Shown here: positions 1 to 64,000 of the stretch, in pieces | How positions within the stretch are numbered: the first letter of the stretch is position 1 | Layout: each line of letters starts with the position of its first letter | Assembly: GCA_919902995.1 (NCBI GenBank) | Contig: CAKKSD010000008.1 | Span: forward strand, 10,922-74,921 | Source: Thermodesulfovibrionia bacterium | GTDB taxonomy: Bacteria > Nitrospirota > Thermodesulfovibrionia > JACRGW01 | DNA length: 64,000 nt | Reading direction: 5' to 3' | The notes under the pieces: generated by a model | The model's database searches: none | Told to the model about the DNA's origin: nothing | What the model saw: the letters and a program-made list of their open reading frames with translations, nothing else | Program-made: the position numbers and the translations under genes

Positions 1-510
1 TCCCCTGAAGATGATAATCCTGTTATTGGAACGGTTTTTTACTACATAAAATTCCTTCAGGTTGCTCAGGAAATTATCAAAGACATCGGACTTCTTATAC
101 CCAATGATAACCTTCCAGGCGGAATGCGTCTCTGACGCTAATTCATAATAATAAAAGATAATCTCTTTTTCTGTCTCAGGGCATATAAAATATATTCCTG
201 ATGATAATCTTTTTTCTTCATCATCTGCTATTATGCGTACAGGTAGTTCATCCTGTGAATTAATCCCTATACCCTTTTTAGTAAATTGTATTTCCCCCGA
301 CAAAAGATAATCTTCAAGATATGTAAAAAGTTCTTCATCCTTACTCTCTGCAATAAAATGAAAATCCGATGGATTTCTCTTAAACTTATTTTTAAGAATA
401 ATGATAAATCTTTCGAATACCTCTTCTTTGACTAAAAATGACATTGGTTTTCCACCTCTTTCATATATAGGTCTTAATAATAACTCTCTCATTCTTTTTA
501 CCTCATCCAT
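1..510 (-). CDS. hypothetical protein, 3' end truncated by window edge
   Basis: Minus-strand ORF with ATG at 508-510 (MDEVKRMRELLLRPIYERGG...) that stays open to position 1. No family recognised. Confidence 0.35.
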   Translation of the reverse strand, partial: MDEVKRMRELLLRPIYERGGKPMSFLVKEEVFERFIIILKNKFKRNPSDFHFIAESKDEELFTYLEDYLLSGEIQFTKKGIGINSQDELPVRIIADDEEKRLSSGIYFICPETEKEIIFYYYELASETHSAWKVIIGYKKSDVFDNFLSNLKEFYVVKNRSNNRIIIFRG

Positions 511-877
511 TCTTTTTCATCAAATATTTTAACATGAGGTTATGACAGCAGGGTGTCAGTGGGGATTAAATAATAAAACCATAGGAAATCATCCAGTCCT
601 TGACAAAATCATTCATATCATTCATGTTCATATAATTGGCATGATGAAGAATATCAGCGATTAAGGAGTGTATAAGGGTACATAAGAATCAAGGATCCTG
701 CGGACAGGACACTCCTCTTTTTAAAGGGGATTCTTCAGGGTCTCCCCTCTATCAAGAGGGGATTAAGGGGTGTGTCTATAAGGGTATCCTGATTTTAGAA
801 GTGCAAAATTCCTTGTACCTTATTTTATGCGGAGGGAATCTAAGAGATTAGATTATTTTGGATAGTAATGAAATGCA

Positions 878-1117
878 TTATTTCAAGATATTTTCTATTT
901 CTTCATCGGTAAATCCAAATTGCCTGAAAATTCTGAGGACATATGCAGGCGAAAGCTCTTTTTCTCCCATATCTATAGGCACAACCCTCTTTTTACCCTA
1001 AAGATATCTCATATACAAACGATGGTCTCCTTTCCCTTCCCTATAAAAACTGCAATCTCCATTTTCTAAAATACGAATCAGCTCTTTTGGCTTAAGAGAA
1101 AGAATATTTTTAGGCAT
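878..1117 (-). pseudogene. hicA: HicA-family mRNA interferase toxin with in-frame amber stop
   Basis: Minus-strand translation MPKNILSLKPKELIRILENGDCSFYREGKGDHRLYMRYL*GKKRVVPIDMGEKELSPAYVLRIFRQFGFTDEEIENILK matches the HicA/YcfA pattern (KxxELIxxLExxG...GSHRxY...VPxH). TAG falls at plus-strand 998-1000. Confidence 0.55.
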
Positions 1118-1378
1118 GCACTGCCCTTAACTCATAGGTTTCCTTTGTGGGTTCTTTTTCTTCTACCGCTAAGAATTCATGAAGTTCTTTTATTGATATG
1201 GGAGCGCTATAAATATCACCTTCAGCTACATAAACATTTTCAATAGATTCAATTGCCTCTTTAAGTTTGTCTATAGCATCTTCCTTTGAAGCTCCCTAGC
1301 CTACCAATCCATTTTCCAAACATAAAGCTACCCAGTAAGTTCTACTTTTTCTTAACACAACAGTATAAAATTCCATCT
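1110..1378 (-). pseudogene. hicB: HicB-family antitoxin with in-frame amber stop
   Basis: Minus-strand translation MEFYTVVLRKSRTYWVALCLENGLVG*GASKEDAIDKLKEAIESIENVYVAEGDIY... matches the HicB N-terminal fold. TAG falls at plus 1298-1300. Its stop overlaps the hicA ATG, and an SD aggaggtag precedes the start. Confidence 0.5.
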
Positions 1379-1612
1379 CTACCTCCTATGCCTTCAAATA
1401 ACCTTCTTAAAAGAGAAACTGTAATATTACTATAATTTATAGCAATATTGAATTATAGATTAATATATGAGGATTGTAAAGATGTATTATGTAAGATGAT
1501 CCAATATCTTTATCGTATTCCTCTCAATATCTTTAAGCAGTCTGCAAAAACGACATGAAATGGGTCAAGTGGCTCGGTGATATCTAAATCTTAACAAATG
1601 GCTCTCCAAACA

Positions 1613-2128
1613 TCATGATTGGTTCTTTGCATCCGAGAGAACCTTTAGCCTCTTATGCATTATTATTTCTATGATTTCCTCGATTGCAGTTCGATCCTTG
1701 AGATCGAAATGGGAGACTTTCTTATTTATAATTTTTGGTACAGGCAGGTCTTTATTATTATCAACAATAAGGCATGGTGTATCGTCATCGGTCTCCCTGC
1801 AGAAACGGATATATTCATACCAGTAATTTTCACCCACGAGGTTTCTATCAATAACAGAGATGAAAAATGGAAGGGCGATTATATCCGGTGATGAAGGCTC
1901 ACCCCAGCAGACCTCGCAATTCAACCTCGTGGCTAATTCCCCAATCCTTGTTTCAAGATCCTTGTTTTCGAACATGCAGAAGATCGTCTTCATCCATGCC
2001 TTTTCCTTAAATTCACCGACTTCCATCCTATTTTCCCCTTCTCTAAAAGCAAGAAAAGATCCAGGATTGATTCCCATCGAAACCCCAGCCCCAATAAATC
2101 CCCTTAAAAAATCCCTCCTTTTAAGCAT
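1613..2128 (-). CDS. Tat-signal (RRDFLRG) exported protein of unknown function
   Basis: ORF track gives 171 aa. The N-terminal twin-arginine motif MLKRRDFLRGFIGAG is seen directly. The conserved island promoter/operator lies upstream at 2176-2193. Confidence 0.5.
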   Translation of the reverse strand: MLKRRDFLRGFIGAGVSMGINPGSFLAFREGENRMEVGEFKEKAWMKTIFCMFENKDLETRIGELATRLNCEVCWGEPSSPDIIALPFFISVIDRNLVGENYWYEYIRFCRETDDDTPCLIVDNNKDLPVPKIINKKVSHFDLKDRTAIEEIIEIIMHKRLKVLSDAKNQS

Positions 2129-2175
2129 AGCCCCTCCTTTTTATAAGATTTATAATTCATATTTATCATATTCCC

Positions 2176-2193
2176 CTGACAGCATTATGGCAG
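2176..2193. promoter_or_regulatory. 18-bp inverted-repeat operator-like motif CTGACAGCATTATGGCAG (copy A)
   Basis: Near-palindrome CTGACA-N6-TGNCAG. The flanking promoter region of about 75 bp is conserved with copy D. It lies upstream of minus-strand gene 1613..2128. Confidence 0.5.
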
Positions 2194-2290
2194 TATAAAG
2201 AATAATTTTCCGATAAAATATTTTTTATGGATGAATGCCAAGATAACTGGTTATTAGCTGCCTCAGATTAAAAAGAAAGACCTGACTCTC
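2176..2290. repeat. ~110-nt intergenic repeat family, copy 1 (starts with the operator motif)
   Basis: Shares ...gataactggtNattagctgNNNNagaNtaaaaagNaagNcc... with 3751-3850 and 4681-4790. Confidence 0.5.
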
Positions 2291-2456
2291 TTTGCCCTAG
2301 GAAGTCGAGGATTTTCAGATATAAGACTGGGGAATGAAGTTTGATGAGTAATACAGTAATAATCTCAGAGAAATAGGTTTTCGTACAAAAACTGCTTGAC
2401 AACAAACAAGAATCGTTGTACTTTGTAGTTATATAACTACAAAAATGGAGGATTAG

Positions 2457-2741
2457 ATGATAAAGGTAGGATTAAGAGAAGTAAACATCCATTTTTCAAA
2501 ATACATGAAAATGGTTAAAAAGGGCAGTGAGATTGTTTTGACTGATAGAGGATCACCTATCGCAGTTATTAAGCCTCTTGCTCAGAAGGAGGGTTCTCCT
2601 GAAGATAGAATCAAACTTCTGGAGGAGCAGGGTATTCTTCAAAAGGCAGTTAAGGTTAAGATTCCTATGCACAGGTTAATTAGTATTTCTGGAAAACCTG
2701 TTTCTAAGATTGTTATTGAAGGAAGGGAAAACAGGATTTAA
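2457..2741 (+). CDS. Phd/YefM-family type II antitoxin
   Basis: 94-aa ORF MIKVGLREVNIHFSKYMKMVKKGSEIVLTDRGSPIAVIKPL shows the typical Phd/YefM N-terminus. Stop overlaps the start of the downstream PIN gene (ATGA). Confidence 0.6.
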   Translation: MIKVGLREVNIHFSKYMKMVKKGSEIVLTDRGSPIAVIKPLAQKEGSPEDRIKLLEEQGILQKAVKVKIPMHRLISISGKPVSKIVIEGRENRI

Positions 2742-3178
2742 TGAAAGTCCCGTGGGGTTACTTCGATACCAGCACATATATAAAGCTCTATATCAAAGAG
2801 AATGGTTCTGAAGAGGCAAGAGAATCGGCAAGAAAAAATCGTATTCTTTCATCAGCTATACTACCAATAGAATGCTTTTCTGCTCTTTCATTGAAAAGGG
2901 ATATGGGTGATATTGTTAACGGTGAAATTGTAAAGCTGGCAACTATTATAAGAGAAGGCTTATCTTATGTTGAGCTTGTCAGGGTAACAGATGAGGTCTT
3001 AAAGAAGGCAGAGGAAATCTCTCTACTTGCTTCGGCAAGAGCCCTGGATGCCATTCACATAGCTTCGGCTTTGATCTTCAATGAGGCAACTGGGATAGAA
3101 TCTACTTTTATTACATCGGACAGTAAACAACTAAAGGTTGCTAATCATTTTGGCATGAAGACTTTATTTATCGGTTGA
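2741..3178 (+). CDS. vapC: PIN-domain ribonuclease toxin (VapC-like)
   Basis: 145 aa. YFDTS acidic motif near the N-terminus, further conserved Asp residues, and translational coupling to the antitoxin. Confidence 0.6.
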   Translation: MKVPWGYFDTSTYIKLYIKENGSEEARESARKNRILSSAILPIECFSALSLKRDMGDIVNGEIVKLATIIREGLSYVELVRVTDEVLKKAEEISLLASARALDAIHIASALIFNEATGIESTFITSDSKQLKVANHFGMKTLFIG

Positions 3179-3253
3179 TTATTTAAAAATAAATGCGGAT
3201 AAAAGTAGTAATAATTTAACAGGACATAGTCCAATTACCTTAGTGAAAATGTT

Positions 3254-3691
3254 TTAAAGTTGTCTGAGCCACGATCTCAATTCCTCAATATATTTCTCGG
3301 GTAGCCCCTGTTTTTCTGCGGCAGAAATAATCCTTTCCATATAACCATCCCAGGGAGAACCGATATCAGAATCTCCGGCAATATAGATTAATACTGAGGA
3401 TAACTTTCCATCCTGGGCCTCTATATCAACATAATCTTTCCTGTATGTCCCCCATCTAACGCCTTCATAAACATCCAGCGATTCCTCATCCCTTTTTGAA
3501 ATATTCCAGAGGATACCATAGACCACACCCGATGTATCTGGAACAACTGTGGCAACTCCATGTGTGTTAATAATAAATCGGTAACCCCGAAGGGTTGCCA
3601 TACTAACAGAAACTGCATCAGGACACCTTTCCCTTATCTGTCTATTGTCCATGTTCGAACCATATGCAAAATAGTACCTCTTACCAGACAT
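3254..3691 (-). CDS. gamma-glutamyl cyclotransferase (GGCT/AIG2-like) family protein
   Basis: YFAYGSNM motif at the predicted N-terminus (MSGKRYYFAYGSNMD...). The track ORF extends further upstream, but the internal ATG at 3689-3691 fits the family. Operator copy B lies upstream. Confidence 0.55.
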   Translation of the reverse strand: MSGKRYYFAYGSNMDNRQIRERCPDAVSVSMATLRGYRFIINTHGVATVVPDTSGVVYGILWNISKRDEESLDVYEGVRWGTYRKDYVDIEAQDGKLSSVLIYIAGDSDIGSPWDGYMERIISAAEKQGLPEKYIEELRSWLRQL

Positions 3692-3750
3692 GTTTATTCT
3701 CCACTCTACAATTATTTGCAAAACATTTAGTTCAACATTAACATATCCCC

Positions 3751-3768
3751 CTGCCAGCATTATGTCAG
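3751..3768. promoter_or_regulatory. operator-like inverted repeat CTGCCAGCATTATGTCAG (copy B)
   Basis: Same motif as copies A, D, E and F. Upstream of the GGCT-like gene and divergent from brnTA. Confidence 0.5.
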
Positions 3769-3850
3769 TTTGAAATGGATATTTCTGATTTACGAATGGA
3801 TACTGCCGGGATAACTGGTGATTAGCTGTATTGGACTAAAAAGCAAGGCC
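3751..3850. repeat. ~110-nt intergenic repeat family, copy 2
   Basis: High identity to 4681-4790 (ttacgaatggatactgccggg[a/c]taactggtgattagctgt...). Confidence 0.55.
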
Positions 3851-3993
3851 TAACCATAGCCCCTTGCCCTTGTCTCTGGAAGGATCTGCGAAGGGTTTTC
3901 CACATTGATATTGCCTTCTCATTAAAATAAAAGTATAATTGAATACGACTTTGTTTTAAGAAGGAAACAAAAAGTTTGCCATAGTATGTTTAA

Positions 3994-4302
3994 TACAAAG
4001 GGAGCATTCAACTGCCAATCATAATTGATGATATAATATGGCTGGATACAATAGTTGAAAAGATTGCATGGAAACATGGTGTGCTTCGGCACGAGGTAGA
4101 AGAAGTATTAACAGGCAATTGCAGGATATTCAAAAGAGAAAGCGGCAATATTGAAGGAGAAAATCTGTACAATGCCCTTGGCAGGGCTGAAAGCGGCAGG
4201 TATCTTTCAGTATTTTTTATCAGAAAGCTTAATAACAAGGCCCTAATTATAACTGCAAGAGATATGAACAAAAGGGAGAGGATAAGATATGAAAAAAAGT
4301 AG
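3994..4302 (+). CDS. brnT: BrnT-family ribonuclease toxin (DUF497); start codon unclear
   Basis: Open frame from 3994 encodes ...IAWKHGVLRHEVEEVLTGNCRIFKRESGNIEGENLYNALGRAESGRYLSVFFIRKLNNKALIITARDMNKRERIRYEKK, matching the BrnT core (KHGV...ITARxxxxxERxxYE). There is no in-frame ATG upstream of the conserved N-terminus. The track uses GTG at 4081. Confidence 0.5.
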   Translation, partial: YKGSIQLPIIIDDIIWLDTIVEKIAWKHGVLRHEVEEVLTGNCRIFKRESGNIEGENLYNALGRAESGRYLSVFFIRKLNNKALIITARDMNKRERIRYEKK

Positions 4303-4528
4303 GCGCAGAGAGATGACAATAACAGAGGCGAGCGACTATTTTGACGAGCACGATATTTTTGAGTTTAAAGATGTAAAAGAGGTCGCAGACATTAAATTCA
4401 GGCTGCAGAAAAAGAAATATGTGGGGCTTGATATGGAGCTTTTTAAGAAAATCAGAAGCAAGGCGAAAAAGCTCCATAAGAGCGAAGATATTCTTATTAA
4501 AGAATGGCTGATGGAGAAGGTAGGATAA
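4289..4528 (+). CDS. brnA: BrnA-family antitoxin
   Basis: 79 aa, overlaps the brnT 3' end. MTITEASDYFDEHDIFEF... is typical of BrnA (ribbon-helix-helix-like). Confidence 0.5.
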   Translation: MKKSRRREMTITEASDYFDEHDIFEFKDVKEVADIKFRLQKKKYVGLDMELFKKIRSKAKKLHKSEDILIKEWLMEKVG

Positions 4529-4680
4529 AAAACCTTATTTCCCCTGGAGCTAACCTTATCATTGGTGTAGGCTGGCCCCGCTGCTTTCCAATCCTGTTCC
4601 AATCTTTGTTAAGTCCTATAAAAAGAACACATGGATCCCTTCAATATATGAAATCAGGACAAAGGGAAGGGAATTAAAAA

Positions 4681-4790
4681 CTGCATTATGTCGGTTTGAA
4701 AATGGAGGGTTTAGATTTACGAATGGATACTGCCGGGCTAACTGGTGATTAGCTGTCTTAGACTAAAAAGCAAGACTTGACACTCCCAGC
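4681..4790. repeat. ~110-nt intergenic repeat family, copy 3 (carries only a half operator GCATTATGTCGG)
   Basis: Sequence identity with 3751-3850. Lies between brnA and the 3' end of the 68-aa gene. Confidence 0.5.
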
Positions 4791-4812
4791 TCTCGGTACT
4801 AATAATTATTGT

Positions 4813-5019
4813 CTAATTCAAAATGTATTTATTAAATTCTTCTATTGAATAATTGCCGCATTTATTGCTTCTCGCTTTAAAACAAGTTATTTCTCCTTTA
4901 TCAAAGAAGAATATATCATCGAAATCTGATTCCAAATTTTTATTTGGTTTTTTTAATGAGGATAGACTTTTATTATCACCATCAAAATCGCCTGCATTTA
5001 AGATTAATATTCTTTTCAT
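4813..5019 (-). CDS. small hypothetical protein (68 aa)
   Basis: The ORF is preceded by the same conserved promoter/operator region as gene 1613..2128 (copy D), which supports it being a real gene. Confidence 0.35.
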   Translation of the reverse strand: MKRILILNAGDFDGDNKSLSSLKKPNKNLESDFDDIFFFDKGEITCFKARSNKCGNYSIEEFNKYILN

Positions 5020-5185
5020 TTCAACCTCCTCTTTTATTGTTGTAAACAGCAGAGCCTAATAGCGAAAAGCATCAGGTCTTGAATTGTGAATCAAGCTGCC
5101 TCCTTTTTCAAATGCTAAGATCTGACGCCTCTTTTCTATTCCCTCCCTCTTTTAAAATTTATAACCCATATTTATCATATCTGCC

Positions 5186-5203
5186 CTGACAGCATTATGA
5201 CAG
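5186..5203. promoter_or_regulatory. operator-like inverted repeat CTGACAGCATTATGACAG (copy D)
   Basis: Perfect CTGACAG/CTGTCAG-type palindrome arms. The flank catatttatcatat is shared with copy A. Confidence 0.5.
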
Positions 5204-5360
5204 AGGAAATAATAATTTATTACGACAGGATTCTATTGGAAATAAGGGTGTAATGGATGATATATCTTTTAAAGAGGTTTTTCTCTGAATTGAAAAGACT
5301 GGCGGCAAAGGTTACCAGCACTAACTTTCTTATATTTAAATGCCTTACCATATGCTTCCT

Positions 5361-6674
5361 CTACTTAATGAATTTAATTGGCGTTTCTAAGATGCCTAAG
5401 CCTTCTCTGATTCTCTCCTTGATATCATCGATAAGATTATCCATTGAATCAAGTGCTTTTGCTTTTTCTGCAGGATACTCGTAGCTAAGACCTAATCCCG
5501 GGCAAACATTTATTCTATCCCGATTTGTTTTAAAGATCTGTGTGTCCAGTTCATCGTTCTTAAGAATTATTAGTTTTAATCTATCAAGTTCAGAAAGAAG
5601 TGTTCTAATTTCTTCTTTCCCATACTGATCAATTCTATTAACATTTTCTTTCCAGAAAGAATAGTAATCTTGCATAGATCCTTCAGGTGTTTTAAGCCAA
5701 ACAAGACCTAGTCGAATATGACTAAGATGAAAATTGGGGTCGCATTTCCATCCTTCATTGATAAGATGTTCAATTTTAGAATAATCTATTTTTCTATTGT
5801 AGAAAGACTTTGCTTGGCTTGATGTATCGCCAAAATACAGGCTTAACCAAAGACCTTTGAGTTTATCTTGATCAAAACCAATTTCAATTCCCACTTTTGC
5901 AATATCAGGCAGATCTGATTTGATATAATATGTCCAGCCCTTGTGATAATCCACTAAAGCTTCTTCCGTAGATACGCTCATAAGAATATTTTTTACTCTT
6001 TTTTCTATAAGTTCCCGATTGTTTTTGCAAAGGGTTAAATTATCATAAGGATTTAAGGAGGGAAAGTTTCTATTTATAAAGTCAAGAAAGTCTGAAATAA
6101 TTAACCCTTCTGCGCCTCCTACAGCATCTATCAAAAGTATTTCATTAAGCTTTTTGATTATTTCTTTCCATTCCAGTATGGCTGGGACTTTGACAAGTTG
6201 TGGTGTCGTATCCATATGTTCTTTATGTTCATCGATCCATTTCGACAGATTTGGATTAAGTTGTTCTTTCCACACATTTTCAGATTTAGGCTTGTTTTCA
6301 ATAATTAGAGTTAATTCATCTGAAAAAGATATAATGCCGTCGTATATCGCCCCACGATTAGAATTCTTTATATCGCTACTTATTTCTATTCTTTCATCAG
6401 TGATAAGAACGGATACAAATTGTCGAGCATTCTCTAAATTGCCAGTCTGTGTCCAAAACCTAATATTGGATCCCTTTATTTGAGATGTTTCTGGTATCTC
6501 TACAGAAATATATTCATTTCTCGCTAATCCTAACAAGCTGCTCCTCATGTAATCATAAAAAATAAATAACGCTAAAGGAGAATACCGCAGGACTATCAGA
6601 AAGGCTCGAGTTAATTGGTCTTCATGCCTGGCAATCTTCGAGATATAAGGTTCAAAATAGTTCAAGTAACTCAT
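5361..6674 (-). CDS. hypothetical protein with PD-(D/E)xK-like motif (putative nuclease)
   Basis: 437 aa. The segment ITDERIEISSD...GAIYDGIISFSDELTLIIENKPKS resembles D...(D/E)xK nuclease cores. Flanked by 14-bp direct repeats at 5371-5384 and 6748-6761. Confidence 0.4.
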   Translation of the reverse strand: MSYLNYFEPYISKIARHEDQLTRAFLIVLRYSPLALFIFYDYMRSSLLGLARNEYISVEIPETSQIKGSNIRFWTQTGNLENARQFVSVLITDERIEISSDIKNSNRGAIYDGIISFSDELTLIIENKPKSENVWKEQLNPNLSKWIDEHKEHMDTTPQLVKVPAILEWKEIIKKLNEILLIDAVGGAEGLIISDFLDFINRNFPSLNPYDNLTLCKNNRELIEKRVKNILMSVSTEEALVDYHKGWTYYIKSDLPDIAKVGIEIGFDQDKLKGLWLSLYFGDTSSQAKSFYNRKIDYSKIEHLINEGWKCDPNFHLSHIRLGLVWLKTPEGSMQDYYSFWKENVNRIDQYGKEEIRTLLSELDRLKLIILKNDELDTQIFKTNRDRINVCPGLGLSYEYPAEKAKALDSMDNLIDDIKERIREGLGILETPIKFIK

Positions 6675-6935
6675 GTTTACTCCCTTACCATAAGATTATG
6701 TTTATTAAGTTTCTCAACAAGACAAAGTGATGCTTCTCTATTCAAGTAATTTAATTGGCGTCAAGTCTTCTAATATCGTTTTTCATCTGCCGATTCTTCT
6801 TGATTGTTTTGCTTACTAATATTTTTAGATTTTAAATAATCTGTATTCTCTTTCAAATTATAGCCGAAAAGACTTGTGGATTCAAGTTTTGAGTAGTTTC
6901 AAGGCTATTATAAGACTCGACCTTTTTTAGATTTT

Positions 6936-7175
6936 TTAACCTTTCTCTATCTGTCTTGCCTTATTCCTAACTACCTCCAACGCCTTCTCTATATCCTCGG
7001 CATTTTCTTCTATGTAACTCAAGAAGGCGTTTTCTTCATCGCTTATAGGTTTATTTTCAAGCCTCTCATTAATCTTATTCCGTATGTCATAGGTATTTTC
7101 TTCAATTACATCGAGAAATATCTCTATTTCCTGAAATATATTTCTTGAATCGTTTTTCCTCAAGGTATCTGCCAT
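6936..7175 (-). CDS. small acidic hypothetical protein (79 aa), last gene of the nuclease operon
   Basis: ORF sits 5 nt downstream of the 346-aa gene on the same strand. Confidence 0.35.
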   Translation of the reverse strand: MADTLRKNDSRNIFQEIEIFLDVIEENTYDIRNKINERLENKPISDEENAFLSYIEENAEDIEKALEVVRNKARQIEKG

Positions 7176-7180
7176 ATTTT

Positions 7181-8221
7181 TTATTCCAGCACCTTTTTAA
7201 GCTCTTCAAGAAGGGTATTGGATTCTTCTTTGCTGAGGTAAGGAACCTTTATGGTTCTGTCCCAGAAAAATGATTTCCCTAATATTGATGATACATGGCT
7301 GAAAGGCAAGTACTTTTTGATGCCTTCAATCCTGCTGGGTATAGGTGCAAGAAATCTTACATCGCGGTATTTTTCTTCGTTAGCGTCATTATTCTTTGAT
7401 TGACCAATAACCTCTGCAGCAGCAATAATGCCGATCCATTTATGTGAATAAAATACTTTATCTTTGGGATGCAGATAATCCACATAATATCTGGCGTCTC
7501 CATAGGCAGAAACACGCTTATTCTCCAGCATATTCCAGATGGCATTTTCATCGTAACTTCGGTTTGTATCGAAAAGAACCCCTTTTATATCTCCAGGATT
7601 TCTATGTTTATCATAGGGTAAAGAGAAGAACTCGAAGTAATATTGGCCGGAAATACTGTAAACCCTATAAGGGATAAAATCCATTGAGATTCCCTGATGT
7701 TTCCAGTAATCAATAGCCTCAATCAGTTTTTCATCAGCTGCACTGCCAACAATCCATATATGCTGTTTCTGATTGAACTCATTGGGTAGTAGTTCTCTTT
7801 CGAGTTGAAAGGCTTCCAGATGGGCTTTCTGGAGTTCCTGACCGGTACTCTTCGAATATAACTTGAACTTTTCATTGAGTTCATTAAATGTCCATTGTCC
7901 AGCCTCCTGAGTATAACGAAGAGCCTGCTCAACAGCATTTCCACCAGCCTTAGATAGTTTAAGTTCAAAGATTATCAGATCACCTTTTTTGTTCAATGCA
8001 TATATATCCGCCACAGGTTGACCCCCTCTTTCTCTAAATATCGGCATTAATGGAACCTCTTCAAAAAGGATGTTAAATAAATTGTCTGTCAGTAATTTCT
8101 CTAAGTCCTCTTCTTTTTTCTGAAATACAGAAAAATCATAGAAAGGGATTGCATCTAATGCCTGTGGCAGCCCTTTTTCGATCGCAAACTTATAAAGCAT
8201 TTTAGCTTCCTCCTTCTTCAT
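7181..8221 (-). CDS. hypothetical protein with N-terminal PD-(D/E)xK-like motif
   Basis: 346 aa. PVADIYALNKKGDLIIFELKLSKAGGNAVEQALRY resembles a restriction-endonuclease-like core (D..D/E-L-K). Overlaps the upstream Cas4-like gene. Confidence 0.45.
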   Translation of the reverse strand: MKKEEAKMLYKFAIEKGLPQALDAIPFYDFSVFQKKEEDLEKLLTDNLFNILFEEVPLMPIFRERGGQPVADIYALNKKGDLIIFELKLSKAGGNAVEQALRYTQEAGQWTFNELNEKFKLYSKSTGQELQKAHLEAFQLERELLPNEFNQKQHIWIVGSAADEKLIEAIDYWKHQGISMDFIPYRVYSISGQYYFEFFSLPYDKHRNPGDIKGVLFDTNRSYDENAIWNMLENKRVSAYGDARYYVDYLHPKDKVFYSHKWIGIIAAAEVIGQSKNNDANEEKYRDVRFLAPIPSRIEGIKKYLPFSHVSSILGKSFFWDRTIKVPYLSKEESNTLLEELKKVLE

Positions 8222-9398
8222 TTAAAGTTCGTATATATATCTTTATCTCCTTATCACGTCGGGAAAAGTTAATGACCTTCATAATGATGTCTTTGTCCCA
8301 TGCTGATTCTGATAATATTTTCTCTAACTTATCTGTGCTTAAATTCGAGACTTCCTCCCATTTCCCTGCCTTCTTTATCAGTTCTTCAAGTTCAGCCCTT
8401 TCAGGTTCGCTTTTTGATGGAAACTTTAATGCATCCTTTTCGCTTATCTTCAGGATACAATCACTGCCCCTCAGTTGTGTTAAGCCTTCTTTATGGGCAT
8501 AGGAGATTATCTTCTCCCTCAGAACTTCAAGCTCATCACTAAATAATTTAACTTGTGCCTTTAATTCAACATAACGGTTTGCAAGGCTTACCCCATCGTC
8601 TTTAAGAAACTCTTCTGCTGGCAGGGTTTCCGTCTTTACGATATGTTTCTGGAATGGGCAGTATTCAGGAAAATCGCAGTATTCACATAGACTATTTTCT
8701 TTTGGCTTGAATTCAGTATCTGTCTTTATGGTCTCAATAAGTTCGACTGTCTTCTCCTCTGTTTCCTCAAGTTCTTCCTCTGTCTTCTCAATAGTGAATT
8801 CTTTATCAAATCTAAGATAGTGCCAGATGAGTTTTACCTTTTCGGCATCACGGTAATTCTGTTTGAGCCCTATCTGGTAGAGTGCAAGCTGTCTGTCGTT
8901 CTCGAGCCACTCATCGTGTGGCAGGTTTCTGGAGGTCTTGTAGTCATGAATCTCGTATATCTCACCATTACTAATATCAAGCCTGTCTATATACCCCCTG
9001 AAATTATATTTATCTTTGAGTTTAAAGGATAAATGTTTTTCTGTTGCAATAGTTCTTATATTGGTAAATGGCTGATAGCGTTTATAATAGTCCCTGATTA
9101 ACCTTTCACCTGTGTCATAGTAGTTCTCTTCAGAAATACCTTCTTTTCTGATAAGTATGTTCTGGTTCCAGTTCTTCGTCCACTCGGATTTATAGAAACT
9201 GAGGAGGTCATCAAGAGGATTTAATTTTGAAAGGATTAGGTCTTCATGGAGTTTTGCGAGGGTCTCATGAACCCTGATTCCAAGAAAAGCCTCTACACCT
9301 TCTATTTCCTCTACATCAACCTTATCTATATACTTAAGCTTGAACTTAAGGGGACAGGTTTCATAAGTAGAAATCATGCTATTTGAATATACTGGCAT
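8202..9398 (-). CDS. PD-(D/E)xK nuclease superfamily protein, RecB/Cas4-like with C-terminal Cys cluster
   Basis: N-terminal YETCPLKFKLKYI (RecB-family motif I), GYIDRLDISNGEIYEIHDYKTS (D..E.K core) and CEYCDFPEYCP (Cas4/AddB-type Fe-S Cys cluster). 398 aa with an extra C-terminal domain. Confidence 0.6.
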   Translation of the reverse strand: MPVYSNSMISTYETCPLKFKLKYIDKVDVEEIEGVEAFLGIRVHETLAKLHEDLILSKLNPLDDLLSFYKSEWTKNWNQNILIRKEGISEENYYDTGERLIRDYYKRYQPFTNIRTIATEKHLSFKLKDKYNFRGYIDRLDISNGEIYEIHDYKTSRNLPHDEWLENDRQLALYQIGLKQNYRDAEKVKLIWHYLRFDKEFTIEKTEEELEETEEKTVELIETIKTDTEFKPKENSLCEYCDFPEYCPFQKHIVKTETLPAEEFLKDDGVSLANRYVELKAQVKLFSDELEVLREKIISYAHKEGLTQLRGSDCILKISEKDALKFPSKSEPERAELEELIKKAGKWEEVSNLSTDKLEKILSESAWDKDIIMKVINFSRRDKEIKIYIRTLNEEGGS

Positions 9399-9450
9399 AT
9401 TATTTAGCCTCCTATATGTTTAAGTCTTGTTAGATTATATATAACTCTTA

Positions 9451-9467
9451 TGACAGCAGTATGTCAG
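9451..9467. promoter_or_regulatory. operator-like inverted repeat TGACAGCAGTATGTCAG (copy E) upstream of the nuclease operon
   Basis: Same motif family. 53 nt upstream of the start of the Cas4-like gene. Confidence 0.5.
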
Positions 9468-9518
9468 AAATAAATAGCCTGCTGAAAAAGTCTCCTTTTA
9501 TTATAGAGTCGTCTTGTT

Positions 9519-9588
9519 TGTCATTCCGCACTTGATGCGGAATCCAGTCTTTTGTTTATTTCTGGATTCCTGTTTCCACGGGAATGAC
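9519..9588. repeat. hairpin-rich intergenic element (gtcattccgcacttgatgcggaatcc ... ggattcc...gggaatgac)
   Basis: Nested inverted repeats. The track's spurious ORF 9514..9717 translates it (VIPHLMRNP). Positioned as a likely terminator downstream of the WYL gene. Confidence 0.4.
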
Positions 9589-9623
9589 TACTTTTTTAAA
9601 GAAATGCGAGTTGTTAAACAAGC

Positions 9624-10604
9624 TCAGTGTCCCTTTAATGCATCACCGAGTTCCCTTTTAACCTGTTTCCTGAGCCATTGGGGCTTAATTACTTCAACAT
9701 CTGGAATCCATGAATAGATCCATCTCTTGATTTCATCCACACCGGCAACAGTGAATGAGAGTTCCACATCCCCTGAAGGAAGGATATTCCTTTTTTCTGA
9801 GGGATGCCACTTTTCTCTCCTTGTGATATACTCGGCTACCTTCTTGGAAAACCTCAGGGTGACATCAACTGCATCATCCTCGTATATCCCCCAGCTCTGA
9901 GAGAGATGATCTTCAATATCAAATTCGCCACGAAAATAATGCCACCTCTCTTTTATGTCTTTAATCCTGTCAATATCAAAATGCCTTAACCTGTTCCTTA
10001 AATGACAGTACCCTATCAGAGTCCATGTCCCCTGATAGAATACCAGTCCGTAAGGGTCTACTTCCCTCTTTGTGACCTCTTTGCTATGGAGGGCTTTATA
10101 GATAATTTCGATCGAGCGTTTCTCTTTAATACAGTCTGAGATAATATTAAAATAGTTATTTAATCTCTCGGTCATGATAGCGTCAGGGATCTTTACGACA
10201 ATAGGAACCCTTGAGGGGAATTTGGTTATATTCGTCATATTAGTTATTAACCTCTTGAAATCTTCCTCAAAGGGCTTACCGAGATGTGAGACCGCCTCAC
10301 CCATTGTGAGGAGCAGCAGAAGTTCTCTATCAGAGAGGGCTGTTTTCTTTATGCGGTCAGTATTCACAAATCTATACCCCTTTCTCTCCTTGTCAAACTC
10401 TATAGTATCTATCATATTTATTATCTCAAGATACCTGTAAACAGTCCTTTCCTTTACTTCGAATTCCTCAGAAAGATATCCTACTGATGGGTATTTGTTC
10501 TGTGCAATCAGGGTGTAGGCTTTAAGGATATTGATAACCTTCTCTGATATGCCAGCAGGTTTGGATTTCTTATGTTTAAGGTTTTTAAAGGGAGGCTTTT
10601 TCAT
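9624..10604 (-). CDS. WYL-domain transcriptional regulator (BrxR/CapW-like, HTH + WYL)
   Basis: 326 aa. N-terminal wHTH (YLSEEFEVKERTVYRYLEII), central WYL-type segment (DPYGLVFYQGTWTLIGYCHLRNRLRHFDIDRI) and a C-terminal domain. Operator copy F lies upstream. Confidence 0.65.
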   Translation of the reverse strand: MKKPPFKNLKHKKSKPAGISEKVINILKAYTLIAQNKYPSVGYLSEEFEVKERTVYRYLEIINMIDTIEFDKERKGYRFVNTDRIKKTALSDRELLLLLTMGEAVSHLGKPFEEDFKRLITNMTNITKFPSRVPIVVKIPDAIMTERLNNYFNIISDCIKEKRSIEIIYKALHSKEVTKREVDPYGLVFYQGTWTLIGYCHLRNRLRHFDIDRIKDIKERWHYFRGEFDIEDHLSQSWGIYEDDAVDVTLRFSKKVAEYITRREKWHPSEKRNILPSGDVELSFTVAGVDEIKRWIYSWIPDVEVIKPQWLRKQVKRELGDALKGH

Positions 10605-10703
10605 GTTTTATCTTATCTGATTATTACCCTGTATTCCACTCCGAATAATTACCTTATTGACATAATGAAAAGGGCTTTAATATTTTAATTATAGCATATT
10701 TAA

Positions 10704-10721
10704 CTGACAGCACTATGACAG
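10704..10721. promoter_or_regulatory. operator-like inverted repeat CTGACAGCACTATGACAG (copy F) upstream of the WYL regulator gene
   Basis: Palindromic arms CTGACAG/CTGTCAG, about 85 nt upstream of the regulator start. Consistent with an autoregulatory site. Confidence 0.5.
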
Positions 10722-10793
10722 TTAAAATCCCCGTGCTTATTTTATAGGGAAAACGATTGCAATTAAACCTCTGAACCTATTATAATTATAACA

Positions 10794-11366
10794 ATGAAGC
10801 TTGTGTCGATCACAGGGGCACACAGCGGTGTGGGGAAGACCTCTCTCGCTGCTCTTATTTTAAGAGAAATCAAGGGCTTCTCCGCCATAAAGGTTACAAG
10901 GACAGAACTCTTTACCTCTATAACTATGGATGAAGAAATCATCTCTGAAAAAGGGAAAGATTCCTGTATCCTTAAAGAAAGCGGTGCCGATAAGGTTATA
11001 TGGGTAAAAGCAACCTATGATGATCTTAAAGAATGCCTTACACAGGCCCTATCAATGATAGGGAATACAGGTGGTGTGATAATTGAAGGTAACAGTCCTC
11101 TGGACTTTATAGATCCAGACCTTGTGATATTTATAATAAAAGATAATCTGACAGAGCTAAAACCGAGCGGAAGAAAGGCACTCGAAAGGGCAGATCTCGT
11201 AGTAATAAATACACAATTGGATGACCTCGAAATATTGAAGAAGGAAATCAAAGGTATAAATCCTTTAGTAGATGTATTTTTGAGTGATCTGTCAAAAGGT
11301 GAGATAGAGAAAGGATTTTTCGATATGGTAAAGAAAAAAATGGTGATGGAGCTTTCCTGTGGATAA
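10794..11366 (+). CDS. mobB: molybdopterin-guanine dinucleotide biosynthesis adapter MobB-like P-loop NTPase
   Basis: Walker A GAHSGVGKTSL. GKDSCILKESGA and IIEGNSPLD align with the MobB motifs GKDSYELRKAGA and LVEGFKHE. Confidence 0.5.
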   Translation: MKLVSITGAHSGVGKTSLAALILREIKGFSAIKVTRTELFTSITMDEEIISEKGKDSCILKESGADKVIWVKATYDDLKECLTQALSMIGNTGGVIIEGNSPLDFIDPDLVIFIIKDNLTELKPSGRKALERADLVVINTQLDDLEILKKEIKGINPLVDVFLSDLSKGEIEKGFFDMVKKKMVMELSCG

Positions 11367-11529
11367 GGCACTGATTGAGGCGATAAGGGTCGCCTCACCT
11401 GACAATCAGATTTCCTGTACAAAGGCAAGAGAGCTATCGGAGAGATTTGGTATTCCCCTGTCAGAGATAGGAAGATTGGCTAACGAACTCAAGATTAAGA
11501 TCGTTGCCTGTGAACTTGGGTGCTTCTGA
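11359..11529 (+). CDS. small ORF (56 aa, GTG start) bridging mobB and ccsA
   Basis: VDKALIEAIRVASPDNQISCTKARELSERFGIPLSEIGRLANELKIKIVACELGCF. Overlaps both neighbours and is not in the track (<60 aa). Confidence 0.2.
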   Translation: MDKALIEAIRVASPDNQISCTKARELSERFGIPLSEIGRLANELKIKIVACELGCF

Positions 11530-12344
11530 TGGATATCACCTTTTACTGGATAACCCTAAGTTTATATTTTATTTCAACATCCCTTTCTATAGTCTACATT
11601 TTCAGACGGCAAGGAATACTTTTCAAGGGTTCTCTCGCCTTTACAGCATTCGGTTTTTTTACACATACCCTAAGTATTCTAATAAGATTCTATGAGTCTT
11701 CCCATCTCCCAATAACGAACTTCTCTGAAGCAACATCTTTCTTCAGCTGGTGTATCGTACTGCTCTTCTTCTTTCTCGAATATAGATACAGGATAGGCCT
11801 TCTGGGTTCCTTTATACTCCCCTTTGTGGTCGTACTTCTTCTCTCTTCTTCCGCCCTTCCCTCCGAGATAAAACCCCTGAACCCTCTACTACGGAGTTAC
11901 TGGCTTGGAATACATACAGTTTTTGTCTTTCTCGGTAATGCAGCCTTTGCACTTGCCTCAGGTGTCGGGATTATGTATCTGATACAGGAAAAATATGTGA
12001 AGTCCAGACACCCCGGTGGTCTCTTCGAAAGGCTACCGAGCCTGCAGATCCTCGATGAGGTAAATTACAGACTTATAACCTTAGGATTTCCATTCCTGAC
12101 CCTCGCAATAATCTCGGGTGCATTATGGGCAGAGAAGACCTGGGGAAGTTACTGGAGGTGGGACCCGAAAGAAGTCTGGTCACTAATCACATGGTTTTTA
12201 TACGCCCTTGTATTTCATGTAAGATTTGTCTCCGGTTGGAGGGGAAAGAAGGCGGCGATACTTTCTATTATCGGTTTTGCCTCTGTTCTTTTCACATTCT
12301 TAGGGATCAGGTTCCTTATTAAAGGCATCCATATATTTGAATGA
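11520..12344 (+). CDS. ccsA: cytochrome c assembly protein CcsA-like (hemA-associated)
   Basis: Polytopic membrane protein with the WGSYWRWDPKEVWSL motif (WGxxWxWDxxE) typical of CcsA/ResC. Lies directly upstream of hemA. Confidence 0.7.
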   Translation: MLLMDITFYWITLSLYFISTSLSIVYIFRRQGILFKGSLAFTAFGFFTHTLSILIRFYESSHLPITNFSEATSFFSWCIVLLFFFLEYRYRIGLLGSFILPFVVVLLLSSSALPSEIKPLNPLLRSYWLGIHTVFVFLGNAAFALASGVGIMYLIQEKYVKSRHPGGLFERLPSLQILDEVNYRLITLGFPFLTLAIISGALWAEKTWGSYWRWDPKEVWSLITWFLYALVFHVRFVSGWRGKKAAILSIIGFASVLFTFLGIRFLIKGIHIFE

Positions 12345-13630
12345 GCATTATAGTAGTTGGTCTTAATCACAGAACTGCCGATATCGAGATGAGGGAGAGG
12401 TTTGCCTTCCCCAGAGAGAAGCTTGCAGAAGGTCTGAAAGAATTACTCTCAATCGAAGAGATAAGGGAGGGTATTATCCTTTCAACCTGTAACAGGGTTG
12501 AAGTCTATTGTGTTATCTTTGATCCTGCTGATGGTGAAAGGGAGATAAAGACCTTCCTCTCAGACTTCCACAATGTCCCCCTCGAAAAACTGGAATTAAT
12601 TCTATACACATATAAGAAGGAGGACGCAGTAAGGCATGTCTTCAGGGTTGCATCAAGCCTGGATTCGATGGTCTTAGGAGAACCGCAGATACTCGGCCAG
12701 ATTAAAGACGCATACAGTAAGTCACTTGTACTGAATACAACAGGTGTAATTCTAAACCGTCTTATTAAGAAGGCGATCTCTGTTGCAAAGAAGGTGAGGA
12801 CAGAGACGAGGATTGGAGAGAATGCAGTTTCTATAAGTTATGTTGCGGTAGAACTCGCAAAAAAAATCTTTGAGGATATACATGTAAGGACATCTATGCT
12901 CCTCGGAGCAGGGGATATGGCTGAACTCGCTGCAAGACATCTCTTGAAAAGTGGAGTAAAGGGTATAACAGTGGCTAACAGAACCTATGGGCGGGCTGTT
13001 GAGCTTGCAGCGGAACTCAAAGGAACAGCTGTAAAGTGGGAGGATTTCCTTAAAGAGATGCTTTATACGGATATAGTGATCTGTTCTACAGGTGCCTCAG
13101 GATATGTCTTTACAGATGAACAGGCAAGGAGATTGATGAAGGAGAGGAGACACAAACCGATCTTCATCATAGATATATCCGTTCCCAGGAATATAGACCC
13201 TGCTGTAAATGAAATCGACAATATATATCTCTATAATATCGATGACCTTCAGGATATCGTAGATTCAAATATTCTCGAGAGAAGAAAAGAGGCAGAGGCT
13301 GCAGAAGGAATTGTGGGTAAAGCGGTGGAGAGTTTCCTCGCCTGGGAGAAGTCCCTCGAAGCTGTACCAACGATAGTGGAAATCAAGGAAAGGATGGAAG
13401 TTATAAGAAAGGAAGAACTCGAAAAGATAATGAACAAACTTAACGGAATGAGTGAGAGGGAAATAAAGATAGTAGAGGCACTTACGGCTTCTATAGTGAA
13501 TAAGATCCTCCATCCTTCTCTATCAGTCCTCAAGGAAGAGATAGACCCTGAGAACAGGGCTACCTACATATATCTCGCAAGGAGGCTTTTCGGTCTCGAC
13601 AGGGAAGAGGGTATTGGAGAGGATAATTAA
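12341..13630 (+). CDS. hemA: glutamyl-tRNA reductase
   Basis: LSTCNRVEVY active-site motif, NADP-binding GAGDMAELAARHL, 429 aa. Confidence 0.9.
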   Translation: MSIIVVGLNHRTADIEMRERFAFPREKLAEGLKELLSIEEIREGIILSTCNRVEVYCVIFDPADGEREIKTFLSDFHNVPLEKLELILYTYKKEDAVRHVFRVASSLDSMVLGEPQILGQIKDAYSKSLVLNTTGVILNRLIKKAISVAKKVRTETRIGENAVSISYVAVELAKKIFEDIHVRTSMLLGAGDMAELAARHLLKSGVKGITVANRTYGRAVELAAELKGTAVKWEDFLKEMLYTDIVICSTGASGYVFTDEQARRLMKERRHKPIFIIDISVPRNIDPAVNEIDNIYLYNIDDLQDIVDSNILERRKEAEAAEGIVGKAVESFLAWEKSLEAVPTIVEIKERMEVIRKEELEKIMNKLNGMSEREIKIVEALTASIVNKILHPSLSVLKEEIDPENRATYIYLARRLFGLDREEGIGEDN

Positions 13631-14654
13631 GATAGGTACAAGGGGAAGCAGGCTCGCCCTGTGGCAGGCAGAGTGGATTAAGTCGAGACTCGAGGAATAT
13701 CGTAAAGACATTAAGGTTAAACTTGTCAGAATTAAAACAACAGGTGATAAGATTCTCGATGTTCCTTTATCAAGGGTTGGAGGGAAAGGGCTCTTTGTAA
13801 AAGAGATCGAAGAGGGGCTTCTGAAGGATACTATCGATCTGGCTGTCCATAGTATGAAGGATCTTCCTACGGAATTGCCAGCCGGCCTTTATATCGGAGC
13901 CATAACAGAGAGGGAGGATCCGAGGGATGCCTTGATAATTAAAGTTCAAAGTTCAAAGTTCAAAGTTAAAAGTTTTAAAGACCTGCCAAAGGATGCTGTC
14001 GTTGGGACGAGCAGTCTCAGACGTCAATCTCAGCTGAAAGCTATTAGACCTGACCTTAATATAATAAATCTCAGAGGAAATCTCGATACAAGGATAAGGA
14101 AGCTTGTTGAGGGAAAGTTTGATGCTATAGTAGTCGCCTCAGCAGGGGTAAGGAGGCTTGGATTGGGAGACAGAATCACAGAATACCTTCCACCTGAGGT
14201 GAGCCTACCTGCAATCGGACAGGGTGCATTAGGTATTGAGATCAGGATGAATGATAAATTCACAGGAGAACTTGTTGGTTTCCTTAATCATGAAGAAACA
14301 TCCCTCTGTGTTAAAGCGGAAAGGGCCTTTCTTAAAAGGCTCGAGGGAGGGTGTCAGGTACCGATTGCGGCGTATGCGAGAATACGCAGTCAGGAGTCAT
14401 CAGTCTTCAGTCATCAGTCAAAAAAGATATCTGAGAAAAACAATTATGGACGGAGGACAGAGGACAATGGACTGATTGTTATGGATGGCCTTGTAGGAAG
14501 CGTGAGCGGTGACAGGATTGTGAGGGGACATATCGAAGGTAAAACCTGGGAATCAGAGACTATTGGGGTCAAGCTTGCAGAAGATCTCCTGTCGAGAGGG
14601 GGACGGGAAATACTCAATGAGATCTATGGAAAGAGTGAATCTTTAAAGGTTTGA
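13614..14654 (+). CDS. hemC: hydroxymethylbilane synthase (porphobilinogen deaminase)
   Basis: KIGTRGSRLALWQA, GGKGLFVKE and VGTSSLRRQ motifs. Contains two in-frame heptamer-repeat insertions (13941-13980 and 14391-14424). Confidence 0.9.
   Translation: MERIIKIGTRGSRLALWQAEWIKSRLEEYRKDIKVKLVRIKTTGDKILDVPLSRVGGKGLFVKEIEEGLLKDTIDLAVHSMKDLPTELPAGLYIGAITEREDPRDALIIKVQSSKFKVKSFKDLPKDAVVGTSSLRRQSQLKAIRPDLNIINLRGNLDTRIRKLVEGKFDAIVVASAGVRRLGLGDRITEYLPPEVSLPAIGQGALGIEIRMNDKFTGELVGFLNHEETSLCVKAERAFLKRLEGGCQVPIAAYARIRSQESSVFSHQSKKISEKNNYGRRTEDNGLIVMDGLVGSVSGDRIVRGHIEGKTWESETIGVKLAEDLLSRGGREILNEIYGKSESLKV
13941..13980. repeat. tandem heptanucleotide repeat (aaagttc)n inside hemC, in frame
   Basis: aaagttcaaagttcaaagttcaaagttaaaagttttaaag encodes KVQSSKFKVKSFK. 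Confidence 0.7.
14391..14424. repeat. tandem heptanucleotide repeat (tcagtca)n inside hemC, in frame
   Basis: cagtcaggagtcatcagtcttcagtcatcagtca encodes QSQESSVFSHQS, an insertion relative to typical HemC. Confidence 0.65.
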
Positions 14655-14657
14655 ATT

Positions 14658-15584
14658 ATGGTATACAAAGAAGAATTAGAAGAAAAGGATATAGATTCGC
14701 TCGATGTAATAGAAGGTGAAACTTCATTAATACCCTATGATACCATCGGGCATTATCTTGCTGAGATCAGGAAGTATCCCTTTCTCTCTAAGGAAGATGA
14801 ATTCAGGCTGGCGGTGGATTATAAGGAGAAAAAGGATATGGATGCCCTTATCAAACTTATCCTCTCTAACCTGAGGGTGGTTGTATCTATAGCCTTTGAA
14901 TATAAAGATACGCATCTCAACCTTTCAGACCTTATTCAGGAAGGGAACATAGGACTGATGCAGTCCCTGAAGAAATTTGACCCTTACAGAGGTGTCCGCC
15001 TTTATACCTATGCCTCCTGGTGGATCAGGGCATATATCCTCCGTTATATCATCAATAACTGGAGACTTGTCAAAATCGGTACAACCGAATCCCAGAGGAA
15101 ACTTTTCTATAACCTTATGAAGGAAAAACAGCGTTTAGAGGCACAGGGTCTCGAATCTTCCCCGAAACTTCTTGCAGAGAAGTTGCAGGTTAAAGAGAAG
15201 GATGTGATCGAGATGTCTGAACGTCTGGGCAACTGGGAGTTATCTCTTGACCAGCCGGTATATGAAGGTTCAGAGGAGACCTTACTCGGTCATATAATCC
15301 CTGGTGGTATAAATGTTGAAGAAATACTGGAAGAAAAAGAATTAAAAAACCTCTTCGTGGAAAAATTGAAGGAATTCTCAAAGACATTGAATAAAAGAGA
15401 CCTTGAGATACTTCAGAGAAGGATACTCTCCACAAACCCTGAAACCCTTGATGATATAGGCAAGAGGAACAGGATTTCAAAAGAACGTGTTCGTCAGATT
15501 GAGAAGAAGATAGTTCAAAGAATTAAAGAATTTATGAAAAAGGAGATAAAGGACTTTGATATTATAAAAGATGGGCGGCCCTGA
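14658..15584 (+). CDS. RNA polymerase sigma-70 family factor, RpoH-like (heat-shock sigma)
   Basis: Regions 2 to 4 are present (DLIQEGNIGLMQSLKKFD, ASWWIRAYI) with an RpoH-box-like SQRKLFYNLMK. The adjacent divergent hsp20 supports a heat-shock role. Confidence 0.65.
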   Translation: MVYKEELEEKDIDSLDVIEGETSLIPYDTIGHYLAEIRKYPFLSKEDEFRLAVDYKEKKDMDALIKLILSNLRVVVSIAFEYKDTHLNLSDLIQEGNIGLMQSLKKFDPYRGVRLYTYASWWIRAYILRYIINNWRLVKIGTTESQRKLFYNLMKEKQRLEAQGLESSPKLLAEKLQVKEKDVIEMSERLGNWELSLDQPVYEGSEETLLGHIIPGGINVEEILEEKELKNLFVEKLKEFSKTLNKRDLEILQRRILSTNPETLDDIGKRNRISKERVRQIEKKIVQRIKEFMKKEIKDFDIIKDGRP

Positions 15585-15594
15585 AGGGCCGCCC
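15573..15594. terminator. GC-rich hairpin gggcggccctgaagggccgccc, probable bidirectional terminator between the rpoH-like gene and hsp20
   Basis: Perfect 9-bp stem. On the minus strand it is followed by a T-rich run. Confidence 0.5.
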
Positions 15595-15604
15595 TCCTCT
15601 CCCA

Positions 15605-16060
15605 TCAGGATTTTACCTCAATAGGTATCGCCTTTGGCTTTATTTCTTCCTTCTTTGGAAGATCAATCTTAAGAACACCTCTATCGTAGGTTGCCTTCAC
15701 CTTGTCAACCTCGACTGTCGAAGGAAGACTAAAGGTCCTGCAAAAACTTCCATATACCCTTTCTACTCTCTGATAATTCTCCTTTTTATCTTCCCCTTCA
15801 AGTTTCCTCTCTCCCTTAATAGTCAAGGTATTATTCTCAATCTTGAGATCTATATCCTTCAGGTCCATTTCTGGGAGTTCTGCCTTTATTAATAACCTTT
15901 CTGAATCCTCGTAGATATCAACAGCAGGTACCCAAGACCATATTTCACCATGGACCTCAGAGATAGAGGGCCTGAAGAAGGTCTCATGGAAGAGCCTATC
16001 GATTTGATCCCTCAGGGGAAGTACCTCTTTAAAAGGTTCCCATCTCATAAGTTTCATCAT
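15605..16060 (-). CDS. Hsp20/alpha-crystallin family small heat-shock protein
   Basis: Alpha-crystallin domain (VDIYEDSERLLIKAELPEMDLKDIDLKIENNTLTIKGERK...GSFCRTFSLP). The ATG at 16058-16060 has an SD ggaggtg. The track ORF extends upstream artefactually. Confidence 0.8.
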   Translation of the reverse strand: MMKLMRWEPFKEVLPLRDQIDRLFHETFFRPSISEVHGEIWSWVPAVDIYEDSERLLIKAELPEMDLKDIDLKIENNTLTIKGERKLEGEDKKENYQRVERVYGSFCRTFSLPSTVEVDKVKATYDRGVLKIDLPKKEEIKPKAIPIEVKS

Positions 16061-16182
16061 ATTCACCTCCTTCACTTTTAATTTCTGGTTATAATTTAAC
16101 CATTGTTTTTTAGAAGTCAAGGATTGCATAGTAAAAACTTCTTTACCCAAAAAACCTCCTGGTGGTAATATATATATTTATC

Positions 16183-18723
16183 ATGAAGGATAGTCTAATC
16201 ATCAAGGGGGCAAGAGAGCATAATCTCAAGAATATTAATCTTGAGATCCCGAGAAACAAATTAGTTGTAATAACAGGATTATCTGGTTCCGGAAAATCCT
16301 CCCTTAGCTTTGACACAATATATGCTGAAGGTCAAAGGAGATATGTCGAGAGTCTCTCTGCATACGCCAGACAGTTCCTCGAACAGATGGATAAGCCTGA
16401 TGTCGATTCCATCGAAGGTCTCTCTCCTGCTATCTCTATCGAACAGAGGACAACCGCAAAGAATCCACGTTCCACCGTAGGGACTGTGACTGAAATATAT
16501 GATTATATGAGGCTCCTTTTCTCAAAAATAGGCTACCCCTATTGTTACAACTGCGGTAGAGAAATCAGATCTCAGACAGTCCAGCAGATGGTTGATTCGG
16601 TATTATTGCTCTCTGCTGGTACAAGATTCCAGGTCCTCGCTCCTGTTGTTAGAGGAAGGAAAGGGGAATATAAAAAGGAACTCCTCGAGATGAGAAGGAT
16701 GGGATACAGTAAGGCAAGGATCGATGGGAAGATCACGGACCTCTCAGATGATATAACACTGAATAAGAATAAGAGGCATACAATAGAAATAATTATTGAT
16801 CGCTTAATCGTCAAGGAAGGTATAGAAAAACGGATTGCAGACTCCATTGAGATTGCTATAAGGCTTTCAAAGGGAATAGTCATTATAAACGAGCTGGATA
16901 AAGGAAGAGACATCCTTTACAGTGAGAAACTTGCATGTCTTTATTGTGGAATAAGTTATTCAGAAATAACTCCAAGAACCTTTTCCTTCAATAGCCCCCA
17001 TGGTGCCTGTCCGGATTGTGGGGGCTTAGGTATTGAGAAGGTCAGAGGTATTGAAGACGAGGATGAGCTTACAGGGAACCTTACCTGCCAATCCTGTGGC
17101 GGTAGTAGATTAAAGAGGGAGAGCCTCTTTATAAAGATTGGGGGGTTATCAATAGCAGAGATTTCTCAGATGTCTGCAAAGAGAACACTCAGTTTCTTAA
17201 ACAATCTCACACTTTCAGATAAAGAGTCTTTCATAGCTCAGAGGATACTTAAAGAGATAAGGGAGAGGCTCGGATTCTTGGTGAATGTAGGGCTTGATTA
17301 TCTCACACTCGACAGATCAGCTGCTACCCTCTCAGCAGGTGAGGCGCAGAGGATAAGACTTTCCACACAGATAGGTTCTTCCCTGACAGGTGTACTCTAT
17401 ATCCTCGATGAACCGAGTATCGGACTCCATCAGAGGGATAACAGAAGGCTCCTTGACTCCCTTTGCAGGCTCAGGGATCTGGGGAACACTGTCATAATTG
17501 TTGAGCATGACGAAGAGACTATGAGAAGGGCTGATTACCTTATAGATATTGGTCCTGGTGCAGGTATACATGGTGGAGGGGTTGTGGCACAGGGAAGTAT
17601 TGAAAGCATAATAAACACTGAAATGTCCCTGACAGGTATGTATCTCAAGGGAGAACTTTCAATCCCTGTACCAGAAAGGAGGAGGAAACCAAAAGGATTT
17701 TTGAGGATAATTGGCCCGAGAGAGAATAACCTTAAGGGAATAGATATTGGTATCCCTATAGGAATCTTAACCTGTGTCACAGGGGTCTCAGGGTCAGGGA
17801 AGTCAACCCTTGTCTTTGATATCCTCTATAAGTCCCTGGCTAAGATTTTATACCATTCACCAGAAAGGCCTGGAAAGCATAAGAGAATAGATGGCATGGA
17901 ACTTATAGATAAGGTTCTGGATATTGACCAGTCTCCGATAGGAAGGACACCGAGGTCAAATCCTGCCACCTATACAGGACTCTTTACCTATATAAGAGAA
18001 ATTTTCTCACATCTCCCAGAGGCGAGGATAAGAGGTTATAAACCAGGAAGATTCAGCTTTAATATTAAGGGAGGTCGTTGCGAGGCCTGCAAAGGAGACG
18101 GATCAATAAAGATAGCTATGCATTTCCTTCCAGATGTCTATGTCACATGCGATCAATGTAAGGGGAAGAGATATAACAGGGAGACCCTCGATATAAGGTA
18201 CAAAGGGAAAAATATCGCGGAGGTTTTGGAAATGACTGTGGAAGAGGCATTGATCTTCTTAGAGAATATACCACATATAAGAGAAAAACTTGATACCCTT
18301 AACGGTATCGGACTTGGCTATATAACACTGGGTCAGTCTGCCACTACATTATCAGGTGGAGAAGCACAGAGGGTGAAGCTCTCCAAAGAGCTTTCCAAGA
18401 GGGAAACAGGCAAGACACTCTATATCCTCGATGAACCTACAACAGGTCTCCATTTTGCTGATATACAGAAGCTCCTCGATGTCCTTAACCGTCTCGTTGA
18501 TACAGGGAATACAGTTGTGGTCATAGAGCATAATCTTGATGTAATAAAGACTGCAGACCATATAATAGACCTTGGTCCAGAGGGAGGAGATGATGGGGGA
18601 TGGGTTGTGGCTACCGGAACACCAGAAGAAGTATCAGGGATAGCCAATTCATATACAGGGCAGTTTCTTAAAAGGGTTCTTGGAGGGAAGATCGATCGTG
18701 AGAAGGTATTTGTCCATGCATAG
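16183..18723 (+). CDS. uvrA: excinuclease ABC subunit A
   Basis: Two ABC ATPase modules ([20 protein letters not shown]) and zinc-finger Cys clusters. The N-terminus [18 protein letters not shown] is typical of UvrA. Confidence 0.9.
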
Positions 18724-18741
18724 GAGAAAATGTTCGGATAA

Positions 18742-18830
18742 ATCAGAGATTGCTTCGCCCCTGACTGGATCAGAGGCTCGCAACGACACCACAATATCAA
18801 GGTTTGTCATTGCGAGTGAAACGAAGCAAT
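18742..18830. repeat. intergenic hairpin element (agattgcttcg ... cgaagcaatct with internal gtcattgcgag arms)
   Basis: Terminal 11-bp inverted repeats. Lies between uvrA and apbE and generates spurious ORFs. Confidence 0.4.
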
Positions 18831-18874
18831 CTTATTCTCCAGAGTTTTACAGAAATTTTATCACTAAAAAATAT

Positions 18875-19858
18875 TTGATAGGATATATCAGTCTTATCAC
18901 AATCCTTCTACTCCTCTCCTGCGCCAAAGAACTCCCTATCTTTAAAAAGACTAAATTCCTTATGGATACAGTGGTAACTATTACTGCTGTTGGACCAAAA
19001 GAAGAGGTTGAGAAGGCGATAGATGCAACATTCTCAGAGATAGAAAGACTCGAATCCCTTATGTCAGGTTTTAGAGAAGGGAACGATGTGGACAGGATAA
19101 ACAGGTCTGCTGGGATAAATCCAGTTAAAGTGGATAGGGATGTCCTAATTGTTATAACCAAGGCGATAGAAATCTCAGAGATGACCGGCGGTGCCTTCGA
19201 TATCACGATAGGCCCTCTCAGTAGTCTCTGGGGATTTGGGGTTAAAGAAAATTATATTCCTGCAAGGGATGATATTAAAAAGGCCCTTTCTCTTGTTGAC
19301 TATAGAAAGTTACATGTAAATGTACAAAAATCTGAGGTCTTACTTAAGGAGAAAGGCATGAAAATAGATTTGGGTGGAATAGCGAAGGGTTATGCAGCAG
19401 ATAAGGGAGTTGAGGTCCTCAAAGGAGAAGGAATAAAGGCAGGGATAGTGGCTGTGGCAGGTGATATAAGGGTCTTCGGAAAAAGGCCTGATGGCAAACC
19501 CTGGCATATTGGCATAAAACATCCGAGGGAAAAGGATAAAGTCCTTACTACGATTGACCTCGAGGATAGTTCTATATCAACATCCGGGGATTATGAGAGA
19601 TTTTTCGTAAAGGATGGAATCAGATACCACCATATCTTCGATCCTAAAAATGGGCTTCCTGCTCCAAATTGTCAGAGCGTTACAATAATATCAAAGGAAG
19701 GTATTCTTGTAGATGCCCTGGCAACAGCGGTTTTTGTTTTGGGACCAGAAAAGGGTATGGAGTTTATCGAGTCTAATAAATTAATCAAAGGGATAATCGT
19801 GGATTCAAGGGGAGAGGTTAAGATTTCCTCGGCACTCAGGAGGAAGGTTGGGCTTTAG
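18875..19858 (+). CDS. apbE: FAD:protein FMN transferase (ApbE family lipoprotein)
   Basis: Lipoprotein signal LITILLLLSC, then ApbE core (MDTVVTITAVG, IDLGGIAKGYAAD). Probable TTG start. The track ORF starts earlier inside a repeat. Confidence 0.7.
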   Translation: MIGYISLITILLLLSCAKELPIFKKTKFLMDTVVTITAVGPKEEVEKAIDATFSEIERLESLMSGFREGNDVDRINRSAGINPVKVDRDVLIVITKAIEISEMTGGAFDITIGPLSSLWGFGVKENYIPARDDIKKALSLVDYRKLHVNVQKSEVLLKEKGMKIDLGGIAKGYAADKGVEVLKGEGIKAGIVAVAGDIRVFGKRPDGKPWHIGIKHPREKDKVLTTIDLEDSSISTSGDYERFFVKDGIRYHHIFDPKNGLPAPNCQSVTIISKEGILVDALATAVFVLGPEKGMEFIESNKLIKGIIVDSRGEVKISSALRRKVGL

Positions 19859-20231
19859 GGATATTATAAAGGGAATGACTTTCTGGGATAAGGTTTTGAT
19901 ACTGTTACTTTCAGGAATAACAGTCTTAAGTTTCTTTGTCGTTAAAACAATCTTTCCTCAAGGTGCAGAGGCATCCATAGATGTAGAGGGAAGGAATATC
20001 GGCTCCTATTCCCTTGAAGAAAACAGGATACTCAAGATTAAAGGCCCCCTGGGGATAACAGAGATCGAAATCAAAAATGGTAAGGTAAGAGTTATTAAGG
20101 ACCCCTCTCGTTATAAGATTTGTATAAATCAGGGATGGATATCAAAATCTGGTGAGGCCCTTATATGTCTTCCAAGCAGGATAATTGTCTCTATTACGGG
20201 TGAGGGCAGGTACGATGCTATCAGCTGGTAG
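19848..20231 (+). CDS. NusG domain II-like protein (ApbE-associated)
   Basis: 127 aa with an N-terminal TM segment. Sits between ApbE and a Gx-transporter gene, as in many ApbE loci. Assigned by context and size. Confidence 0.35.
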   Translation: MGFRDIIKGMTFWDKVLILLLSGITVLSFFVVKTIFPQGAEASIDVEGRNIGSYSLEENRILKIKGPLGITEIEIKNGKVRVIKDPSRYKICINQGWISKSGEALICLPSRIIVSITGEGRYDAISW

Positions 20232-20235
20232 GAAA

Positions 20236-20760
20236 ATGGAACTGAGAGAGATGGTCTACCTCTCATTACTTTCAACATTCGCCATTGTGATTCATAGCCT
20301 TGAGATAGTTTTCCCTTCACCACTACCATGGCTGAGATTGGGGCTTGCGAATATAATTACACTTGTAACCCTCCTGCTCTTCGGTATTAAGGCAGGACTT
20401 TTTGTCACAACTATAAGGGTTCTTGTGGGTTCACTCATTACAGGCTCCTTTCTTAATCCAGGTTTTTTCCTGAGCCTTTCAGGTGGAGTGGTAAGCACAC
20501 TCGCTATGGGTCTTATGATCTCGTTATTCAGGAATGCCTTCAGCCCTATCGGCATAAGTCTCATCGGTGCATTCACACATAACCTTACCCAGATAGCTAT
20601 GGCATATATAATGATAGTAAAGCGAAAGGAGATCTTTCTTCTTACCCCTGTAATCCTGGGTTTTGCTATCATTACAGGGACCTTTAACGGGATTGCCTCT
20701 TCTCTTTTATCCGATCATCTTAGGGGTATAATAGGAATGAAGTCAGTGGGTAGGAGATAG
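20236..20760 (+). CDS. Gx transporter / heptaprenyl-diphosphate-synthase-component-I-like membrane protein
   Basis: Polytopic membrane protein with Gly-rich helices. Linked to ApbE and NusG-II. Start taken at MELREM. Confidence 0.4.
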   Translation: MELREMVYLSLLSTFAIVIHSLEIVFPSPLPWLRLGLANIITLVTLLLFGIKAGLFVTTIRVLVGSLITGSFLNPGFFLSLSGGVVSTLAMGLMISLFRNAFSPIGISLIGAFTHNLTQIAMAYIMIVKRKEIFLLTPVILGFAIITGTFNGIASSLLSDHLRGIIGMKSVGRR

Positions 20761-20767
20761 AAGGGAG

Positions 20768-22333
20768 CTATTGCCTGTTCTTTCTTTGGAGTTCTTCATA
20801 GATCCTTGCATTCTCGATAGCTGTTCCGCATACCTCTGCCAGTGAAGAAGAAAAGGAGATGTCCTCTTCTGAAAACTGTCGTGACCTGTCTGTGAGGAGC
20901 CTCAAGACCCCTATCACCTTTCCCTTCGCAATTATTGGTAATGTGAGCATACTTTTTATGCCCTCTTTTAGTGCCTCCTTCTGGTAATGGACCCTGGGGT
21001 CGGTGGTAACATCGTATATGGCGACGGACCTTGTCTGGAGAGCTTCCCTTACATTTTCTTCTGTATCAACAGGTCCTCTCCCAAGGTATTCCTCACTCAG
21101 GCCATAAGCTGAAACAAGTTCGAGTTTCTGCTCTGTAGAATCCAGCAACCTTATAGTGGCAGCCTTTAAATTCATAACCTCTGGCAGTTTCCTGACTATA
21201 AGGTTAAGAACTTCGTTCAATCTTAGTGTGGAACTTACTACCTTCGTAACTTCCTCAAATACCCTGAGGTATTCCTTTGCTCTTGATACAGTGGTCTCGA
21301 ATTTCCTTGCATTGACTATGGCAATGGCGGCCTGTTCAGCTATAGCCGTCATAAATTTCAGGTCTTCATCTTTATATTTCACTGGCTCAGAGGTATACAT
21401 CCTGAGAACGCCTATCACTTCATCCTTGAATTTAACAGGGATTGAAAGAATACTCCTTATCCCTTCGTCCTCTGCTTCTTTTTGATACTTTGCATTGGTA
21501 TCGGATGTTATGTCATATACGGATACTGCCTTGCCGGTCAGGGCATCGGATATACTTTCGTCGTAGGCAACAGGCCCTTTTTCCACATACCTTTTTCTCA
21601 AACCGTAATAGGCAGCAACCTCCAGCTGCTGTGTTTCCTTATTCATAAGTCTCAGCATGCTTGCCTTTACATTCATAACCTTTACTACATTCGTCACTAT
21701 CAAGTCCAGAACCTCATTAAGTGAAAGGCTTGAGCTTATAGCCTTGCAGATATTCTGATAGCTCTCGAGATAGACCCTTTTCTCGAAGATCGTCTCGGCG
21801 CAATCTGGACACATCCCATGGGTGAATACCCCAAATCCCTCCTCGGTCAGGTATTTCTCTATCTGTTCCCAGGACTTCTCGGTGATCTTTATCTTCTTGC
21901 ACCATGCGCATATCGGTACCAGTCTATCCTTTCTATGTTTCTTTATGTACGACTCTAAAAAGGAAAATACCCTTGAATTATCCCGAAGGAGAGAGACAGA
22001 GCCGATGACTTTCCCACCTCTGAAAACAGGAGAGGCCTGTTCTTCTATATATATCCTTTCGCTACTCTTATTTACAAGGAATAGATTTTTTACAGTTGTC
22101 CTTGAAGACTGTAAACATAGTATCGCGGGGTACTCGTAGGAGAGAAGGGGAGTGCCGGATTCATCTTCGTAAGAAATTATCTCTTCACAGTTCTTTCCCC
22201 TTACATCCTCTGCATTGTAACCAGTGAGAGCTTCTGCACCCTTGTTCCAGTAAGTTATCTTCCTATTGCTATCTACATGATAGACTCCGTCGAAGATGCT
22301 GCTCAGAATGTCGAGATAGATATTCCGAAACAT
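20768..22333 (-). CDS. PAS + tandem GAF domain sensor protein with no recognisable output domain
   Basis: N-terminal PAS (YHVDSNRKITYWNKGAEALTGY), Cys motif CAWCKK...HGMCPDC, then two GAF-like repeats (LNEVL.LIV..V...M). Confidence 0.6.
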   Translation of the reverse strand: MFRNIYLDILSSIFDGVYHVDSNRKITYWNKGAEALTGYNAEDVRGKNCEEIISYEDESGTPLLSYEYPAILCLQSSRTTVKNLFLVNKSSERIYIEEQASPVFRGGKVIGSVSLLRDNSRVFSFLESYIKKHRKDRLVPICAWCKKIKITEKSWEQIEKYLTEEGFGVFTHGMCPDCAETIFEKRVYLESYQNICKAISSSLSLNEVLDLIVTNVVKVMNVKASMLRLMNKETQQLEVAAYYGLRKRYVEKGPVAYDESISDALTGKAVSVYDITSDTNAKYQKEAEDEGIRSILSIPVKFKDEVIGVLRMYTSEPVKYKDEDLKFMTAIAEQAAIAIVNARKFETTVSRAKEYLRVFEEVTKVVSSTLRLNEVLNLIVRKLPEVMNLKAATIRLLDSTEQKLELVSAYGLSEEYLGRGPVDTEENVREALQTRSVAIYDVTTDPRVHYQKEALKEGIKSMLTLPIIAKGKVIGVLRLLTDRSRQFSEEDISFSSSLAEVCGTAIENARIYEELQRKNRQ

Positions 22334-22373
22334 GGCATATTATAACATCAGGACAATGATTTTTTCACATATG

Positions 22374-22934
22374 TTAGATTTTGTTATCTGTAGGCTTTAA
22401 CAGCTCAATATATGCCTTTTCTACAAGATCATTCTTGCTTATTCCCAGTTTCTCCATTATCTCATTTGCAATATGAATCCCTTCTGAAACTGTCTGCCGG
22501 GGAGATAGGACCACTTCGATTTCAACAAACGATCCGAGACTCTCGACATCATCGAGGTGAATTCGGGTTTGTCCCACAATGTAGAGTGTCCGCCTCTTAC
22601 GTATGACACCACGAACTCCTAAGGAGTTAGACAACACTTCACAGAGAGATCGGGGATCATGGGATGGTGAACGGATATACTGTGACTCCCTTGCCTCAGC
22701 TGAATCAGGACGCCGATAATAGATAAGCTCTCCTTCTGTCTCGGAAAACCTTCTGAGTTTCAGGTAACCATTGGGACATTGGAAAAAGGTATCTTCCTGC
22801 TTGGTCACAGAAGGCCCGCTATCAACAATCATCTCAGCCCGCTTCTGAATCAAGGCAAGGTCACTTACCCTTGCTTTGATTTCAACATTACGCCCCACCA
22901 GGGAACCAGGCTTACCAGCCGTCATATATGACAC
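22374..22934 (-). CDS. CYTH-domain protein (class IV adenylyl cyclase / triphosphatase family)
   Basis: NVEIKARV N-terminal ExK motif and YLKLRR...GELIYYRR beta-barrel signature typical of CyaB/ThTPase-like CYTH. Confidence 0.55.
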   Translation of the reverse strand: MSYMTAGKPGSLVGRNVEIKARVSDLALIQKRAEMIVDSGPSVTKQEDTFFQCPNGYLKLRRFSETEGELIYYRRPDSAEARESQYIRSPSHDPRSLCEVLSNSLGVRGVIRKRRTLYIVGQTRIHLDDVESLGSFVEIEVVLSPRQTVSEGIHIANEIMEKLGISKNDLVEKAYIELLKPTDNKI

Positions 22935-23043
22935 CTATTCTCAGTTCTTAAACAAGATTACTGTTCTCTGAAATAATCAAGTGTTGACATTTTACTTGAT
23001 GGTATGTTGGATAAAAGAGGTGCGAGAGGCAAAGCGTCTCTGT

Positions 23044-23409
23044 TCAATCGATAGGAAGACGCCTCCGGCGAATCCGAGTTTTCTCAATGACAACAATGGA
23101 ATTTGGCAACTCCTCTTCTGAAATCGTTTCGAGCGTTCGTTTTAAACGTTCTACAGATTCTTGTTCGCTATAATTTCCACCTCGAAAGAGTATTAACCCT
23201 GGACCTTCGGACTGCAACAAAGCCAGCAGTCGGGGATAATCTAAATCAGCCGTGATTACTACCCGCTTCTCATTTCGAGCATGCTCTAAGATTGTTGTAT
23301 CAGCGGCTCGATTTAATCCCGCATCCGTGGCATGAACAGCGTCATGACCTTGCCCCACAAGCCAGACAGCCAAATCTGGTGACAAAGGCATGTCGATGAG
23401 AAACTTCAT
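23044..23409 (-). CDS. DUF5615-family PIN-like toxin
   Basis: MKFLIDMPLSPDLAVWLVGQGHDAVHA...ADLDY. GC-rich relative to surroundings. Overlaps the DUF433 gene. Confidence 0.5.
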   Translation of the reverse strand: MKFLIDMPLSPDLAVWLVGQGHDAVHATDAGLNRAADTTILEHARNEKRVVITADLDYPRLLALLQSEGPGLILFRGGNYSEQESVERLKRTLETISEEELPNSIVVIEKTRIRRRRLPID

Positions 23410-23645
23410 TTTGCAAGTTCTACCGTCTCTTCTTCTGCAAGATAAGCCGCATATTGCAGGGCTTCATCAATATCCTCTGGTTCAAGGTAAGGATAAGCCT
23501 TGAGAATAGTTTCCTTTGTCTCTCCGGAGGCAAGAAGTCCCAGCAATCGGGAGACCGGAAGTCGTAGTCCGCGGATACAAGGCTTGCCTGTACAAACATT
23601 CGGGTTTACTGTAATACGTTCAAATTTCATTGTTTCCACCTCCAA
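23406..23645 (-). CDS. DUF433-family antitoxin
   Basis: ITVNPNVCTGKPCIRGLRLPVSRLLGLLASGETKETILKAYPYLEPEDI is the hallmark DUF433 sequence. Confidence 0.55.
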   Translation of the reverse strand: MEVETMKFERITVNPNVCTGKPCIRGLRLPVSRLLGLLASGETKETILKAYPYLEPEDIDEALQYAAYLAEEETVELAK

Positions 23646-23962
23646 ACATTCTCACACAATATAATATCTTTCTTCTCTTGTTATAACATAATCTTTTGGC
23701 CATAATGTTCTCTGTAAAATGTATTATATCACAAACTTTAGCCTTATCAAGTATTTTTATGTGTTGTGTTAGCTTTGACTTTTATAATATGTTTAAACCA
23801 GCTAATAGCTTAAATCACCTTATCTATCAGCCAGACCTCTTTAGCCTTTTGAGAAGTAAGTATCTTTTCTTCTTTGCATCGAATTATTAATAATCATAAA
23901 CATGAAAGATCTGAGAACACCCCTCCGGAGAGATGTAAATCGTGAAGAATCTTGTTACCTCC

Positions 23963-24140
23963 TATTATTTAATCGGATTTTCATCCATAACCTTTACAAA
24001 AGCTTCCTGGCATTTTTCGCACTCTTTCAGGTGCATCCGAATTCGAGCTTTCAGGTTAATTGCCAAAATCGCAGGCTCATTCCAGAATGTTTCCAGGTGC
24101 TTTGAAACCTCTTCACAAGAAATAGCAAATAATTCGTTTT
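23963..24140 (-). other. orphan zf-HC2 (anti-sigma-factor-like) reading frame lacking a canonical start
   Basis: The minus frame encodes ...ISCEEVSKHLETFWNEPAILAINLKARIRMHLKECEKCQEAFVKVMDENPIK* with HLxxCxxC. An ATG (MNKTNYLL...) lies in a different frame just upstream, so a 1-nt frameshift is possible. Confidence 0.2.
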
Positions 24141-24218
24141 ATTCATAAAAAGTATTCCATCCGTAACCCCAAAGTAATACCTGACAAACCGTCTTTTTCC
24201 TAATATCCTCATCCATTC

Positions 24219-25292
24219 TTAATCCCATCCATATATAAAATCGGTAAGTTTCTTACTAACCTCATTTGCAATATCTTCTTTCATCCTGTTTAACGCCCTT
24301 TCTTCAGCGTCTTTTATGGTGAGATGTCCTTCTTTTCCTGAGTTATTGATACTCCCGATGACTTTTCTGGTACTTTTATCAATCAATTTAAAATTTGCTG
24401 TCCACCGCACAAACTTAAATTCGGGATTCTCAATATATACTTCTTTAAACTCTACTTCGCCCTTTATGCTCAGATCTTCCGTCTGGTTTCCTTTAGCAAC
24501 AGAAAACCCCTGTATATTCAATCCCTCAATGATGGCGTTCTTTACATCATCACCCTTTTCTCCTGTTACCTCTACTCCGATAGAAAAGTCATTTTTTAAA
24601 AAATTCTCGAGTTCAGTACTTATCTCTGAAAGGCTGATAGGGCTATCTATCCCAAGACCGGATAGATTAATAACCCTCAAATCTTTGTTATATGCCTCTC
24701 TTCGAAGTAGAATCCTGATAGCACCTTTCATGCTCTTTATCTTCTGAGTTTTATCTGTAATTTCTCTCCCCCTTTTAACCGTCTCTTCTGCCTGCAAGTC
24801 AAAAGAGTGAATCTGTTCTTTAAGGGAATTGCCTGCCTTTATCCTGTCTATAATTGCGAGGGCATAATAAACCTTTTGTTCGCTGTCATGCCATATCTCG
24901 ACTATAACAACATTCTCCAAAACCTTATCCGTAGTTACCTTCGTTATCCGCTCGATCTCCATTTCTTCCTGAGTATCAGTTTTATCCATTGCTTTGACCT
25001 GTGCATATCTTTCATAGTCCCTGCTGATTGAGGAAACATTAGCAGAAAATATCCTTGAAATAGCTCCATAGGCATCTTTCTCAGCAATCTCTCTTGTCTC
25101 TCCATAACCTACACCTATAAGGTACTGCTTCTCAGGATAAGAATTGCTCCGCCCATCCACCCAGTCGGGTTTCATTTCAGCAAAGGAAGAGATTGGCGCT
25201 ATAATAATTAGTGTCATAACAATAATATAAAACAGTTTCTCTTTTATCGTTTCCTTATATTTAAAACTCACATAAACTTTTACACTCATCAT
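24219..25292 (-). CDS. LPP20/FlgP-like lipoprotein family protein
   Basis: Signal peptide, then KQYLIGVGYGETREIAEKDAYGAISRIFS, the LPP20-domain pattern. Confidence 0.45.
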   Translation of the reverse strand: MMSVKVYVSFKYKETIKEKLFYIIVMTLIIIAPISSFAEMKPDWVDGRSNSYPEKQYLIGVGYGETREIAEKDAYGAISRIFSANVSSISRDYERYAQVKAMDKTDTQEEMEIERITKVTTDKVLENVVIVEIWHDSEQKVYYALAIIDRIKAGNSLKEQIHSFDLQAEETVKRGREITDKTQKIKSMKGAIRILLRREAYNKDLRVINLSGLGIDSPISLSEISTELENFLKNDFSIGVEVTGEKGDDVKNAIIEGLNIQGFSVAKGNQTEDLSIKGEVEFKEVYIENPEFKFVRWTANFKLIDKSTRKVIGSINNSGKEGHLTIKDAEERALNRMKEDIANEVSKKLTDFIYGWD

Positions 25293-25309
25293 GCCTTTAT
25301 CCTCAATTC

Positions 25310-26314
25310 TTATCTGCTCAGTGGGATGTTGCGGAGAACGGCTTTAGAGAGTTTACCATCCCACCTGGGATGTATAAAATCAACGACAATATTTGCATAT
25401 TTTGCTACTGATGAAACCTCATCATACCGTAGCACTAAATTCATAGATAAATTTGGTGGGACATCATGCCAGATATCAAAAATATAAATTGCACCATATT
25501 CCCTTGCACTCCTATTTTTCCCAAACTGTGCTATTGCTACCGAGTATTGATTACCCAAATCATCAACCATAATAGAGTTAGTGGGGCTGTGGATAATAAT
25601 ACCAATTTCTCTAGTTTTTTGGTCATTGTTTATTACAGATATACTACATGTTACTTTTTGTCCAGATACCTTGCATTCCTTTGCTTCAAAAATAAAATCT
25701 TTTACCTCAACTTTTGGCATCGCTTTTGGTTGTGAGGGTTTAGTTATAGTCGTGCCAGTTTCAGTTATCCTTCCACTTTTCATAAGTTTCACAATAGCAT
25801 CGCTCTTCTCAAGAAACGAGCTTGCTACTGCAAGCACATTTGCACGCTCTGTCCCTAACATCCGAATATTAATGTCAACTTCTCCTCCCAAATCGGTAAT
25901 CGTCCCTATCACGAGCGCATCAGCACCCAGAACCTTTCCAATAGACTGGGCAGTTTTATCGTCAATTATGCCTGTCATGCCGAGTCTCATCTCCTTTAAG
26001 GCAGATTCAAGTCGGGTTCGCTCTACAACCTCAAATTTATCCCGATAGCGAAAAAGACTGTTAGTTAATTTATCGGAAAGATATAAACCAAGCTCTGTTA
26101 TTTCCCCTGTCTGGAGTGTAAAATTCATAACAGCGACCCTTCTTTTATTCTGTTCCAGCATGGTTGAAGATATCTGCTGAGATAGTTGCGAGATGACTGT
26201 ATTAACATCCACCTTTTTAGACTGTTCTGTTACCTGAACCTGCGATTGGGTTGTAGCACAGCCAATTATGAAAAATACTGCTACTAAGGAATTTAATATA
26301 TATCTCCGCATCAT
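25310..26314 (-). CDS. CsgG/LpoB-like periplasmic lipoprotein
   Basis: Lipoprotein signal MMRRYILNSLVAVFFIIGC. RVAVMNFTLQTGEITELGLYLSDKLTNSLF...VVERTRLESALKEMRLGMTG...GADALVIGTITDLG matches the CsgG/LpoB fold pattern. The track's N-terminal extension to 26470 runs through a hairpin repeat and is rejected. Confidence 0.45.
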   Translation of the reverse strand: MMRRYILNSLVAVFFIIGCATTQSQVQVTEQSKKVDVNTVISQLSQQISSTMLEQNKRRVAVMNFTLQTGEITELGLYLSDKLTNSLFRYRDKFEVVERTRLESALKEMRLGMTGIIDDKTAQSIGKVLGADALVIGTITDLGGEVDINIRMLGTERANVLAVASSFLEKSDAIVKLMKSGRITETGTTITKPSQPKAMPKVEVKDFIFEAKECKVSGQKVTCSISVINNDQKTREIGIIIHSPTNSIMVDDLGNQYSVAIAQFGKNRSAREYGAIYIFDIWHDVPPNLSMNLVLRYDEVSSVAKYANIVVDFIHPRWDGKLSKAVLRNIPLSR

Positions 26315-26329
26315 CTTCACACTCCTATC

Positions 26330-26394
26330 TGTCATCCCAAACTTGTTTCTGGATCGCATGATAATAGATGCTGAAACAAGTTCAGCATGACAAC
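26330..26394. repeat. hairpin repeat family, copy 1 (gtcatcccaaacttgtttctggatc...gctgaaacaagttcagcatgacaa)
   Basis: Homologous to 55626-55696. Both sit in the 5' leader of minus-strand genes. Confidence 0.55.
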
Positions 26395-26538
26395 CCTTGG
26401 GAAGGTGTTCGCCATGAGTGAACGTATATCTCGTTCCCTTTTCTAATGTCTCCCGCGTATCCTCCATCATGTCTACCTTTTCCTTTTCAACTTCTTTAAA
26501 AAATGAAACCTCTTGGTTTTAATCCCCATCTTCTTCCA

Positions 26539-27126
26539 TTATTCACCTCTCAGTTTTTTCTCCTCTTTTTCGAGCAGTTCGTGCAGGCGTTCTGCATTCT
26601 TTCTTATGTAGTCTCTGGTTTTGGGATCGAGCGCCCTTACTTTCTCAAGGTTGGCTTTGAATCCTTCAAGGTCAAGTCTTGCAAGGGCATATAATTCTTC
26701 TGTTACAGGGTGTTGCCAGTGGTCAACAATTTCGACATTTGATAGGGTCGATGCAGTAACCGTCTTTATTGCCTGCTCTACATGCTGCTCTTCTGCCGTA
26801 ACCCTGACATCGCCTGCCATTGTGGATGCCATGTAGTCCCTCATTAGAGATGCGGTGTAATACTCAAAGAGTTTCGTTATATCATTCCTTGCCCTGTTTT
26901 CGGCAGTTGCTCTCAGCAGAGAATAGTTCTTTATCCCCATCGCAGAGGCGACTCCATAAAATACCTTTCCCCTTTCACTTGAAAAGGCGCCGCTACCCTT
27001 AATCACCCATTCCGGCGCATTCCATTCTTGAATGGGTGTTGTTTCAGTTATCTTCTTGCTTGCACATCCCGTGCTTAAGACCAATCCCAGCAATAAGACA
27101 ATAAAAAGTCTTACCATCCTTTTCAT
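26539..27126 (-). CDS. LPP20-family lipoprotein
   Basis: Lipobox LVLSTGC. FYGVASAMGIKNYSLLRATAENRARNDI is the LPP20 signature. Confidence 0.5.
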   Translation of the reverse strand: MKRMVRLFIVLLLGLVLSTGCASKKITETTPIQEWNAPEWVIKGSGAFSSERGKVFYGVASAMGIKNYSLLRATAENRARNDITKLFEYYTASLMRDYMASTMAGDVRVTAEEQHVEQAIKTVTASTLSNVEIVDHWQHPVTEELYALARLDLEGFKANLEKVRALDPKTRDYIRKNAERLHELLEKEEKKLRGE

Positions 27127-27224
27127 TTTCGATACCTCCTTCAGTTTAATTTTGATTCTTACTTTTTATTAGACGGACGAGATCTCTCTTTTTAAAATAG
27201 GCAACCGAATGTTCCCCTTATATT

Positions 27225-27671
27225 CTACCTGCCCGGAAAAATTATTCCATCCGTAACCTCTATGTGATGCCCGACAAACTTTCCCCTTACCCTGACTATG
27301 TCATGGCCGTTCAGAAACACTGGTATCTCCCTTGTTGCCACAGGTCTGTAAATATCACGATAACGGTGGTTTTCGGCATATGCAGTAATCACAACCCTGT
27401 AGTTTCCAGGCTGGGGTAAAGAAAAAACCGTATATTGCCCCTGTTTTAGAAAGTCGGTTGAGATTGGATAAGTGATCTTGATCCAGCGGGTTGACCTGTT
27501 TTCAACAAGAACCAATAAGGCAGAGTCCTCACGGGGAACTGATTGGAATTCAACAGGTATATTAAACTGAAGTCCATTACATCCTGCTACCACGAAGATA
27601 CAGAGTGCAGTTAGTATTATACTATTTCTTATCCTGAAATATTTTTTACTCATCTGTTCCTCCCATGACAA
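27225..27671 (-). CDS. putative lipoprotein (148 aa)
   Basis: Signal peptide with lipobox VVAGC. No family recognised. Confidence 0.35.
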   Translation of the reverse strand: MSWEEQMSKKYFRIRNSIILTALCIFVVAGCNGLQFNIPVEFQSVPREDSALLVLVENRSTRWIKITYPISTDFLKQGQYTVFSLPQPGNYRVVITAYAENHRYRDIYRPVATREIPVFLNGHDIVRVRGKFVGHHIEVTDGIIFPGR

Positions 27672-27692
27672 TAACTAAAAACCCTAAAATCC

Positions 27693-28031
27693 TCAGATAC
27701 TCCTCCTGAAAAATATAGATCTAAGAATACTGATAAGAAGTCTAAAAGGTGCGATGAGGATATTGGAGATCAGAGATGCCACCACTGAATCAGCAGCATT
27801 TCTGCCAAAAATCAATCTTGCCATCCATTGAAATAGAAGGAGTGTGAGGGTAACACTTAAAATTAACAAAAGCCAGTTGTCTAATCCTTTTATCTCAGAA
27901 CTGAGAAAGGGCAGAATAATTGCACTCAGAAGAATAACCCCCAAAAGATTAAAGGCAACCCTCAGCCTCATTGCTCCTATCATCAGGAGAAATCCTGTTA
28001 TGAGAATCCCGAGTGTTAAGATCTCGTACAT
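27693..28031 (-). CDS. small integral membrane protein (112 aa)
   Basis: Three predicted hydrophobic helices. Overlaps the radical SAM gene start by 16 nt. Confidence 0.3.
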   Translation of the reverse strand: MYEILTLGILITGFLLMIGAMRLRVAFNLLGVILLSAIILPFLSSEIKGLDNWLLLILSVTLTLLLFQWMARLIFGRNAADSVVASLISNILIAPFRLLISILRSIFFRRSI

Positions 28032-29182
28032 TCTTTTCCTCTCTGTATCTCAGGATAACCTGAGGAAGTTACAATCAATCCAGATTTGTTTGTATAATCC
28101 AATACCTGAATGATTTCTTTTAAGCTGATGCATCGGTTCATTTCTTTGTCCTCTGATGTTACCCTCCATAACGGGAGATATTGCCCCATCGGATGGAAGA
28201 TAACCCGATCCTTTAAATGCTGTGAAAGATATTTAATAAGTGGCCTTTGACAGCAATCCCAGTGCCCTGGCAATATTAAATGACGCACTATTACTGGTGA
28301 AAAAGCATTAGTATTACAGATAGCTTCCAGTGCAGACATAGCGGTCTCTTTGTAATTAGGTGCTTGACTCAGATAAAGGGCACAATTGTTATTAAAATAC
28401 TTAAAATCAAATACCCATATATCTACCAATCCCCATAAAAGCATATATAACGCAGGAGACGAATATCCGTTTGTATGCCATACTATAGGCAGATGGGATG
28501 CCCAGTCAGGTGATTGCTCCAGAAAATCCAAGACACTTAAAAGTGACTGATCAGGGTTCCCGCCTAAAAAGGAAATATTACTGAACTCCTCCTGATGATA
28601 CTCATTCTTTAGAACATCCCAGAGGGCAGGAGTAAATGGTTTGACTCTAACATCTTCCGGGTTTATCAATTCTCCTTTCTGGCAGAATTTGCATCTCATG
28701 TTACACCCTGTAAGCTCTATGACGAGAGTCCTGCCTATCTCTTCCTCTTCTCCCACATGTATAAAATGTTGATGATAAAAAGAAGGACTTCCCATCGGAC
28801 ATTCACCCATAATTGCCCTTTTCCCTTTACACCTATACCCACATAGGCAACATCGTTTTAGAAATCTTTTCAAGAGGGTTCTTTTAAGTTCAAAGAGGCT
28901 ATAGCCATAATCATTCTTTTTGCCTTCACCTGATAAGGCTTCCTTCACCTTCTCATTATGAACAGCAAGGAGTCTCTTATGTCCTCCGTGCAGGGATAAC
29001 GGAATTCTATAATCCCTTAGGAGCTTGTATCTTGGCGACAACTCAGGGTAATACCTTGAGCATTGGTTTTCAGGTAATTTGATGCCAAGGCGTTTTAAGA
29101 CTGTAATCTCTAATGGTGATGGGTCCTCAACTATCGCTGTTCCATCTCTCTCTATAAAAAGTCTAACTTCTTGTTTTGGCAT
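28016..29182 (-). CDS. radical SAM protein (activating-enzyme-like) with an additional Cys cluster
   Basis: CNMRCKFCQ (CxxxCxxC) preceded by CCLCGYRCKGKRAIMGECPMG. 388 aa. Confidence 0.6.
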   Translation of the reverse strand: MPKQEVRLFIERDGTAIVEDPSPLEITVLKRLGIKLPENQCSRYYPELSPRYKLLRDYRIPLSLHGGHKRLLAVHNEKVKEALSGEGKKNDYGYSLFELKRTLLKRFLKRCCLCGYRCKGKRAIMGECPMGSPSFYHQHFIHVGEEEEIGRTLVIELTGCNMRCKFCQKGELINPEDVRVKPFTPALWDVLKNEYHQEEFSNISFLGGNPDQSLLSVLDFLEQSPDWASHLPIVWHTNGYSSPALYMLLWGLVDIWVFDFKYFNNNCALYLSQAPNYKETAMSALEAICNTNAFSPVIVRHLILPGHWDCCQRPLIKYLSQHLKDRVIFHPMGQYLPLWRVTSEDKEMNRCISLKEIIQVLDYTNKSGLIVTSSGYPEIQRGKECTRS

Positions 29183-29194
29183 AGATATATACCT

Positions 29195-29998
29195 TCATTT
29201 TTTTATTTGAATGACATCCTGTTTCTTCTTAATCTGATGTCCTGAATTCCTGTTTCTATTTGGCTCCTTTAGTTTTTGAGAAATCAACTGGTGAATCAGG
29301 TCGCACTTCGGTCTTCTGGACTTCCTTGTGTCAACGTGTACTACAGCACTCTCTTTATCAATCTTAATTTCTATATTGTTCTTTTCTTTATCATTGGCAG
29401 TAATCACATTGCTCTTACCTTTTTCCTCAACTGTAACTTTTAACCCCATTTCCTCCAGCACCAGTGAGATCTCCTGTGTGGCAAATCCCTGGATAGAGGA
29501 CTGAATCAGGTCATTGCTTTCCGAAATAAGGCCTATACCATCAGAAGAATTAACTACAAACAGCCTCTCAGAGGTCAATGGATTAAAGGCAACGGACAGA
29601 CCCAAATCAGGAGTGGTGACCTCAGGATTAAGCTTAAAACCCTGTCCTTCAAGCATATGTGCGAGGCCATCGAAATTAGAAATAGGCGTATAAGCCATCT
29701 TGAGGTTTTCAACAGGGTATTTCCCCTCTTTGCATAACTTGTACACCTCTTTACAACCCTTTACTGTGCCGGCGCCTATCTCCCAGCAGACGGCTCCAGC
29801 GGCTTTAGCTGTTATAGCAATTACTCCTGCTGCAACAGCGCATGTCCCAGCAACAACATCTGACAAACCTGAGTCAGTAAAAACATCTGATAAACTTGTG
29901 GGTGTTGTAGAAACTGGAACCTGTTTTGACTCTGACATATAAAACCCTCCTATTTCTCCGGTGGCAACCCGGCTGGTTTGCAGTATGCCCTTGCCCAA
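29195..29998 (-). CDS. hypothetical protein with Gly/Ala/Cys-rich segment
   Basis: VAGTCAVAAGVIAITAKAAGAVCWEIGAGTVKGCKEVYKLCKEG is encoded by a locally GC-rich patch (about 29750-29900). Confidence 0.35.
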   Translation of the reverse strand: MGKGILQTSRVATGEIGGFYMSESKQVPVSTTPTSLSDVFTDSGLSDVVAGTCAVAAGVIAITAKAAGAVCWEIGAGTVKGCKEVYKLCKEGKYPVENLKMAYTPISNFDGLAHMLEGQGFKLNPEVTTPDLGLSVAFNPLTSERLFVVNSSDGIGLISESNDLIQSSIQGFATQEISLVLEEMGLKVTVEEKGKSNVITANDKEKNNIEIKIDKESAVVHVDTRKSRRPKCDLIHQLISQKLKEPNRNRNSGHQIKKKQDVIQIKK

Positions 29999-31476
29999 TT
30001 CCTTAATGGGTCATACTGGGCCTTCATGGTCTCAACTCTCCCTCTGTTTTCATCCACCAATTCCATAAGTCTATTTTTGAATTGCTCGCTATCAGGGCTA
30101 TACTTGTAATGCCTGGATTCAACGATAACCTCATTTATCAGCCACACAAGGTCTGCACCGCTAAAATAACAGGTCTTTTCTGATAGTTCCTTTATCAGGT
30201 TCTCCGGGACATTTACACCTTTTCTTTCAAAGTTCGCCTTAGAGATTTTATGCCTTGCCTCATAACACGGCTCTCCAACCCAGTAAATTTGAGAGAACCT
30301 GCCCTTCCTGGTGAGTGCAAGGCCATGCTGGGGATCAAGGTTATTTGCAGATGCAAGCAAAAATATTGGCGCATTTGTATCGTTCAACCAGGTAAACAAT
30401 ATCCCCATAGCCCTCGTCATGGTGCCACCATCCATTTCGTGTCCGCTACTTACAGCCTTTTCAAACTCATCCATGTAAAAGACGCATGGGGCAAAGGTTT
30501 CAAGAACCTTGCAGAGGTTGTACATATTCTTTTCCGTTTGTCCCACCAGAGAGTTCATAATAGAACTGATATTAAATGAGATGGCAGGATAACCAAGTTG
30601 ATAACCGAGATATTTTGCCAGAAGACTCTTCCCTGAACCCGGTGTTCCGATAAGGAGCCAGCCCTTTTCCCTATCCTGTCCCTCTGCACAGATTAGGTGA
30701 CTGTGAACCTTAAGATCCTCCATGAGGAAATCTAAGCCATAGGGTATATCATCACTGGTGGGTTTCAGGATACTCATCCCCAATGTATGTGCAAGGATTT
30801 CCTCCTTCTGACGATTAAGATAATCAAGGAGTCCCTTTTGTATGTCCATATTATCCTTGCACCTATCCAGTGCGATTCTTAGCATCTGTTGTGACCCTGT
30901 ATAGGTCAATCCCAGAAGTGCAGAGGATAGTTCTGCCTCCTTATCACTTAGCTCTATCTTTGCCTGAAGCATCTCCCTTCTTACCATCGGGATTAGTTCC
31001 TCCCTTGAAGGATAAAGCTCTGTCACTGAGCTGATGTATGGGGCTACAATATTAGGATATTGAGTTCCCAGTGGTTCCAGAAACACTAAGAACTTCCTGG
31101 TAGCCTTTGGACTCAGAAGGAACTGGGGTATAAAGCACCTTACCGATGGTTGACCGTCTCTATCATCGAGCCTCTGGGCAATATCCCAGAATATAAAAAC
31201 AGCCAGGGTATTGCGGCTCTTTTCAACCGTCTCAAGAGATTTCTCAATAGAGAGTTCCTGTGGTTGTCCCCAATCTGCCCTGTCCCAGAAGTATTCTGTG
31301 ATTCTGTCAGGTCTTACCATGTAAAGGGCAGGCTTCTCTTCACTGTTCATAAGCATGATCATATCAACGATCTCATGGGTGGTGTGGACAAGGTCTGGTG
31401 TCTCTATTTTTATAGCCCCATTTTCACCGTTTGTCCTGATACGGGTAAATACATCTTGGATTTTACTTGGTATCAT
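29950..31476 (-). CDS. AAA+ ATPase (classic clade) with large N-terminal domain
   Basis: Walker A GTPGSGKS, Walker B VFYMDEFEK, second region of homology ASANNLDPQHGLALTRKGRF. 508 aa. Confidence 0.7.
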   Translation of the reverse strand: MIPSKIQDVFTRIRTNGENGAIKIETPDLVHTTHEIVDMIMLMNSEEKPALYMVRPDRITEYFWDRADWGQPQELSIEKSLETVEKSRNTLAVFIFWDIAQRLDDRDGQPSVRCFIPQFLLSPKATRKFLVFLEPLGTQYPNIVAPYISSVTELYPSREELIPMVRREMLQAKIELSDKEAELSSALLGLTYTGSQQMLRIALDRCKDNMDIQKGLLDYLNRQKEEILAHTLGMSILKPTSDDIPYGLDFLMEDLKVHSHLICAEGQDREKGWLLIGTPGSGKSLLAKYLGYQLGYPAISFNISSIMNSLVGQTEKNMYNLCKVLETFAPCVFYMDEFEKAVSSGHEMDGGTMTRAMGILFTWLNDTNAPIFLLASANNLDPQHGLALTRKGRFSQIYWVGEPCYEARHKISKANFERKGVNVPENLIKELSEKTCYFSGADLVWLINEVIVESRHYKYSPDSEQFKNRLMELVDENRGRVETMKAQYDPLRNWARAYCKPAGLPPEK

Positions 31477-31482
31477 ATCTTC

Positions 31483-32151
31483 CTATTCCTCCTCTTTGAA
31501 GATGATTTGAGTCACCTTCGCTGTCTTTAATTCCTCAGGGAGTTTTACCGTAATTTTTAGTCCCTTTTCATTCAGAACCTTTCCCCACTCACGCCATTCC
31601 TTATAGGGTACATAGAAGGCATAGGTTTCAACACCTTTTAATCCATCCCATGGGAAATCAGAAGGCGGTGGAACAACCTCTATATCCTGAGGGAAATAAT
31701 CAGGCATGGAGTGTTTCATATCAGAGAAGACGAGTAAAACCTTTTTCCGGGATTTTGCCTTTCCTAAGAAGTATAATGCCTTATTTACAGCATCCGTTAG
31801 ATTTGTAAACATAGCTGTTTCGTTTCTGAGTCTATTTGAGAGGTCATCATAAGCCCTCTGGAGGTCTCTTGATAATCCACTGTATATAATAGTTGCCTTA
31901 GTATCTATCATGACAAGACTCACTTCAGCCTCAGGATATTTTGCAGCCACATGCTGGAAGACACCTTTGACCTGAACAAGGGTATCCTCGATGAATGGTT
32001 TATATGAGATGGAGTTGTCAAAGAGGATTACCACCTGGATGTCCTGAAGGGATTCGTCCTGCGCCATTATTGCCTTAGCCTTCTTAAGCCTTTCACTATC
32101 ACATGCTGTTAGGCTTAACAAGATTGTTCCTAAAATCAATATTTTTCTCAC
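31483..32151 (-). CDS. vWA-domain lipoprotein
   Basis: Lipobox LSLTAC and MIDAS-like DNSIS (VVILFDNSISY). Confidence 0.5.
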   Translation of the reverse strand: MRKILILGTILLSLTACDSERLKKAKAIMAQDESLQDIQVVILFDNSISYKPFIEDTLVQVKGVFQHVAAKYPEAEVSLVMIDTKATIIYSGLSRDLQRAYDDLSNRLRNETAMFTNLTDAVNKALYFLGKAKSRKKVLLVFSDMKHSMPDYFPQDIEVVPPPSDFPWDGLKGVETYAFYVPYKEWREWGKVLNEKGLKITVKLPEELKTAKVTQIIFKEEE

Positions 32152-33251
32152 CTTAACACCTCCATGTGGTTATTCATCTTCTCATAAAACTCTCTTGTAT
32201 AAATCAGGTACAAAATCTCACCGGTTTCTGGGTCACGCCTCTCTTCTACAACATAGAGGTCAGGATATTGCCTTGCTATATTGGGTGTTATAGTATCACC
32301 ACCACCGATAACTCTCACAGGCTGGTCAGTCAGAGAGAGAGGCTCAGCCTCTATTCCTTGATCAAGTGTTTCTGTTGCCGGGGTCGCATAGTTTTCTGAA
32401 TTCATGTTACCTTTCTCTCTTGGCGGAGTACCCTCTATTACAGGTGTTGGAGTTAAACCTGCCTGTCTCGAAGCTTCCATAAGAGTGGATTCCTGTTGGC
32501 GATTCCAGAACCTTCTGATACTTTGGGATAGCCCCGATAATCGCTCACTGCCTCTACCAATAACCTCCTCAATTCTGTCCTCAATTTTACTAAGATTAGT
32601 CATTACATGCAGGAAAAACACCTCCGTTAAGAGTGAAGCTATTATATGAAAGATTAATAGTACAAATGGAAAAATGATTACTATTTTTCTATAAAACTCC
32701 CCTTCATGTCTCTTTAGGATGATATTAAAATCTGGAGTTGTTTGTTGTATTACCTTTATAGCATCCCCCTGTAGAACTTTCTGGAAGTCCATAGGCCAAA
32801 AGTACTTTGCCATTTGCATCTGAGTCACAGGTATCATCCACAGGTTGAATAAACCACCATAGAGGAGTAAAGCTATAACGGTTGTTATTATTAAAGGCTG
32901 TAACAATGAAATAACTTCAGTTTGATTTCGGTTCAAAATGAGCCTTTGTGTGGTTCCTATAACTCCTATAAGGCTATAAATAATATAGAAGGTTCCTATA
33001 AACATTAACATAGTTGTTGCAAAACCAAATACCATACCAGGGCTTATATACCCGGATGGAATTCCTAAAAATGTCAGTAATGCTTCAATCTCCTTAGGGA
33101 ACTTCACATTAGGAAGTGCCAATTTTGCACCACTAGCCTCAATATGCATGGTGGAGATAATTACTGACAAATCCACAATGACCACAAAGAATAAAAATCC
33201 CAGAAATCTTAGTGTGGAAATAATATTGTTGATATTGATTCTTTCTGGCAT
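32148..33251 (-). CDS. polytopic membrane protein with C-terminal soluble domain
   Basis: Multiple hydrophobic helices and a hydrophilic 100-aa tail. Overlaps the vWA gene start. Confidence 0.4.
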   Translation of the reverse strand: MPERININNIISTLRFLGFLFFVVIVDLSVIISTMHIEASGAKLALPNVKFPKEIEALLTFLGIPSGYISPGMVFGFATTMLMFIGTFYIIYSLIGVIGTTQRLILNRNQTEVISLLQPLIITTVIALLLYGGLFNLWMIPVTQMQMAKYFWPMDFQKVLQGDAIKVIQQTTPDFNIILKRHEGEFYRKIVIIFPFVLLIFHIIASLLTEVFFLHVMTNLSKIEDRIEEVIGRGSERLSGLSQSIRRFWNRQQESTLMEASRQAGLTPTPVIEGTPPREKGNMNSENYATPATETLDQGIEAEPLSLTDQPVRVIGGGDTITPNIARQYPDLYVVEERRDPETGEILYLIYTREFYEKMNNHMEVLR

Positions 33252-33450
33252 TATACTTTACCTCCTTTCCTCTTTTGCTACATCATCATATGGTACAGCC
33301 AGATACCATGGTATGAAAAAAACACTTTTGATAACTGCTACCAGTGCAATTAATGCTAAAAATATTATTAAAACCTCTATGACCATCTTTTATCCTCCAT
33401 TTTTATAAATTTCAATTTTTAATTGGCAAACCTTTGTTCCAATTTAAACA

Positions 33451-33999
33451 TCAAATAACCTCATCTATTAACCCAAACTCCTTTGCCTCTTCTGATGTCA
33501 TTTCTTTCGCCTCTCTGCATGCCTTTATAACTTCTTCCATTGTCCTACCTGTCCTTTCAGTAAGAATCTTATAAATAGATTGTTGGTCTCTTTTAGTATC
33601 GTGCAGGGTTTTCTCTAAATTCTCCTCAAATTCATGCCATTCCTTAGTTGTCTTTATGTTATGTAAGACTATCTGGCTATGTCTAAGTGCCTTTCTCGTC
33701 TTGCAGGCCTGGAGGACAATTGATGCCATAGAGTTTGCGCACCTGAACACTATCCCTGTAATAGGAGCCTTTGAGTGCCTCACGATATCGTAGAGGTCTA
33801 AGCCTGCTGTCACAGTCCCCCCGGCACTATTTATATAAAGGATTATCTCACTTGAATCGTCCTGGGCATTCAGCCATAAGATAGATGAACCAATCCATTT
33901 AGCCATCTCATGGGTAACTTCTCCCTCTATATAGAGGGTTCTCTTTTTAAGAAGGTCATCCAGGAATTTTTCCCGGTTCATATCATTTACTTGGCACAT
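33451..33999 (-). CDS. ClpP-family (S14) peptidase-like protein
   Basis: ILYINSAGGTVTAGLDLYDIV / CANSMASIVL / IVLHNI align with ClpP LYINSPGGVITAG / GQAASMG / VMIHQP (Ser and His present). The Asp position is not obviously conserved. Confidence 0.65.
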   Translation of the reverse strand: MCQVNDMNREKFLDDLLKKRTLYIEGEVTHEMAKWIGSSILWLNAQDDSSEIILYINSAGGTVTAGLDLYDIVRHSKAPITGIVFRCANSMASIVLQACKTRKALRHSQIVLHNIKTTKEWHEFEENLEKTLHDTKRDQQSIYKILTERTGRTMEEVIKACREAKEMTSEEAKEFGLIDEVI

Positions 34000-34002
34000 T
34001 TT

Positions 34003-34344
34003 CTACTCCTTTGGTTTCCACCTTTGATTTATTCTGAATATCTCTTTACCAATATGGGAAGATAAAGCCTGACAGCATTCATTCTCAAGAACATCTTTTG
34101 TCTCTTTATACTCTAACTCCATAGCCTTTTCACCGCATTCAGTAAGCGTCTCTTTTGCCCTGTCTACAATTTTGAATGTCGGAGGGGTCTGTATGCTCCC
34201 ATCTTTGGCAAAGAACCAGATTACATTAATCCAAGACTCGATCCTCTTAGCCCACTCTCTCTCAAACCTTTCAGGATCTTCCTGAGCAAGCCTTGCTAAG
34301 AACTTCCTGCGTCTTTCTTTCCTTCTTGTTGTTGCTTTACCCAT
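34003..34344 (-). CDS. hypothetical protein with basic N-terminus (113 aa), first gene of the operon
   Basis: ORF only. The MGKATTRRKERRRK tail suggests nucleic-acid binding. Confidence 0.3.
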   Translation of the reverse strand: MGKATTRRKERRRKFLARLAQEDPERFEREWAKRIESWINVIWFFAKDGSIQTPPTFKIVDRAKETLTECGEKAMELEYKETKDVLENECCQALSSHIGKEIFRINQRWKPKE

Positions 34345-34510
34345 ATTTTCTTTTTCCTTTAAATAAACACTTTTGGTGTTTATTCCTGCCTATTCGGTTA
34401 GCCCTTTCGGCTTATTTATAATTTCTATCTTGCTATACCTTTAGCATAGTCCTTCGCATATTAAAATCCTGCACATATCCGTTTTATATCTTTCTTAATT
34501 CTTTCCCCTT

Positions 34511-34857
34511 TTAGGCTATCTCCTCGCCAGCGGAAAGAACGAGATCGAGACCTTCTTCCAGCGCACTTGCTATCTCATTCAGGTCTGTAGCTCCACGTTT
34601 CTTAAAGCGGACTTTAATGTCCAAGGTTTCGCTGGCAATTATTGCCCGTTCATTTTCTATGGTAATTTCACCCTTCATTTCTTTTATCACCCTCTTTCTT
34701 AATGAGTCGTGATATTTACTGTTGGATACATCCAGATTATCGATTTATACTTAACCATTGTTATTGACATATCCCGAATCTCATCTTCAGTGCCGAACAT
34801 TGTGAAATAGTCTATTGTAAGTTTTTCGTTATATGCCGCCATTGTTTCCTCCTCTTG
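34511..34857 (-). other. GC-rich patch with two short coupled ORFs (48 aa and 55 aa), possible degraded TA or acquired module
   Basis: MAAYNEKLTIDYFTMFGTEDEIRDMSITMVKYKSIIWMYPTVNITTH and MKGEITIENERAIIASETLDIKVRFKKRGATDLNEIASALEEGLDLVLSAGEEIA. An SD precedes the second ORF. Confidence 0.2.
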
Positions 34858-35067
34858 AATATAGTTTCATAAATAACGATGAAAAAATAAAAATTACATA
34901 ATGGTTCGAAAAAGATACTCAGGCTGATAAGCTGTCGCTGAATCTTTTGGGGTATTGAATTTCTCTACATGTATCCTCATGATTGCAGGATACGAGAAAT
35001 TCTGGAGGAATACTATTACAGGATTATCCGAAGATTATCTTTGAGAACTTTAAGATTAGGATAGGTT

Positions 35068-35949
35068 TTATTTGTTCTTCTGGGGAGATTTGAAATTTAA
35101 TGCCTTTTCTATCAAGTCTAATCTTTCTTCTATATCTTTTTTAAATTTTTCAAATTGCGATTTGGTAACATATGGGTTTTTGGGAATCCTTGGGTCTGAG
35201 AGAGGAACTACCGAACCTATTACCAGTTTAAGCTGCCCTTTTGCACAGCTCTCTTTAGTTAAAATACCCCAAGTATTCCAGTCGGTTCCTTCACGGGCAT
35301 TATTATTAATCATGTTATGTGCCTTATTTAATTGATCTGAGGCGAGTGCAACACTAACAGGTCTATTTGGTGAGGATATACAATCCTGAATAGCCTGTTT
35401 TGCAGTTATCGGGATATTAATACCAAAAGATTTCTCTCCCATGGAAAGAGTTATAGTCTCCATTCCATCGTATTCTAAGTGCCAGCCCTTATTTTCACAA
35501 TCCTCAATAACAGCTCGAGAAAGATTTTTCAGTTTTCCTTGAGTGTCTGTAGAAGAGAGTTCCTTTTTGACAACATAGTGAATAACATTGCGTTTATGTC
35601 CTAAACTAATTTTAGTTCCAGTTTTAGTAACGCGGGTTAATACAATAACTTTTAGCTCTGGTCTGTTCTTTATTAAGTCTTTTGCGATTTCATCTCCCTG
35701 TTTTTTCTGCCGAGTAAATTCAATATCAAGTAATACTAATTTAATATTGTTATCCTTCTTCGCAGCATCGATTCCTTCTTCACCAAGAGTTTCAAATACT
35801 ACTTCGTAAGGAGTCAACTTATAAATGCCTTCAAGAATTTGTTTTAAGGTTGTATTTACAGAAGTATCAATTATTTGATCGGGGGTATCATCAATGCATA
35901 ATATTTTAGTTTTAGCCATTGCTATCTTCTCCCTTGATTTTGTTTTCAA
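35068..35949 (-). CDS. receiver (REC)-like domain protein with unknown C-terminal domain
   Basis: KILCIDDTPD...KLVLLDIEF...KVIVLT shows the Asp, Asp, Thr, Lys spacing of a CheY-like fold. Confidence 0.4.
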   Translation of the reverse strand: MKTKSREKIAMAKTKILCIDDTPDQIIDTSVNTTLKQILEGIYKLTPYEVVFETLGEEGIDAAKKDNNIKLVLLDIEFTRQKKQGDEIAKDLIKNRPELKVIVLTRVTKTGTKISLGHKRNVIHYVVKKELSSTDTQGKLKNLSRAVIEDCENKGWHLEYDGMETITLSMGEKSFGINIPITAKQAIQDCISSPNRPVSVALASDQLNKAHNMINNNAREGTDWNTWGILTKESCAKGQLKLVIGSVVPLSDPRIPKNPYVTKSQFEKFKKDIEERLDLIEKALNFKSPQKNK

Positions 35950-36541
35950 GCCTTTTGCCTATTCCATGTGCTATCGAAGACCAATCCTTTTCTTTTTCAA
36001 TATCTTTTGTTGTATCCTCTATTTCCTTTGTTAGCTTTTTATCCTTTAAATAATTGCCTGTCGTGTGTAATATTTCTATGCACCGTTCCTTATCTTTAAG
36101 CAAATCATGGCTTAACAGCTTTAGTAAGTATCCTTTATAACCAGAATCACTTCCGCAGATAGCTTTCCTTATAGCCTGACTGGAAATAGGAATCATATTT
36201 TTTAATAAATCAATAAACTCCTTCAGGTTAAAAGGAATCCTTATATAGGCATGATTATAAGGATGGTCATGAAATATTGGGAACTCCTTTTCAAAAGATT
36301 CCTTTTCCTTAAATCCAATTACAACAATAGGATTAAGGTGTTTTGACCTTATCGTTTCATAAAACAACTCGTGTATTCTATCTTCAGGGGTTGATATTAG
36401 TACCACTCTATTTTTTTTCTTTAAAGAGTCATTCGTAAATAGAAGCACGGTCATGCTGCCTACTGCACTTAGTGCCCTTTTAAAGGATTTATAAAGTTCT
36501 TCATTTTTAGAGATAAAAACTATTTTTTTATTACTTCTCAT
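35912..36541 (-). CDS. hypothetical protein (209 aa), possibly degenerate receiver-like
   Basis: KIVFISKNEE...VVLISTPED...PIVVIGF alternate as in a flavodoxin-like fold. Confidence 0.3.
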   Translation of the reverse strand: MRSNKKIVFISKNEELYKSFKRALSAVGSMTVLLFTNDSLKKKNRVVLISTPEDRIHELFYETIRSKHLNPIVVIGFKEKESFEKEFPIFHDHPYNHAYIRIPFNLKEFIDLLKNMIPISSQAIRKAICGSDSGYKGYLLKLLSHDLLKDKERCIEILHTTGNYLKDKKLTKEIEDTTKDIEKEKDWSSIAHGIGKRLENKIKGEDSNG

Positions 36542-36657
36542 ATATTGTCCTTCTCACTATCTCTTGTGTCCTCTAAGCTTAAATTATCTTATATCTTATA
36601 ACACAAAAGAATATCTCAGAGATATCCCTTAAATATTACCTTATGTAGAACAAATCT

Positions 36658-39384
36658 TTAAGGCTTACTCTTTGCCCTCAAATATTCTTTTGTCAGGCGG
36701 AATGAAACTTTATTGCTTTCTATTTCTACTGGTGTATACATCTCGGGCTTTAAAGTACCGAAGGGTGAATCGATACTTCCATCATCCATTTTAACTCCGA
36801 GCCACAAACCATCTTTAAATGGCGGACAGAACTTTCTCTCATCTTCTTCATGCGAAAGCCTGGACTTAATTAGATTTAAGAAAAATAGTGGAATCTGTCT
36901 TTTTATTCTATCAAGACATAATACAAAATAGAGATATCTAAAAAGATTATGAGTTTTTTTAGCTTCTGCAGTTTGCAAATTGTTTTCAAGCATAAGAAAC
37001 ATCGCTTTCTTTAAGATGTCCTTATCAGCGAGGTCACAATATTCGTCCGCAAAAGAACAATCTTGTGGGCAAGCATTGTTGCAGATAGAATGAATCATAT
37101 CTTCCACTAATTTTGGTGTAAGTTCCCATTTTGAGCAAGGGTCTTGCCAATCAGTCTCCATATCTATACCAAGGGCTTTAAAGATAGCAAGAAAGGCAAA
37201 AAGTGCATCAGTAAATCTTAGATCAACATCTGGATGCGCAGCCGAATGACGAAGCTGGAAGGCAATAAAAGGATAGATATTCTTATCTTTTGACAATTTC
37301 CCTTTTGTTAATCTGATATACATTTTTAACGGGTTATAAATTTGAGAGTTTGTATCTCCTCTTTCCCAAACCAATTCTATGATGTTGCCCAACATTATGA
37401 GGGTTCCAATAAGATAGGACGAATCCCTCTCTTTAAGATATCTTTTTAAAGAAGAATACGCTGCTTCTAACAGCAGAACCGTTTCATTCCTCTTTATCTC
37501 GCCAATTGTTGAAAATCTATTGAAAGTTTCAATACCCTTCCAAATCTTTCTTAGGGCCTTCCTCTCCTGACATGTTGTATTTTCAATCAAATTCTTAAAC
37601 TCTGTATAGTATGCCACCGCTTCATTTTCACTCTGATATTTGCTTTCTTTTTGGAAATATCCATCTATTCCTCCTTTTATTTTTTCAGCATCTTTTATAT
37701 TGAAATGTCTGGTCGTTGCAGTAAAAAGAATTACCGGAACTGCAATATCTCTTTTTCTTATTTCTCTTAAAAGACTTATGCCACTGAACTCTTTATGCAG
37801 TGGTTTACCATGAGGATACTTTTTCTTTATCTCTTCATCTTCTTTTGTAAGGTATAAATCCAGCAAAATAAGATCATAATCGGTTAATCTGCGTGTAGCT
37901 TCATTTATTCTGGAGTCATTCAATAAATCATCCCCACTTTGCCATTCTTTGCCTATTGCCTCCACTATATCATTTCCGAATAAAACCTTAATGGTCTCTT
38001 CCCATCCTGCCTTTTTTGCTTCATCATCTATAAGTAATACCTTTTTACCTCGTAATATTTCCGAAAGAGGTCTTTCCACTGATAATTTGTGCGTCTGTTC
38101 TGATAATGTCTCATCGCCTGTATCAGTTATGCCTACTGCTATAGCATCGTAAATTTCAATTTCTTCCCAAGCATTTTTATCTCTTTCTTGCAATTTTTTT
38201 AATACTCCTCTATAGCTGGCGCTATCAATATTATCAACATAATAAGCACCTTTTAGGAGTGAATAAGGGGCGGTGAAATTTCTCCATGCGTGTTGCAGAA
38301 TACCTTCTGAGGTTAAATCACAGCTTTGTTTTATATACTCTTTCAGTGTTTGAGCGGACAATGATTTATTTGCATTTTTTTGTATCATGCTCATGACGTC
38401 TATTAAGGAGAAGGGAATAGTTACAAACTCAACACCTTTTGCAAGTAATACAAAGTATCTTCTGTCTTTTTCAATAAGATCCTGGAGTCTATTTAAGGAA
38501 ATAAAAATGACTGGAGGGGGATTATTTTTATATTTGATAATCTCTGCCCAATACCTTCTTACAAAATAAATATAATCGGAGTTGACTTCAAAGTCTAAAA
38601 TAATAATAAGGGAAACATCCTTTAGTAATTTTTCAACTGCTTTTTGTGCGGAATCGATAAATGATTTACACTCCCATAAATATGAATTCTGAGATGTTGT
38701 TTGTGAAAGCTCTAAATACCTCTTACTTCTCTCCTCTATCATTTCCTGCCAATATTCCTCTAATAATACTATATGAGCTCCTTCAGGTATTTGTAATATA
38801 AGGTTCTCCATTTCTTTTACTATAGACACATATTTTTTATAAAACTCCATTAATCTCATGGCATTTTGTCTTTTTAATCTATCCTCTATTCCCTCAAGAT
38901 TATTTAGTCTGTTATTCTCTATAGCTTTTTTTTCATTTTCTAAATTTTGTTTTTTTATCACTAATAAATTAAAATTCTCTATTATTTCGGGCATTCTTAT
39001 GTTACCTTCGCTCTTTTTATATGCCCCTGCCATAATTTCCCCCAGCCTATTTATCTCCCTCCCTATTAAATCAATTTGTTCCTGCAACTGACTACATATA
39101 TCCTCTGTTAATCTTTCAAGTTCTTCGTTTATTTTCGTCTTTTTACTCTGCTCAAGTCTGTTATTTAAACTTGTTTGTAGTTCCTCTGCCTTTTTTTTAA
39201 ATTCCTGTGGTAATTCTCTAAAAGCATCTGATATTTGCCTTTGTATTTCCAATAGAACTTTACTATAAGATATGATCTGAAGATCATATTGGTTGTAAAA
39301 AAGTGAGTTTAATGCCCTTTGAAGTGATATGGAGGTTTCGTTAAGGCCATCAGAAACAATCAACACTTTCCTTTTCTTATCCAT
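36658..39384 (-). CDS. large multidomain protein (908 aa) with central REC domain and coiled-coil region
   Basis: KKVLLIDDEAKK...DLILLDLYL...PVILFTATT...GYFQK is a canonical receiver. RHSAAH near the C-terminus could be an Rx4H HEPN-like motif (speculative). Confidence 0.5.
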   Translation of the reverse strand: MDKKRKVLIVSDGLNETSISLQRALNSLFYNQYDLQIISYSKVLLEIQRQISDAFRELPQEFKKKAEELQTSLNNRLEQSKKTKINEELERLTEDICSQLQEQIDLIGREINRLGEIMAGAYKKSEGNIRMPEIIENFNLLVIKKQNLENEKKAIENNRLNNLEGIEDRLKRQNAMRLMEFYKKYVSIVKEMENLILQIPEGAHIVLLEEYWQEMIEERSKRYLELSQTTSQNSYLWECKSFIDSAQKAVEKLLKDVSLIIILDFEVNSDYIYFVRRYWAEIIKYKNNPPPVIFISLNRLQDLIEKDRRYFVLLAKGVEFVTIPFSLIDVMSMIQKNANKSLSAQTLKEYIKQSCDLTSEGILQHAWRNFTAPYSLLKGAYYVDNIDSASYRGVLKKLQERDKNAWEEIEIYDAIAVGITDTGDETLSEQTHKLSVERPLSEILRGKKVLLIDDEAKKAGWEETIKVLFGNDIVEAIGKEWQSGDDLLNDSRINEATRRLTDYDLILLDLYLTKEDEEIKKKYPHGKPLHKEFSGISLLREIRKRDIAVPVILFTATTRHFNIKDAEKIKGGIDGYFQKESKYQSENEAVAYYTEFKNLIENTTCQERKALRKIWKGIETFNRFSTIGEIKRNETVLLLEAAYSSLKRYLKERDSSYLIGTLIMLGNIIELVWERGDTNSQIYNPLKMYIRLTKGKLSKDKNIYPFIAFQLRHSAAHPDVDLRFTDALFAFLAIFKALGIDMETDWQDPCSKWELTPKLVEDMIHSICNNACPQDCSFADEYCDLADKDILKKAMFLMLENNLQTAEAKKTHNLFRYLYFVLCLDRIKRQIPLFFLNLIKSRLSHEEDERKFCPPFKDGLWLGVKMDDGSIDSPFGTLKPEMYTPVEIESNKVSFRLTKEYLRAKSKP

Positions 39385-39437
39385 CGCGGACTCCTCAACA
39401 GGAAATATCTTTATAAAATTTTATTTTTTAATTCTAT

Positions 39438-40223
39438 CTATTCATTACTTCTATAGCTTTCTCTAAGACATTCAGCAAGGGCGCAATACCAGTCGTGGAA
39501 GGAGTTAATCTCCTTGTCCTTCCAAGAATCTTTTAAAAGCCTTTTGGGATCGTTTTCTCTTTTAATAAGGTTTTGGAAAAAAACCTGAGCATCATTAATG
39601 ATGCCACTAAGCCTATTTTTATCTATTCCCTCGATTTCCGACAGTTCTTTTATCTTCGATTGTAATATTCCAAATTTATCATAATAATCAGTATTGTCAT
39701 TATACATTTGGTTTAAGTAATCTCCTTTTTTATTTTCTTCCAAAAGTTCCAATGCCTGCATGTCTATGTCGAGAGGGAGGAAGAGGTGGAGGAGATAGGT
39801 TGTAATCTCTGACAGTTTTTCTTTAGATCTCCACGAGTCTCGCAAGCTTACTATTGTATTTACATTCCAATTACCCTCATTACATTTCTCTTTTACATAA
39901 CTACCTACACCGCAGATGTCAAACCATTTACATTGTCGAGCAATATTAATAAATTCTGAAGCCTCGGATTTGCCTATTTTAAGGACAAGTCCTGAAGGAA
40001 ATTTGCTATTTATAGCAGTAATTTTTTCTTTCAGCTCTGAGCTGTCTATACCAGAGGCAGATAGATGCCATAACAGAACTATATTTTTAGGGTCGCTTGA
40101 AGACTTTAAGAATGATTCAATCGTATCAAAATGCGATCTTAATTTTTGAGGAAATTTCCCTTCCCCAAAAAAATCATTGAAAAAACTCTCTTTCTCAACT
40201 GTTATAAAGGTATAATTAGACAT
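39438..40223 (-). CDS. hypothetical protein (261 aa)
   Basis: ORF in a tight operon. No family recognised. Confidence 0.35.
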   Translation of the reverse strand: MSNYTFITVEKESFFNDFFGEGKFPQKLRSHFDTIESFLKSSSDPKNIVLLWHLSASGIDSSELKEKITAINSKFPSGLVLKIGKSEASEFINIARQCKWFDICGVGSYVKEKCNEGNWNVNTIVSLRDSWRSKEKLSEITTYLLHLFLPLDIDMQALELLEENKKGDYLNQMYNDNTDYYDKFGILQSKIKELSEIEGIDKNRLSGIINDAQVFFQNLIKRENDPKRLLKDSWKDKEINSFHDWYCALAECLRESYRSNE

Positions 40224-40226
40224 ATT

Positions 40227-42098
40227 TTACCTCCACATCAAAGGGAACTTTATTTCATAAGTAACAGAAGATTCTGAATTTTTTAAGTCTTTTTCTTCGT
40301 ACATGTCTTTTTTTACTGTAATCTCTTTGTTTTTTTCCCTAAACACTATTGATAAATCTGAAAGATCATCTCTGAAGCGATCCATTATCCACTGAATAAT
40401 ATAATGTCCAAGCCCTGTTAACTTAGTCCAGTTTATATCCTCACCGTTCAGATATCTATGAATATCTTTAGGAGTAACTTTACGCTGGCCTTCAGAAAAT
40501 CCAAATTTAAAATTTTTACCCTTTTGAATATATGTCAATTTATTGGCTATAAATGAAATATCTGTATATTGTATATTTGCATCTTCGTAATTTTGAAAAG
40601 TGTTTTTTATCAGGTTGTATAGAATACATTCAACTGCTGGCAAATAAATATATCTCTCTGGGGGGATATCCATTTTAGGGAGTTCGATATTATCCTTTTG
40701 TCGATTTTTTCTATATACGTCATTAAATATTTTCCATATTTGAATTATTTCATCTTTAAGATGGACATCTGTTAAAGGATCTTTATCATCGGTTATCTTT
40801 TCACCGAACAGTTTAACCATAAGCTTAGTTCTCCTATCAATTACTCCTTTTATGAAATCTATGTTTTCAATACTTATATCGCTCATAAGTCTTGTAGTAT
40901 CATGTCCGTAACCCTTATGGAATTGTATATTCTTTTCTGTGATTTTTATTAAGCCAAGAACATCATCAATTGCTAACTCTATTCCTTTTGAATACATTTC
41001 CAGTATGTTTTCTTCAAAATCAAAATATAAAATAAAAGCTATATCTTCTTTCTTGATATACAAACCACTTTTCGGTTTTAAGTATTTATCGGTGTTATGA
41101 ATATTACATATTTCACCTAAAGATATTATTTTAATTGAAGCATTCCCATAACTGAAATTATTACATATTACACATGATATTTCTTTCCATTCAGGAAACA
41201 ATTTAGAACCATCCTGCTTATCAAACGATAGGCGTCTAAATATATTGTCTTTTTCTCTCATACATGCACCAGTAATATTAAATAAGATTGGTAGTCTTAT
41301 AAAGACAGTTTTCAAAACGTCAAAGCCATTGCTCGGAAGGTCTTGAAGAACTACTGATAAGAATTCAAATTCCTTTGCATCTTTGATTGAAGTAATACCT
41401 AATTCTTTTACTAATTGTAAAAACCGTAGATAATCATAGGGGGTAAATTTCTCTTCTGTCTCTGCGACAAAAGCAATCCCTGCTATTTGACCATATAAAG
41501 GAATATGAGACATTATTGCACTTTTTATTTTAAGCCCTTCCCAGAAGAACCCTTCTAAAGTGTTAATTATAGATGTAAATGAAATTTGTTTATTAGCTAA
41601 TATTAAGTCATTTTCAATATATTCTTCTGCACCACTATACTTATTAAATTGCCCTTCATTATAAAAAAACCTTGGAACTCTCGTATGAAATGTTTGCCCT
41701 GTTACTCCGTAATGGCGACTTATCGGGGTGTTTAACAATAAGTCCACGAAAATATCAATTAAATTATTTTTATCACCATTTGCGTTTTTAGGTAAGCTGT
41801 TATTTAAAAAAGCTTTAGTGTTTTCATTTGATACCTCTTCATACCACCTTTTTATTTCTTTGTCAGAATTAATTACTTCCTTTGCTTTATTTAAAGCCTC
41901 AGTTAATCTTTTTAGATCCACATTATTAGAGCGGATATATTCTTTAAAGTATTCCCTGCCATAATAATGAAAGCATTGGGTTTTAGATTTTAAAAGTATT
42001 ATAAATGGAGGTGTTTTCAAATAGAACTCGTCTTGAAATCTCTTTGCTATTTCTGTCAGAGTACTATCTATATCTTTTTTACTGCCCATCTCTTGCAT
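40227..42098 (-). CDS. hypothetical protein (623 aa) with possible C-terminal histidine-kinase-like ATPase
   Basis: Candidate H-box GYGHDTTRLMSDI, N-box-like ILYNLIKNTFQ and G2-like LTGLGHYIIQWIMDRF about 100 aa apart. Weak. Confidence 0.35.
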   Translation of the reverse strand: MQEMGSKKDIDSTLTEIAKRFQDEFYLKTPPFIILLKSKTQCFHYYGREYFKEYIRSNNVDLKRLTEALNKAKEVINSDKEIKRWYEEVSNENTKAFLNNSLPKNANGDKNNLIDIFVDLLLNTPISRHYGVTGQTFHTRVPRFFYNEGQFNKYSGAEEYIENDLILANKQISFTSIINTLEGFFWEGLKIKSAIMSHIPLYGQIAGIAFVAETEEKFTPYDYLRFLQLVKELGITSIKDAKEFEFLSVVLQDLPSNGFDVLKTVFIRLPILFNITGACMREKDNIFRRLSFDKQDGSKLFPEWKEISCVICNNFSYGNASIKIISLGEICNIHNTDKYLKPKSGLYIKKEDIAFILYFDFEENILEMYSKGIELAIDDVLGLIKITEKNIQFHKGYGHDTTRLMSDISIENIDFIKGVIDRRTKLMVKLFGEKITDDKDPLTDVHLKDEIIQIWKIFNDVYRKNRQKDNIELPKMDIPPERYIYLPAVECILYNLIKNTFQNYEDANIQYTDISFIANKLTYIQKGKNFKFGFSEGQRKVTPKDIHRYLNGEDINWTKLTGLGHYIIQWIMDRFRDDLSDLSIVFREKNKEITVKKDMYEEKDLKNSESSVTYEIKFPLMWR

Positions 42099-42721
42099 AA
42101 TTTTTCACCAGTCTTATTTAAAGGCCCTAAACCATTTTCGCCACATGCTTTCTCTCGATCATCTGTAAAAAAACAATCGTGTTGCTCATTCGATAAAAAT
42201 AACTCTCTAGCAGTTTGTTGCAAAAAACAAGCTGTAACATGACGAGATATATATTCTTTAATATCCTCAATATCCTCTATAGGCTGAAGTCTTGAAAATA
42301 AGAGGAATGAACCAATTTCTTTCTTGGAACAGTAGCCACGCTCCTTATCAATTTTTTGAAAACAGCCTACTACCTTAATTGGGATATTGAGGCAACTTTT
42401 GGCTACACTGATATGAGGAATGCTGTCTTTCAGTTCTTTGCAGGATTCGCAATGTTCACGATTTAGCCACCATGAATTTTTTGAGGTTTTTAGAAGTCTT
42501 TTTAAATCATTTTTTTGCTTTTCTAATAAACAACTTGTAGCTATTATATCTTCTTCTATATAGGCAGCACCTAACGTAAGATCAAAAAGAGGTTGGAAAT
42601 ATTGTAAGAAAATTCGGAAAAGGTCATTACTGGGATATATCGAAACTAAATCAGCATAAATATATGAAAAGATTACATCGATATCTGTCTTATCTCTTGG
42701 TGCATCAGGCAAAAGAGACAT
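42068..42721 (-). CDS. hypothetical Cys-rich protein (217 aa)
   Basis: HCESCKELK...CLNIPIKVVGC...CSKK Cys pattern. Confidence 0.3.
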   Translation of the reverse strand: MSLLPDAPRDKTDIDVIFSYIYADLVSIYPSNDLFRIFLQYFQPLFDLTLGAAYIEEDIIATSCLLEKQKNDLKRLLKTSKNSWWLNREHCESCKELKDSIPHISVAKSCLNIPIKVVGCFQKIDKERGYCSKKEIGSFLLFSRLQPIEDIEDIKEYISRHVTACFLQQTARELFLSNEQHDCFFTDDREKACGENGLGPLNKTGEKLCKRWAVKKI

Positions 42722-42739
42722 ATCATTCCCCTAATTGAT

Positions 42740-43789
42740 TCATCTCCAGCAGGCTGGATCAGAAGCAAAGACATCACCAGTCATTGCAAAGGTTCTGCAC
42801 CTGCATCCAAAACATTCACCTTTCAATGCACAACTGCCGCATTTCCCTTTTAAATTGTCCTCCATGTTTCTAACATTTCGTAAAAAGTCGCTATTCCATA
42901 TTTTCTTTAAAGACTGTTTACGAATATTGCCTGCATTTATAAATATACTATAACATGGCCTTACATCGCCCTGAATACCAACAACCATATTCACATATAC
43001 AAGTTGACATTGTGAAGCAACAAAAGGTGGTCGTGGTTCCCATGTGTACCCAAATTCAGATTCATCGATCTCAAGCAGTTTATAAGTCAAATCTCTAAAT
43101 TGCTCGTTAGTTATATCGAGGTCTTTTCCCTTTGCCCTCCCCGAAAGGAATACTCTACAAATATATGGAAATATATTGTTTCTTCTTGCAAAGCGAAAAA
43201 TCTCGGATGCTTCTCTGACAGTTTCCTTAACTATAAAAGAGTCTATAGCAATTCTTGTGGGATTTACTTTATTAAAGCCGGCATCCATCAGGTTATGAAT
43301 CCCCTGCATCATCTTTTCATAAGCCCAGGGAACACCACCACATAGTTTGTTTTGCACCTCAGGCCTCATGCTATTCAGAGTAGCCACAACTGTCACAGGA
43401 CTTTCATATAAAATCTTCGCAGTGCTTTTGTCAATCAATGATGCGTTTGAATAAAGTATGAGATACAAACCTCTTTCTTCAATTAATTTGAGGATCTTAA
43501 AGAAATTGGGATCAAGAAGAGGTTCTCCAGCGCCAGCGATGGCTACCTCTCTTGCACCGAGTTCTACTGCCTGGTCAAGTATACTCTTATATTCATCGAG
43601 TGTTAATTCATTAGCTAGTTTTTTCCCTGCATCCGTATAACAATAAATGCATCTAAGGTTACATATATTGCTGGTTTCTATGCTAATGACAAGCATTCTG
43701 TTTTGTGCCCTCGCCTTTTTAATTTCTTCGAAGGAGAAATCAAGTCCTTTAAGTTTAGGAGGGCTGCTTAATGCTATAATAGTTTTCAT
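42740..43789 (-). CDS. radical SAM enzyme with C-terminal SPASM/twitch domain
   Basis: CNLRCIYCY (CxxxCxxC) at the N-terminus. C-terminal CGSCALKGECFGCRCRTFAMTGDVFASDPAC is typical of SPASM auxiliary clusters. Confidence 0.7.
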   Translation of the reverse strand: MKTIIALSSPPKLKGLDFSFEEIKKARAQNRMLVISIETSNICNLRCIYCYTDAGKKLANELTLDEYKSILDQAVELGAREVAIAGAGEPLLDPNFFKILKLIEERGLYLILYSNASLIDKSTAKILYESPVTVVATLNSMRPEVQNKLCGGVPWAYEKMMQGIHNLMDAGFNKVNPTRIAIDSFIVKETVREASEIFRFARRNNIFPYICRVFLSGRAKGKDLDITNEQFRDLTYKLLEIDESEFGYTWEPRPPFVASQCQLVYVNMVVGIQGDVRPCYSIFINAGNIRKQSLKKIWNSDFLRNVRNMEDNLKGKCGSCALKGECFGCRCRTFAMTGDVFASDPACWR

Positions 43790-44574
43790 ATCTTTGTCCC
43801 TCTAAGGATATTGATATCCTTAGATTCATTCTCCAATTGCATTTTCTTAATGTTTTCGAAACCCGCATTTTTAAAGGCCCTTAATAAATCATCTTCAAAA
43901 ACGAAATACCCATCTATTGTTACCAATTTATGAGAAATGCTATTACTCTCCCTATCGAAAAAGACAAAAAAGATATTATATGTCCTTGAGTTCTCTTTGT
44001 AATCTAAAATATAAAAGCTTACAATATCTTTTGAGCCAAATTGTAAATGTGCTCGGTGCTCAAATAGAGGTTTTTCCTGGATTACTGCTTCATAGTTTCT
44101 TATATCAATATAGCAAAGTCCGCCTTTCTTTAAAAGAGTGCCCATATTTTTAATTGCTATCTCAAAATCATTAGGTTCGATATGAGAAAAAGAATTGCCC
44201 CTGCAAATTACTGCATCAAATTTCTCCTTAATATTCGATGATAAATCAAGAATATTTGTTTGAAAGAAATTTATATTTTTTATTCCTGCTCTGATAGCAT
44301 TAGAGATTGATCTCTCTATCATTTTGCCGCTTATATCAGAACCAGTAACCTCATATCCAAGCTTTGCAAGTTCAATGATCATATGGCCGGTTCCGCATGA
44401 GCAATCCAAGATTTTCTGAATACCTAAAGGTTTCAAAAGTTTCAAATCAAGTTCTTGGGCTATTTTTTTATTTATCCCTTCAATATCAGTATAGAGAAAG
44501 TGATAATATTCAGACAGTTCATCGTATAGTATCTCTACTTGCTGATATGATGACGTTTCTAATTGTAGTTTCAT
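43786..44574 (-). CDS. class I SAM-dependent methyltransferase
   Basis: Motif I ILDCSCGTGHMIIELAKLG, followed by D-acidic and CRGNSFSHI motifs. Confidence 0.7.
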   Translation of the reverse strand: MKLQLETSSYQQVEILYDELSEYYHFLYTDIEGINKKIAQELDLKLLKPLGIQKILDCSCGTGHMIIELAKLGYEVTGSDISGKMIERSISNAIRAGIKNINFFQTNILDLSSNIKEKFDAVICRGNSFSHIEPNDFEIAIKNMGTLLKKGGLCYIDIRNYEAVIQEKPLFEHRAHLQFGSKDIVSFYILDYKENSRTYNIFFVFFDRESNSISHKLVTIDGYFVFEDDLLRAFKNAGFENIKKMQLENESKDINILRGTKI

Positions 44575-44581
44575 TTCTGAG

Positions 44582-45694
44582 TTACTCCTTTATAGGTACA
44601 AACTGCTTGTTCTTTACGGTCTTAAACATTACTGATTTAATGACATCCCCATTCCTATCAAAATTGGTCTTCCCTGAAACGCCAGGATAATCCTTTAGCT
44701 TGTATAAACCATCCTTTATTGCATCAGGATTATAACCGGTTTTTCCGATCATTAGTGCCATAATTTTTGTTGCGTCATATGTAGTTGCAGCAAAGATTTC
44801 GGACTTCTTTCCGAATTTTTTCATATATTCTTGCTGATATGCTTTTACTGTTGGATCATGACTATCCGGATCGAAGGCAGGGGCAGTATAAACCAACCCT
44901 TCAGCACTGTCTCCCGCGATATTGATCAAATCAGGTCCTTCTATCCCGACGGTACCTAATATCTGAGCCTTTATATTTAGTTCCCTTGCTTGCTTCACAA
45001 CATGACCATTTTCTTTTGCATGACCGACTAAATAGATTGCTTCTGGATTGTATTTCTTAATTTTTATAAGTTGTGGTCTCATATCAGAAATACCTTGTTT
45101 ATATGTTTCAGTAATTAAAACTTTCCCCCCCTGCTTCGAGAACTCTGTCTTAAATACATTTGCTACCCCGAGACCATATTCATTATTAATATGTAAAATT
45201 GCAACGTTTCTATATTTCTTTTTAATGACATAATTGGCCATAGCAGACCCCTCAAAATCATCTGATGGCCAGTTGCGGAATATGTAATCGCCAGCCTTTG
45301 TGATTGCAGGACTTGATGACGAGGACATAATAACCACCTTTGCTTTCTCACATATTGGTGCAACCGCAAGTGTTACAGTGCTTGGTATGGGTCCTATTAT
45401 TACTTTAACCTTATCAACATTTATTAACTTATTTACCGCTGAAACTCCTTTTTTAGGTTCAGCAGCATCATCCTCATAAACAACCTCTATCTTTTTACCG
45501 TTGATACCCCCTTTTGAATTTATTTCATCCACAGCAAGGCTAATTCCACGCTTTCCCCATTCTCCATATTGTGCAGCGTCTCCACTAAGAGGCAATATCG
45601 CTCCAATCTTATAAACCTCCTCTGCAATTGAAGTTGTTATAACCCCAAAAACCAGAATGATGGCCAAAGCTATTACTAATAATCCTTTCTGCAT
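44582..45694 (-). CDS. livK: branched-chain amino-acid ABC transporter substrate-binding protein
   Basis: Signal peptide and the LivK/LivJ family pattern YKIGAILPLSGDAAQYGEWGKRGISLAVDEIN. Confidence 0.75.
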   Translation of the reverse strand: MQKGLLVIALAIILVFGVITTSIAEEVYKIGAILPLSGDAAQYGEWGKRGISLAVDEINSKGGINGKKIEVVYEDDAAEPKKGVSAVNKLINVDKVKVIIGPIPSTVTLAVAPICEKAKVVIMSSSSSPAITKAGDYIFRNWPSDDFEGSAMANYVIKKKYRNVAILHINNEYGLGVANVFKTEFSKQGGKVLITETYKQGISDMRPQLIKIKKYNPEAIYLVGHAKENGHVVKQARELNIKAQILGTVGIEGPDLINIAGDSAEGLVYTAPAFDPDSHDPTVKAYQQEYMKKFGKKSEIFAATTYDATKIMALMIGKTGYNPDAIKDGLYKLKDYPGVSGKTNFDRNGDVIKSVMFKTVKNKQFVPIKE

Positions 45695-45747
45695 TTCAGA
45701 CCTCCTTAGTCTTTATATGTTCATAAATTTCTATGCATTTTCCAACA

Positions 45748-46449
45748 TCAAGCATGAACAAGCCTCCCGCTGATAGCTTCTTTTATATTTTCAGGTAAGC
45801 CTTCAAATGCGACCTGACCGTTTTTTAAGAGATAACCTCTGTGAGCTATCTTTAATGCCTCTCCCACTTTTTGTTCCACAAGCAAAATAGCCATGTTATA
45901 GGTTTTGCTAATTTCAACAATCTTCTCCATAATTCCTTTTACAAGCCTTGGAGCAAGTCCTGCAGATGGTTCATCAAGCAGGAGAAGTTTTGGTCTATTA
46001 AGCATTATCATGCCAAGTGCAAGCATCTGTCTTTCACCACCAGAGAGAAGCCCAGCCCTTTTATTGAGTTTATCTTTAAGCAATGGGAAAAGGTTAAGGG
46101 CACCTTCTACCCGTTCTTTAAAGATAGATTTCTTAAGGTTTGCCCCTCCCATCTCAAGGTTTTCATATATACTCATGTCATTAAAGACCGCTCCACCCTG
46201 AAGAAAGTAACCCATCCCCATTGATATTCTTTTATTGGTTTCTAAACTGGTAATGTCAATACCATCAAAAACTATTTTACCGCTCCTTGGGGAAATAAAA
46301 CCCGATATAGCCTTAAAGACAGTTGACTTCCCAGCGCCATTAGGCCCAATGAGGGCTACTATCTCATCTAAATTAACTCTTATAGAAGTGCCTGTAAGAA
46401 TCTCTCTGCCATTATATCCGGCATGTATATTCGTTAGTTCGAGCAGCAT
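45748..46449 (-). CDS. livF: branched-chain amino-acid ABC transporter ATP-binding protein LivF
   Basis: GPNGAGKST Walker A, LSGGERQML signature, LLLDEP Walker B. Confidence 0.8.
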   Translation of the reverse strand: MLLELTNIHAGYNGREILTGTSIRVNLDEIVALIGPNGAGKSTVFKAISGFISPRSGKIVFDGIDITSLETNKRISMGMGYFLQGGAVFNDMSIYENLEMGGANLKKSIFKERVEGALNLFPLLKDKLNKRAGLLSGGERQMLALGMIMLNRPKLLLLDEPSAGLAPRLVKGIMEKIVEISKTYNMAILLVEQKVGEALKIAHRGYLLKNGQVAFEGLPENIKEAISGRLVHA

Positions 46450-46451
46450 CT

Positions 46452-47201
46452 TTAAATCCCTATATAAGCATCCATAACTTTTTGATTGTTAAGAATTTCC
46501 TCTGGCAATCCTGCCGCTGTAATTTTACCAGAATCCATAAAATAAATATAGTCAGAGATTGCCTCCACTGCATCCATATTATGCTCTACAGCAATTATCG
46601 TTTTACCAAGCCCTTTAAGCTCTTTTATTTTCTCCAAAATGGTATCTGCCATGTCAGGGTTGACCCCGCTTACAGGCTCATCTATAAGCAATAACTCAAA
46701 ATCCCCGCATAAAAGCCTTGCAAGGCTCAAGAGCTTCTGCTGACCCCAGGAAAGATTCTCCGCAAGATGGTCTTTCTTATCAGCAAGTCCAACAAAATTA
46801 AGCCATTTCATTACTGTCTCGATTTTTTTTCTCTCTTTTCCATTCCTTCTCCCAAAGATAGCCCTGAAAGGATTTTCAGAATTATCATTGAATGTGACAA
46901 GGAGGTTCTCAAGAAGGGTAATCTTTTTAAAGACCCTTATATCCTGAAAGAGCCTTCCGATTCCTGATACAGCCCTCCTCCAGGGATCTAATAGAGTAAT
47001 ATCTCTCTCTTTATAGATTATTCTGCCCTTGTCCGGGTATAGGTAGCCACATATGAGATTAAATAGCGTAGTCTTACCAGCACCATTCGGCCCTATTATG
47101 GCTGAAATCTTGCCTGCCTCTACCCCCAGATCAAGGTTGTCTATCGCCTTAAGCCCGTCAAAGTTCTTTGTAAGGCCCTCTAATCTCAGTATATTACCCA
47201 A
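46452..47201 (-). CDS. livG: branched-chain amino-acid ABC transporter ATP-binding protein LivG
   Basis: GPNGAGKTTLFN, LSWGQQKLLSLAR, LLLIDEP. Confidence 0.8.
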   Translation of the reverse strand: MGNILRLEGLTKNFDGLKAIDNLDLGVEAGKISAIIGPNGAGKTTLFNLICGYLYPDKGRIIYKERDITLLDPWRRAVSGIGRLFQDIRVFKKITLLENLLVTFNDNSENPFRAIFGRRNGKERKKIETVMKWLNFVGLADKKDHLAENLSWGQQKLLSLARLLCGDFELLLIDEPVSGVNPDMADTILEKIKELKGLGKTIIAVEHNMDAVEAISDYIYFMDSGKITAAGLPEEILNNQKVMDAYIGI

Positions 47202-48063
47202 ACCTGTACTCCCCTGCTAACCCCCATGGCCTGAACCTCATGAGAAGTATCAGTACCATGGCGTATATTATCTGCCTGACATTCGGCGCTACACTGTCCG
47301 GGATTCCAAGGAACCTTAAGCCCTCTGGCAGGAGGATCATCAACAGGGTACCTATAACAGGTCCTCTGAGGTTTCCTGAGCCACCAACTAATACAATCGA
47401 GAGTATAAATATAGACTCATCAAGGTTGAAACTTGTAGGGTCTATATATGTTACATAGGATGCATATAGCGCACCAGCCACTGAAGCCATACCGCTACTT
47501 ATAGCGAAGGCAAGGATTTTAAATTTCTTTACATCCTTACCAATGGAGGTGGCTGAGAGTTCATCCTCCCTTATGGCTTTGAGCACGAGTCCGAAGGGGG
47601 ATGAATAGAGTCTTTTTGCTATTAAGAAAACCCCAAGGGCCAGCCCTCCTGAAAGGACAAAGAACTTATAAAGGTTGTCAAAACTTATACCTAAAATCTC
47701 TGGTCTCGGTATGCCAGGGATTCCATAGGGCCCTCTTGTGAGGTCAATCCAGTTGTATAGGATTGTAAAGATAATTATCTGAAAGGCCAGGGATGCAAGT
47801 ATAAAATAATCGCCATGCAGTCTGGTGGATGGATAAGAGACTAAAAGTGATACAGCTGCGGAAAAAACAATTGCAATTGCCATACAGACAAAGAAGTTAA
47901 TCCCCATTTTCATCATAAGAAGTGTCATCACATAGGCACCGATGCCGTAGAAGGCAGCCTGTGCAAGGCTTAAAAGGCCGGTATAACCCACAGGAAGGTT
48001 TAACGAAAGTGCAAGGATTGTGTATATAGATATCATAATCAGGATGTGAAGCAGGTAGTTCAT
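47194..48063 (-). CDS. livM: branched-chain amino-acid ABC transporter permease LivM
   Basis: Polytopic permease with the LivM-type GYTGLLSLAQAAFYGIGAY pattern. Confidence 0.75.
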   Translation of the reverse strand: MNYLLHILIMISIYTILALSLNLPVGYTGLLSLAQAAFYGIGAYVMTLLMMKMGINFFVCMAIAIVFSAAVSLLVSYPSTRLHGDYFILASLAFQIIIFTILYNWIDLTRGPYGIPGIPRPEILGISFDNLYKFFVLSGGLALGVFLIAKRLYSSPFGLVLKAIREDELSATSIGKDVKKFKILAFAISSGMASVAGALYASYVTYIDPTSFNLDESIFILSIVLVGGSGNLRGPVIGTLLMILLPEGLRFLGIPDSVAPNVRQIIYAMVLILLMRFRPWGLAGEYRFG

Positions 48064-48935
48064 ATCTCCTCAACCCTCTTCTTTACAACAAAAAGTCCTC
48101 CTGATTTATAAAGAAGGACTAATATGAGGATAAAGAAGGTTACCGCTGACTCCCACCTTGCAGAAAACTGCCAAATAACAAGGTTCTGTAATATGCCGAT
48201 AAGTAACGACCCTATGATTATACCCTCAATCTTTTTTATTCCCCCAATGATGACTGCAACAACAGCATTCAGAAGTGCAAGCATCCCTATATGTGGGTCG
48301 ATCCCAACATCTATGCCTGTAAGTATCGAGGCCAGCCCTGCAATGGCAGAGCCTATAGCAAAGACCATCCCTTTAACCCATCTTTCGTTAAGCCCTATAG
48401 CCTTAAATAATACAGGATTGTCACCAATAGCTCTAATTGCTCTGCCAGACTTTGTCCCTTGCACAAAAGAATATGTGAGTATAAAAAGTATCAGAAATGA
48501 CAAAAATTGATAAACCTGTATCCATGTAAGGATAATATTCCCAAAGCTAAGGCTCTCACTTAATCCTTCAGAGAGTATCTTTGTCTCATTTCCAAAAATA
48601 AGGGCGATTATGTTGACCATGAATATGTATATAGCCAATGAACTTATGAACTTTATTCCTGCCGAGGCATTCTTTTTCTCAAGGGGTCTATAAACTATGA
48701 AATACATGACAAGGCCAAAGATGATGCTTGAGATTAACGATAATACTAATGCTATTGATAGGGAGATGTCTTTAGAGACATAAAGGCTATAAAAGACATA
48801 AGCGGATGCTGTATAGACCGCACCATGAGCTATATGGAACAGATTGGTAGCCCTATAAATAAACCAAAACCCAATAGCCATAATGGCTATCAGAGAGCCT
48901 GAAACTATCCCATTTACTATGAATTGTAATAACAT
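48060..48935 (-). CDS. livH: branched-chain amino-acid ABC transporter permease LivH
   Basis: Polytopic permease. First gene of the operon, overlapping livM. Confidence 0.75.
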   Translation of the reverse strand: MLLQFIVNGIVSGSLIAIMAIGFWFIYRATNLFHIAHGAVYTASAYVFYSLYVSKDISLSIALVLSLISSIIFGLVMYFIVYRPLEKKNASAGIKFISSLAIYIFMVNIIALIFGNETKILSEGLSESLSFGNIILTWIQVYQFLSFLILFILTYSFVQGTKSGRAIRAIGDNPVLFKAIGLNERWVKGMVFAIGSAIAGLASILTGIDVGIDPHIGMLALLNAVVAVIIGGIKKIEGIIIGSLLIGILQNLVIWQFSARWESAVTFFILILVLLYKSGGLFVVKKRVEEI

Positions 48936-49135
48936 ATTGTAACCCTATACCAGCATAGATAATATCAGACCCTTCAGATAAAAAATATCCCCAAAATATC
49001 CGAGAATTAACTTTATAAGTTAGTATATTTTAGGAATATTATGCGGATTTTTATTTAAGTTGCAATAGATTATTCTGTCTATATGAAAGAGGCCAATTCA
49101 ATAAACTTTAAGAATCGAAAGAAAGGAGGAGTAAA

Positions 49136-49648
49136 ATGAGTAAACTTCCAGGGCAAAGGGTGGCTATCTTAATTGATGGGCAAAACATTTATCTGTCCGC
49201 AAAGGCAAGAGGTGCTAAACCAGATTATAACAAAATCATGAATGCAGTGAATGGCAGAGAAATTGTCAGGGCGATTATCTACAATATCCTGCTAGATGGG
49301 GTTGACCAGAGCAAGTTTGTCTACGCAATGGAGAGCATGGGTTATGAGGTCAGATCGAAACGGCCACGCACACTTCCAGACGGCTCTTTCAAAGCAGACT
49401 GGGATATGCAAATTGCCATTGATGCTATTGCCCTTGCTGATAAGGTCGATGTCATGGTTATCCTAACCGGGGATACAGACTTTGTACCACTCGTCCATGC
49501 CTTAAAGTCTAAAGGCGTTAAGGTCGAAGTAATGTCATTCCGCGAGACAACAGGGAAAGAGCTAATCGAAGCCGCTGATGTCTATATAGAAATAACTGAT
49601 GATATGTTGATACACGAAAACCGGCCATGTGCAAGTTCTTACAAATAG
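49136..49648 (+). CDS. NYN-domain (LabA-like) protein
   Basis: VAILIDGQNIY ... VMVILTGDTDFVPLV conserved Asp motifs of NYN/LabA ribonuclease-like proteins. SD aaaggagga. Confidence 0.65.
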   Translation: MSKLPGQRVAILIDGQNIYLSAKARGAKPDYNKIMNAVNGREIVRAIIYNILLDGVDQSKFVYAMESMGYEVRSKRPRTLPDGSFKADWDMQIAIDAIALADKVDVMVILTGDTDFVPLVHALKSKGVKVEVMSFRETTGKELIEAADVYIEITDDMLIHENRPCASSYK

Positions 49649-49657
49649 AATACCTGT

Positions 49658-49686
49658 AGAAAAAATGAAGTTGATTCATTTTTTTC
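49658..49686. terminator. AT-rich hairpin gaaaaaatgaa-gttgat-tcatttttttc downstream of the NYN gene
   Basis: 9-bp stem followed by a T run. Immediately abuts the first cassette repeat. Confidence 0.35.
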
Positions 49687-49740
49687 TCTTCTTTATCAAT
49701 GTCAACAGATCATTTAACTGGTGGTTGTCGATGAGTCGCA
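49686..49740. repeat. cassette-boundary repeat R1 (divergent copy)
   Basis: tcttctttatcaatgtcaacagatcatttaactggtggttgtcgatgagtcg, compared with the consensus TTCTCCTTTATCAATGTCAATAAATCATTCGGCTGGCGGTTGTCGATGACTCGTAGAGAAGTA. Confidence 0.55.
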
Positions 49741-49767
49741 TCTAAATAAAGTGTCTCAAAGGTTTTT

Positions 49768-50169
49768 TTACTTAAATATCTCTTCAAAATCTTTGGGCTT
49801 TATAATTTTTGTATTATGAAATGGATTTAAAGCAAGGAGATCTTCATCTCCTGTAACGAGATGATCAGCTTTTCCCTCCAATGCTACTTCAAGCAGAAAA
49901 TTATCCTTTTCATCCCTGCAGGCATTAACCTTCTGGCTTGGCGAAACTACTATTGCATAACCATCAAGAAGTGAAAATAGCTCCTTGATTCTCCTGGAAG
50001 TAAAAATATTCTTAAATTTTGGGCGGCTTGATACTTCACTAAGCTCTTTCAACATCTCATCTGATAAGACAACTTTTATCTCTTTTGAAAGTATCTTTTC
50101 ATCTATGCCCTGTAAAAGGCTTCCGAGCAAGTAACTGATCCATATATTGGTATCAATTACGACTTTCAT
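49768..50169 (-). CDS. PIN-domain toxin (VapC-like)
   Basis: MKVVIDTNIWISYL start with conserved Asp. 133 aa. Overlaps the antitoxin gene. Confidence 0.6.
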   Translation of the reverse strand: MKVVIDTNIWISYLLGSLLQGIDEKILSKEIKVVLSDEMLKELSEVSSRPKFKNIFTSRRIKELFSLLDGYAIVVSPSQKVNACRDEKDNFLLEVALEGKADHLVTGDEDLLALNPFHNTKIIKPKDFEEIFK

Positions 50170-50398
50170 ATCGTTCTTGTCTTACAGCCTCTACCTCTTT
50201 GGTGATCTCCTCTATTGTTATAGGATATTTTCTTGCAGACTCTCTAAACTCCTTTAAAAGACTTTTAAATCTCGTAGCAAAAAGTTCTTCTTCCAACATT
50301 GTCAATACTTTTATTTTCATTTCTACTGGCAAATTCTTTACAGTCTTTTTAATTTTATTTAAGTCTGCATTCGAAATTGTTTTTAACATTACCAACAC
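50153..50398 (-). CDS. putative antitoxin partner of the PIN toxin (81 aa)
   Basis: Small upstream overlapping ORF. An identical copy exists at 51592..51837. Confidence 0.45.
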   Translation of the reverse strand: MLVMLKTISNADLNKIKKTVKNLPVEMKIKVLTMLEEELFATRFKSLLKEFRESARKYPITIEEITKEVEAVRQERYESRN

Positions 50399-50554
50399 CT
50401 CCTTAGTCCTCTTGTATTGTTTTTTATATTGGGATTTCCGTATCTATAATATGGGTCATAACTTATTCTTGAAAAGAGTATTCATATTTTTTGATTTCTT
50501 CTAAAGTTTCCTATATATATTCTATGTGTTCTTACCCATTTATACAATATTTAT

Positions 50555-50603
50555 TTTTCTTTTATAAGTGTCAATAAATCATTCGGCTGGCGGTTGTCGA
50601 TGA
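50555..50603. repeat. cassette-boundary repeat R2
   Basis: ttttcttttataagtgtcaataaatcattcggctggcggttgtcgatga. Confidence 0.6.
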
Positions 50604-50646
50604 TTAGTATAGCAGATGAGCGTGCAGGTACACTTTTGTAAAACCT

Positions 50647-50994
50647 TTATAAAGGCAAGAATTCTACTCTATTAGCCAAATCTTCAGGTTCTCCGGATTG
50701 TGCAATTATTTCTAAGTCCTTGATGCAGGCTCCAATTGAAATGTTTAAAGGAGATGTATAAATTACTCCCGAAAATGGAATTGATAACCTTTGCCTTTTT
50801 GCAGCCTCTACCAATAAATCATCATCAAAAGTAAAAAGCACACGATTTAATACAGTCGCACGCTCTAACAATTCAGAATCGGAAAGTTTATCAGCATTGT
50901 CTTCTTGCGCTGTAAGAAGATCAATTCCTCGTAACCGGAGTCCATTTGTAACAGCCTTTGGTATATGGGCATCCATATAAAGCTTAATAGCCAC
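50647..50994 (-). CDS. DUF5615-family PIN-like toxin
   Basis: MAIKLYMDAHIPKAVTNGLRLRGIDLL. Paralogous to 23044..23409. Confidence 0.5.
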   Translation of the reverse strand: MAIKLYMDAHIPKAVTNGLRLRGIDLLTAQEDNADKLSDSELLERATVLNRVLFTFDDDLLVEAAKRQRLSIPFSGVIYTSPLNISIGACIKDLEIIAQSGEPEDLANRVEFLPL

Positions 50995-51311
50995 TACAAT
51001 AACCCAGAGGCCTTTAATCTTTCTTTCAAGGGAGATTTTTCAGGGGCTTTATATTGCATAATACCCTTCAGGCGTTGCTCAATATCTTTATTAAGTTTCT
51101 CTTCATTGTCATAATAATAGGCCAGCGCCGAATGGATCTGCCCCAAGGTCAAATAAGGGTGCTGTAGATGTAATTCCTCAGGACTCCACCCATACGCTAC
51201 CTTTTCGGCCACAAGTTCAACCACCTTCATGGTAGTGCCTGCAATAAAAGGAATCCCTTTCTCGTCAATAGTAATATGCTCATATTTAGTTTCTACTGAA
51301 TGCATATGCAC
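50994..51311 (-). CDS. DUF433-family antitoxin
   Basis: ITIDEKGIPFIAGTTMKVVELVAEKVAYGWSPEELHLQHPYLTLGQIHSALAYYYDNEE. Paralogous to 23406..23645. Confidence 0.5.
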   Translation of the reverse strand: MHMHSVETKYEHITIDEKGIPFIAGTTMKVVELVAEKVAYGWSPEELHLQHPYLTLGQIHSALAYYYDNEEKLNKDIEQRLKGIMQYKAPEKSPLKERLKASGLL

Positions 51312-51382
51312 CTCCCTATTATTGCTTAATTATACCATAGATAGTGAAATAGCTCTTTATTATTTTTAATGCGATGAAAATT

Positions 51383-51468
51383 TCTTCTTTTATCAATGTC
51401 GCCAATAAATCATTCGGCTGGCGGATGTCGATGACTCATTTACGACCCGTAGGATAGAGAAGTAGCAC
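51383..51468. repeat. cassette-boundary repeat R3 (long form with a 20-nt insert)
   Basis: ttcttcttttatcaatgtcgccaataaatcattcggctggcggatgtcgatgactcatttacgacccgtaggatagagaagtagcac. Confidence 0.6.
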
Positions 51469-51480
51469 TTTTCTTTTCAA

Positions 51481-51530
51481 TCAATGCCTTTAAGTTGTTA
51501 TGAGCATCGGGTTGGTGGTTCTAATTAAAG
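51481..51530. repeat. degenerate cassette-boundary repeat R3b
   Basis: caatgcctttaagttgttatgagcatcgggttggtggttctaattaaagtg aligns with R1 caatgtcaacagatcatttaactggtggttgtcgatgagtcgcatctaaataaagtg. Confidence 0.4.
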
Positions 51531-51540
51531 TGTCTTAAAG

Positions 51541-51606
51541 GTTTTTTACTTAAATATCTCTTCAAAATCTTTGGGCCTTATAATTTTGGTATCAATTACG
51601 ACTTTC
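51541..51606 (-). pseudogene. vapC (PIN) remnant with internal deletion
   Basis: Only the 3' end (ttacttaaatatctcttcaaaatctttggg.cttataatttt) and the start-codon region (gtatcaattacgactttcat) of the 49768..50169 PIN gene remain, fused together. Confidence 0.55.
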
Positions 51607-51837
51607 ATATCGTTCTTGTCTTACAGCCTCTACCTCTTTGGTGATCTCCTCTATTGTTATAGGATATTTTCTTGCAGACTCTCTAAACTCCTTTAAAAGA
51701 CTTTTAAATCTCGTAGCAAAAAGTTCTTCTTCCAACATTGTCAATACTTTTATTTTCATTTCTACTGGCAAATTCTTTACAGTCTTTTTAATTTTATTTA
51801 AGTCTGCATTCGAAATTGTTTTTAACATTACCAACAC
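51592..51837 (-). CDS. putative antitoxin, exact duplicate of 50153..50398, now orphaned
   Basis: Identical 81-aa translation in the ORF track. The upstream leader is also duplicated. Confidence 0.45.
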   Translation of the reverse strand: MLVMLKTISNADLNKIKKTVKNLPVEMKIKVLTMLEEELFATRFKSLLKEFRESARKYPITIEEITKEVEAVRQERYESRN

Positions 51838-52004
51838 CTCCTTAGTCCTCTTGTATTGTTTTTTATATTGGGATTTCCGTTCTGTAGCTTTATCAATACC
51901 TCTTTCATTAGAATCTACCTCCTTCTTCTGTAAGAATATTTCTTAACAATTTTAGGATTCCTATACATATTCTATGTGTTCTTACCCATTTATACAGTAT
52001 TTAT

Positions 52005-52070
52005 TTTTCTTTTATAAGTGTCAATAATTCATTCGGCTGGCAGTTGTCGATGACTCGTAGAGAAGTATAT
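52005..52070. repeat. cassette-boundary repeat R4
   Basis: ttttcttttataagtgtcaataattcattcggctggcagttgtcgatgactcgtagagaagtatatgag. Confidence 0.6.
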
Positions 52071-52145
52071 GAGTAGTCTCTCAAGACTCTTCCTTTTGAA
52101 ATTTTCGTTTTTAAATCGTTGCTGACCTATTTGAGATACAACCAG

Positions 52146-52355
52146 TTAATGGGCCAGTGTCTTGGTATGAATGATTTTTAGACCCAGTGCTTTAACTGTA
52201 TCCTCAGTAGCCTTGCGAGTTTTTTCAATAAGTTCTCTTGGAGAGAGATTTTTTGTTTCGTTGTAGTCTTCTTCTCGGACCTTGTGAATCCATTCCAAAG
52301 ATTTATATCTCCATTTCTTCATATTCAACCACCTCCTCTGGTGATATAATCTCAA
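52146..52355 (-). CDS. small basic protein (69 aa), probable partner of the upstream PIN protein
   Basis: Overlaps the PIN gene's 3' end. No family recognised. Confidence 0.3.
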   Translation of the reverse strand: MRLYHQRRWLNMKKWRYKSLEWIHKVREEDYNETKNLSPRELIEKTRKATEDTVKALGLKIIHTKTLAH

Positions 52356-52806
52356 TAGGCTTATAGCCCATCCTTAAATTGATACTATTAATCACTCTCC
52401 GCACGGTTATATTCACCATATGCCTGTAATTCCAGGAGACAATGAAATCAACTTCATGGTATACGCCGATTGCAATATGTCTGGCATCATTGCGATACTT
52501 AGCAGGAATAACCTCATCATTTACATAGACGTCTGATAACTCAATACATTCCTCGGTCTCTTCAAGTATCTTTAATCCCGCTTCAGTAATCGCACTCTTT
52601 AATTTTTCCTGTATTTCATGGGGAGCCTTCAAAATCTCCTCTAAGGTAAGAAAAGAAATAAATCCTTCATAAAGTCCATCTTTGATTAATCTGATAAGGC
52701 TCTCTGCTTTTTTTATTCTTTCAGCATCCGCTATATCAAAAAGCCCACCAAGAACTGATGTATCTATATACAGACTTGCCTTTTTCATCCATCCTTCTTT
52801 TCTCAT
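52303..52806 (-). CDS. PIN-domain protein (VapC-like)
   Basis: ASLYIDTSVLGG...YRNDARHIAIGVYHEVDFIVSWN shows PIN acidic residues. Confidence 0.5.
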   Translation of the reverse strand: MRKEGWMKKASLYIDTSVLGGLFDIADAERIKKAESLIRLIKDGLYEGFISFLTLEEILKAPHEIQEKLKSAITEAGLKILEETEECIELSDVYVNDEVIPAKYRNDARHIAIGVYHEVDFIVSWNYRHMVNITVRRVINSINLRMGYKPIEIISPEEVVEYEEMEI

Positions 52807-52949
52807 CTCTTCTTATCTCTACGACATGAGATAAGAGGGTAAAGTATTTTTGAATTAGTATACCCCAAAATAAGATAAGGTAAAAGCAAAAAAATCAGAA
52901 TAATAATATCGAATATGAGAAATAAAGGAGTTTGACATGCTCAGGACTT

Positions 52950-53013
52950 TTTCCCCTCTATCAATGTCAATAAATCATTTGGCTGGCGGTTGTCGATGAC
53001 TCGTAGAGAAGTA
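52950..53013. repeat. cassette-boundary repeat R5
   Basis: ttcccctctatcaatgtcaataaatcatttggctggcggttgtcgatgactcgtagagaagta. Confidence 0.6.
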
Positions 53014-53071
53014 AATAAGCAGTTTTCAAGATCTTTCCTGATGCTTCAATCCACCAGTGCATAGATATCAA

Positions 53072-53302
53072 TTAGTTTCTTCTATACGCTTGATCGTGAG
53101 GACCTAAATCAATAAACTTTATAGTATCGTCTGAACATTTATTGCAATCACTGCAGAGGACTATCTCACTATCGCCTTTTTTGCGGCATACCCTGCAGTA
53201 TAAGTAAATGATTAGAAAATTCTTTTGTATCGGGCAACTATAGTATCCCCTTAAATTTCCCTTCAATGGCTCACCCAGGGCAATAGGGTTTTCTATAATC
53301 AT
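53072..53302 (-). CDS. RelE/ParE-like toxin with C-terminal zinc-ribbon-like Cys motif
   Basis: LKGNLRGYYSCPIQKNFLIIYLY matches the RelE core (L.G.L.G.Y..RI...YRIIY), followed by CRVC...CSDCNKC. Confidence 0.35.
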   Translation of the reverse strand: MIIENPIALGEPLKGNLRGYYSCPIQKNFLIIYLYCRVCRKKGDSEIVLCSDCNKCSDDTIKFIDLGPHDQAYRRN

Positions 53303-53384
53303 ATCTACCTTCTTCTTGATGAACTTTTTTATTGAGCTGTATTTTTTAGTGAATCTTTAAAGGCATCGCTAAAGAGAACCTCCA

Positions 53385-53645
53385 TCAAAAGACCTCTTTA
53401 TACCTGAACCATTTCACCTTACCAGATCTTATTCTCGAAATAGTTTGAAGCAGGCTTTCCCTGAAATCTGGATCTGAAAGGATTACCTCGGTTGGGTTAC
53501 TTTCTATTGTACGTTTTAGGTTAAGAAGAAACTGCGTGATGATCTCTGAAACTGAAGTTCTCTGTTGCTCTGCATAAGTTTTGGCATAGTCTATCAGGTC
53601 TTTGTCCAATGTAATGTTTATTTTACCCTTCTGCATCAAAATCAC
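53385..53645 (-). CDS. putative antitoxin (86 aa) upstream of the RelE-like gene
   Basis: Position and size only. Confidence 0.3.
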   Translation of the reverse strand: MILMQKGKINITLDKDLIDYAKTYAEQQRTSVSEIITQFLLNLKRTIESNPTEVILSDPDFRESLLQTISRIRSGKVKWFRYKEVF

Positions 53646-53841
53646 CTCCTTATGCTTATAATATACGCCTGTTATACATCTTTGTCAATATCTCTCGAGC
53701 ATCCTCAGCACCCAAATCTTTGGCGTTAACCCTGGGGTTTACAACTCTCTTGGATGCCCACTATATTCTTGCCAACTCAGGTTATCAAATTTAATCAGAC
53801 ATTTCGGGAGCTTTCAAAAATAGGAAGTATACGAAATTCAT

Positions 53842-53925
53842 TTCTCCTTTATCAATGTCAATAAATCATTCGGCTGGCAGTTGTCGATGACTCGTCTGCG
53901 ACCTGTAGGGGAGAGAAGTAGAGGA
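53842..53925. repeat. cassette-boundary repeat R6 (long form)
   Basis: tttctcctttatcaatgtcaataaatcattcggctggcagttgtcgatgactcgtctgcgacctgtaggggagagaagtagagg. Confidence 0.6.
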
Positions 53926-53939
53926 ATGTTCTGAAAATT

Positions 53940-55595
53940 CTACACCTCAATTATCAGAGGCAGGATCATTGGTTTTCTGTCCATCTTCTTGAGTATATAT
54001 TTTCTGAGGGTACTCTTTACACCTGCCTGAACAAGGGGCCATTCGGACTTTATCTCTTTACCCATAGACTCGAGGGCCGTTATTACGACTTCCTTAACCT
54101 CTGTAAGGAGTTCCTGGGAGGCATCCTCAAAGACAAATCCCCTTGAGATTATATCGGGTCCGGTAACGACCTTTCCAGTTAGTTTTTCGATTCCAATGAT
54201 AACGATCACTACACCGTCATGGGCGAGTCTCAGTCTGTCCCTGAGGACGACATCTCCAACATCCCCTATACCCTTTCCATCTATAAATGCCCTTCCTGCG
54301 GCTACCCTTCCGGCCCTCCAGGCCCCATCCTTACCGAACTCCACAACATCTCCGTCCTCGAGGATAAATATATTCTCAGGCTGAACCCCTGTCTTTTCTG
54401 CAAGCCTTGAATGATAGAAGAGATGCCTGTATTCACCGTGGATGGGGATAAAATACTTAGGCCTGACTATACTGAGCATGAGCTTCAGTTCTTCTTTGGA
54501 TGCATGTCCTGAAACATGGATCTCCGAGACCTTTTCGTATATAACATCTGCACCCCTTTTTAAAAGGTGGTTTATTACCCTCGCTATTGCCCGTTCATTG
54601 CCGGGAATCATCTTGGCAGAGAGGACTACCGTATCACCTTTCTTGATCCTGATATGTTTATGCTCATCCATAGCTATTCTTGAAAGGACAGAAAGGGGTT
54701 CCCCCTGGCTTCCTGTCGTTATAAACACGGTCTCATTTTCAGAAAGTCTCTTCATCTCATCCATCCTGAGCCATGTCCCTTTGGGTATCTTGAGGTAGCC
54801 GAGCTCTAAGGCTATCTGGGCATTAGAGATCATGCTTTTACCATTAAGGATTACCTTCCTTCTGAACATGGCGGCCACATCAATGATCTGCTGTATCCTG
54901 TGTATATTTGATGAGAATGTGGCGACAATAATTCTTCCCTCAGCCTTTGAGAAGATATCTTCTAAGGCCCTTCGCACCTCCTTCTCTGAAAAGGTATACC
55001 CTCCTTTTTCCGAGTTGGTACTGTCGGAAAGAAAAAGAAGCGTCCCCTTATCCCCGTACTCAGAAAATTTATGGAAATCCATCAGCTCCCCATCGACAGG
55101 TGTTGGGTCGAGTTTAAAATCCCCGGTGTGGACGATCCTCCCTACCGGTGTGGTTATTCCGAGGCCGACGCCATCTACAATACTATGGGTGACCCGCATG
55201 AATTCTACAGTGAAATCCCCGAGATGGATTATATCCCTCGGCCTGACAGGGTTGAGTTCGATACCCTCGAGACGATGCTCCTTTAATTTCTCCTTCACGA
55301 GACCGAGGGTAAGAAGGGTACCGTATACTGGGACACTTATCTGTCTGAGGAGGTACGGAAGGGCACCTGTATGGTCCTCATGTCCATGGGTAAGGATTAT
55401 TCCCCTTATCTTTTCCTTGTTATCGAGGAGGTAGGAGAAATCGGGGATAACCATATCTACCCCGAGCATATCCTCTTCAGGGAACATCTGGCCTGAATCA
55501 ATAACTATGATGTCATCCCCGTATTCCATCACCATCATGTTCAGGCCGATCTCACCAAGACCTCCTAAGGGGATGATAGAAAGTGTGTCGTTCAT
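53940..55595 (-). CDS. rnj: ribonuclease J (metallo-beta-lactamase/beta-CASP)
   Basis: HGHEDHTGALPYL metallo-beta-lactamase motif, beta-CASP region, 551 aa. Confidence 0.85.
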   Translation of the reverse strand: MNDTLSIIPLGGLGEIGLNMMVMEYGDDIIVIDSGQMFPEEDMLGVDMVIPDFSYLLDNKEKIRGIILTHGHEDHTGALPYLLRQISVPVYGTLLTLGLVKEKLKEHRLEGIELNPVRPRDIIHLGDFTVEFMRVTHSIVDGVGLGITTPVGRIVHTGDFKLDPTPVDGELMDFHKFSEYGDKGTLLFLSDSTNSEKGGYTFSEKEVRRALEDIFSKAEGRIIVATFSSNIHRIQQIIDVAAMFRRKVILNGKSMISNAQIALELGYLKIPKGTWLRMDEMKRLSENETVFITTGSQGEPLSVLSRIAMDEHKHIRIKKGDTVVLSAKMIPGNERAIARVINHLLKRGADVIYEKVSEIHVSGHASKEELKLMLSIVRPKYFIPIHGEYRHLFYHSRLAEKTGVQPENIFILEDGDVVEFGKDGAWRAGRVAAGRAFIDGKGIGDVGDVVLRDRLRLAHDGVVIVIIGIEKLTGKVVTGPDIISRGFVFEDASQELLTEVKEVVITALESMGKEIKSEWPLVQAGVKSTLRKYILKKMDRKPMILPLIIEV

Positions 55596-55625
55596 GATAA
55601 TTTTAAAGTTGGTTAGTTATCGAGA

Positions 55626-55696
55626 TGTCATCCCGAATCTGTTTCAGGATCTCTGTTATTGAAAAAGAGCTGCTGAAACGGGTTCAGCATGACAAG
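55626..55696. repeat. hairpin repeat family, copy 2 (gtcatcccgaatctgtttcaggatc...gctgaaacgggttcagcatgacaa)
   Basis: Homologous to 26330-26394. Lies in the RNase J leader. Confidence 0.55.
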
Positions 55697-55710
55697 GCAC
55701 ATTTCCTATT

Positions 55711-56634
55711 TCAGTTAGTCATTAACATCTCAAGGATCGCCTTCTGTGTATGGAGTCTGTTTTCAGCCTGATCAAGTACTATAGAATATTTTCCATCAAT
55801 CACCTCATCTGTGATTTCTTCTCCCCTGTGGGCGGGGAGGCAGTGCATCACGAGGACATCAGGTTTAGCAACCTGAACTATCTTACTGTTCACCTGATAG
55901 GGACTGAAGACCTTGAGCCTCTTCTCCCTTTCTGATTCCTGACCCATACTTGCCCATACATCTGTATAAAGTATATCTGCCCCTTCTGCTGCCTTTAATG
56001 GGTCTCTCAATATCTCTATATGAGATCCACCCTTCCCTTTTTCGGCTATCGCCTCTCTTACAATCTCTTTAAGAGGCTCATAACCATCGGGACAGGCGAG
56101 GGTAAGATTTATCCCCACTCTTGTAGCGCCTTCTATAAGGGAGTTGGCCACATTATTCCCATCTCCGATATAACATAGCTTAAGACCATTGAGTCTCCCC
56201 TTCTTTTCAAATATCGTAAAGAGGTCAGATAAAACCTGACAGGGATGATGTATATCTGTGAGACCGTTAATCACAGGGATTGTGGCATATCTTGCTAACT
56301 CTTCGACTACCTTCTGAGAGAATGTCCTCACAACTAAACAATCGATATAACGTGACAGGACCCTTGCGGTATCCGCAATTGTCTCACCCCGACCTATCTG
56401 CAAATCCTGATAGGTAAGAAAGATTGCTTGACCACCAAGTTGATAGATGCCGACCTCGAAGGAAACCCTTGTCCTCGTAGATGCCTTTTCGAAAAACATT
56501 CCAAGGCTCTTTCCTATAAGTGAACAGTGAGTTTCACCCCTTTCCTGTTTTTCCTTTAACAGGCTGGACCTTTTTAGAATATTCTCTATATCCTCTTTGG
56601 TGAGGTCTCCTACTGTTAAAAGGTCCCTTTTCAT
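55711..56634 (-). CDS. argF: ornithine carbamoyltransferase
   Basis: FEKASTRTRVSFE (STRTR) and HCLPAHRGEE motifs. Confidence 0.85.
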   Translation of the reverse strand: MKRDLLTVGDLTKEDIENILKRSSLLKEKQERGETHCSLIGKSLGMFFEKASTRTRVSFEVGIYQLGGQAIFLTYQDLQIGRGETIADTARVLSRYIDCLVVRTFSQKVVEELARYATIPVINGLTDIHHPCQVLSDLFTIFEKKGRLNGLKLCYIGDGNNVANSLIEGATRVGINLTLACPDGYEPLKEIVREAIAEKGKGGSHIEILRDPLKAAEGADILYTDVWASMGQESEREKRLKVFSPYQVNSKIVQVAKPDVLVMHCLPAHRGEEITDEVIDGKYSIVLDQAENRLHTQKAILEMLMTN

Positions 56635-57854
56635 CTCTCAGGCAGAATCCTGTGGAATACGTCATCCAGCACATCAAGAAGGGCATCGATTTCTTTTTCT
56701 GTGATTATAAGTGGAGGCATAAAACGGAGGACATTACCCTCAGTACAGTTAATCAGAAACCCCCTTTCGAGACAGTCTGTCACAATATTTGAACATTCGG
56801 TATTAAGTTCCATCCCTATGAGAAGCCCAATCCCTCTCACCTCATTGATAAACGAATAGTCTTCTTTTAGTCTTTCAAGACCTTTTTTAAAATAATCTCC
56901 CATCCTCCTCGAATTCTCAAGAACAAACCCATCCTCAAGAATAGCCTCAACAGCTGCATTTGCAGCCGCACAGGCGATGGGGTTCCCACCAAAGGTTGAT
57001 GCATGGGAACCAGGCACAAAAGCCCTGGCAAATTTTTCCTTAGATAAGGTTGCCCCAATAGCCACGCCACCTCCCAGCGCCTTGGCTAGGGTCATTATAT
57101 CAGGCTCTATTGTATAATGTTCGTAGGCAAAAAGTTTCCCTGTCCTCCCCATGCCTGTCTGGACCTCGTCAAGGATAAGGATAAGTTTTTTTTCATCACA
57201 TATCTCCCTGAGACCTTTGAGGTAGCCTTCCTTAGAGATCCTCACCCCGCTCTCACCCTGTATTGGTTCTACCATTACCGCACAGGTTCTGTCTGTAATT
57301 GTATTCCTTAGTGCATCGAGGTCATTGAACGGGACATACCTGAATCCGATAAGAAGTGGCTCAAACCCCTTCTGAAATTTCTCCTGACCTGTAGCGGAAA
57401 GTGTAGCAAGGGTTCTCCCGTGGAAGGAACCCAATGTGGTTATAATCTCATATCTTTCATTTCCAAAGTTTTCTTTAGAATATTTCCTTGCAAGTTTTAT
57501 AGCTGCCTCATTAGCCTCTGCCCCACTATTAGAAAAAAAGACCTTGTCAGCAAAGGAATGCTCAACGAGTATCTTGGCGAGTCTTATCTGAGGTTCTATA
57601 TGATAGAGATTCGAGATATGGATAAGTCTCTGTGCCTGTTTCTGTAAGGCAACAACTACCTTTGGATGACAGTGTCCAAGATTATTTACTGCAATACCGC
57701 TCACAAAATCAATATATTCTTTGCCATGAGAGTCGTAGACCTTTACCCCTCTTCCTTTCACGATGACAATGGGGAAACGCCTATATGTATCCATAAGATA
57801 GGTCTTTGATTCCTCGAGCATTTTCTGAGTTGTCATAGATACGATTAATACCAT
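56631..57854 (-). CDS. argD: acetylornithine aminotransferase (class III PLP aminotransferase)
   Basis: Class III aminotransferase motifs (GxxxBACA-like, DEVQTGMGRTG). Operon with argF. Confidence 0.85.
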   Translation of the reverse strand: MVLIVSMTTQKMLEESKTYLMDTYRRFPIVIVKGRGVKVYDSHGKEYIDFVSGIAVNNLGHCHPKVVVALQKQAQRLIHISNLYHIEPQIRLAKILVEHSFADKVFFSNSGAEANEAAIKLARKYSKENFGNERYEIITTLGSFHGRTLATLSATGQEKFQKGFEPLLIGFRYVPFNDLDALRNTITDRTCAVMVEPIQGESGVRISKEGYLKGLREICDEKKLILILDEVQTGMGRTGKLFAYEHYTIEPDIMTLAKALGGGVAIGATLSKEKFARAFVPGSHASTFGGNPIACAAANAAVEAILEDGFVLENSRRMGDYFKKGLERLKEDYSFINEVRGIGLLIGMELNTECSNIVTDCLERGFLINCTEGNVLRFMPPLIITEKEIDALLDVLDDVFHRILPER

Positions 57855-57997
57855 ACTTAGGATTAAAAATCAAATTTTATTTAAAATCATCAATAACTCA
57901 TAGTGAGGCAGATTATAAAGAAAAAAGGAGTTGACAATATAGAGGGAGTCGCTTAATAATATGACCGCAAACCAAAGATATAAAGGAGGATAATAAC

Positions 57998-58813
57998 ATG
58001 GACTGGGGAATGAAAAACCGTATGGCACAGTTGATACAACCTGATGGTCGCGCCCTCTTTTTGCCTATAGATCATGGATATTTTCAGGGCCCTACAAGAA
58101 GACTGGAAGAACCAGGAAAAACTATTGAATCGCTTCTTCCTTACTGTGATGCCCTTTTTGTCACGAGGGGGGTATTACGCTCATCAATAGATCCAAACAA
58201 TACTAAACCGATTATTCTTAGGGTATCTGGCGGAACCAGTATGGTCGGTAAAGACCTGTCTGCTGAAGGTATCACAACCTCTATTGAAGAAGCGATCCGT
58301 CTTAATGTGTCTGCAATAGGTATCTCAATATTTGTGGGCAGTGATTATGAGCGTGAATCACTATTAAATCTGGCAAAGCTTGTTGATGAAGCCGAAAGGT
58401 ACGGGATACCTGTGATGGCAGTAACCGCTGTGGGGAAAGAACTTGAGAAAAGAAGTGCCCGTTACCTTGCTTTATGCTCTCGCATTGCTGCCGAATTGGG
58501 GGCACGTGTTGTAAAGACCTACTGGTGCGATGATGGCTTTGAGAAGGTGATCAGGGGTTGTCCAGTCCCGGTTGTTATGGCAGGTGGACCTCAGGTGGAC
58601 ACTGAGTTCGAAGTATTCAAGTTCGTCCATGATGGTATCCAGAAAGGGTCTATCGGTGTCAACTTAGGGAGAAACATCTGGCAGAATGATTTTCCTTTAG
58701 CGATGATTAAGGCGATCCGTGCTATTGTCCATGAAAATGCCACTCCCGAAGAGGCTAATGATATATTCAATAGCATAAAAGAGGATTCGAAGATTCAGAT
58801 GGCAAGGAAATAA
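57998..58813 (+). CDS. DhnA-type class I aldolase family protein (fructose-bisphosphate aldolase / ADH-synthase / LsrF-like)
   Basis: 271 aa, LFLPIDHGYFQGP N-terminus and the VVKTYW lysine region typical of the DhnA family. Confidence 0.55.
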   Translation: MDWGMKNRMAQLIQPDGRALFLPIDHGYFQGPTRRLEEPGKTIESLLPYCDALFVTRGVLRSSIDPNNTKPIILRVSGGTSMVGKDLSAEGITTSIEEAIRLNVSAIGISIFVGSDYERESLLNLAKLVDEAERYGIPVMAVTAVGKELEKRSARYLALCSRIAAELGARVVKTYWCDDGFEKVIRGCPVPVVMAGGPQVDTEFEVFKFVHDGIQKGSIGVNLGRNIWQNDFPLAMIKAIRAIVHENATPEEANDIFNSIKEDSKIQMARK

Positions 58814-58822
58814 AGATACCTA

Positions 58823-59851
58823 ATGCGAGTTGCTGTCTACTATAACAACCATGATATAAGGATAGAAGAGAGACCTGTACCAAAGATAGACAAAGGTGAG
58901 ATACTTATACGTATCGAGGCGAGTGGAATCTGCGGTAGTGATGTAATGGAGTGGTATCGCATTAAAAAGGCACCGCTTGTGCTCGGTCATGAGATCGCAG
59001 GTGAAATAGTAGCTGTAGGAGATGGAGTAACGCATTATAAGGTTGGCGATCGGGTCTCGGCAGCACATCATGTTCCCTGCAATATCTGTTATTACTGTCT
59101 TAAGGGTCATCATACCATTTGCGACACCCTCAGAAAAACGAATTTTGATCCAGGGGGTTTTGCTGAATATGTGCGCCTGCCATCAATAAACGTAGACCGG
59201 GGGGTTTTTCTTCTCCCTCATGAAGTATCTTATGAAGAGGCAACATTTATAGAACCACTTGCCTGTGTATTACGCGGGCAAAAAAAGGCAGGAATAGAAC
59301 CAGGCGAGAGTGTACTTGTCATTGGCAGCGGCATCTCAGGTCTGCTCCATATACAGCTTGCCTGTGCACTCGGGGCAGGTCTTATTGCAGCAACGGATAT
59401 CTCCGAATATAGACTGAACGCAGCAAAGAGATTTGGGGCAAACCTTGCCATACATGCAGAAGATGATGTACCCTCTCTCCTGAGGAAGGCAAACAATGGT
59501 CGTCTTGCAGACCTTGTAATAGTATGCACTGGTGCCACAAAGGCATTTATCCAGGCGCTTCAATCTGCGGAAAGAAATGGTACTGTCCTCTTTTTCGCAC
59601 CGACAGAGAATGGAGTTACCATACCGATATCAGTGAATGATCTTTTCTGGCGGAATGATATAACCCTTACCACCTCCTATGCAGGGAGTCCTTCAGACCA
59701 TATGGTGGCATTAGAACTTATTAAGTCACACCGTGTGAATGTGCTTGAGATGATTACTCACAGGCTTGGTCTTTCGGAAACTGGTACTGGTATTGGGCTT
59801 GTTGCCAACTCACGTGATTGCATAAAGGTAATTATCGAACCCAAGAGATAG
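58823..59851 (+). CDS. zinc-dependent medium-chain dehydrogenase (threonine/sorbitol dehydrogenase-like)
   Basis: GICGSDVMEWY, GHEIAGEIVAVGDGV, Cys-rich structural Zn site CNICYYC, Rossmann GSGISGL. Confidence 0.7.
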   Translation: MRVAVYYNNHDIRIEERPVPKIDKGEILIRIEASGICGSDVMEWYRIKKAPLVLGHEIAGEIVAVGDGVTHYKVGDRVSAAHHVPCNICYYCLKGHHTICDTLRKTNFDPGGFAEYVRLPSINVDRGVFLLPHEVSYEEATFIEPLACVLRGQKKAGIEPGESVLVIGSGISGLLHIQLACALGAGLIAATDISEYRLNAAKRFGANLAIHAEDDVPSLLRKANNGRLADLVIVCTGATKAFIQALQSAERNGTVLFFAPTENGVTIPISVNDLFWRNDITLTTSYAGSPSDHMVALELIKSHRVNVLEMITHRLGLSETGTGIGLVANSRDCIKVIIEPKR

Positions 59852-59951
59852 GCGGCGAAGAAGTTCTGATATCAGGGTAATTTTTCATAGGGCATAGGGT
59901 ATAATTAGATTCTTTAGTAAAGATTCTTCATGATTCTCAGTAAGGTTTACC

Positions 59952-59980
59952 TTGACAGGTTGGCATTTAATTGTTAAATT
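59952..59980 (+). promoter_or_regulatory. candidate sigma-70 promoter of the rpsU operon (TTGACA-17-TAAATT)
   Basis: cTTGACAggttggcatttaattgtTAAATT lies about 90 nt upstream of the rpsU ATG. Confidence 0.35.
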
Positions 59981-60071
59981 ATTGCAAACTTATTGATTAA
60001 TCCTGACTGTTATCTCTATGAGTTGCAGACAGGAAGGGTATAATAAAAATTATGGGAGGAGGCGAAAATGA

Positions 60072-60260
60072 ATGCCAGTTGTAAGGATAAAAGAGACCGA
60101 GTCCTTCGAAAACGCTCTCAGGAGATTCAAGAAACAGTGTGAAAGAGAGGGTGTACTGTCTGAGATAAAGAAGAGGGAGCACTATGAAAAACCCAGCGTC
60201 AGAAGGAAAAAGAAGGCCATAGCAGCACGTAAAAAGAGCATGAAGCGGGTAAGATTCTGA
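60072..60260 (+). CDS. rpsU: 30S ribosomal protein S21
   Basis: [42 protein letters not shown] is near-canonical S21. Confidence 0.9.
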
Positions 60261-60268
60261 GGTAGGGG

Positions 60269-60712
60269 ATGTCCCTGAAGGAGAGATTTTCCTCAGAACT
60301 CAAAGACTCACTGAAAGCCGGTGACAGGCTTAAGCTATCCACTATTCGCTTAATCATGGCATCCCTGAAGAATAGGGAGATAGAGAAAAGGGGTAGCCTA
60401 TCTGAAGAAGAAATAATCGATCTCCTGGTCTCACTTTCAAAGCAAAGAAAGGAATCAATAGAAGAGTTTAAGAAAGGTGGAAGACAGGATCTTGTTGATA
60501 AAGAGACTGAAGAACTCAAGATAATTGAGTCCTACTTGCCTCAGCAACTCACACCTGAGGAGATAAAGAAGATAATAGGCGAGACCATAACAGAAACCGG
60601 CGCATCAGGTTCTAAAGACATAGGAAAGGTGATGAAGGTTCTTATGCCCAAAGTGAAAGGCAGGGCAGATGGTAAGCTGGTGAATGAGATGGTAAAAGAA
60701 CTCCTTGGATAG
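60269..60712 (+). CDS. GatB/YqeY domain protein
   Basis: Conserved rpsU-downstream gene. KDIGKVMKVLMPKVKGRADGKLVNEMVKELL C-terminus. Confidence 0.75.
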   Translation: MSLKERFSSELKDSLKAGDRLKLSTIRLIMASLKNREIEKRGSLSEEEIIDLLVSLSKQRKESIEEFKKGGRQDLVDKETEELKIIESYLPQQLTPEEIKKIIGETITETGASGSKDIGKVMKVLMPKVKGRADGKLVNEMVKELLG

Positions 60713-60736
60713 AATCTAACTTATAAGGAAAGAACT

Positions 60737-61708
60737 TTGAAGCTTAAGGATTTATATGCCTTTATTGTCCAAAGAGGGATTGAGGTCGATCCAAGAGGAA
60801 AAGATGTAGTAGAAAAGGATCTCCAGAGGAAAAAGGAGAACTTTGATACCCTGAAGCCCGATGATCCTGATTCCTTGTCTTTTGATAAAGAAAGTTTCAC
60901 AAACCCTTATCCTGATACCAGAATCCTTTTTGGTAATCCTGAGCTTGAGGTAAGGAACTTTCTCATCGGAATCGACATCGAAGTCGGTGAGATACTGTTG
61001 GCAGAGAGACTACTCTCTAAGGGGAAAAAGATTGACCTTGTCATTTCCCATCATCCAGAAGGAAGGGCCTATGCCAACCTCTACGAAGTTATGCATATGC
61101 AGGCAGATATTCTAAACAAATTCGGTGTACCCATTACTGTTGCCGATGACCTCCTCGATAAGAGGATAAAGGAGGTCGAAAGAAAACTGATGCCTGTAAA
61201 TCATACAAGGACTGTAGATGCCGCTAAACTTCTCGGTATCCCCCTCCTCTGTATGCATACCCCTTCAGATAATTTTGTTGCTAATCATCTCCAGAAACTC
61301 TTCGATGAAAGGAAACCTGATACTCTGAAAGATATACTTAATATCCTTAGAGAGATTCCTGAATATCAAGATGCTATCAGGGAGACCGCAGGCCCGAAGA
61401 TCACCCTTGGTTCTAAGGAAAAAAGGGCAGGCAAGGTATTCGTCGATATGACAGGTGGGACAGAAGGATCCAAGGATATCTTCGAAAGGATCAGCCAGGC
61501 AGGGGTTGGCACCATTGTTGCGATGCACCTAAGCGAAGACCACAGAAAAGAAGCCGAAAAACACCATGTAAACGTAGTGATAGCAGGCCACATATCAAGT
61601 GACAATCTCGGTATGAATCTCCTTCTCGATGGGATCGAAAAGGCAGAACCCTCTGGTCTGAGTGTTCTCTGTTGCTCAGGGTTTAAGAGATTTAAAAGAA
61701 TTCAATAA
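60737..61708 (+). CDS. Nif3-like dinuclear metal-centre protein (YqfO/DUF34 family), tentative
   Basis: VISHHP and AGH metal-ligand-like motifs, size and position in the MMS operon. Family call not certain. Confidence 0.4.
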   Translation: MKLKDLYAFIVQRGIEVDPRGKDVVEKDLQRKKENFDTLKPDDPDSLSFDKESFTNPYPDTRILFGNPELEVRNFLIGIDIEVGEILLAERLLSKGKKIDLVISHHPEGRAYANLYEVMHMQADILNKFGVPITVADDLLDKRIKEVERKLMPVNHTRTVDAAKLLGIPLLCMHTPSDNFVANHLQKLFDERKPDTLKDILNILREIPEYQDAIRETAGPKITLGSKEKRAGKVFVDMTGGTEGSKDIFERISQAGVGTIVAMHLSEDHRKEAEKHHVNVVIAGHISSDNLGMNLLLDGIEKAEPSGLSVLCCSGFKRFKRIQ

Positions 61709-61732
61709 AATGTCTACTGCGAACCGTCAACG

Positions 61733-63544
61733 GTGAACCGTATGGTTGAGGGCTATATCCAGGAAGAGATCATCGACCGTATCCGTAATAGCATCGATAT
61801 AGTAGAGGTCCTTTCTGACTATCTGCCTCTCAAAAAGTCTGGCCAGAACTATAAAGGGTTATGTCCCTTTCATTCAGAAAAAACACCTTCCTTCATCGTA
61901 AGTCCATCCAAGCAGCTTTACCACTGCTTTGGATGTGGATCAGGAGGAGATGTATTCAACTTTCTTGTCCAATATGAAAACCTTTCTTTTCCTGAGACCG
62001 TACGGATTCTGGCAAAAAAGGCAGGAATAAAGATAGAAGTTAAAACCAGAGATCCAAGACTAAAGACAGAGAAAGAGTCTCTACTGAAAGTAAACAAAAC
62101 GGCTGAAGAATATTTCCATAAGATCCTTATTGGCCCTCAAGGAAAGGTTACAAGGGAATACCTATTTAAAAGAGGGATTAAAGATAAGACCATAGAAGAT
62201 TTTAAACTAGGCTTTTCTCTTCCTGCATGGGGAGGACTCCTTACTACTATGGGAGAGCGAGGCTATTCACCAGAAATTTTACAGAAGACTGGTCTTATAA
62301 TACCGAGGGAAGATAGAAAAGGCTATTATGATAGATTCAGGGGAAGGATAATCTTTCCTATCTACAATATAGAAGGCGATGTTATTGGATTTGGAGGTAG
62401 AGTTCTGGATGATACCCTGCCGAAGTATCTCAATTCTCCTGAGACCCTTATTTACAGAAAAGGTGAAAACCTCTATGCCCTAAACAAGGCAAAAGATTAT
62501 ATAAGAAAAGAACCCCTTATCCTTGTGGAAGGCTATATGGATGTTATAGCGTTACATCAAGCAGGCATCACGAATACAGCAGCCACACTCGGGACTGCTC
62601 TCACAAAAGGTCATCTTAAAGCGATTACAAGGTTTACAAAAAAGGTGGTAATTATATTCGATGCTGATCCAGCAGGTAAGAAGGCAGCCTCTATGGGTCT
62701 TGATATCTTTGTTGAGGGGGGCATAGATGTGAGGATTGTTTCGCTTCCTTCAGGGGATGACCCTGACAGTTTCATGATGAGGGAGGGAAAAGATAAGTTC
62801 ATGAATCTACTTCACGGAGCATCAAACCTTATCGATTTCAGTTTAAAGCAGATATTAGATCAAGACACAGGATTTTGGACGGTTAAGAACCAAGAGTTAA
62901 GTGAAAAAATCAGTAAAGTGGGTGAGGCCCTTGTTATAATATCCAAAATCCCCAATAATATAGAAAGGGGCTATTATCTTAAAAGATTATCCGAAAAGAC
63001 AGGTATAGAAGAGACCTTCTTGTTAGAAGAATTCAGAAGAATGAAGGTACAAAAAAGGGTCCACAGTCCACAGTCCACAGTCCACAGTCAGCGGTTAAGA
63101 CCAAAGGCAGAAGAAATCCTGATCCATCTTATGTTGAAGGACAAAGATATAGCAAACGAAATACTTAATGCACTGAACCCCGAGGATATTACTTATCCAC
63201 CTTTCAGAACTATAGCGAAGGCAATAGAGACATCACTCGTAAAGTTTAAAGAGATAAGACCTGAAAAGTTTATTAATAATGAAAAGGATCCAGAGGCTTT
63301 TAATCTTTTCTCTGAGCTATCAATAAAAGAAATGGAATACGAAGATGAGAGAAAAGTGATGGAAGACTGCCTCCTTCACATAAACAATCGTGAGAAAGAT
63401 AAGAGGCTTTCAGAACTCCAATTCAAGATCAAGGAGGCTGAAATTAAAGGAACAGAAGAAGAAGTTCTTAACCTTCTGTCAGAAAAACAGAGATTAGCAA
63501 AAAGCGTGTCAATGACCAGCAGGGAAGTTAAAATGAAAGGTTGA
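61733..63544 (+). CDS. dnaG: DNA primase
   Basis: Zinc ribbon CPFHSEKTPSF...CFGCG, RNA-polymerase domain, TOPRIM EGYMDVIAL...DADPAG. Carries an in-frame heptamer repeat at 63059-63090. Confidence 0.9.
   Translation: MNRMVEGYIQEEIIDRIRNSIDIVEVLSDYLPLKKSGQNYKGLCPFHSEKTPSFIVSPSKQLYHCFGCGSGGDVFNFLVQYENLSFPETVRILAKKAGIKIEVKTRDPRLKTEKESLLKVNKTAEEYFHKILIGPQGKVTREYLFKRGIKDKTIEDFKLGFSLPAWGGLLTTMGERGYSPEILQKTGLIIPREDRKGYYDRFRGRIIFPIYNIEGDVIGFGGRVLDDTLPKYLNSPETLIYRKGENLYALNKAKDYIRKEPLILVEGYMDVIALHQAGITNTAATLGTALTKGHLKAITRFTKKVVIIFDADPAGKKAASMGLDIFVEGGIDVRIVSLPSGDDPDSFMMREGKDKFMNLLHGASNLIDFSLKQILDQDTGFWTVKNQELSEKISKVGEALVIISKIPNNIERGYYLKRLSEKTGIEETFLLEEFRRMKVQKRVHSPQSTVHSQRLRPKAEEILIHLMLKDKDIANEILNALNPEDITYPPFRTIAKAIETSLVKFKEIRPEKFINNEKDPEAFNLFSELSIKEMEYEDERKVMEDCLLHINNREKDKRLSELQFKIKEAEIKGTEEEVLNLLSEKQRLAKSVSMTSREVKMKG
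63059..63090. repeat. tandem heptanucleotide repeat (gtccaca)n inside dnaG, in frame
   Basis: gtccacagtccacagtccacagtccacagtca encodes HSPQSTVHSQ in the inter-domain linker. Confidence 0.7.
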
Positions 63545-63549
63545 AAGGT

Positions 63550-64000
63550 ATGGAACAGGATGAAAGAATGGCCGAGATAAAACATCTTATGAGCCTCAAT
63601 AAAGGAAAGAGGGATCTCACCTTCGGCGACTTAAATGAAACCCTTCCTCCAGACATTTCCCCTGAAAGACTTGATGGCGCCGTATCCATTTTTGATGAAA
63701 TAGATATAGACATTGTTGATACGCCCTATATTGACCAACGCGCCCAGAACCTTGTGGAGCCTGAAGAAGAGATAGAAGAAGATTTCCTGAAGGAAGGGAT
63801 TGAAGATCTTGAAGATATAGACAAGGAAGAGATAATTGCTGCTGGATTTGGGAAGACCGATGATCCAGTAAGGATATATCTTAAGGAGATGGGAATAGTT
63901 CCACTTCTTACGAGAGAAGGCGAGGTAGAGATTGCCAAACGGATTGAAGAAGGGAAGAGAGATATAAATTTTATCGTTTTTACCATGCCTTTAACTATAA
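63550..64000 (+). CDS. rpoD: RNA polymerase sigma factor RpoD, 5' part (continues beyond window)
   Basis: MEQDERMAEIKHLMSL... acidic region 1.1, then DPVRIYLKEMGIVPLLTREGEVEIAKRIEEG (region 1.2). No stop before the window end. Confidence 0.85.
   Translation, partial: MEQDERMAEIKHLMSLNKGKRDLTFGDLNETLPPDISPERLDGAVSIFDEIDIDIVDTPYIDQRAQNLVEPEEEIEEDFLKEGIEDLEDIDKEEIIAAGFGKTDDPVRIYLKEMGIVPLLTREGEVEIAKRIEEGKRDINFIVFTMPLTI

Follow-up and report, generated by a model that had tools for sequence, protein, structure and literature searches.

An 18-bp motif recurs at six promoters within a gene island of 12 kb. It is probably the binding site for a dimeric WYL-domain regulator encoded in the island itself, and this regulator would act as an activator of the PafBC/DriD/SiwR type on a six-promoter regulon. 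Judged from promoter geometry, the regulator looks more like an activator than a repressor. Positions refer to the window, the whole 64-kb stretch of DNA that was analyzed.

In gene orientation the consensus is CTGnCATAnTGCTGnCAK, and six full copies are present in the window (Table 1). The first-pass annotation had listed five sites and a half-site. When its pattern was searched with up to three mismatches, all five were recovered, one of them at 9450 rather than 9451, versus an average of 0.07 matches expected in shuffled sequence (0 of 100 shuffles reached five). The recurrence of a near-identical motif at promoters is therefore real. A PWM scan of the window returned an additional full site at 542-559 (26.5 bits), which had been missed together with its target, an AAA ATPase gene; the best-scoring non-site reached 11.8 bits. 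No sites were found in the remaining 53 kb (10722-64000), and no extra site was found in the same-strain contigs L081 and L082, which were scanned to the end of the island at PgpA. All six sites fall within positions 1-10721, are intergenic, and share a single orientation, that of the minus-strand gene downstream.

Several details of the annotation required adjustment. Its view that promoters of genes with no other connection carry the motif is supported, with six minus-strand genes or operons preceded by a site. The regulator's own gene, the nuclease, 68-aa, GGACT-like and Tat-signal genes all stand as predicted targets, to which the AAA ATPase gene must be added. Sites had been placed 40 to 90 nt upstream of start codons, which holds for three of the five listed (47-59 nt) and not for those at 5186 (166 nt) and 10704 (99 nt). 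The “half-site” at 4681 does contain motif sequence, but it is a truncated copy that breaks off after the spacer. The term “inverted repeat” fits the cross-genome consensus, CTGACA-N6-TGTCAG, which is a perfect palindrome; within the window the arms read CTGnCA and TGnCAG with the central arm base free, and true palindromes are limited to three of the six.

Table 1. Motif copies, associated promoter elements, repeats and genes of the island (window coordinates).
Feature	Position	Strand	Description
Site 1	10704..10721	-	CTGTCATAGTGCTGTCAG; 99 nt upstream of WYL regulator start codon
Site 1, -10 box	10688..10693	-	TATAAT, 10 nt past site; TGC before (extended -10); no -35 box
Site 2	9450..9467	-	CTGACATACTGCTGTCAT; 51 nt upstream of nuclease gene; TATAAT at 9434-9439 (N10)
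Site 3	5186..5203	-	CTGTCATAATGCTGTCAG; 166 nt upstream of 68-aa ORF; duplicate of site 5 promoter
Site 3, weak -10 box			ATAAAT at N10, or TAAATA at N11
Site 4	3751..3768	-	CTGACATAATGCTGGCAG; 59 nt upstream of GGACT/AIG2-like gene; TGT-TAATGT at N10
Site 5	2176..2193	-	CTGCCATAATGCTGTCAG; 47 nt upstream of Tat-signal protein; TAAATA at N10
Site 6	542..559	-	CTGACACCCTGCTGTCAT; 49 nt upstream of AAA ATPase start (492); TGT-TAAAAT at 526-531 (N10)
Relic of motif	4681..4694	-	CCGACATAATGCAG; distal arm and spacer only, no -10 box after; preceded by repeat D1c
Repeat D1a	2205..2286	.	First of three copies
Repeat D1b	3773-3854	.	Second copy
Repeat D1c	4700-4781	.	Third copy
WYL regulator	9624..10604	-	wHTH-WYL-WCX, 326 aa; Pfam HTH_11, WYL, WCX
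Putative operon under site 2	5361..9398	-	Single-operon status judged from spacing alone
PD-(D/E)XK Cas4-like nuclease	8202-9398	-	First gene of putative site 2 operon
PDC-S11-like protein	7181-8221	-	346 aa; putative site 2 operon; PDC-S11 match 1.6e-18
79-aa ORF	6936-7175	-	Putative site 2 operon
437-aa protein	5361-6674	-	No assigned family; putative site 2 operon
68-aa ORF	4813-5019	-	Downstream of site 3
GGACT/AIG2-like gene	3254-3691	-	Downstream of site 4
Tat-signal protein	1613-2128	-	171 aa; downstream of site 5
AAA ATPase gene	1..492	-	5' part; 421 aa; window edge cuts gene

The motif occupies -40 to -23 of each promoter. At four of the six window sites a TAnnnT box lies 10 nt downstream (N10), and sites 3 and 5 have no proper TAnnnT at that distance. 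Among metagenome sites the box was found at N10 in 49 of 119, at N11 in 17 and at N12 in 7, with roughly one to seven sites at each of the other offsets; at N10 in the viral-contig control it was found in 0 of 92. A -35 box was sought at spacers of 16-18 nt and was absent; positions 5-12 of the motif read CATAnTGC, and the best resemblance of the -35 region to TTGACA was two matches out of six. The distance from the promoter-proximal GTC to the -10 box is 15 nt, the value also seen for PafBC and DriD.

The tie between motif and WYL regulator extends to other genomes. The source genome is not in the species-representative genome collection, where the best locus is 61% identical. Across 40 homologous loci, a generic form of the pattern occurred at 0.95 per kb beside the WYL gene versus 0.046 per kb elsewhere (∼21-fold denser). 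A site adjoins the WYL gene in 23 of these loci, usually directly past its stop codon, and the order WYL gene, site, next gene, which is that of window site 2, is conserved in other genomes. Even Paenibacillus WYL genes with only 25% identity bear the same 18-mer. An unbiased metagenome scan, in which contigs were chosen by the motif alone (120 sites), placed a WYL-profile ORF at 36 loci, 26 of them within 400 nt. Viral contigs, scanned solely as a negative control, had a WYL ORF at 0 of 93 motif matches. Note that 77 of these 93 matches are one k-mer, and that no -10 box accompanies them. With the same spacing, the motif stands beside WYL genes in many metagenome contigs as well as in Nitrospirota, Syntrophorhabdia and Paenibacillus. 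Outside the window most of the motif-linked cargo is DinB, glyoxalase, AlkA-like or UvrA-like.

The regulator gave Pfam E-values of 1.4e-5 for HTH_11, 4e-22 for WYL and 4.4e-17 for WCX. A profile of its family matched the solved structures of DriD (3e-19, covering WYL and WCX) and PafBC (4e-17), and those of CapW (4e-8) and BrxR (1e-6) over the WYL domain only. Among the ssDNA-contact residues of DriD that were checked, about half are conserved; Y168, S172, R178, R204 and W206 are retained as Y169, S174, R180, R207 and F209 here, and R189 and R207 of DriD are not conserved. A recognition helix, R53-T-x-Y-R57, is conserved across the motif-linked WYL proteins, and its R-x3-R spacing is that of PafB R46 and R50, which read both guanines of GTC (PMC8635444). 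The free central arm base fits readout by R-x3-R; all three sites in L007 read CTGCCA...TGGCAG. When the wHTH region alone was searched against the PDB with phmmer, no WYL protein was recovered. An AlphaFold2 model built from 25 sequences had a mean pLDDT of 59.9, too poor for a fold search; between the wHTH and WYL domains, where the homodimeric DriD subclass has a three-helix bundle, it places helices at 92-108, 110-124 and 146-160, with pLDDT below 50 in this region, too low to confirm such a bundle here.

The analysis shows motif sites of fixed geometry in promoters that lack a -35 box, a cross-phylum association of motif and WYL genes, and the domain make-up of the protein; from these we infer binding, the direction of regulation and the ligand as follows. 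A dimer of the wHTH-WYL-WCX regulator would bind the 18-bp motif at -40 to -23, with two wHTH domains recognizing the G and the C in both TGnCA arms; because a second, distal half-site completes a dyad, this would be a homodimer with both wHTH domains on the DNA. The WYL domain would bind a signal, probably ssDNA arising from DNA damage or phage attack. A site with a -10 box at N10 and no -35 box would constitute a regulator-dependent promoter, at which the bound dimer would assist the housekeeping RNA polymerase in initiation. Six such promoters would wire the island as one regulon comprising the regulator's own gene, the nuclease/PDC-S11-like operon, the 68-aa ORF, the GGACT-like gene, the Tat-signal protein and the AAA ATPase.

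Known WYL activators of this type include DriD, PafBC, SiwR and DdaA. DriD of Caulobacter crescentus is a homodimeric wHTH-3HB-WYL-WCX activator of 327 aa (326 aa here) with a like domain order. Its site is palindromic with GAC/GTC cores, CGAC-N7-GTCG compared with TGAC-N8-GTCA here, and thus differs in half-site sequence and by 1 bp in spacing. DriD sites lie partly over the -35 position, with constant spacing to the -10 box, in promoters without a -35 box (PMC13004042), and are centered near -32 over the missing box, as here. DriD also binds its own promoter; that of the window regulator carries site 1. The two differ in the wHTH region, which has no detectable sequence match, and in targets, which for DriD are the DNA-damage genes didA, recA, recJ and bapE and here would form a mobile, defence-like island.

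[quoted passage not shown] The PafBC consensus is tGTCgg(N10)tA(N3)T, with the upstream element at -23 to -28 (PMC8635444). The proximal half of the window motif, TGTCAG(N10)TAnnnT, equals it, both lack a -35 box, and the recognition helix of PafBC likewise has R-x3-R; the PafBC motif is non-palindromic, whereas here the distal half-site completes the dyad. SiwR of Mycobacterium smegmatis is a homodimeric WYL activator of neighbouring DinB-like genes, with the same gene order as here and an essential -26 region (PMC10693628). Its WYL gene is followed by a short spacer, with a ∼19-bp imperfect palindrome upstream of the -10 box, and then the cargo, and the motif-linked cargo in metagenomes, mostly DinB or glyoxalase, is that of the SiwR neighbourhood. 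Note that the conserved SiwR triplet at -26 is GGA, compared with GTC here, and that SiwR serves one target operon versus six promoters here. Full-text literature searches that paired the motif with WYL, or looked for a comparable published regulon, returned nothing relevant.

The cargo of the island is defence-like, but no established defence system was recognized in it. The 346-aa protein is its sole match to a defence-candidate family (PDC-S11), and the Cas4-like nuclease is encoded alongside. At related WYL loci the cargo includes TIR, ARPP-1 and AAA ATPases, and contents vary widely. When the island proteins were searched against 80 WYL loci by tblastn, the AAA ATPase alone recurred, so the nuclease operon is not conserved cargo. 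In L007 the motif lies upstream of both an AAA ATPase homologue and a Tat-signal protein; the match between the two Tat-signal proteins spans the 17-aa signal peptide only, and homology of the mature proteins is not claimed.

Such cargo is one reason to consider that the same protein on the same sites is instead a repressor of the BrxR/CapW type, sitting on -40 to -23 in unstressed cells until a ligand releases it. This was the analogy drawn in the first-pass annotation; we disfavour it and regard repression as rather unlikely. The defence-associated WYL regulators studied to date, BrxR (PMC9122601) and CapW (PMC11662680), are repressors, and by analogy the PDC-S11-like protein and Cas4-like nuclease here, with the TIR proteins and AAA ATPases of relatives, may be under similar control. 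BrxR and CapW are wHTH-WYL-WCX dimers that bind ∼20-bp palindromes, are autoregulated and head variable defence islands, features that the window regulator may share, and CapW senses ssDNA (PMC11662680). A protein over the -35 region could equally obstruct RNA polymerase. TGn lies directly before the -10 box (extended -10) in five of the six window promoters, so these might fire unaided, in which case bound protein would repress; at sites 3 and 5 an alternative reading is CTGnCA(-35)-N17/18-TATGAT, which would make a moderate sigma-70 promoter beneath the operator. However, a repressor has no need of an N10 spacing maintained across phyla, and the missing -35 box and a geometry identical to that of PafBC and DriD argue for activation. 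The BrxR operator lies just downstream of the -10 box (PMC9122601), whereas all six window sites are upstream. The RWHVR signature described for CapW/BrxR (PMC11662680) is absent; the window protein reads GTWTLIGYC (WTL) there. It is also longer than BrxR/CapW (about 290-300 aa), and the DriD and PafBC scores are far better. Finally, cargo linked to the motif elsewhere is mostly of the kind found with the activator SiwR. The operator position weakens membership in BrxR/CapW, although a protein bound at -40 to -23 might still obstruct polymerase.

Three further explanations were weighed, and each fares far worse. It is very unlikely that the motif is read by another factor, such as an alternative sigma factor or a transcription factor encoded elsewhere. 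The pairing of WYL protein and motif does come from sequence, and the distal arm CTGACA resembles a -35 hexamer; this arm is nevertheless separated from the conserved -10 box by 22 nt, more than recognition of the sigma-70 type can span. The WYL regulator is moreover the only non-antitoxin DNA-binding protein of the island, and motif and WYL genes co-occur far above background and never in the viral control.

The other two explanations draw on repeats within the island. The promoters at 2176 and 5186 share an 84-bp duplicated segment with about 85% identity, which bears out an earlier estimate of ∼75 bp; the first-pass annotation had not recognized these two sites as duplicates of a single promoter. 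A decayed copy of the Tat-signal gene was considered after site 3 and rejected; similarity stops near the ribosome-binding site. Repeats D1a, D1b and D1c lie directly upstream (in gene orientation) of site 5, site 4 and the relic, respectively, and contain a terminator-like hairpin. Folding of all three copies on both strands gave z-scores of -0.8 to +0.8, so D1 is not a structured RNA, and an Rfam scan of the whole window gave no match, so neither motif nor D1 is a known RNA. In a related strain (L083) a 3.07-kb block is missing, and the two 84-bp promoter copies form its ends. This indel, the copy at 4681 broken within the motif and the wide cargo differences between related loci would suit a palindrome serving mainly as a recombination site for cassette insertion or exchange, with promoter position secondary. 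We give that idea little credence, since the island has no integrase or recombinase gene, 84-bp repeats bounding an indel are expected of ordinary homologous recombination, and the -10 spacing and the WYL link would go unexplained. That the motif has no regulatory binding and merely hitch-hikes on duplicated promoter segments, as the shared contexts of sites 3 and 5 (84 bp) and of sites 4, 5 and the relic (D1) might suggest, is hardly tenable, because sites 1, 2 and 6 have nothing beyond the 18-mer and -10 box in common with other sites and the same motif and spacing stand beside WYL genes in other genomes.

If the regulator is an activator, a broader and more speculative possibility, which we hold only tentatively, is that a cross-phylum promoter class (CTGACA-N6-TGTCAG, N10 and a -10 box, with homodimeric WYL activators) has here been turned into a plug-in standard. 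The class may be served by one large clade of such activators; examples are seen in Nitrospirota, Syntrophorhabdia and Paenibacillus, and TAnnTTTG boxes with equal spacing make Bacteroidota a probable addition. Most lineages may use it for a single adjacent genotoxin-response gene (DinB, glyoxalase, AlkA-like or UvrA-like). In this Nitrospirota lineage, horizontally acquired cassettes may each bring or acquire the same promoter, such that the whole defence-like island responds to a single ssDNA signal. The 84-bp repeats that flank the L083 indel suggest that shared promoters may also provide homology for cassette gain and loss.

WYL regulators are common, and the DNA site is known for few of them. 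The present analysis supplies a specific predicted operator sequence that is open to direct test, and a geometric rule (no -35 box, and 15 nt between GTC and the -10 box) that ties this family to PafBC and DriD and could predict WYL regulons of uncultured bacteria. The island is a candidate case of an activator-type WYL protein presiding over a mobile, defence-like island with six promoters. If this is true, activation of the PafBC/DriD type would reach beyond Actinobacteria and Alphaproteobacteria and into accessory gene islands.

When the pattern proposed in the first-pass annotation was searched with up to three mismatches allowed, the window gave five matches, at 2176, 3751, 5186, 9450 (placed at 9451 in that annotation) and 10704, against a mean of 0.07 in shuffled sequence; all five sites claimed there are present. 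Sites are named by their leftmost plus-strand coordinate. A sixth full copy was found by reading the window sequence. With a position weight matrix from the six sites, these score 26.5 to 30.6 bits, the next best score in the 64-kb window is 11.8 bits, and no site was found by scanning 10722–64000. All six are intergenic and oriented as their downstream gene, and sites 542, 9450 and 10704 resemble the other sites in the motif and the −10 box only. As for the half-site annotated at 4681, a partial motif copy is indeed there (CCGACATAATGCAG), but it is a truncated relic with no −10 box behind it.

Motif sites, genes and repeats of the island, in window coordinates. Motif bases are numbered 1–18, so that positions 29–34 hold a −10 box at a distance of 10 nt (N10).
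Feature	Coordinates	Strand	Sequence or assignment	Positions 29–34	Gap to start codon (nt)
Motif site	542–559	minus	CTGACACCCTGCTGTCAT	TAAAAT	49
Motif site	2176–2193	minus	CTGCCATAATGCTGTCAG	TAAATA	47
Motif site	3751–3768	minus	CTGACATAATGCTGGCAG	TAATGT	59
Motif site	5186–5203	minus	CTGTCATAATGCTGTCAG	ATAAAT (one extra base; TAAATA one base on)	166
Motif site	9450–9467	minus	CTGACATACTGCTGTCAT	TATAAT	51
Motif site	10704–10721	minus	CTGTCATAGTGCTGTCAG	TATAAT (TGC before)	99
Regulator	9624–10604	minus	HTH_11-WYL-WCX (domain matches)		
Nuclease	8202–9398	minus	PD-(D/E)XK, Cas4-like (domain matches)		
346-aa protein	7181–8221	minus	N-terminal half similar to PADLOC candidate PDC-S11 (1.6e-18)		
79-aa protein	6936–7175	minus	no assigned family		
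437-aa protein	5361–6674	minus	no assigned family		
68-aa ORF	4813–5019	minus			
GGACT/AIG2-like gene	3254–3691	minus			
Tat-signal protein	1613–2128	minus	no Pfam family		
Toxin-antitoxin pair	884–1376	minus	hicB/hicA-like, decayed		
Toxin-antitoxin pair	2457–3178	plus	Phd/PIN		
Toxin-antitoxin pair	4029–4528	plus	BrnT/BrnA-like		
Repeat D1	2205–2286				
Repeat D1	3773–3854				
Repeat D1	4700–4781				
REP-like hairpins (two)	9523–9585		ATTCCGCACTTGATGCGGAAT and ATTCCTGTTTCCACGGGAAT		

The gene cut by the window edge at 1–492 encodes a 421-aa AAA ATPase, as read from two contigs of the same strain (L081 and L082). These continue beyond the edge with one more toxin-antitoxin pair and then PgpA, and the stretch up to PgpA has no additional motif site; this puts the length of the island at about 12.5 kb and its number of sites at six. 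The hicB/hicA-like ORFs, which lie between the Tat-signal and AAA ATPase genes, have one in-frame stop codon apiece. The Phd/PIN and BrnT/BrnA-like pairs lie among the motif-driven genes, on the other strand, and neither has a motif. The REP-like hairpins come after the WYL stop codon and before site 9450; loci L028 and L031 have similar elements (GTCATTCCCGC).

In a contig from a related strain (L083), the gene for the 437/440-aa protein immediately adjoins one promoter and the Tat-signal gene. Relative to L083 (1952–2035), the window has 3.07 kb extra (∼2210–5136), flanked by two 84-bp promoter copies and containing the 68-aa ORF, the BrnT/BrnA pair, the GGACT-like gene and the Phd/PIN pair. 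This indel suggests gain or loss of a cassette by recombination between shared promoters. The two copies account for the flank common to sites 2176 and 5186 that the first-pass annotation had remarked on, and two of the six sites are therefore not independent. Repeat D1, whose copies are 62–87% identical and ∼100 nt long with flanks, stands just upstream of sites 2176 and 3751 and of the relic, and contains a hairpin that, with its minus-strand T-run, resembles a terminator. Its fold is not significant, and no copy was found in the other loci.

Homologues of the window regulator, over 200 at 53–70% identity, come mainly from Nitrospirota and Syntrophorhabdia metagenome-assembled genomes. For comparison, 80 loci were retrieved, together with a family alignment. 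Typically, the motif is on the strand of the WYL gene, immediately after its stop codon, as is site 9450. Across 40 homologous loci, nTGnCA-N6-TGnCAn occurs at 0.95 per kb adjoining the WYL gene versus 0.046 per kb elsewhere, with a site adjoining the gene in 23 of them. Loci L007 and L029 resemble the window in having three or four sites apiece. Those of L007 stand, among others, ahead of an AAA ATPase homologue (31% identity) and of another Tat-signal protein, which does not match that of the window outside the signal peptide; AAA ATPases and a TIR protein are also among the cargo of the closer relatives. In L007, sites 5084–5101, 6390–6407 and 7760–7777 all read CTGCCA-N6-TGGCAG, the central arm base being changed symmetrically; such a free central base fits recognition of just the G and C beside it. 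The first of these three stands before a truncated WYL paralogue. In Paenibacillus, where the WYL protein is only ∼25% identical, CTGACATAATGCTGTCAG is found in the same place. The Paenibacillus motif loci (L045, L053, L072, L079 and L080) have a longer palindrome, AAACGCTA-CTGACA-N6-TGTCAG-TAGCGTTT, a −10 box at N11 and a DinB_2 gene downstream, as with mycobacterial SiwR.

Metagenome contigs were also scanned with CTGACATANTGYTGTCA blind to genes, which gave at least 120 sites; as a control, viral contigs scanned with the same pattern gave 93 sites. Among the matches listed, an ORF matching the WYL profile was found at 36 of 120 metagenome loci (26 within 400 nt) versus none of the 93 viral ones; the metagenome count is a lower bound because many contigs are short. 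TAnnnT fell at N10, N11 and N12 in 49, 17 and 7 of the 119 metagenome sites among the matches listed, and at any other offset in ∼1–7 each; viral sites had a few at other offsets and 0 of 92 at N10–N12. TAnnTTTG is the −7 promoter element of Bacteroidota. It was found at N10 or N11 in 16 metagenome sites among the matches listed and in no viral site, so that the spacing rule seems, judged from sequence, to hold also with another housekeeping sigma factor. The commonest gene families after the metagenome sites, again among the matches listed, were glyoxalase/bleomycin-resistance (19) and DinB (16); others were GyrI-like, HhH-GPD glycosylase, a UvrA paralogue, ARPP-1 and the WYL gene itself. A single k-mer, CTGACATAATGCTGTCAC, makes up 77 of the 93 viral matches and has neither a −10 box nor a nearby WYL gene; it probably represents a segment conserved within a single phage group, unrelated to the regulon. 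There is good support for the proposal that the motif is the predicted binding site of the regulator and marks out a regulon spanning the island, and we consider it very probably correct.

Because the −10 box occupies positions 29–34, the motif covers −40 to −23. CATAnTGC stands at the expected −35 place (16–18 nt upstream of the −10 box) and is unlike TTGACA. A generic promoter scan of sites 2176, 3751 and 5186 took the distal arm as −35, with TATGAT or TATGTT 17–18 nt on, a layout that other genomes do not conserve. PafBC recognizes tGTCgg(N10)tA(N3)T in vivo, with the 5′ part at −23 to −28, at promoters without a −35 box, and PafB recognizes both guanines of GTC through R46 and R50 (PMC8635444). 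In its sequence core and its spacing, the PafBC motif agrees with TGTCAG(N10)TAnnnT, the proximal half of the window motif. DriD binds ATACGAC(N7)GTCGTAT as a homodimer (PMC10853764), and in promoters that have no −35 box, its sites extend over the −35 position, always equally far from the −10 box (PMC13004042). A published variant of didA carries an optimised −35 box, and that hexamer falls in the middle of the DriD site; with a spacer of 17 nt assumed, the distance from the proximal GTC of DriD to the −10 box would be 15 nt, the same as in the window. For SiwR, the −26 region is required, an imperfect palindrome of 19 bp precedes the −10 box, and the cargo is DinB-like (PMC10693628); the SiwR gene order (WYL gene, palindrome, cargo) is that of the window.

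The family profile matches DriD at 3e-19 over the WYL and WCX domains and PafBC at 4e-17, versus 4e-8 to 1e-6 for CapW and BrxR over the WYL domain alone. In the HMMER alignment, the ssDNA-contacting residues Y168, S172, R178, R204 and W206 of DriD correspond to Y169, S174, R180, R207 and F209 of the window protein. Y169, R180, R207 and F209 vary little or not at all across the family; S174 is not among the listed conserved positions, and the counterparts of DriD R189 and R207 are not conserved. Note that the recognition helix R53-T-x-Y-R57, retained in all motif-linked WYL proteins examined, counts for little because the signature is common in HTH_11 proteins.

Taken with sequence affinity, this geometry somewhat favours activation as the direction of regulation. 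The main rival, repression by the window regulator, is unlikely. It had been proposed in the first-pass annotation, where the motif was an operator of a BrxR/CapW-type repressor, and is favoured by TGn extended −10 boxes in five of the six promoters, by N10 boxes that are imperfect at sites 2176 and 5186, and by the defence-like cargo. BrxR has its operator on the downstream side of the −10 box (PMC9122601), and the RWHVR signature carried by CapW and BrxR (PMC11662680) is replaced by WTL in the window protein. Activation thus remains the preferred reading. The window regulator would belong to an already known kind, WYL homodimers whose dyad site falls in the −26/−35 region. No published description of the motif was found in the literature searched, an absence that does not prove novelty. 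Two points have a wider bearing: both the motif and its spacing are conserved across phyla, and a WYL protein of activator type is apparently wired to a six-promoter accessory island.

Follow-up and report, generated by a model that had tools for sequence, protein, structure and literature searches.

A repeated intergenic block as the probable upstream flank of promoter-operator modules in a Nitrospirota TA/defence island

Introduction

Putative mobile promoters (PMPs) are homologous non-coding sequences of 50 to more than 100 nt that lie upstream of non-homologous genes, and they form small, fast-diverging and strain-variable families (Matus-Garcia et al. 2012, PMC3488235). BrxR/CapW-type WYL regulators control defence islands through inverted repeats called R-boxes; those of BrxR have 10-11-bp arms and a 5-bp spacer, and pEFER carries two such sites (Picton et al. 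2022, PMC9122601).

Here we analyze a 64-kb window, that is, the whole 64,000-nt stretch of DNA under study, from a groundwater Nitrospirota bacterium, which contains a strain-variable island of ~13 kb with toxin-antitoxin (TA) and defence genes. As in BrxR/CapW systems, an HTH-WYL-WCX regulator stands at the island edge with an inverted repeat in its own promoter and more sites inside the island, and its neighbours are nuclease, ATPase and TA genes. Unlike those systems, the repeats have 6-bp arms and a 6-bp spacer, there are six to seven candidate sites, and among the island proteins PADLOC recognized none of the canonical defence systems, such as BREX or CBASS, giving only partial PDC-S11-like (2e-18), Cas4-like (4e-14) and IetA-like (2e-17) matches, with several proteins matching nothing.

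A further point of comparison is PafBC, whose RecA-NDp motif is TGTCAGTG-N8-TAnnnT. In actinobacterial RecA-NDp promoters, transcription is activated by a heterodimer at this site, which has no palindromic symmetry (PMC6789036). The present locus shares with PafBC a WYL regulator and a TGTCAG-containing site immediately upstream of a -10 box, whereas its site is palindromic.

Three local copies of module B

Three direct copies of a ~105-nt block, designated module B, lie in one orientation within 2.6 kb (Table 1). An initial annotation had described three copies of a ~110-nt element, and all of them were recovered by repeat search and profile search. The repeat search delimited positions 2205-2286, 3773-3854 (the reference) and 4700-4781, at 62%, 100% and 87% identity, while the profile search yielded the full extents 2207-2308, 3769-3879 and 4695-4800, with E-values from 1e-26 to 2e-31. 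Copies 2 and 3, previously estimated to be about 85% identical, share 87-89% identity (89% over 92 nt by blastn), and copy 1 has diverged, with only ~62% identity to copy 2. The core of module B is TAACTGGTnATTAG. That the conserved core extends beyond the palindrome was borne out by the 18-nt sequence ATAACTGGTGATTAGCTG, which gave three matches at no more than one mismatch, compared with 0.04 expected by chance.

Further copies, which the annotation had proposed to look for, were absent beyond this 2.6-kb stretch: an nhmmer profile found none in the 64-kb window or in the fetched related loci, the exact pattern had no match in GTDB genomes, and blastn against plasmids and phages returned nothing. 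In JGI metagenome contigs, the exact pattern matched twice, in both cases by chance inside unrelated coding sequences.

Table 1. Coordinates of promoter-operator modules, module B copies and associated genes in the window.
Feature	Position	Strand	Remarks
Operator variant ATGACAGCAGGGTGTCAG	541..558		Upstream of AAA (IetA-like) ATPase gene, cut by left window end
171-aa gene	1613-2128	-	Gene of copy 1 promoter
Copy 1 promoter core and leader	2132..2175	-	-10 TATGAT at 2170-2165; RBS GGAGGGG; CTGCCA-17-TATGAT
Copy 1 operator palindrome CTGACAGCATTATGGCAG	2176..2193		Overlaps minus-strand -35 box and spacer
Module B copy 1	2194..2309		Diverged; upstream of minus-strand promoter; repeat and profile searches
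phd/vapC operon	2457..3178	+	Own promoter at ~2395; between copies 1 and 2, outside the repeat
GGACT/AIG2-like gene			Gene of copy 2 promoter; start probably 3690; called as a 143-aa form in L003
Copy 2 promoter core and leader	3691..3750	-	-10 TATGTT at 3745-3740
Copy 2 operator palindrome CTGCCAGCATTATGTCAG	3751..3768		
Module B copy 2	3769..3881		Repeat, core-pattern and profile searches
brnT/brnA operon	4012..4528	+	Between copies 2 and 3; missing in L003; approximate brnT start
Copy 3 truncated operator ctGCATTATGTCGG	4681..4694		Haplotype breakpoint and several contig ends at 4683
Module B copy 3	4695..4804		Directly downstream of 68-aa gene (stop codon 4813); repeat, blastn and profile searches
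Fourth promoter module, c4	5141..5240	-	Leader relic, -10 box, operator 5186-5203, C-type upstream flank
Operator copy	9450..9467		Upstream of PD-(D/E)XK (Cas4-like)/PDC-S11-like operon 6936-9398 (minus strand)
HTH-WYL-WCX transcription regulator	9624..10604	-	326 aa; Pfam WYL 4e-22, WCX 4e-17, HTH_11 1e-5; PADLOC WYL 5e-39
Operator copy	10704..10721		Within the WYL gene's own promoter

Minus-strand promoters and a shared palindrome

The 18-bp palindrome CTGACAGCATTATGTCAG has the form CTGACA-N6-TGTCAG and lies across the -35 box and spacer of promoters on the minus strand. With up to three mismatches allowed, we obtained five matches, each with one or two mismatches, versus 0.11 expected. The count comes to six full palindromes and one truncated, all in the same orientation and in the first 10.7 kb, with none in the remaining 53 kb of the window.

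A promoter scan placed sigma-70-like promoters of the type CTGnCA-17/18-TATGAT on the minus strand at the operator end. In copies 1, 2 and c4, a half-site can be read as the -35 box 17-18 nt before TATGAT or TATGTT, and an RBS and start codon follow 30-150 nt later. In the WYL and PD-(D/E)XK promoters, TGTCAG/T is followed by TATAAT 10 nt later. As first described and as the gene positions confirm, copies 1 and 2 do face the phd/vapC and brnTA operons from divergent intergenic regions. However, the minus-strand promoters are predicted to drive the 171-aa, GGACT and 68-aa genes, so that the earlier idea of a promoter holds for the operator end and not for the TA operons.

The element begins with the operator in copies 1 and 2 as initially stated, but not in copy 3, where the left half-site has given way to unrelated sequence and 12 of the 18 palindrome bases are left (GCATTATGTCGG). 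Because the left half-site, the -10 box and a downstream minus-strand gene are all missing, copy 3 is best read as a dead promoter relic. Copies c1 and c4 share promoter and leader over 80 nt at 84-86% identity (2132-2175 aligns with 5141-5180 at this level by repeat search and blastn), and their upstream extensions differ: the only part that the C-type flank of c4 has in common with module B is the TTACGAnnGGATnCT block.

These features allow a comparison with PMPs, for which we required 50 nt or more of homologous non-coding sequence with an identity no lower than 80%, no further than ~150 nt upstream of the start codon, and genes that are not homologous. The c1/c4 pair, whose members precede two unrelated genes (171-aa and 68-aa), reaches this level of identity, as does c2/c3 (92 nt, 89%), as opposed to ~62% for module B of c1 and c2. 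The promoter-proximal part falls within the required distance of the 171-aa, GGACT and 68-aa genes, and of the 344-aa and 63-aa genes of L003. Module B itself lies ~65-180 nt upstream of start codons, mostly outside the -150 window that defines PMPs, and its copy 3 has no downstream gene. Also unlike PMPs, the copies are clustered in one island instead of dispersed, and they carry a recognizable regulator operator.

A candidate operator for the WYL regulator

The palindrome is most probably the binding site of the HTH-WYL-WCX regulator. The inverted repeat occurs in the regulator's own promoter (10704) and at 9450, 5186, 3751, 2176 and 543, and the arrangement of a regulator promoter with further sites recurs in loci L030, L046 and L058. 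Near-identical palindromes lie ~0.1-3.4 kb from WYL homologues in five other Nitrospirota loci. Three of these (L030, L031 and L035) came from a search that started from WYL homologues; in L031, the operator variant ATGACAGCAGGGTGTCAG recurs identically beside a homologue of 63% identity. In a motif-first search of GTDB, a WYL gene was present only in the two matches with at least two palindromes, L046 (Ca. Magnetobacteriaceae) and L058 (Thermodesulfovibrionales), where it adjoins them.

Module B does not follow the palindrome. It is absent from L030, L031, L035, L046 and L058, and the remaining three or four operators of the window likewise lack it (5186, 9450, 10704 and the variant near 541-558).

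Strain variation and the probable nature of module B

Co-occurring strains carry 0, 2 or 3 copies of module B. The repeated promoter modules contain several of the haplotype breakpoints. In haplotype L069, window position 2209 is joined to 5137 via a single c1/c4 hybrid module, and promoter and operator of the 171-aa gene are retained with a C-type flank in place of module B. Similarly, strain variant L003 joins 3714 to 4683 via one element, whose left side resembles c2 and whose right side resembles c3, and lacks brnTA; it has a module copy with an intact promoter and no adjacent TA operon. Of the junctions away from the palindrome, 3714 falls in the leader, 2159 in the -10 region and 3245 outside any module. 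Mosaic variants of the c1 leader point to gene conversion.

Our findings suggest that module B is probably not an independent genetic unit but the upstream flank of a promoter-operator module, at about -45 to -150 from the predicted start. It has probably been copied along with a WYL-controlled promoter module, with recombination between the repeats adding and removing cassettes. Its absence from the other operator sites, from the other loci and from the 171-aa promoter of L069 marks it as an optional flank.

On the minus strand, the proposed module would run from module B, with a T-tract start and a weak hairpin, through an AT-rich stretch of ~20 nt to the palindrome CTGnCA-N6-TGnCAG on the -35 box and spacer, and then to the -10 box TATGAT, a leader with RBS and the gene. 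Such a module would have been copied several times within the one ~13-kb TA/defence island, carrying module B along during duplication or recombination, and the WYL regulator would bind the palindrome and place the minus-strand units of the island under a single BrxR/CapW-like control. The resulting direct repeats may then serve as substrates for homologous recombination, through which intervening segments would be inserted and deleted in directions that we infer. Recombination of this kind would account for the range of copy numbers among strains and for copy 3 as a promoter-less relic.

Any activity that module B itself may have is most likely that of a weak intergenic terminator or insulator for the preceding minus-strand gene. 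The minus-strand start of module B carries a T5 tract that is invariant in all copies. The terminator reading is a weak one, since reasonable hairpins form on this strand only in copy 2 (-13.9 kcal/mol) and copy 1, and those of copy 3 and L003 are poor.

Alternative explanations

Module B could instead be a functional cis-regulatory element that tunes the adjacent promoters, either as a platform for a second factor or as an auxiliary or looping WYL site, which we consider unlikely. Conservation speaks for such a role: the TAACTGGTnATTAG core and an AAAAAG block are unchanged in all five distinct variants, and a core of ~50 nt (TGCCnnGnTAACTGGTnATTAG...AAAAAGnAAG) keeps ~80% identity across two diverged subtypes whose flanks have drifted, which could reflect selection on a binding site instead of shared ancestry or gene conversion. 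The TTACGAnnGGATnCT block, common even to the otherwise different C-type flank, and a half-site-like CTGAC/TTGACA at the distal end of module B, ~100 nt from the operator, are in line with this reading. In the strain represented by L003 and L005, both copies carry the same C-to-A change (ATTAGCTG to ATTAGAT) and neighbouring diagnostic bases are not homogenized; a concerted change of this kind is not predicted by simple drift.

Other observations argue against it. Copies 1 and 2 place the core at distances from the predicted start that are 7 nt apart, which leaves no helical phasing; copy 3 keeps module B without any promoter; and L069, like all other operator-bearing promoters here and in the five other loci, does without it. 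Module B also lacks a palindrome or recognized motif, and inspection of its core by eye gave no convincing match to IHF, DnaA-box, sigma-54 or alternative -10/-35 sequences. We also considered module B as a degenerate second operator and rejected this as numerology, given a 10/18 palindrome match at an unconserved spacing (52, 53 and 59 bp).

A second alternative, to which we give little credence, views the promoter-operator modules as integron-like recombination sites, with module B as an accessory arm and brnTA-type cassettes entering and leaving at the palindrome. The locus does recall attC sites in sedentary cassette arrays, as ~100-nt repeats punctuate short, strain-variable cassettes that include TA pairs, and the palindrome is shaped like a tyrosine-recombinase core, with 6-bp inverted arms, an asymmetric 6-bp spacer and a single orientation. 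In copy 3, the break comes precisely between arm and spacer (CTGCCA, then GCATTATG), inter-module segments are present or absent by strain, and direct copies flank brnTA as they would after integration of a circle; those flanking copies, however, differ by 11-13%. Site-specific recombination at the palindrome fits this one junction but not the others, which lie elsewhere, and was rejected. No recombinase gene was seen among the island proteins (Pfam/PADLOC) or in the Pfam calls of the TA genes, and the island proteins scanned contained no integron integrase (IntI) domain. Neither the imperfect-palindrome hairpin of attC sites (DNA folds of the copies gave z-scores of -1.0 to +1.0) nor conserved RYYYAAC/GTTRRRY cores were present; GCCTAAC occurs only in copy 2. 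Unlike integron arrays, moreover, the cassettes lie in both orientations and the repeats carry promoters. A tRNA/tmRNA scan for an att-site origin found none. Distant genera carry the same palindrome in the promoter of the regulator itself, consistent with an operator. A broader form, in which the modules are junctions of an integrase-free or unrecognized cassette-exchange system, again with module B as accessory arm, and TA/defence cassettes are swapped at WYL-controlled promoters, is just as doubtful; if true, every incoming cassette would automatically be wired to the single regulator of the island.

Two other proposals of the initial annotation, a small regulatory RNA and a leader shared by the TA operons, now appear very unlikely. 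The copies are intergenic and repeated beside TA operons, and in copy 1 and c4 the left half-site contributes to weak plus-strand promoter-like matches, yet the plus-strand -10 box is missing in copy 2 and the -35 box in copy 3, no plus-strand terminator is present, and module B has no conserved promoter-plus-terminator pair. Fold energies were no better than those of shuffled sequences on either strand (z-scores -1.6 to +1.5), and the RNAalifold consensus was weak, at -5.8 and -8.6 kcal/mol, its covariation terms being close to zero (-0.5 and +0.8), from five distinct sequences and hence at low power. The suggested folding and covariation check thus revealed no significant structure, either in single sequences or across the five variants. 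Rfam had no hits in the window at the gathering threshold and nothing over the copies at E<=5. Regarding a leader, the repeat ends 30-85 nt short of the promoters predicted for phd and brnT, and the L003 copy has no TA neighbour. An ORF of 9-14 codons is out of frame between subtypes; its form in copies 2 and 3, MDTAGITGD*, is frame-shifted in copy 1 and without an RBS, and was rejected as a coding candidate from the sequence. In essence, as regards structure and the origin of the copies, the data show what the annotation itself had named as counting against its proposals, namely no conserved structure and copies arising from local duplication or recombination.

Lastly, a MITE-like mobile repeat that dispersed the operator is the least credible proposal, because a short, repeated intergenic element in a variable island, reminiscent of MITE or REP-type repeats as it is, here has no hairpin, no conserved terminal inverted repeats or target duplications across its three copies, no dispersal (three local copies, oriented one way within 2.6 kb, and none in the rest of the window, the related loci, GTDB genomes, JGI contigs, plasmids or phages), and an operator that is older and more widespread than module B and occurs alone both here and in other genera.

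Conclusions

Module B alone is of limited importance, as a lineage-specific promoter flank. The wider interest lies in its context: six or seven promoters appear to be under a single WYL regulator via a palindrome conserved across Nitrospirota genera, and this palindrome supplies a candidate operator for an uncharacterized clade of WYL regulators. Furthermore, where strains of the same aquifer differ by the presence or absence of segments, several of the breakpoints coincide with repeated promoter modules. The island therefore offers a testable case of how defence/TA islands may keep their co-regulation while gene content turns over, and of promoter propagation coupled with repeat-mediated recombination.

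Copies of the repeat and the predicted promoters beside them

Three copies of a ~105-nt block, here called module B, lie beside the 18-bp palindrome CTGACA-N6-TGTCAG, as the initial annotation described. A repeat search groups them as one family, and a profile made from five distinct variants recovers all three with E-values from 1e-26 to 2e-31 and no further module B in the 64-kb window. Its 18-nt core gives three matches at ≤1 mismatch, where chance would give 0.04. By blastn, copies 2 and 3 share 89% identity across 92 nt. Copy 1 is a member of a diverged subtype. The proposal that the element begins with the operator holds for copies 1 and 2 and fails for copy 3, where only GCATTATGTCGG is left and unrelated DNA replaces the left half-site. 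As identities of the element, an attC site, a MITE and a known RNA were rejected.

Seven palindrome sites in a single orientation occupy the first 10.7 kb, and a pattern scan found none in the other 53 kb of the window. On the minus strand, each palindrome half-site can be read as a -35 box, 17-18 nt ahead of a TATGAT/TATGTT -10 box, followed by a ribosome-binding site (RBS) and start codon. Module B lies across the palindrome from the gene under control, spanning roughly -45 to -150 relative to the predicted start, and thus outside the transcripts of the minus-strand genes.

Positions of module B, palindromes, breakpoints, haplotypes and related loci (window positions unless a locus is named; genes listed for operators are on the minus strand)
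Feature	Position	Description
Module B, copy 1	2194-2309	repeat family 2205-2286, 62% identity; profile 2207-2308
Module B, copy 2	3769-3881	repeat family 3773-3854, 100% (reference); profile 3769-3879
Module B, copy 3	4695-4804	repeat family 4700-4781, 87% identity; profile 4695-4800
Palindrome	543-558	variant form
Predicted operator	2176	full, with module B; 171-aa gene (1613-2128)
Predicted operator	3751	full, with module B; GGACT/AIG2-like gene, start probably 3690
Predicted operator	5186	no module B; 68-aa gene (4813-5019)
Predicted operator	9450	no module B; PD-(D/E)XK Cas4-like / PDC-S11-like / 79-aa operon
Predicted operator	10704	no module B; HTH-WYL-WCX regulator (9624-10604)
Breakpoint	2159	-10 region
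Breakpoint	3714	leader
Breakpoint	4683	arm/spacer boundary
Haplotype W (window)		copies 1, 2 and 3; three module B copies
Haplotype L003		without brnTA; two module B copies
Haplotype L069	2210-5136 missing	no module B copies
L030 (syntenic)	5742, 7510 (palindromes)	WYL 79% identical to window protein
L031	12036, 12432 (palindromes)	WYL 63% identical to window protein
L035	7989 (palindrome)	WYL 64% identical to window protein
L046		Ca. Magnetobacteriaceae; at least two palindromes, adjoining WYL gene
L058		Thermodesulfovibrionales, Hainich H41; at least two palindromes, adjoining WYL gene
~74-nt element, six copies	49685, 50554, 51385, 52004, 52950, 53841	second array (49685-53914, minus strand)

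Two gene starts need care. For the GGACT gene, the 168-aa call (start 3760) begins within the operator and is less likely than the 143-aa form starting at 3690 (MSGKRYYFAYGSN). For brnT, the frame opens at 3994 and an RBS stands at ~3997, but no canonical start codon occurs ahead of the GTG at 4081. Behind the fourth promoter, 5141-5180 matches the copy 1 leader (2132-2171), RBS included, with the start codon changed from ATG to ATA; the 68-aa gene starts ~120 nt beyond this relic with its own RBS, which suggests that the gene downstream of this promoter was replaced.

Strain haplotypes and breakpoints

At least three haplotypes emerge from contigs of several samples taken in the same aquifer. 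In L003, a single element is copy 2-like on the left and copy 3-like on the right, its intact promoter leading into a 63-aa ORF and GGACT; a 344-aa ORF replaces the 171-aa gene behind the copy 1 promoter, and an additional module of the fourth type lies at 1-84. In L069, a single hybrid of the first and fourth modules connects the 171-aa gene directly to the 437-aa gene region, showing that the promoter of the 171-aa gene exists without module B. L013 carries another RHH-type gene in place of phd/vapC, with a breakpoint at window position 3245, outside any module. Most breakpoints fall inside the repeated promoter modules at differing positions, and leader variants are mosaic between the first and fourth types, a pattern more in keeping with homologous recombination and gene conversion among the direct repeats than with a site-specific mechanism.

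All three window copies carry ATTAGCTG (2253-2260, 3821-3828, 4748-4755), and both copies of the L003/L005 strain carry ATTAGAT(G/A) (L003 1412-1419 and 3206-3213, and L005). Adjacent subtype-specific bases are unhomogenised, and drift alone does not explain this concerted single-base change. Elsewhere, hicB-like and hicA-like ORFs (858-1380, minus strand) each contain exactly one in-frame stop codon, and L005 has an intact 88-aa ORF at the matching position; the interruptions could reflect pseudogenes, sequencing errors or another cause.

Origin of module B

We regard it as fairly probable that module B is the flanking DNA of a propagated promoter module controlled by the WYL regulator. The module would have spread carrying module B as its flank, cassettes lying between the direct repeats would later be gained and lost through these repeats, and copy 3 would be the relic of one such event. 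The promoter-proximal part of the repeat qualifies operationally as a putative mobile promoter, a class defined by ≥50 nt of sequence with ≥80% identity in front of non-homologous genes (PMC3488235).

A cis-regulatory role for module B itself seems unlikely, and is kept alive by two observations that sit somewhat awkwardly with flanking DNA: a ~50-nt core is still ~80% identical across both subtypes, and the C-to-A change is common to both copies in one strain. An invariant T5 tract, the sole recurrent feature, stands where module B starts on the minus strand. The hairpin ahead of it is acceptable in copies 1 and 2, whereas that of copy 3 is poor; this start might, tentatively, be a terminator or insulator between successive minus-strand units. 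A recombination-site role, which we consider improbable, draws mainly on the 4683 junction, where three Logan contigs end or diverge (4683-4684).

A small RNA or shared toxin-antitoxin leader, both raised initially, is very improbable. Single-sequence RNA folds on both strands are no better than shuffles (z from -1.6 to +1.5), as are DNA folds; RNAalifold gives -5.8 and -8.6 kcal/mol over ~135 nt, its covariation terms being close to zero, and an Rfam search returned no match. The tiny ORF of copies 2 and 3 is not conserved, being out of frame in copy 1. Module B is not a toxin-antitoxin leader because the predicted phd (~2395) and brnT (~3911) promoters lie 30-85 nt past its end, and because the L003 copy with an intact promoter adjoins the 68-aa gene instead of such an operon. 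A MITE-like repeat dispersing the operator is scarcely credible, as the copies share no terminal inverted repeats and searches of GTDB genomes, JGI metagenome contigs, plasmids, phages and the operator-bearing loci of relatives yielded no further copies.

Association with the WYL regulator

The source is a Hainich aquifer metagenome, and the nearest named homologues of the regulator belong to Nitrospirae/Nitrospirota MAGs. The palindrome-WYL association holds from either starting point. Searching from WYL homologues, near-identical palindromes lie ~0.1-3.4 kb from the WYL gene in L030, L031 and L035. A GTDB-wide pattern scan gave 27 matches, about the chance number (estimated at roughly 35); among these, a WYL gene occurs only in the two loci with at least two palindromes (L046 and L058), directly adjacent in both. 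On this two-way association, and by analogy with BrxR (PMC9122601), we take the palindrome to be the probable operator of the window's WYL regulator; that the regulator binds it, and with which regulatory sign, is inferred. In its layout the island is similar to defence islands under BrxR/CapW-type WYL control, but it differs from them in half-site geometry and has more sites.

In the WYL (10682-10721) and PD-(D/E)XK (9430-9467) promoters, TATAAT stands exactly 10 nt after the proximal half-site TGTCAG/T. The mycobacterial PafBC RecA-NDp motif, TGTCAGTG-N8-TAnnnT, has the same half-site-to--10 geometry, a hint that the regulator may work by activator-type "sigma adaptation" and not by repression. 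Paired hairpins (GTCATTCCGCACTTGATGCGGAAT ... ATTCCTGTTTCCACGGGAATGAC, 9520-9590) separate the WYL gene from the next operator; they form the sole such site in the window and are candidates for a REP-like or terminator element; a nearly identical GTCATTCCGCACTCGATGCGG stands directly behind the operator of L058 (5727-5750), another Thermodesulfovibrionales MAG.

In relatives, the same palindrome also precedes a 740-aa double-AAA ATPase operon (L031, 12036-12449) and a UvrD/PD-(D/E)XK (AddAB-like) helicase-nuclease operon (L035, 7989-8006), contexts which suggest that this WYL clade has a conserved regulon for DNA damage or defence. Within the window, a second toxin-antitoxin-like cassette array with PIN_3, DUF5615/DUF433 and DUF6364 genes holds a different intergenic element, reading on the minus strand GAGTCATCGACAACCGCCAGCCGAATGATTTA and then a TTGACA -35 box and a TATAAAT -10 box, along with a perfect 298-nt duplication (50144-50441 = 51583-51880). 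This genome may habitually place repeated promoter modules between cassettes.

Follow-up and report, generated by a model that had tools for sequence, protein, structure and literature searches.

A putative WYL regulon and its composite nuclease operon on a variable low-GC island of a Nitrospirota genome

Results

A variable island of ~11 kb and low GC content in a Nitrospirota genome contains the locus described here, which is best explained as the end of a local WYL regulon at which the regulator is encoded, with the genes P2, P3 and P4 forming a composite operon, a reading to which we give a probability of about 60%. Copies of one 17-bp box stand before P2, before the WYL gene and before four further transcription units, and the island appears to be a regulated set of unrelated genes in which P2-P3-P4 is one of six box-bearing units. 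All positions refer to the window, that is, the whole 64-kb stretch of DNA that was analysed. The four ORFs of the original prediction (WYL, 326 aa; P2, 398 aa; P3, 346 aa; P4, 79 aa) are present with unchanged coordinates and lengths, all on the minus strand. The surrounding region had also been described as dense in toxin-antitoxin modules, and this was confirmed in part, for Phd/PIN, for BrnT with a partner and for one further PIN.

A WYL regulator close to PafBC and DriD

The WYL gene (9624..10604, minus strand) encodes a transcription factor of 326 aa with a pI of 9.3. Its HTH-WYL assignment survived profile searches, with Pfam matches to HTH_11 (1.4e-5; 25.3 bits for a cutoff of 25), WYL (4e-22) and WCX (~4e-17) and a match to the PADLOC WYL models at 5e-39, and the first gene of the locus thus encodes a true HTH-WYL-WCX regulator. 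The further claim that it is of the BrxR/CapW type did not hold, because among PDB sequences PafBC (6e-13) and DriD (3e-12) are far better matches than CapW (9e-4) and BrxR (6e-3). DriD of Caulobacter and PafBC of mycobacteria are ssDNA-activated WYL activators of LexA-independent damage responses and have the same HTH-WYL-WCX architecture; the protein encoded here is a single polypeptide like DriD, in contrast to the PafB/PafC heterodimer, and would be an activator by analogy. Eight of the 11 ssDNA-contact residues of DriD are identical or conservatively replaced (Y168, S172, R178, Y192 by W, K202 by R, R204, W206 by F, and Y240), whereas R176, R207 and R288 are not conserved. Because these contacts are kept, the WYL domain is predicted to bind ssDNA arising from DNA damage or phage replication, and the regulator would be ssDNA-responsive.

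BrxR and CapW, which head BREX and CBASS operons as their repressors, resemble the WYL protein in their wHTH-WYL-WCX architecture, in being encoded 5′ of the other genes of an island operon that includes nucleases, and in having a palindromic operator near the promoter, which is putative here; CapW also senses ssDNA (PMC11662680), the ligand predicted for our protein. They differ from it by weak sequence similarity, by the BREX or CBASS genes that are missing downstream here, and by the promoters without -35 and the box at six promoters that were found in the window.

A 17-bp box precedes six transcription units

The window contains six copies of the box, CTGNCATANTGCTGTCA, always on the minus strand and always within 543-10721, and no copy was found in the other 53 kb. 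At up to three mismatches these six copies (four of them exact) compare with 1.27 expected, and 0 of 100 shuffles reached six. Box 1 (CTGTCATAGTGCTGTCA; 10705..10721) is located 5′ of the WYL gene and is followed, after 11 nt, by TATAAT at 10693..10688. Box 2 (CTGACATACTGCTGTCA; 9451..9467) is followed after the same distance by TATAAT at 9439..9434 and belongs to the predicted promoter of the P2-P3-P4 operon. The 225-bp spacer between the WYL gene and P2 also contains a cluster of interleaved hairpins (9523..9587), which probably separates the two transcription units; a similar hairpin element is found in the WYL-P2 spacer of contig L008, from a related population of the same metagenome. The other copies are box 3 (exact match; 5187..5203), 5′ of an ORF of 68 aa (5019..4813); box 4 (one mismatch; 3752..3768), 5′ of a GGACT/AIG2-family gene with a likely start at ~3688 and its end at 3254; box 5 (exact match; 2177..2193), 5′ of the gene for a 171-aa protein (2128..1613) whose N-terminus resembles a twin-arginine signal; and box 6 (two mismatches; 543..559), 5′ of a gene with its start at 444 that leaves the window and that on the same-strain contig L170 encodes a 427-aa AAA ATPase.

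Each box lies 11 nt 5′ of an extended -10 element (TGnTAnAAT) and spans about -40 to -24, and no recognisable -35 was found at the six promoters; the consensus of 18 sites reads box, 11 nt, TGnTAtAaT. This is the arrangement of DriD promoters, in which the site takes the place of an absent -35 and keeps a constant distance to the -10 (PMC13004042). The TGTC-N12-TAnnnT spacing is furthermore identical to that of the PafBC motif, tGTCgg(N10)tA(N3)T (PMC8635444), and a site is present at the promoter of the regulator gene, as at that of driD. Sequence closeness to PafBC/DriD together with this geometry makes the regulator look like an activator. The promoters can, however, be read in another way, with the 5′ half-site CTGACA as a -35-like hexamer and TATGnT as the -10 element; they would then be ordinary sigma-70 promoters with an overlaid operator, which would point to a repressor. 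We consider induction by activation, as in DriD and PafBC, the likelier mode, and release of a repressor, as in CapW and BrxR, a serious second possibility.

The box contains the dyad TGnCA-N6-TGnCA, which suits a dimeric wHTH protein. A homodimer of the WYL protein is the putative ligand of this dyad, another factor being able in principle to occupy it, and through the box all six units, the regulator's own promoter included, would be under common control. The part of the regulon seen here is that contained in 64 kb of genome, and further members may lie outside the island.

An alternative explanation is that the box is a small repeat multiplied by duplication or a strong promoter element of this lineage, and that the WYL protein regulates something else. 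The resemblance of the 5′ half to a -35 hexamer would fit this, as would the sites at 2177 and 5187, whose similarity reaches ~30 nt past the box and suggests a duplication. Against it, the flanks 5′ of the box are not conserved over the 18 sites compared, and five loci have the box 5′ of a WYL gene, in some of them in diverged form (the window, L007, L008, L092 with three mismatches and L011 with four). It is also found on the unrelated contigs L009, L092 and L111, each with different downstream genes, and its dyad symmetry suits a dimeric regulator. We regard this explanation as improbable.

P2 is a Cas4/RecB-like nuclease recurrently paired with WYL regulators

P2 (8202..9398, minus strand; 398 aa) comprises a nuclease part (residues 1-250) and a family-specific C-terminal domain (~255-398). 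It matches Pfam PDDEXK_1 over residues 5-248 (7e-32), and in 24 homologs C15, C241, C247, D138, D152, K154, Q170 and Y174 are invariant, with C238 present in at least 90%; the protein thus has the RecB-type motifs (D, D/E-x-K, QxxxY) and a four-cysteine Fe-S cluster. The C-terminal domain (~145 aa) is conserved and, among 1.84 billion representatives scanned, occurs only in the ~400-aa architecture or in shorter ORFs, which are probably truncated. These data bear out the initial description of P2 as a Cas4/RecB-like PD-(D/E)xK nuclease with a C-terminal cysteine cluster and an extra domain of ~150 aa.

The fold of P2 matches the nuclease domain of AdnA/AdnB, ACE1, Cas4 and Dna2. RecB-type motifs and Fe-S cluster are shared with solo Cas4-like nucleases (Pfam PF12705; Hudaiberdiev et al., 2017) and with the AdnAB/AddB nuclease domains, from which P2 differs by its C-terminal domain and by having neither a fused helicase nor cas genes nearby. 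PADLOC returned only generic Cas4 matches. A CRISPR-associated Cas4 was rejected, with a TIGR00372 score of 44 bits, below the cutoff of 65, and no cas1/cas2 adaptation module; cas genes were found neither in the neighbourhood in the window nor among the recurrent neighbours of 85 P2-homolog loci. P2 is predicted to be an Fe-S exonuclease that would resect DNA ends as the conserved partner of the regulator.

The P2 family is widespread and often found in housekeeping synteny, with a DEDD-like exonuclease as neighbour in 12 Dehalococcoidia loci and proA/proB in Methanoperedens; other contexts (L001, L003) are defence- or mobile-element-like. Of 78 loci with P2 homologs, 14 have a WYL gene upstream of the homolog, and 13 of these carry both genes on one strand; the 14 belong to Nitrospirota, Nitrospinota, Syntrophales, Acidobacteriota and Dehalococcoidia. 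The WYL-P2 pair is retained beside the same hemA/ccsA genes in L007 and ahead of the same GGACT gene in L008, where the P2 ortholog is preceded by a box identical to box 2. No description of a recurrent pairing of a P2-type nuclease with a WYL regulator was found in the literature examined. A tentative wider reading is that WYL and P2 are a two-gene module, triggered by ssDNA and conserved over several phyla, and that this module anchors a variable island, into which acquired genes are wired either behind P2 or through a box of their own; in the window, P3, the AAA ATPase, the GGACT-family gene and others would be such genes.

P3 combines a NucS-like nuclease with an EVE/YTH-like domain

P3 (7181..8200, minus strand) most probably starts at M8, position 8200, as indicated by the homolog alignment and by most gene callers, which gives a protein of 339 aa instead of the 346 aa obtained from the alternative start at 8221; the corresponding AGGAGG is located within the 3′ end of P2. 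The nuclease-like D..ELK core originally proposed was supported by the homolog alignment, in which D72, E86, L87 and K88 are invariant. P3 consists of a NucS-like PD-(D/E)xK domain (~35-200) and a C-terminal EVE/YTH-like fold of the PUA superfamily (~213-330). Although the core resembles NucS/EndoMS, the matches cover the nuclease region only (NucS_C, 19 bits for a cutoff of 24; PRK04247, 26.6 for a cutoff of 216), no NucS N-terminal family was reported and the remainder has the EVE/YTH-like fold, and identity with the mismatch endonuclease NucS/EndoMS was rejected. P3 also matches the PADLOC defence-candidate model PDC-S11 (1.6e-18), its residues 35-203 aligning to positions 23-185 of 358, that is, the nuclease half alone.

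Full-length homologs with 55-61% identity were found across distant phyla, with the patchiness that horizontal transfer typically leaves, and their neighbourhoods are of the restriction/defence kind, e.g., directly after McrBC in L006 and also with methyltransferases and DUF2779. The original prediction had set housekeeping synteny outside defence islands against a defence role of the nucleases; such synteny was found for part of the P2 homologs (Dehalococcoidia, Methanoperedens), whereas those of P3 occur instead in restriction/defence contexts. The fusion of a nuclease domain to a domain of the modified-base reader type is the architecture of type IV enzymes with PUA-superfamily readers (MspJI/AspBHI, VcaM4I and PvuRts1I-type). 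Like these enzymes, P3 is a single gene that has spread horizontally into restriction/defence neighbourhoods, and no methyltransferase partner was found in the 64-kb window. In the characterised PUA fusions the reader is N-terminal and the nuclease mostly HNH (PMC6765204), in contrast to the N-terminal, NucS-like nuclease of P3. P3 is independently mobile, and since its NucS-type core is joined to an EVE/YTH-like reader, we predict that it is a modification-dependent restriction enzyme, which would cut DNA carrying modified bases; it would have been acquired horizontally as a single-gene nuclease and inserted directly behind P2.

P2, P3 and P4 probably form a composite operon

P4 (6936..7175, minus strand) is an acidic protein of 79 aa with a pI of 4.5. 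Among 5.8 billion proteins it has no homolog beyond itself and is thus an ORFan, presumably a lineage-specific orphan; PADLOC returned nothing for P4 or P5. No P4 homolog lies downstream of P3 homologs in any of the 65 loci with downstream sequence. Likewise, none of 85 P2 loci has a P3 homolog beside the P2 homolog, and none of 81 P3 loci contains a P2 homolog. P2, P3 and P4 occur together only in this species-level population, and in L008 the WYL-P2 pair, at the same chromosomal site, is followed by other cargo.

These counts bear on the proposal that the WYL gene, P2, P3 and P4 are one new multi-gene anti-phage system, kept off until infection by a BrxR/CapW-type repressor. Its basis is the tight same-strand packing, with P3 starting 1 nt past the P2 stop (start at 8200) and P4 5 nt past the P3 stop, the single box promoter before P2, the island setting with toxin-antitoxin modules, the match of P3 to PDC-S11, and the fact that WYL repressors sensing ssDNA are known for CBASS and BREX (PMC11662680). 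The absence of co-occurrence, the orphan status of P4, the different cargo in L008, the greater closeness of the regulator to PafBC/DriD and the same box at five further units all speak against it. P2, P3 and P4 do not make up a conserved module, and the proposal as a whole seems very unlikely. PADLOC recognised neither BREX, CBASS nor any other multi-gene system downstream of the WYL gene. As a caution, close packing of genes in one operon within a defence island is not enough to make them a system.

Boxes on a mobile element and the reach of the regulon

In L111 and L180 the boxes are located on an integrative mobile element with defence genes, where they precede a P3-homolog operon and, in L111, an SbcCD-like pair; no WYL gene was found on this island within the 19 kb examined. 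As part of the tentative wider reading of WYL and P2, the presence of boxes there suggests that mobile elements may borrow a WYL damage/phage sensor of the host.

It could also be argued that the locus belongs to a housekeeping, LexA-independent DNA-damage response without any defence role, in which the WYL protein takes the part of PafBC/DriD in Nitrospirota, P2 resects ends and P3 makes NucS-like incisions where bases are mismatched or damaged. The geometry of the promoters and the similarity of the regulator to PafBC/DriD fit such a response, and so do the P2 neighbours in Dehalococcoidia and Methanoperedens, the SbcCD-like pair behind a box, the NucS/EndoMS-like core of P3 and the published view that solo Cas4 genes evolve as ordinary genes do (PMC5704561). 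It is opposed by the confinement of the six boxes to the low-GC variable island, by the patchy, transfer-like distribution and the neighbours of P3, by the restriction of its NucS match to the nuclease region, and by the boxes on the integrative element; we consider it rather unlikely. The visible regulon also differs from those of DriD and PafBC in its phylum and in lying on one variable island, where it comprises nucleases and genes of no assigned role, not recA, recJ or dnaG.

WYL regulators that sense ssDNA occur in Actinobacteria, Caulobacter and Acinetobacter and in CBASS/BREX operons. A local WYL regulon of the kind preferred here would, if true, extend this logic to Nitrospirota, in a compact and testable form of six promoters with one clear common box. 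The locus also draws attention to two uncharacterised nuclease families, the ~400-aa Fe-S Cas4-like exonucleases that recur with WYL genes and the NucS-EVE fusions of type IV-like design.

Organization of the locus and fate of the gene trio

The four minus-strand ORFs of the original prediction were all found as described: the gene of the HTH-WYL-WCX regulator (WYL, 10604..9624, 326 aa), followed by P2 (9398..8202, 398 aa), P3 (8221..7181, 346 aa as first called) and P4 (7175..6936, 79 aa, pI 4.5). An alignment of 25 homologs, together with most gene callers on same-strain contigs, places the true start of P3 at M8 (position 8200), with AGGAGG ahead and the P2 stop 1 nt before it.

Neighbourhood clustering of 85 P2 and 81 P3 loci ruled out a conserved P2-P3-P4 trio, with zero co-occurrences: neither P3 nor P4 homologs were found near P2 homologs (0/85 P2 loci), no P2 homolog lay near a P3 homolog (0/81), and none of the 65 P3 loci with downstream sequence had a P4 homolog nearby. 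P4 was also rejected as a conserved partner, being an ORFan for which a search of 5.8 billion proteins returned P4 alone. In L008, a contig of a related population sharing its metagenome with a same-strain contig, the WYL gene (E = 6.5e-152) and P2 (75% identity) are followed by five unrelated small genes and then by the same GGACT gene; the cargo downstream of P2 is therefore variable. The original observation is confirmed, and its interpretation is supported in part only: the three genes do not make up a new defence system, and the components are new members of kinds already known. The locus reads as a local regulon under WYL control, probably inducible by ssDNA, whose first operon combines P2, the Cas4-like conserved partner of the regulator, with P3, which is independently mobile and type-IV-restriction-like, and the orphan P4.

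P2 is a Cas4/RecB-like nuclease repeatedly paired with WYL genes

Pfam identified PDDEXK_1 in P2 (residues 5-248, 7e-32), and a search for homologs yielded over 3,000 full-length relatives (about 400 aa); at least 592 genome stretches encoding one are present in the GTDB collection of 185,579 species, and the hosts include Nitrospirota, Dehalococcoidia, Acidobacteriota, Methanoperedens and DPANN archaea. In the alignment D138, D152, K154, Q170, Y174, C15, C241 and C247 are invariant and C238 is kept in at least 90% of the sequences, a set that reads as the RecB/Cas4 nuclease motifs plus a putative four-cysteine Fe-S cluster; the last 145 residues are likewise conserved. A phage origin was ruled out for P2 and for P3, with just 1-2 and 2-3 relatives, respectively, among 2.9 million viral contigs.

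Of 78 loci with 1.2 kb or more of sequence upstream of the P2 homolog, 14 carry a WYL gene there, on the same strand in 13/14 and across five phyla. Outside these pairs, P2 stands in stable housekeeping synteny in Dehalococcoidia and Methanoperedens, flanked in the latter by proA/proB. In 12 Dehalococcoidia loci (L017, L018, L022, L023, L025, L028, L030, L034, L035, L038, L047, L050) a DEDD-like exonuclease is encoded upstream of the P2 homolog, mostly immediately, as a possible second conserved partner. The DEDD-type product is 168 aa long and carries a DIETTG motif; short WYL-like ORF fragments were seen farther upstream of the P2 homolog in L017, L025 and L033.

P2 homologs also occur with SNF2 helicases in defence or mobile-element-like settings. 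In L001/L002 a 61%-identical homolog is directly followed by an 898-aa SNF2-family helicase, and in L003-L005 an ERCC4 - P2 - 436 aa - PLD-like - SNF2 cluster adjoins TraF/TraH/TraG conjugation genes; both arrangements could be uncharacterised nuclease-helicase modules.

P3 combines a NucS-like core with a predicted reader domain

About 800 homologs of P3 were detected, with 55-61% identity across the full length, in very distant hosts (Armatimonadota, Aeromonas, Oceanisphaera, Meiothermus, DPANN), the pattern expected under horizontal transfer. The N-terminal half matches the PADLOC defence-candidate model PDC-S11 (1.6e-18) and, weakly, NucS, and Pfam weakly detected EVE in the C-domain of 2/13 homologs; on these grounds P3 is a predicted modification-dependent endonuclease of the nuclease-plus-reader type. 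Its architecture fits the modular principle known for such enzymes (PMC12191111, PMC6765204), among which this domain order with a NucS-type core is uncharacterised; in the literature PDC-S11 has catalogue mentions only, and no function data were found.

P3 homologs stand alone across diverse contexts, and in L006 one lies directly behind McrB-McrC and a methyltransferase. In other organisms a divergent WYL regulator directly abuts the P3 homolog (L118 1687-3761; L124 2042-4178): in L118 the end of the WYL gene overlaps the start of the P3 homolog, and the two genes are divergent in L124. P3-type genes therefore also occur in BrxR-style pairs of a WYL gene plus a single effector. AAA ATPases of about 700 aa adjoin the WYL genes in P3 loci L118 and L136, and DUF2779-type proteins of about 490 aa, which join a Cas4-like nuclease to an exonuclease, are encoded within a few kb of P3 homologs in three unrelated loci (L092 8979-10463; L118 5663-7141; L180 1-377).

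A dyad box precedes six transcription units of the island

The 17-bp element CTGNCATANTGCTGTCA precedes the WYL gene and also P2. With up to 3 mismatches allowed, it occurs six times in the window (4/6 exact; 1.27 expected), a count reached in 0/100 shuffles, and all six lie on the minus strand inside 543-10721. They stand before WYL, the operon P2-P3-P4, a 68-aa ORF, a gene of the GGACT family, the gene of a 171-aa protein whose N-terminus is Tat-signal-like and, at 543-559, a minus-strand AAA (PF00004) ATPase gene leaving the window (427 aa; window 1-444, L170 11308-12591). The boxes at 2177-2193 and 5187-5203 share about 30 nt of further similarity downstream (ggg.a.atatgataaatatg..ttataaat), which suggests duplication of the whole promoter within the island.

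Boxes, some diverged, also precede the WYL genes of L007, L008, L092 and L011; in L009 the box stands ahead of an operon whose last gene is a P2 homolog, and the mobile defence island L111/L180 carries boxes before two units, a DUF6745-101aa-P3-homolog operon and an SbcCD-like pair. Within the 19 kb of L111/L180 examined no WYL gene turned up, and almost none of the box-controlled cargo genes of the related loci matched Pfam. The box common to island and mobile-element cargo and the repeated WYL-P2 pairing are the points most worth pursuing.

The regulator resembles ssDNA-activated WYL proteins

Pfam confirmed HTH_11, WYL (4e-22) and WCX (4e-17) in the regulator, which by sequence matches the activators PafBC (6e-13) and DriD (3e-12) far better than the repressors CapW (9e-4) and BrxR (6e-3), and retains 8/11 ssDNA-contacting residues of DriD. 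Across 18 sites, drawn from the window and from related loci, the consensus is the box, 11 nt and TGnTAtAaT, an extended -10 element, and a -35 is absent. The same spacing is found in the PafBC motif tGTCgg(N10)tA(N3)T, and the window promoters fit DriD, whose site covers the -35 position at a constant spacing from the -10. The core TGnCA-N6-TGnCA has dyad symmetry, suiting a dimeric protein. Since the 5' half-site looks like a -35 hexamer, the box may possibly be an operator overlapping an ordinary promoter; activation is favoured over repression at about 60:40. DriD, PafBC and CapW all have ssDNA as their ligand, and DNA damage or phage replication is therefore the predicted inducer for either sign of regulation.

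Setting of the locus

GC content is 34-39% across 1-10.7 kb versus 42-45% in the adjacent hemA/hemC, and the locus therefore sits in an island. The population is present in groundwater samples from Hainich. Rfam returned no matches in window 1-11500. The WYL-P2 spacer carries three interleaved hairpins (9523-9587), including TCATTCCCGTGGAAACAGGAATCCAG, which may be a terminator, an insulator or a lineage-specific repeat; the element is single-copy in the window, which ruled out a dispersed repeat for the hairpin at 9562-9587, and a similar element occupies the corresponding spacer of L008. Two plus-strand toxin-antitoxin pairs, Phd/PIN (2457-3178) and BrnT/BrnA-like (4081-4528), alternate with the box-driven units of the opposite strand.

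The next minus-strand ORF, P5 (5361-6674, 437 aa), is separated from the end of P4 by 260 bp; sigma-70-like promoter matches precede it at 6885-6829, and it lacks a WYL box. It gave no family matches, contains a PD-(D/E)xK-like 'D...IIENK' motif and is broken by a frameshift in the same-strain contig L173. A similar motif (VIENK) occurs in a protein encoded 3' of the P3 homolog in L168.
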